From a bacterium (GTDB lineage: Bacteria; Bacteroidota; Ignavibacteria; UBA10030): a DNA stretch of 11,700 nucleotides. Positions 1 to 11,700 of this stretch are shown piece after piece. A program made the translations under genes and the position numbers. The notes beneath the pieces were generated by a model. That model saw nothing but the letters and a program-made list of their open reading frames with translations, was not told the origin of the DNA and ran no database searches. Within the stretch, counting starts at the first letter, position 1. Every line of letters starts with the position of its first letter. The stretch covers positions 1 to 11,700 of the forward strand of contig JAZDJN010000074.1 in the NCBI GenBank assembly GCA_043803945.1. The letters are read 5' to 3'.

Positions 1-1356
1 TCCTCCTCCCGGTGAAGGATTTGTTATCGTCATCGAGACAGGTCCGGAGGCTGCTGCCGCGGGAACTGTAATATACACCGTCGCTTGCGTCGCGGTGTTC
101 ACCTTCACCGAATCGACAACAAGCGGAGCACCAACGGTTACTTGTGTCGCTCCGGCAATAAAATACTTACCAGTAACAACAATGCTCAGCGTCTGGCCGC
201 GGCCAACCGTATCTGGTGTCGCCTTGGTAAATACCGGCTTCTGATAACCAACACTTAGTACACCTTTCAGTGTATCGGATCCGCCGCCAGGAGCAGGAGT
301 TGTGACGATGATGTTCCGTGTGCCAACTGCTGCTCCGGCTGCCACAGTAATCTTCGCGGTCATCTGGGTCGCCGAAGAATAGAGCAGAGAGTCGACCTTG
401 ATGCTATCGCCAAAGCTTACTGTTGTTGCCTTCGAGACGAAGTCCGTTCCCGTCAGTGTCACACTGAAGCTCGAATCCTGCAGTACGATTGCCAGCGATG
501 CACTCGTCAGCATCGGTGCAGGATTGTTCACTGTGAAGGCATTCAACAATGAATCAACCTCTCCCGAAACCGTATTGCGAATCTTCACCATTCGTAACCC
601 AAGCGCCGCGGTATCTTTGATGGAGATTGCCGATTGAAGTTGCGTTGCAGTATAAACACTATCGGATACGACCGTAATTTCGGGACCAAAATTCGAGGCA
701 ATCACGCCGGGATAGAGATTCGTTCCGGTGAGTGTGACCACAAGAGTTTTACCCCGTACACCGCTTGCCGGTGACAGCGATGTTAATGCCGGCTTCGGAT
801 AACTCAATGTAAATGCATTGAGCAATGAATCGACCTCACTCGTGGCTGTATTCCGAATCTTCACTGTTCGAACACCTACTGTTGTTGTATTCAATATTGT
901 GATGTTCGATTTGAGTTGTGTTGTACTCAGGACACTATCGTAGTTCACCGTAATTCCATTGCCAAAATTACTGCTCACGAATCCCTGATAGAAATTCGTA
1001 CCCGTCAGTACTACCGAGAGCGTTTGCCCAAGTGTACCGCCGACCGGTGTCAGCGAGGCAATCGTGGGTTTCGGGAAGGTCACGATGAATGCAGTATCTA
1101 ATTTACTGCTACCGCCGCCAGGAGCCGGATTGATGATGAGTACATTTTTCTTTCCGAGTGTTGCCGTTGGTTTCAGAGTAATATTTGCGGTAAGGTCGGT
1201 TGCCGAGCTTACGGTCACGGAATTCACCGTGATATTCGAGTCGATGGAAACAGTCGTAACTCCAGACAGGAATCCTGAACCGGTAATTGAGATATTCATT
1301 GTTGTTCCCGGAATACCGTTTGTTGGAGTAACGGCTGCAATCGCCGGCACCGGATT
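1..1356 (-). repeat. Tandem IPT/TIG-like Ig-fold repeats: 1078-1356, 802-1077, 526-801, 247-525 and 1-246 (truncated)
   Basis: Units of 92-93 aa with consensus P-x-(I/L)-x-S-(L/V)-(T/S)-P...G-x-T-L-x-V-x-(L/I)-T-G-x-x-F...(S)ATQ(L/M)...G-x-R-x-(V/I). Units 1, 4 and 5 end in P(A/S)PGGG, and units 2 and 3 share VKIRNT...EVDSLLNAFT. Confidence 0.85.
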
Positions 1357-4300
1357 GATCCGGGCAAGAACTGTCCATTGACTCAAATGGGTAAGACCTG
1401 TAGCCGTAATTGTTTTGTCTGTCGTATTGAGAATTGTTTGTGCGACAGGCACAAGAGTCCACCCCGTTCCGCTGGCTGCAAATGAGGAACGATAGGCAAT
1501 GCGCAGTAAGGCAGGATTAACGGTATCCGGTACTCCGGCATAGCTGAAAGTGAGACTGAATGTCCCATCATTTCCCGGGGTCACTCGGGTAATTTCCCAA
1601 TAGCGCGCGAAGAATTGAGCGTAATGTAAAACGCTGTCAGGATCCGTCACAGAACCCGGCGGTGGTGTGGTATTAAAATTGGTTACAATAACTTCTCCGC
1701 CACCACCCGTATTGCCAAAGTCAATACCTACTCCTGTTAATCCAAACATCACCAGAGGCGAATCGGCATTTACAGCAAACGTCTGTCCCATACTGAGTGA
1801 GGGGATCGCTCCCAGGAAGGGAGAGAAGACGACGCTGTCTGATACTGCATCGCCCACCCCGGCTGGATTGCTGGAGTGTTTCGGACCTGTTTCATTCCCC
1901 CACCAATTGAATCGACCATCGACTCCAAGGAGCGTCTCATTCTTGATTCCAAATCCTGGTGACGTGTGATTTGAAATGCGGTTGAAGATCACTCTGGTAC
2001 CAGACGGAGTACCCGTAATCCGAACTCCGTTGAGGGAGTTTGATGAGATGGTGTTATCGCCGATCAGCAGATCCACCGGTGAGAAGAGCGTAATCCCATC
2101 TGTAGTATTGTTTCTGATGGTATTTTGACCCAAGTTGGAAGTGCTGACATTTTGAAGAATAAGCCCGGTGGAATTTTCAAAAACTTCATTCTGATAGATT
2201 TTGATGTTGTCCGAATACCTCAGATCCATTCCTCTATCGCTACTCATCGATATATTATTGCCAATGATCGCTGTCGTATTCGAGTTGTAGAGAGCAAGGC
2301 CTGTAGAATTTTCATTGATGGCAAGGTTGTTCAGGATACCGCTGCCATCGGCATATTCGAGCCGGATTCCAGCGCCGCCGTTGCCGGCGATGTAGACATT
2401 GTTTTCAACAGTGTTATAATAATCCTGAATGACAATACCGTCATTGAGGTTGCCCTTACTCTCATAGGTCATATTGCTGCTGGCTTCGAGTTTTTCCTTG
2501 CGTGCTGTTTGAGCATGATTCACTGCCGTCGACTTCTGAATACTCTTCTGTGCAAGGGAGTTCTTTACAGAGGCTGTGTGTTTCCCTAATCGCTGAGCCT
2601 TCTGCTGCTCTTGCTTCTTCTCCCGTTGTTCGGCAAGTTTTGCTTTCATTGCCGGGCGGGTCGCTGAACGCTCCTGTTGTACTCTTCGAGCTCTGACTTC
2701 GCGTGATTCACTCTTACGTTCACGCTTTGAAGCACCTTGGGGATTCTCTCTATCCAGAACGGAATTTTGTGTAAACGATTGTGCTCGTTCTCCTCTCCTC
2801 GCTTCAGAAGCAGACAGCAAAGGATCTCCAGTAAGCAGAGGATTTGTGGTCACTTTTGTACCGCCAATCTTATTGCCTGTGATGAGATTATCCGAACCCT
2901 CGGCAATTCGTATACCGAATTTCGCATTATCTCCCACCAGGTTATTTTTAATCTGAATATTATATCCCCATGGCACTGAGATACCTGCGGGCATGCCAAA
3001 GCCGCTCTCGATCCCAAACCATCCATTACAAACGATGGTATTACCCTCAATCACCGCATCGACAGTTGCGTAACTCACTTCCCATTCTGCTCCTGCCCAG
3101 ATGCCATGAACCACGTTATGATGAATGTTATTATTCAGGATTTTCGATCCGCTTGAACCGGCTAAAATTATTCCTCCGTATGGACCGCCAAAGTAGTCCT
3201 CCGTATCGCCGTTTTCAAAGATTTCATTCTGGGTAATAAGGTTATTGGTTTCACTCGCTGCATCGTACACCCCAGCCTGAGCATTCCAACGGATTTCATT
3301 GTTTTCTATGGTGGCATTGCTCGTATTGTCGAGATACACGCCGGCTTCTCCGCCGCCGCGGATACGATTCTCCCGGATAATGGAGCCCGAGCCGCCATTG
3401 ATATCGACGAGGTCGTATGAGTAATAATACGGAACCATCCATGCACCGGTTTCCTGGTTGAATATACCATTGCCATCCAGATCGAACTTCTCAATGAGAA
3501 CATTTGAACCTTCGACATAGATACCACCATGCGGGAAGTTCAGATAGGTCAGATCCTTTCCCGCTCCAGTGAGTTTGATGCCGCTCTGAGGAATGTATGG
3601 TTCATATTCACTGATAAAGCCACCCAGAGCAATCCTGATCTCGTCGTTGTCGTTTGCAGCTTTGAGTGCTTCGGTAATACTCCGATACGATGTATTTTGC
3701 ATAACGTTGATGACTGGTGCAACTGGAAGCGAAGCAAGAGTAAGAGGACTCGATTTCGCGAACAACGTGATGATATTGCCGCTCGCTAATTGTTTGCCGG
3801 TCGGATTGTTTGCTTCAAAATCTGGTCCGGCCGCATCGCCCCACCAGTTATGCTGTGCATTCAAGACGGTTTCTACTGTGTTTGAATTCAACAGCGTTAT
3901 ACCAGAGATAGTATTATTGACAATGTTATTCATCGCGATGACATTCTGCATCACCGTCGTATTCGAATTCTCGACATACACACCGTGACCGGTATTTCCG
4001 GAGATCGCGTTTGCCGAAATGGAAATATAATTTGAACCTCCCGAAGTTATCCAGATTCCTGCCCCACTCACGACTGGATCGGCAGTGGCGCCATTGAATG
4101 TGATGGTATTATTCCAGATGACACTCCCGTAAGAATTTTCGAGTTCGATCCCACGGAACAAGTTGTTCGAGATTGTATTTTTTGCCAGCATTGTCGAATT
4201 CTCATTGCTGAGTTTAATACCGACCGGATTGTTCTGCGTCGTGTTCATGATAATATTGGTTGTGTTTGCACTTTCAACCATGATCCCTGAACCGTAGAAT

Positions 4301-7300
4301 CCTGTCACTGTATTACTTTCAACATTCACACGCTCCAACCCAAACATTCCGAGCCCAATGGTCTCTACCACTTCGCTCGTTGGAGATGAAGCTACAGCCG
4401 CCCCTTTCTTCGGGGTGCCTTTCCGAACGATGAGCTTCGGGACCGGTGACTTGCCTTTTTCCTGTACTCCAGCGACCTGCGATGCTGTTAGATTCTCGTT
4501 CGATGACACGGGCTGATTTTTCTGGGCCATCATTGTTGAGCGATGTTGCTGATTCTTTTGCCTGAGATTTTTTTGCTGATTCTTCAGGTTTTCAGTCACA
4601 GCAGTATGCTTTTCCCGCGGTGTTGCTGCAGCAGAAATTTTAAGGCTGCTCAAACCGCCAAGCTGCTTTGAACTCAAGAACGAGCGAGAATTCGATTTAT
4701 TCAATTCACTCCGATACAAACCGCCGGCCATAATCGGCGCACCCGAAGTGACGGTGTTACCCATAATCGTATGATCGTACCCCCATCCGGTTATTATCCC
4801 CCAGACGGCATCGGTCACTACGTTATTCTTCACTGTACCGCCTTCACTTTCAAATAATCCTAGAGCCAGAGCATTTTCCTGATCGACTTCACCCACCCTG
4901 CCATTTGCACGAATCGTATTATTCTCGATCTGGGTGTTGAGACCTACGGCCAAAATTCCATTGCTCACATTTTCGAAGATTTCATTCTCCAGTATTTGGG
5001 TACCTTCCGAATACATGACCATGATACCAGCAATTTCGTCAAACCCTTCGGATTGCCCAAGAAGATTGACATCGCCATTCCAAAAGACCCTGTTATCGCG
5101 AATAACATTGTTCGTGTAGGCACCTTCATCGAGTATTCCAATGTTGCGGTTCCACAAGACATCATTATTCCGCACGATCGTACTGGTTGGTGATTGCAGA
5201 TAAATGCCATAGCCTCCATAGTCTCCTCCGGCACCACGGATTCTATTATTCTCGATGATATTCCCGGTACATTCATAATTGAGCGTTATCATGCTTCGCT
5301 CGTAAGTCAATCCTTGTGTCGCATTCAACGCCTTCGCTGGCTGGTCGTAATACTCCTGACCCAGCCATTCGAAGACACCGGAGGCCGTATCGAGTTTACC
5401 TCCTCCATCAAGATCGAGTCCGGAGATGGTGACATTGTTTCCATAAAATTCATAGGTACTGTACGGCATGAAGATATAGGAGAGATCTTTGCCGACGCCG
5501 AGAAGTTTCAGTCCAGACTGATAGATATAGGCGTTATACGGTTCGACAGAACCGCCCAGTGCAATTTGTATCTCATCGTCATCGCTGGCATAATTGATTG
5601 CTTCAGAGAGTCTCGTATACACCTTATTTTGCTGGATGTTTACTACAGGGCCAGCCGGGAGCGATGTTAATGAGAGTGGAGCAGTTTTTGCAAAGATCGT
5701 GTTTATATTTCCGCTGGCGAGCTGTTTGCCGGCAGGATTATTCGCTTCACCATCCGGCCCGGCCGCATCACCCCACCAGTTATGCTGGGCGTTAAGATTC
5801 GTTGTACTGCCATTTTCGAGCACGACCCCAGCTTCGGTATTTCGTGTGATGTTATTGAGAACGATGATATTCATTTGCGATTCATTTGTATATTCAGACT
5901 CATCCATCTCAGAGGCAATAACTTTCACACCATAACCGGTATTACCATCGATTACATTTGCAGAAATCGAATTACCATTGTTATTCCAAGGATAGATGAG
6001 GATGCCACCACCTGAACCAGCAGGATCGGCGCTCGCACCGTTGTTTACGATGGTATTGTTCCAGATCTGAGTCAGCCAATTGTCTTCATAGAGTTCCACA
6101 CCGGTATACTTATTTTGTGAGATGGTATTTTTCCCAAGAAGTGTTGAATTCGAGTTGTCAACCTCCACCCCGATGGAATTGTTCTGAATAGTGTTCTTAA
6201 CAAGAACTGAGCTGTTTGCATTATCGATCAAGATACCACTTCCATGGAAGCCGCTTACAGAATTACTGTCGCCGACCGTAATATTGTTCCCGCCAAATTC
6301 AATACCGTTGGTCCAGAGGTAATTTCCATTTGCAGTGTTCGCCGCTGCTGCCGGCTTCACACTTTGCTTCTTGATGAAACGCAGTTTCCGCGTTGAGCTC
6401 TTTGCCAGAGTTACGGCATTCGCGGTTGTGCGCTTCGATGAGGCGGTTTTTGATGCGGACGTCGCCTTTCGCCGCGCCGCGAAGGTATTCGTCGCTTGCT
6501 GTAATTCAGACTGGATGCGCTGCCGCTCAGTTTTGAATGTCTGTTTCTCCTGCTCAGCATCGGCGCGTGTTGGAACGTTCTTTGTCGCGGTACGATCGAT
6601 CTTCCCGGATTTCATCGCTTTTTGCGCTCGATGAGCTGAATATTCCACATCGCCATAGGATTCAATCGGTGGACCGGAAACGATGGTGTTCCCCAACACC
6701 TGATTATCACTGCCATAGAGTCTGATTCCCCAGACAGCATTGTTAATGGTATTATACTTAATGAGTGTGTTGTACATTGAAGGCGCTGAAATAGCAGCCG
6801 GCGAATTGAAGGAACCGGCTCCCAGCACTCCGTTATCATGGATGTTATTGCTATCGATGACGGCATCTTCAGACTTCACATAGATGCCATGATTGACGTT
6901 CCCGAAAATCTCGTTCGAGCGTACTATAGAGCCGATTGCATAGTTGAGTACAATACCGGCATTGGGAGTCCCGCTCCCGGCGGCTCCGACATCTCCATTT
7001 TCAAATATTTTGTTACGAACGATCTGATTGTCCGTAGTACTACCCTCATCGACAACTCCTGCATATCGATTCCAATGAATGAAATTGTTCTCGATAAGCG
7101 TTCCATGGGAATATTCCAAGATGATACCCGCACCATTGACACCACGAACTCTGTTGTCCCGTATGATAATCCCGGTCTTGTCATACGTTGCGCGGATGAG
7201 CGGGTACCCGGAGATCAGATCCAGATTGGATCCCGTACCCTGAGTGCTATACCCCTTTTCCGCTCTGTCCACGCCATAGTAATCCCGCCAGGTGAATGTA

Positions 7301-10300
7301 CCATTTACAGTATCCAGCTTTCCACCGGCATCAAAATCGATTCCCTGCACGGTGAGATTGTTCGCGTCCAGCGTCAATCCAGGATAGGTGAATGTGATGT
7401 AGGAAAGATCTTTTCCCGCACCCAGCAACCGTACACCCTCCTGTGCGATGTAGGAATTTTCAGACTCAACAAGCGCTGCTGGTTTGACGATAATATCCTG
7501 CGTTGTTGCCGTGGTATTGATATTGTCAATCGCCTCTTGCAGCGTTCGGTAGACAATACCAGGCTGCACGCTGTTGAGAATCGGCCCTGGCTGTGTAGGA
7601 TTAAATGTCAGCACCGCAGATTGAGGGAATTGCGCGTCGACATTGGCGCTTGTCGTCGAGCCGCCCTGATTCGCGCCAGCCGCAACGCCCCACCAGTTAT
7701 GAGGTGCAGTAAGCCCAGAACTGCTTTCATTGAGAATGGTAATACCAGAGAGCGTATTCCCAATAATATTATTGACGCCGATGACGTTGAGATTCCCCCA
7801 TTCATCATACTGATTCTGACTGTTATCTACTAAAACACCGTGGCCGGTATTGTCGGCAATGGAATTTGACGAAATGGAATTACCCCATACATCCCCAGGA
7901 CCCAACAGCACGCCGCCATTGGAATTTGCGTTTCCAGATGAGCCATTACTCGTAATTGAATTATTCCACACAATATTATGCTGAGCGGAATTCAGCAAGC
8001 TAACGCCAAAATCCTTATTACCGGTGATGGTAAGGCCTCGATATAAGCCATTATCAGTTGATTCAAGGTTCAAACCAACCTGATTCCCCTCGAGGATTCC
8101 GCCGACAACGGTAGTTCTCCATCCCTGATCGAGAAGTCCTGTGGAATTATTATTTTTCGCTTCGATTCCCAGTATCGTTACATCTTCACTACTCTGCAAA
8201 ACTACTCCATTCGAAGTATTTTCATTGGCAACAAGTGTGGTGAATGATAACCAATATCCCCAACTCACCTTAATACCATCATAATGATTCTTATTCGCGG
8301 TTACTCCTGTTAGACTCGAGGTATTAATGTTTTCGAGCTGGAGGCCAGTGCTGTTTTCATTCGCGATGATGGTGGAAAAAGTGAGACCTTGGCCTCCATT
8401 GAGTTGAATACCACGGCCGCCGTTCTTGTTTGCCGTCACATTATTGAGTTCGGATGTATTCACATTACTGAGCCATATTCCATCATTTTCATTCTCACTA
8501 GCAACGACATTGGTCAGTGTTACCGTATTGGCATTGGAGAGGTGGATACCATTGGAACTCGACATCACATCGACATTGTTGATTTCAAGGTTCCCATTGT
8601 AGTACCCCTGAATACCGCTGTTGCCCGCTATGATGCGGAGATTTTCCAGCTTCGTTTGATTTACACCTTCACCGATTGTTATTCCGTTCGCACTTCCCGG
8701 TCCCCGGCTGTCTATCATCGGCCTCGTCAATCCAGCGCCCTCACCCTGAAGGATGATACCCGTCGTGTTGATATTAAGGGATTCGAGGTATGTCCCCGGT
8801 TCAACCGTGACCTTATCCTCGCTAAACACATTAGACAACGCAAAGTCGATTTTACCGCCCGGACTCGCATTGACGCGAAATTCCATCGGTCGCATGAGTT
8901 GGAAGCCAGGCGTCTCCACATCGCCATCGCTGCCATTAGTCAACCATGAACTGTAGACAACATTGTCAGATACCGAGTTCCCCTTCGACAGGGTGTTCGT
9001 TGTATTGGATGTATGCACAGGCCCACCCGTGCCTCCCCACCAGTTATTGTAGGCTGCAAGTGCAGTGCTGGAGTTGTTTTGAACACCAGCCGTTGAGTTA
9101 CCGGAGAGATCGTTGAAGCTGATCACGACCGGCAAGGTGTTGCCGTTCACGACGGTGAGACCCGTACTATTTGCATGGATAAAGTTTTCTGAGATCGTCA
9201 CTGTTCCTGATGTATTGATGTTCTGCAGCACAATACCTGTGGAATTAGCGTTGATGTCATTCTGACTGATATTATATCCGCTAGCATAGTTTAAGAGTAT
9301 GCCAACCCCATTTTGATGGATCGAATTATCGTACATGAATCCGTTGCTGCTTTGACCAATAAGGCCTGTGTTACAATTTGTTATTTCACTTTGTGATATG
9401 CCGCTCATCGAACTATAGAAAATTGCTCCAATATTCTCTGCCTGGATACGGAAACCTCGCACGGATGTCTTGCTTCCCCAGACGATCAATCCATGACCGG
9501 AACCAAGCGCAGTTAACGGACCGCCTGGACCATCTGGATCTTTATTGATTACCAGCGGTCGGGGATCAACGACCGTCTGCGTCCTGGGCGCTTTACTCGC
9601 CTTCGTCGTGGATTCTTCATAACCAAGCACATTGATCATCGATTTGTTGACAGTAACCTCTTCTGTATAAGTACCCGATTTTACTATCACATTGTTCGAA
9701 GATCCTCCGGTTGCTTCGATGCCGCGTTGAATAGATGAGAACAAACCGTTAATAACTCCATCAGCATCTTTCAGCAAAACAGGAGCAAAGGTCGATGAAA
9801 CCACCGGCTGCCACCCTGGGTCACCCATTGCATCATCGGTGCCATCGGTGAACCATGGAGCAAATGAGACCGGACCTGTAATCGAACCGATTTGTGTGCT
9901 CACATTGTAGGTGTTCGATGAATGCTTTGGCCCATCTGCCGAACCCCACCAGTTATCATGCACCTGGAGCTCTGTCGTCGAGGAGTTCAGGAGAGCAACT
10001 CCAGTATTTCCAGCAAGATTATTGTTTTGAATCATTAGCCCACTGAATGAACCCTCTACCTTGATAGCATTGGTGTTTGAGTTGATAAAATTATTAAAGA
10101 GCGTTGTCGAGCTGACATTGGAAAGAACGATTCCCGTTGTATTTGTATTGATCGTATTATTGATGAGATTGAATGAACTGCAATTAGTCAGTTCCAGACC
10201 GATAATACTGTTCACAATTTCCAAATTTTCCAGGTGTACCGTCTGGCGACCATTGGCAACGATCGCTTTACTGGAAGCTGAAACCTTAAAGCCTTTGATC

Positions 10301-11700
10301 TTCACACCATTGGCGTTAATCGCAAATACATTTCCGCTGGCATTCGTCAACGATGGTTTCGTAGCTCCAGTTGTTGACCATCGAATTGACACACCGGTAA
10401 CTGCAACCTGAACTTCACCTGTATAGGATCCTGAATTGACCAGAACGGTTCCACCCGCAGGGATTACCGCCAGTGCATCTTGAAGAGTTGCAAAAGCGTC
10501 GTAACCAAAGCTGGTTGCCGGACCCGTACCATCAGGATCTTCGTTGAGGTTCTTCCCAGCCCAGCCTGCATCAACGTACAGGAGAGAAGAGGTTGGTACA
10601 CCAATGACAAATTCACCATACGACGGAATTGCCGATATTCGTGTGCTCGTTGCTGCCCGAAGGTCTACTGTGGCTTTTGCCCAAGTGGATCCATTCTTCA
10701 CTGCAACTTCGAATTTATTCGGATCAGCGCCTGCATCCACGTCGGCAGCATTAAAGTTGAACGTTGCATAACTGAAGCTTCCTGAGGATCCAACATCTTC
10801 AATTATTTTCCAGGAACGGTTTACGCTTTTCGTCGCGACGAGACCAGAGTATTGAATATCGGCGTGATCTCCGGCTGTCGTGCTGACAGTAAGCCCGCTA
10901 TTGCCGAAACCATTGCCATAGTAAATCTCTATCGGGGTGTACTTCGTCGTGTCTCCAATTTCGAATAAAAAGCCGAACGATCCACCGGGAGCGTAGATCT
11001 TATGGAGATTACCAACGATATGCCCGCTGGTCCGGGTTACTGTTGCAGGGTAAGGAATGGTGATCGTGTTTGTCCCGGTGTTCAGATTACCGGCAATAAA
11101 GTTAAGATTTGTTGTCAGTGTCCGTGAGGCATGAAGGTTGACACTTGCAGCATTGTTGATGACGAGGGTAGCCGGTCCATTTGTTGCGGGAAATTCATTA
11201 TTTGAAGTTGTTTGAACCGCAGTACCATTGTATTCAAGCGTACCATTTGTACCATACGAGAATGTCTTACCATTGAGGTTCAGAGCACCGTTCTTTAGTT
11301 TGAATTTACCGTCAATAACTACGTTGCCCTGAAGAGATGTTCCATTCGAGTTATCCAGGATAAGGTCTTTTAATGCTGAAACACTACTGGGTATATTAAT
11401 AGTGCTCGTGCCCCCGATGATAACTGTGGTTGTATTATCCGTGGTGAGGGTGAGTGAGCTGCTCGTAATCGGCTGAGTGAGTGAAAGAATTTTATTAATA
11501 AGGTTGATCGTCGATGTTGAATTCGACCAGGTACTATTATTAGTTACGTCGCCAGTAATATTCAATGTAAATGACGAACCATTGGTTTGAATGATACCGC
11601 TCGCATTGTTCGTTAATGATCCATTAACCTGTGCGACTACCGTACTACCTGACTTGTTTTGCAATACTCCACTCGCCTCTACAATCAATGCTCCCTCAAA
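1..11700 (-). CDS. Giant (>3,900 aa) secreted/cell-surface protein, partial at both ends: six parallel beta-helix modules, two beta-sandwich modules and IPT/TIG-like repeats
   Basis: Hand translation of the minus frame starting at 11700 reads FEGALIVEASGVLQNKSG... through to ...SMTITNPSPGGG at base 1 with no stop codon. The supplied track lists no minus-strand ORF in this frame, which fits the absence of any stop. Coherent repeated domain motifs occur throughout. Confidence 0.97.
1360..1797 (-). other. Beta-sandwich module between the beta-helices and the Ig stalk
   Basis: ARYWEIT...FSLTFSY...LLRIAYR...GW...TITATGLTHLSQWTV. The motif order parallels the module at about 10600-10900 (NRSWKI...ATFNF...FEVAVK...TW...SYGEFVIG). 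Confidence 0.6.
1801..3720 (-). other. Parallel beta-helix module 6 (contains basic insert at 2452-2859)
   Basis: N-cap YRSITEALKA...LTGAGKDLTYL, coils (IRENRIRG, IENNEIRWN, TQNEIFENGD) and C-cap RFNWWG (1897-1908)...VVFSPFL. Confidence 0.85.
3769..5650 (-). other. Parallel beta-helix module 5 (contains basic insert at 4372-4740)
   Basis: N-cap YTRLSEAINY...LLGVGKDLSYI, coils (IENNRIRG, VRNNDVLWN, RDNRVFWNGD) and C-cap AQHNWWGDAAGP (3838-3849). Confidence 0.85.
5701..7590 (-). other. Parallel beta-helix module 4 (contains basic insert at 6322-6672)
   Basis: N-cap YRTLQEAIDN...LLGAGKDLSYI, coils (IRDNRVRG, IENNFIHWN, VRNKIFENGD) and C-cap AQHNWWGDAAGP (5770-5781). Confidence 0.85.
7621..8880 (-). 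other. Parallel beta-helix module 3
   Basis: N-cap KIDFAL...VTVEPGTYLESL, regular ~22 aa coils (NVTANKNGGRGIQL, GVTANKNHYDGIKV, TLVANENTSNGVVL) and C-cap PHNWWG (7687-7698). Confidence 0.85.
8941..9780 (-). other. Parallel beta-helix module 2
   Basis: N-cap FSSIQRGIEA...VIVKSGTYTEEVTVNK, coils (ISQNDINANSTGIVL, ISENFIHANSTGL) and C-cap YNNWWG (9034-9045)...VVYSSWL. Confidence 0.85.
9850..10584 (-). other. Parallel beta-helix module 1 (pectin lyase-like/NosD-type domain)
   Basis: N-cap LYVDAGW...FATLQDAL...VLVNSGSYTGEV, Asn-ladder coils (INNTINTNTTGIVL, IQNNNLAGNTG) and C-cap HDNWWG (NWWG at 9943-9954)...VSFAPWF. Confidence 0.85.
10600..11700 (-). other. N-proximal beta-solenoid-like region followed by a beta-sandwich module (protein domain region)
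   Basis: T/S/N/G-rich beta repeats (LTNNASG, LNITGDVTNN, LILDNSNG, LVINNAASVNL) are followed from about 11025 by GHIVGNLHK...FEIGDTTKYTP...KSVNRSWKI...FNFNAADVD...NGSTW...SYGEFVIG. This pattern resembles modules in large Bacteroidota/FCB secreted proteins. Recognised by eye, no HMM run. Confidence 0.6.

Follow-up and report, generated by a model that had tools for sequence, protein, structure and literature searches.

Three basic inserts in one giant surface protein

Why are three modules of a single bacterial protein broken at the same turn by strongly basic stretches that do not resemble one another? The question arises from a window of 11,700 nucleotides, which is the entire contig C74 of an uncultured Ignavibacteria-type bacterium. 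The window is a single open frame of 3900 aa with no end at either edge (Table 1). Upstream, it is joined to contig C61 by a 138-nt exact overlap, and the C61 frame adds the start and a signal-peptide-like N-terminus, basic and then hydrophobic up to an A-x-A ending. Downstream, it is joined to C50 only by a 109-nt exact overlap; the C50 frame adds 679 aa, matches the NCBIfam model CoaZ_rpt_PGGG in 6 stretches (E 3.7e-64) and closes with a type IX secretion system (T9SS) type A sorting domain (TIGR04183; 30.7 bits versus a cut-off of 23). Tails of the same kind, as judged by eye, end 7 of the 7 relatives with a complete C-terminus. The gene family is rare, occurring in 4 of the 86 genomes of its GTDB family. 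All four of these genomes, G000 included, carry PF01364 (PorU-type C25 sortase) above cut-off, the sole marker by which we judged the presence of T9SS machinery. From its sequence signatures, the giant is a predicted T9SS cargo of ~5,040 residues.

Repeat profiles score well over their curated cut-offs, with PF13229 (Beta_helix) reaching 378.1 bits on the window protein (cut-off 25.9; 11 stretches), PF05048 (NosD) 270.9 bits (cut-off 23.6; 15 stretches) and TIGR03804 44.6 bits on module 4 (cut-off 19.45). By these scores, the window protein is classed as a right-handed parallel beta-helix repeat protein. Three of its modules (4, 5, and 6), each of roughly 645 residues, carry inserts at a homologous turn.

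Table 1. Features of the 11,700-nt window
Feature	Position (nt)	Strand	Residues	Basis or remark
Giant gene, internal part (3900 aa)	1..11700	-		Single frame; extends upstream onto C61, downstream onto C50 (same assembly)
Module 4 before insert, N-terminal cap and coils	6673..7563	-	1380-1676	35-38% identity to modules 5 and 6
Insert 1, 117 aa, net +15	6322..6672	-	1677-1793	Translation; no self-similarity
Long alpha-helix in insert 1 (predicted)	6415..6567	-	Model 333-383	DSSP on AlphaFold model, pLDDT 50-69
Module 4 after insert, HNWWG motif at end	5596..6321	-	1794-2035	55% identity to module 5 counterpart
Module 5 before insert	4741..5622	-	2027-2320	BLASTP within protein
Insert 2, 123 aa, net +14	4372..4740	-	2321-2443	Translation
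Tandem repeat, 12-nt, encoding KNQQ-type repeats, inside insert 2	4546-4584	-		Sequence
Module 5 after insert	3661..4371	-	2444-2680	BLASTP; tree
Module 6 before insert	2860..3687	-	2672-2947	BLASTP; block pLDDT 70-98, mostly 90s
Insert 3, 136 aa, net +15	2452..2859	-	2948-3083	Translation; pLDDT 29-62
Long alpha-helix in insert 3 (predicted)	2584..2739	-	Model 317-368	AlphaFold model
Shorter helices in insert 3 (predicted)	2752-2814 and 2485-2520	-		AlphaFold model
Module 6 after insert	1801..2451	-	3084-3300	BLASTP; block pLDDT 73-95 to about model residue 580
Start of C-terminal array, ~90-aa Ig-like repeats ending PGGG	1..1350	-		Pfam TIG PF01833; continues into C50

Charge and position are shared, sequence is not

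The initial annotation described three basic, aromatic-poor inserts with hand-counted net charges of roughly +18, +14, and +15. All three are real and in frame, with compositions of K14 R10 D3 E6 (net +15), K14 R6 D0 E6 (+14), and K15 R15 D2 E13 (+15) and with 5, 2, and 2 aromatic residues, respectively. The hand counts stand for inserts 2 and 3; that for insert 1 is slightly high over the insert's own coordinates, and +18 is the net charge of its best 100-aa stretch. Net charge in a 40-aa sliding window peaks at +12, +6, and +8 in inserts 1 to 3 and is at most +5 elsewhere in the 3900 aa. Each insert starts directly after a G-N-(T/K)-(I/V)-x-(S/G)-G strand and runs up to the next x-G-(I/L/V) strand, in keeping with the break-off and resumption points described earlier for all three.

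That the flanks align and the inserts do not is also borne out. When nine segments were compared with the whole protein by BLASTP, the before-insert segments were mutually 35-38% identical and the after-insert segments 30-55% identical, whereas inserts 1-3 matched only themselves (E <= 1e-3). Modules 4 and 5 are sisters in a tree of the after-insert part (support 100/99), and despite this their inserts have no detectable similarity; insert sequences have thus diverged after module duplication. In-frame insertion of a mobile or repeat element was considered and rejected, since neither insert DNA (blastn, word size 11, E <= 0.01) nor insert peptide (tblastn, E <= 0.1) has a further copy in any of the 118 contigs of the genome.

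Predicted structures place one helix across the insert

AlphaFold models were obtained for modules 4 and 6 from shallow alignments of 12 rows (pTM 0.68 and 0.77, respectively). Module 4 is modelled with a pLDDT of 71-97 before the insert, except for a low-confidence loop at model residues 95-118, and of 79-89 at model residues 440-550 after it. This model superposes on AlgE6 (5LW3; Z 34.1, rmsd 1.9 A) over 312 residues within the range 1..507 and on the Pam1 tailspike (7EEA) over 398 residues within 1..632. The module 6 model aligns 427 residues with 7EEA (range 1..605) and 314 with NosD (7OSF; range 137..623). These aligned counts exceed what the before-insert part could supply, which argues for one helix spanning the insert and not two. 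In the sequence, too, the coil pattern picks up again in register past the insert. In the models, then, both flanks belong to one uninterrupted right-handed beta-helix of AlgE/NosD (CASH) type, from which a low-confidence loop departs, as the initial annotation had expected. AlphaFold may, however, have stacked the two halves out of habit.

Could the inserts instead join two self-contained beta-helix domains, each capped on its own? The before- and after-insert parts belong to different sequence sub-types, and the after-insert part aligns as well with the C-terminal half of modules that lack an insert, as this explanation would have it. Against it, solved beta-helices that are single and continuous span the insert when superposed on either model, aligning more residues than either half has, and insert-free distant relatives are contiguous here, their coils continuing uninterrupted at the insert spot. 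In one of them, P0013, query residues 143-295 and 427-533 align with target residues 561-722 and 730-841. We consider separate domains very improbable.

The inserts are mostly flexible, with a predicted helix in the core

Over most of both modelled inserts the pLDDT is below 50 (in insert 1, at model residues 299-335 and 370-438). FoldIndex is -0.20 for insert 1 and -0.28 for insert 3; across the family described below, it is negative in 13 of 14 whole inserts and in the central 60% of all 14, and positive in 28 of 28 flanks. The inserts have no significant match in Pfam or among PDB sequences, and the protein Atlas recognition score is low (1078). Hydropathy and charge, low model confidence and the lack of a family match together place the inserts among predicted intrinsically disordered regions. 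Two outcomes that the initial annotation had named as speaking against its reading, a known globular domain in the inserts and flanks that are independently capped helices, did not appear.

Disorder is nevertheless only part of the picture. The core of both modelled inserts contains a helix of ~50 residues with a pLDDT of about 50-69, which may mean that the loop has a structured portion, and the earlier expectation of disorder holds for the low pLDDT and negative FoldIndex but not as pure disorder. Such a helix, if stable, either single or as one strand of a coiled coil, might project from the rod, pair with the arms of other molecules and cross-link fibres. The long helices of both models (residues 333-383 in module 4; 292-312 and 317-368 in module 6) would suit a structured arm of this kind; the modest confidence of these helices and a proline within the predicted insert 3 helix would not. 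The window inserts show no enrichment of opposite-charge pairs at i/i+4 (z -1.0, -1.4, and -1.2), and such pairs reach z >= 2 in only 2 of the 14 family inserts. The maximal helical hydrophobic moment stays at the level of shuffled sequences in 13 of 14 inserts (z -1.2 to +0.7; 2.3 in the remaining one). On these two measures, i/i+4 pairing and amphipathicity, the inserts do not qualify as ER/K single alpha-helices or as coiled coils, and we judge a helical cross-linking arm improbable.

Insert position, length, and charge are conserved across the family

A survey of the family yielded 14 complete inserts in 9 proteins. First, every relative found has an insert, always between the same two coils, and a truncated 15th lies at the same position in the fragment P0010. 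Second, the inserts are alike in size and charge (115-155 aa, net +5 to +20, pI 9.5-11.7; n = 14), and their surroundings are acidic: the 240-aa flanks carry a net -4 to -21, and the remainder of each protein shows a pI of 4.05-4.65 and a net charge of -26 to -136. Third, of the 15 regions in the 9 proteins where K/R number 7 or more per 30 aa, 14 fall at the homologous insert spot, the lone exception being the first 31 residues of the G082 open frame, which contain the basic start of the signal peptide. This placement is far beyond chance. Fourth, the median local-alignment z is 0.8 for inserts versus 13.4 and 7.5 for the flanks, and of 91 insert pairs only 6 score above z 4. The inserts are 15-22% K/R and 10-23% I/L/V/M but also 4-14% acidic, which makes them polyampholytes and not pure polycations.

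Conservation of position, length, and charge but not of sequence, as the initial annotation had seen it, thus stands for the 14 inserts. Over short evolutionary distances, however, they show no hypervariability: in three near-identical variants of P0003, none of the 12, 9, and 3 differences lies in an insert. P0004 and P0112 have 16 of their 35 differences concentrated in one insert.

These patterns bear on a simpler explanation, namely that the insert does no more than fill space or balance charge. It would be a long, freely drifting excursion that a permissive turn tolerates, hydrophilic and basic only to keep an acidic, aggregation-prone rod soluble or exportable, and without a specific ligand. 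Insert sequence is nearly unconstrained, the in-frame tandem repeat in insert 2 suggests slippage-type growth, the P0004/P0112 differences are clustered, and net charge varies widely. Under pure drift, however, deletions should have arisen, and a few loops should have turned neutral or acidic. Instead, all 14 complete modules of the type have retained the insert, its length is narrow, its net charge is positive throughout in proteins that are otherwise acidic, and the P0003 variants carry no insert changes. We regard a mere spacer as possible, although on the unlikely side.

Polycationic arms as the favoured reading

We propose that the inserts are fast-evolving, net-cationic, flexible loops of low complexity on a continuous helix, most likely acting as polycationic arms that hold polyanions; we put the probability of this tentative reading at about 0.45. 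The loop would exit one fixed turn of a single beta-helix and re-enter one coil later, being mostly flexible, with a mixed-charge, helix-prone core and edges rich in Pro, Ser, and Thr. Because the host appears to be a very acidic T9SS-exported surface protein of ~5,000 residues, three such loops would be displayed along the rod, and these arms could attach it electrostatically to polyanions. Candidate partners are acidic polysaccharide, extracellular DNA, lipopolysaccharide, and the acidic rods of neighbouring molecules; we name acidic polysaccharide because the nearest solved relatives of the fold act on alginate. Both the flexibility of the loops in vivo and any binding role are what we infer. 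The fourfold spread in insert net charge counts against polycationic arms, and the conserved charge could serve solubility, charge balance or export instead.

A bolder and unlikely version combines strongly acidic rods, whose pI without the loops is about 4.3-4.65, with regularly spaced cationic arms into a self-built electrostatic material at the cell surface. Here, the arms would clasp neighbouring rods, or an alginate-like acidic polymer held in an AlgE-like groove, and many weak charge contacts would build a mesh or coat for which only charge, length, and position need be conserved.

Long, exposed loops with 15-22% K/R might also be internal processing sites or pro-segments, cut by Arg/Lys-specific cleavage around T9SS export, after which the halves would stay stacked non-covalently or the giant would be split. 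In Porphyromonas gingivalis, the gingipain and HagA polyproteins undergo cleavage at Arg/Lys, and Peptidase_C25 genes occur in all 4 gene-carrying genomes, with a second C25 gene (~1,800 aa) in 2 of the 4. The C25 gene of ~1,350 aa is most likely PorU, to our knowledge present in every T9SS organism, so its presence does not discriminate. No conserved cleavage motif was seen at the insert edges, which speaks against processing, and we hold it to be quite unlikely. The same lack of a flanking motif weighs against release of the inserts as cationic antimicrobial-type peptides, which their net positive charge alone would favour; an acidic content of 4-14%, just 10-23% I/L/V/M, and the missing amphipathic signal make such release hardly credible.

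Relation to known systems

The closest structural relatives, the AlgE4 and AlgE6 A-modules (2PYG, 5LW3), periplasmic AlgG (4NK6, 4OZY), and an alginate epimerase/lyase (8JA4), share the right-handed parallel beta-helix with its cap at the N-terminus. Module models superpose on AlgE/AlgG-type structures over 306-312 residues (Z 30.7-34.1, rmsd 1.5-2.0 A), and a sequence search with the before-insert profile finds alginate enzymes at E 1.7e-6 to 1.2e-5. Opposite the long insert, the printed alignments show no residues of these enzymes; the module is here repeated within a T9SS giant. The AlgE catalytic motif is YG(F/I)DPH(D/E). Judged by the AlgG motif, the modules do not class as mannuronan C5-epimerases: the AlgG DPHD motif ("idphdrs") falls in an insertion without counterpart in the profile of 7 before-insert parts, and the AlgE4 motif region lay outside the aligned stretches. 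Likeness of fold to alginate enzymes says nothing on substrate.

NosD/CASH repeats (PF05048, PF13229, TIGR03804, 7OSF) are likewise near, NosD superposing on the models with Z 28.4-31.8, but the NosD whole-protein family score is far under its cut-off (48.8 versus 300). In its own setting, NosD forms one periplasmic helix that works within an ABC complex, a context absent here. T9SS type A cargo shares its sorting domain with the giant protein, and this cargo class is uninformative on the inserts.

Surface proteins with a beta-helix are well known, and so are disordered basic tails. Literature searches on the lineage and its secretion route turned up no account of T9SS cargo with polybasic inserts, and searches on basic or disordered segments of beta-helix surface proteins no long polybasic loop kept at one internal turn, whereas the window protein repeats such a loop every ~640 residues. 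The initial suggestion of an undescribed system is still too strong for what is a lineage-specific loop in one rare surface-protein family. If the loops bind polyanions, they would offer a simple way for an uncultured group to anchor or cross-link very long fibres at the cell surface, and a clear example from nature of selection that acts on charge and length but not sequence; if they are spacers only, they are an ordinary lineage-specific loop.

The C-terminal tail of mycobacterial HBHA and the heparin-binding region of Bordetella FHA, itself also a beta-helix, are Lys-rich, low-complexity polycationic adhesin segments that bind sulfated or acidic polymers through electrostatic contacts. These segments are terminal tails or lie on the helix surface, unlike inserts at a fixed internal turn, and consist of K/A/P repeats versus the K/R/E/Q/A/S/T mix of the inserts. 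A precedent for the polyanion-binding reading is the binding region of a Lactobacillus reuteri serine-rich repeat protein, a beta-solenoid adhesin that is displayed on the surface as a right-handed beta-helix with a flexible protruding loop and binds polygalacturonate, chondroitin sulfate A, and DNA (PMC5866549). That adhesin differs in lineage (Gram-positive) and in export route.

Three basic inserts occupy the same turn of an otherwise acidic protein

The minus strand of the window is one unbroken reading frame of 3,900 residues, open at both ends, in which Pfam recognized beta-helix repeats only (PF13229, 11 stretches; PF05048, 15 stretches). The initial annotation had claimed that modules 4, 5, and 6, three of its ~645-residue beta-helix repeats, are each interrupted at the same coil by a strongly basic insert, and that these inserts are unlike one another. 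Our analysis bore this out. All three intervals are in frame and carry the charges listed in the table of features. We scanned all 3,900 residues and found that net charge over 40 residues never exceeds +5 outside the inserts; the window protein minus its inserts has a net charge of -112 and a pI of 4.65. The inserts lie at a homologous site of the module, where the pre-insert parts share 35-38% identity and the post-insert parts 30-55%, and each insert matched only itself (E <= 1e-3). A genome-wide scan of long open frames for basic windows was uninformative, as the hits (132/1585) were mostly non-coding frames or basic proteins. No second copy of the insert DNA or peptide was found in the genome, and a mobile-element origin was rejected for want of such further copies.

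Coordinates of the inserts, the giant gene, and neighboring features (C61 and C50, contigs upstream and downstream of the window; L numbers, gene loci)
Feature	Location	Strand	Details
Insert 1 (module 4)	window 6322-6672	minus	residues 1677-1793, 117 aa, net +15
Insert 2 (module 5)	window 4372-4740	minus	residues 2321-2443, 123 aa, net +14
Insert 3 (module 6)	window 2452-2859	minus	residues 2948-3083, 136 aa, net +15
Pre-insert part, module 4	window 6673-7563		
Tandem repeat in insert 2	window 4546-4584		12 nt, 3 copies, 73% matches; encodes KNQQ/KNLRQ repeats
Open frame antisense to insert 3	window 2125-2589	plus	154 codons
Open frame antisense to insert 1	window 6335-6634	plus	99 codons
Giant gene	C61:1-1446 + window 1-11700 + C50:17779-19927		split in three by assembly breaks
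Next gene downstream	L105:2482-5424 (C50 14478-17423)	minus	T9SS cargo protein, 981 aa
Glu/Leu/Phe/Val dehydrogenase gene	L008:6562-7980		
Glu/Leu/Phe/Val dehydrogenase genes	L013:8123-9538, 9821-11215		
Glu/Leu/Phe/Val dehydrogenase gene	L011:17378-18790		
Glu/Leu/Phe/Val dehydrogenase gene	L105:866-2203		
Glu/Leu/Phe/Val dehydrogenase gene	L106:3113-4225		

Two minor features of the insert DNA were noted. The short tandem repeat within insert 2 hints at slippage as one source of loop change or growth. The plus-strand open frames over inserts 3 and 1 fall where the insert DNA is strongly AT-skewed, and they most likely arise as a side effect of K/R/E/Q codon bias.

The insert is predicted to leave a single continuous beta-helix

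We modeled modules 4 and 6 with AlphaFold2 from a shallow family alignment of 12 rows. The module 4 model (mean pLDDT 67.9, pTM 0.68) has confident flanks, mostly at 79-97, around an insert whose pLDDT drops under 50 over model residues 299-335 and 370-438, with a predicted helix at 333-383 in a block at ~50-69. The module 6 model (mean pLDDT 77.0, pTM 0.77) likewise has confident flanks, mostly at 84-98, and an insert at 29-62 with predicted helices at 292-312, 317-368, and 390-401. We then re-aligned Foldseek PDB matches to the models. Module 4 superposed on the alginate epimerase AlgE6 (5LW3; Z 34.1, rmsd 1.9 A, 312 residues aligned, model range 1..507), on phi29 gp12 (358 aligned, 1..582), and on the Pam1 tailspike (7EEA; 398 aligned, 1..632), and module 6 on an alginate epimerase/lyase (8JAZ; Z 31.6, 337 aligned, 1..556), on 7EEA (427 aligned, 1..605), and on NosD (7OSF; 314 aligned, 137..623); each range gives the first and last aligned residue and hence no exact split between the two flanks. 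The pre-insert parts are only ~297 (module 4) and ~276 (module 6) residues long. Since the aligned counts exceed these lengths, many post-insert residues must lie in the same rigid superposition. Thus, as had been anticipated, a low-confidence insert sits between confident flanks that superpose on single continuous beta-helices.

Distant beta-helix proteins that lack the insert continue uninterrupted at the junction. In P0013, for example, one match covers query residues 143-295 and stops at residue 722, and the next, to query residues 427-533, begins at 730; the 150 residues after the junction are acidic in all five distant insert-free proteins. Since alignments of beta-helix repeats can slip, this comparison supports a single helix but does not prove it. 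A linker between two separate helices would account for an insert of this kind, but the superpositions and the insert-free relatives make it very unlikely. From the models and the alignments together, we conclude that the insert probably makes an excursion from one turn of one single beta-helix.

The top structural matches were alginate epimerases, NosD, phage tailspike depolymerases, and polysaccharide lyases, and a profile of seven pre-insert parts matched AlgE4 (E 1.7e-6) and AlgG (about 1e-5) by sequence. These likenesses place the module as a predicted member of the NosD/CASH-type group of sugar-binding beta-helices. However, the DPHD motif of AlgG has no counterpart in the profile, and the likeness to alginate enzymes is no proof of catalytic activity. 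In an alignment of six modules from three genomes, several residues of the pre-insert part are invariant and may line a putative ligand-binding groove: D76, D78, N137, R138, R140, G141, N160, W164, N165, and N189-G190 (module 4 numbering).

Position and charge of the insert are conserved, but its sequence is not

To find relatives, we searched module 4 against 1.84 billion representative proteins in an exhaustive, profile-free search, which returned 97 matches (E <= 1e-3). Best matched stretches covered the module end to end in P0002 (the window's own record), P0003, P0004, and P0006 (G020), and a large part of it, spanning the insert position, in P0005, P0007, and P0008. On reading the sequences, we saw that each of the six relatives carries an insert, as does the fragment P0010; the remaining matches among the 97 are generic beta-helices that cover one half of the module. 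Among genomes searched, which are not all that exist, the gene occurs in 2/41 genomes of relatives, 2/401 of a class sample, and 4/86 (4/33 genera) of the same GTDB family. Records that bear a name are metagenome-assembled genomes assigned to Ignavibacteriae/Ignavibacteria, and two protein records are labeled Bacteroidota. JGI metagenome contigs yielded 45 loci, none of them a close relative and none covering the pre-insert part plus the insert (best, query 219-617 at 24%), and a word-index search with the three modules among proteins of 2145-6825 aa returned only the window's own protein. As far as searched, the arrangement is confined to a handful of Ignavibacteria-type genomes. GcrA-family fragments P0099-P0108 (36-47 aa), filed in the 90%-identity cluster of P0003, a 2098-aa beta-helix protein, were rejected as relatives; they are unrelated and a clustering artefact.

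We collected 14 complete inserts from nine proteins. Automatic calling by alignment to the window flanks was displaced by whole coils in several proteins, and boundaries were set uniformly by number after inspection. Regions with 7 or more K/R in 30 residues number 15, and 14 of them lie at the homologous turn; the exception covers residues 1-31 of the open frame in the family member G082. The inserts are 115-155 aa long, with 15-22% K/R and 4-14% D/E. Their net charge is +5 to +20, against -4 to -21 for the 240-aa flanks, and their pI is 9.5-11.7, against 4.05-4.65 for the rest of each protein. The median local-alignment z versus shuffles was 0.8 for inserts, versus 13.4 for pre-insert and 7.5 for post-insert parts, and forced global alignments gave median identities of 20% for inserts versus 33% and 30% for the flanks. 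Only 6/91 insert pairs exceeded a z of 4, and the similar pairs come mostly from the orthologous modules P0003_2, P0004_1, and G020_1 (the suffix numbers the insert-bearing module), which form a clade (support 100/99). In the tree of post-insert parts, window modules 4 and 5 are sisters (100/99), which suggests that a duplication carried the insert along and that the two inserts then diverged beyond recognition.

Recent variants gave a mixed picture. Three near-identical variants of P0003 have 0/12, 0/9, and 0/3 of their differences inside inserts. P0004 and P0109 have 2/9 there, and P0004 and P0112 have 17/35, 16 of them in one insert, whose net charge changes from +20 to +18. This short-range mixture suggests that the inserts are weakly constrained rather than hypermutated. 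The expectation of fixed position and positive charge with unlike sequence held across the 14 inserts, but that of hypervariability did not hold at short range. A spacer that is tolerated and balances charge is a possible alternative for such a segment, although we consider it the less likely one.

Separately, 23/35 differences between P0004 and P0112, a variant more than 98% identical, fall within P0004 residues 638-754 (117 residues), where insert 1 ends and the next coils begin; the cluster resembles a tract of local recombination or a hot spot.

The inserts are predicted to be disordered and match no known domain

FoldIndex was negative for 13/14 inserts, in line with the disorder proposed for them; their central 60% was negative in 14/14, and the flanks were positive in 28/28. 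On average (n = 14), the first and last tenths contain 11-12% Pro and 22-26% Ser/Thr and are rich in hydrophobic residues, and the middles contain up to 27-28% K/R and 12-13% D/E, with more Ala and Gln. No edge motif stands out across the 14 inserts, whose edges are weakly conserved. Searches with the inserts returned nothing better than E 0.29 in Pfam and E 0.4-0.6 in PDB sequences (ribosomal S6 tail, RdgC) and no usable match in the protein Atlas, and a known domain was rejected.

The helices in the models raise the idea of a structured helical arm that cross-links fibres. The helical hydrophobic moment of the inserts is not above that of shuffles, and the window's three inserts show no excess of oppositely charged i/i+4 pairs; we rejected an amphipathic or single-helix signature and regard such a cross-linking arm as improbable.

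The giant gene encodes a predicted T9SS cargo protein

The window corresponds to one complete contig in an assembly of 118 contigs (5.54 Mb). Its upstream end shares 138 identical bases with C61, adding ~461 residues, and the N-terminus encoded there is signal-peptide-like. Its downstream end shares 109 identical bases with C50, adding 679 residues that contain "PGGG" Ig-like repeats (NCBIfam CoaZ_rpt_PGGG, E 3.7e-64) and a type IX secretion (T9SS) type A sorting domain (TIGR04183, 30.7 bits versus a cut-off of 23). If these joins are right, the full product would be a T9SS cargo protein of ~5,040 residues, an estimate in which internal repeats may have been collapsed by the assembly. The assembly breaks coincide with internal repeats. 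A ~170-aa segment, within which a 46-residue stretch is 76% identical, recurs in the N-terminal part on C61, and the PGGG Ig-like repeats are located at the C50 end; true repeat number and length may differ from the estimate.

A proposed flexible cationic arm on an acidic rod

Our best-supported reading is that each insert would form a flexible, net-cationic, partly helix-prone arm that projects at set positions from an exported and very acidic rod. The arm appears to keep only its position, its length class, and its sign of charge, as would be expected if contacts with polyanions were electrostatic and independent of sequence, and we suggest that the arms would contact polyanions in this way. 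A published beta-solenoid adhesin that has a flexible protruding loop and binds polygalacturonate and DNA provides a precedent (PMC5866549). The inserts might also be processing sites for Arg/Lys-specific proteases, and C25 genes, a lead toward a gingipain-like protease, are present; the main C25 gene is probably PorU, so their presence does not discriminate, and we hold processing to be doubtful. That the inserts are releasable cationic peptides is the least probable of the explanations considered.

Literature searches on Ignavibacteria, T9SS, and beta-helix proteins, and on surface proteins with a beta-helix and disordered or basic segments, turned up no account of such inserts. A beta-helix surface protein, a T9SS cargo, and a disordered basic segment are each already familiar; what is new here is their arrangement. 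The finding would gain weight should a surface mesh turn out to be organised by the arms.

Gene neighborhood

Giant genes with one to three insert-bearing modules are found in four genomes, and Glu/Leu/Phe/Val dehydrogenase genes lie nearby in all four. Because of this shared neighborhood, the giant genes look like positional orthologues; the synteny is conserved, and a functional link to the dehydrogenases is not obvious. GT2 glycosyltransferase genes lie upstream of the giant gene in 2/4 genomes. The protein encoded directly downstream has its own sorting domain, the same PGGG repeats as the giant protein, and a region resembling F510_1955-type glycosylhydrolases, which at 161.1 bits falls short of the cut-off (175).
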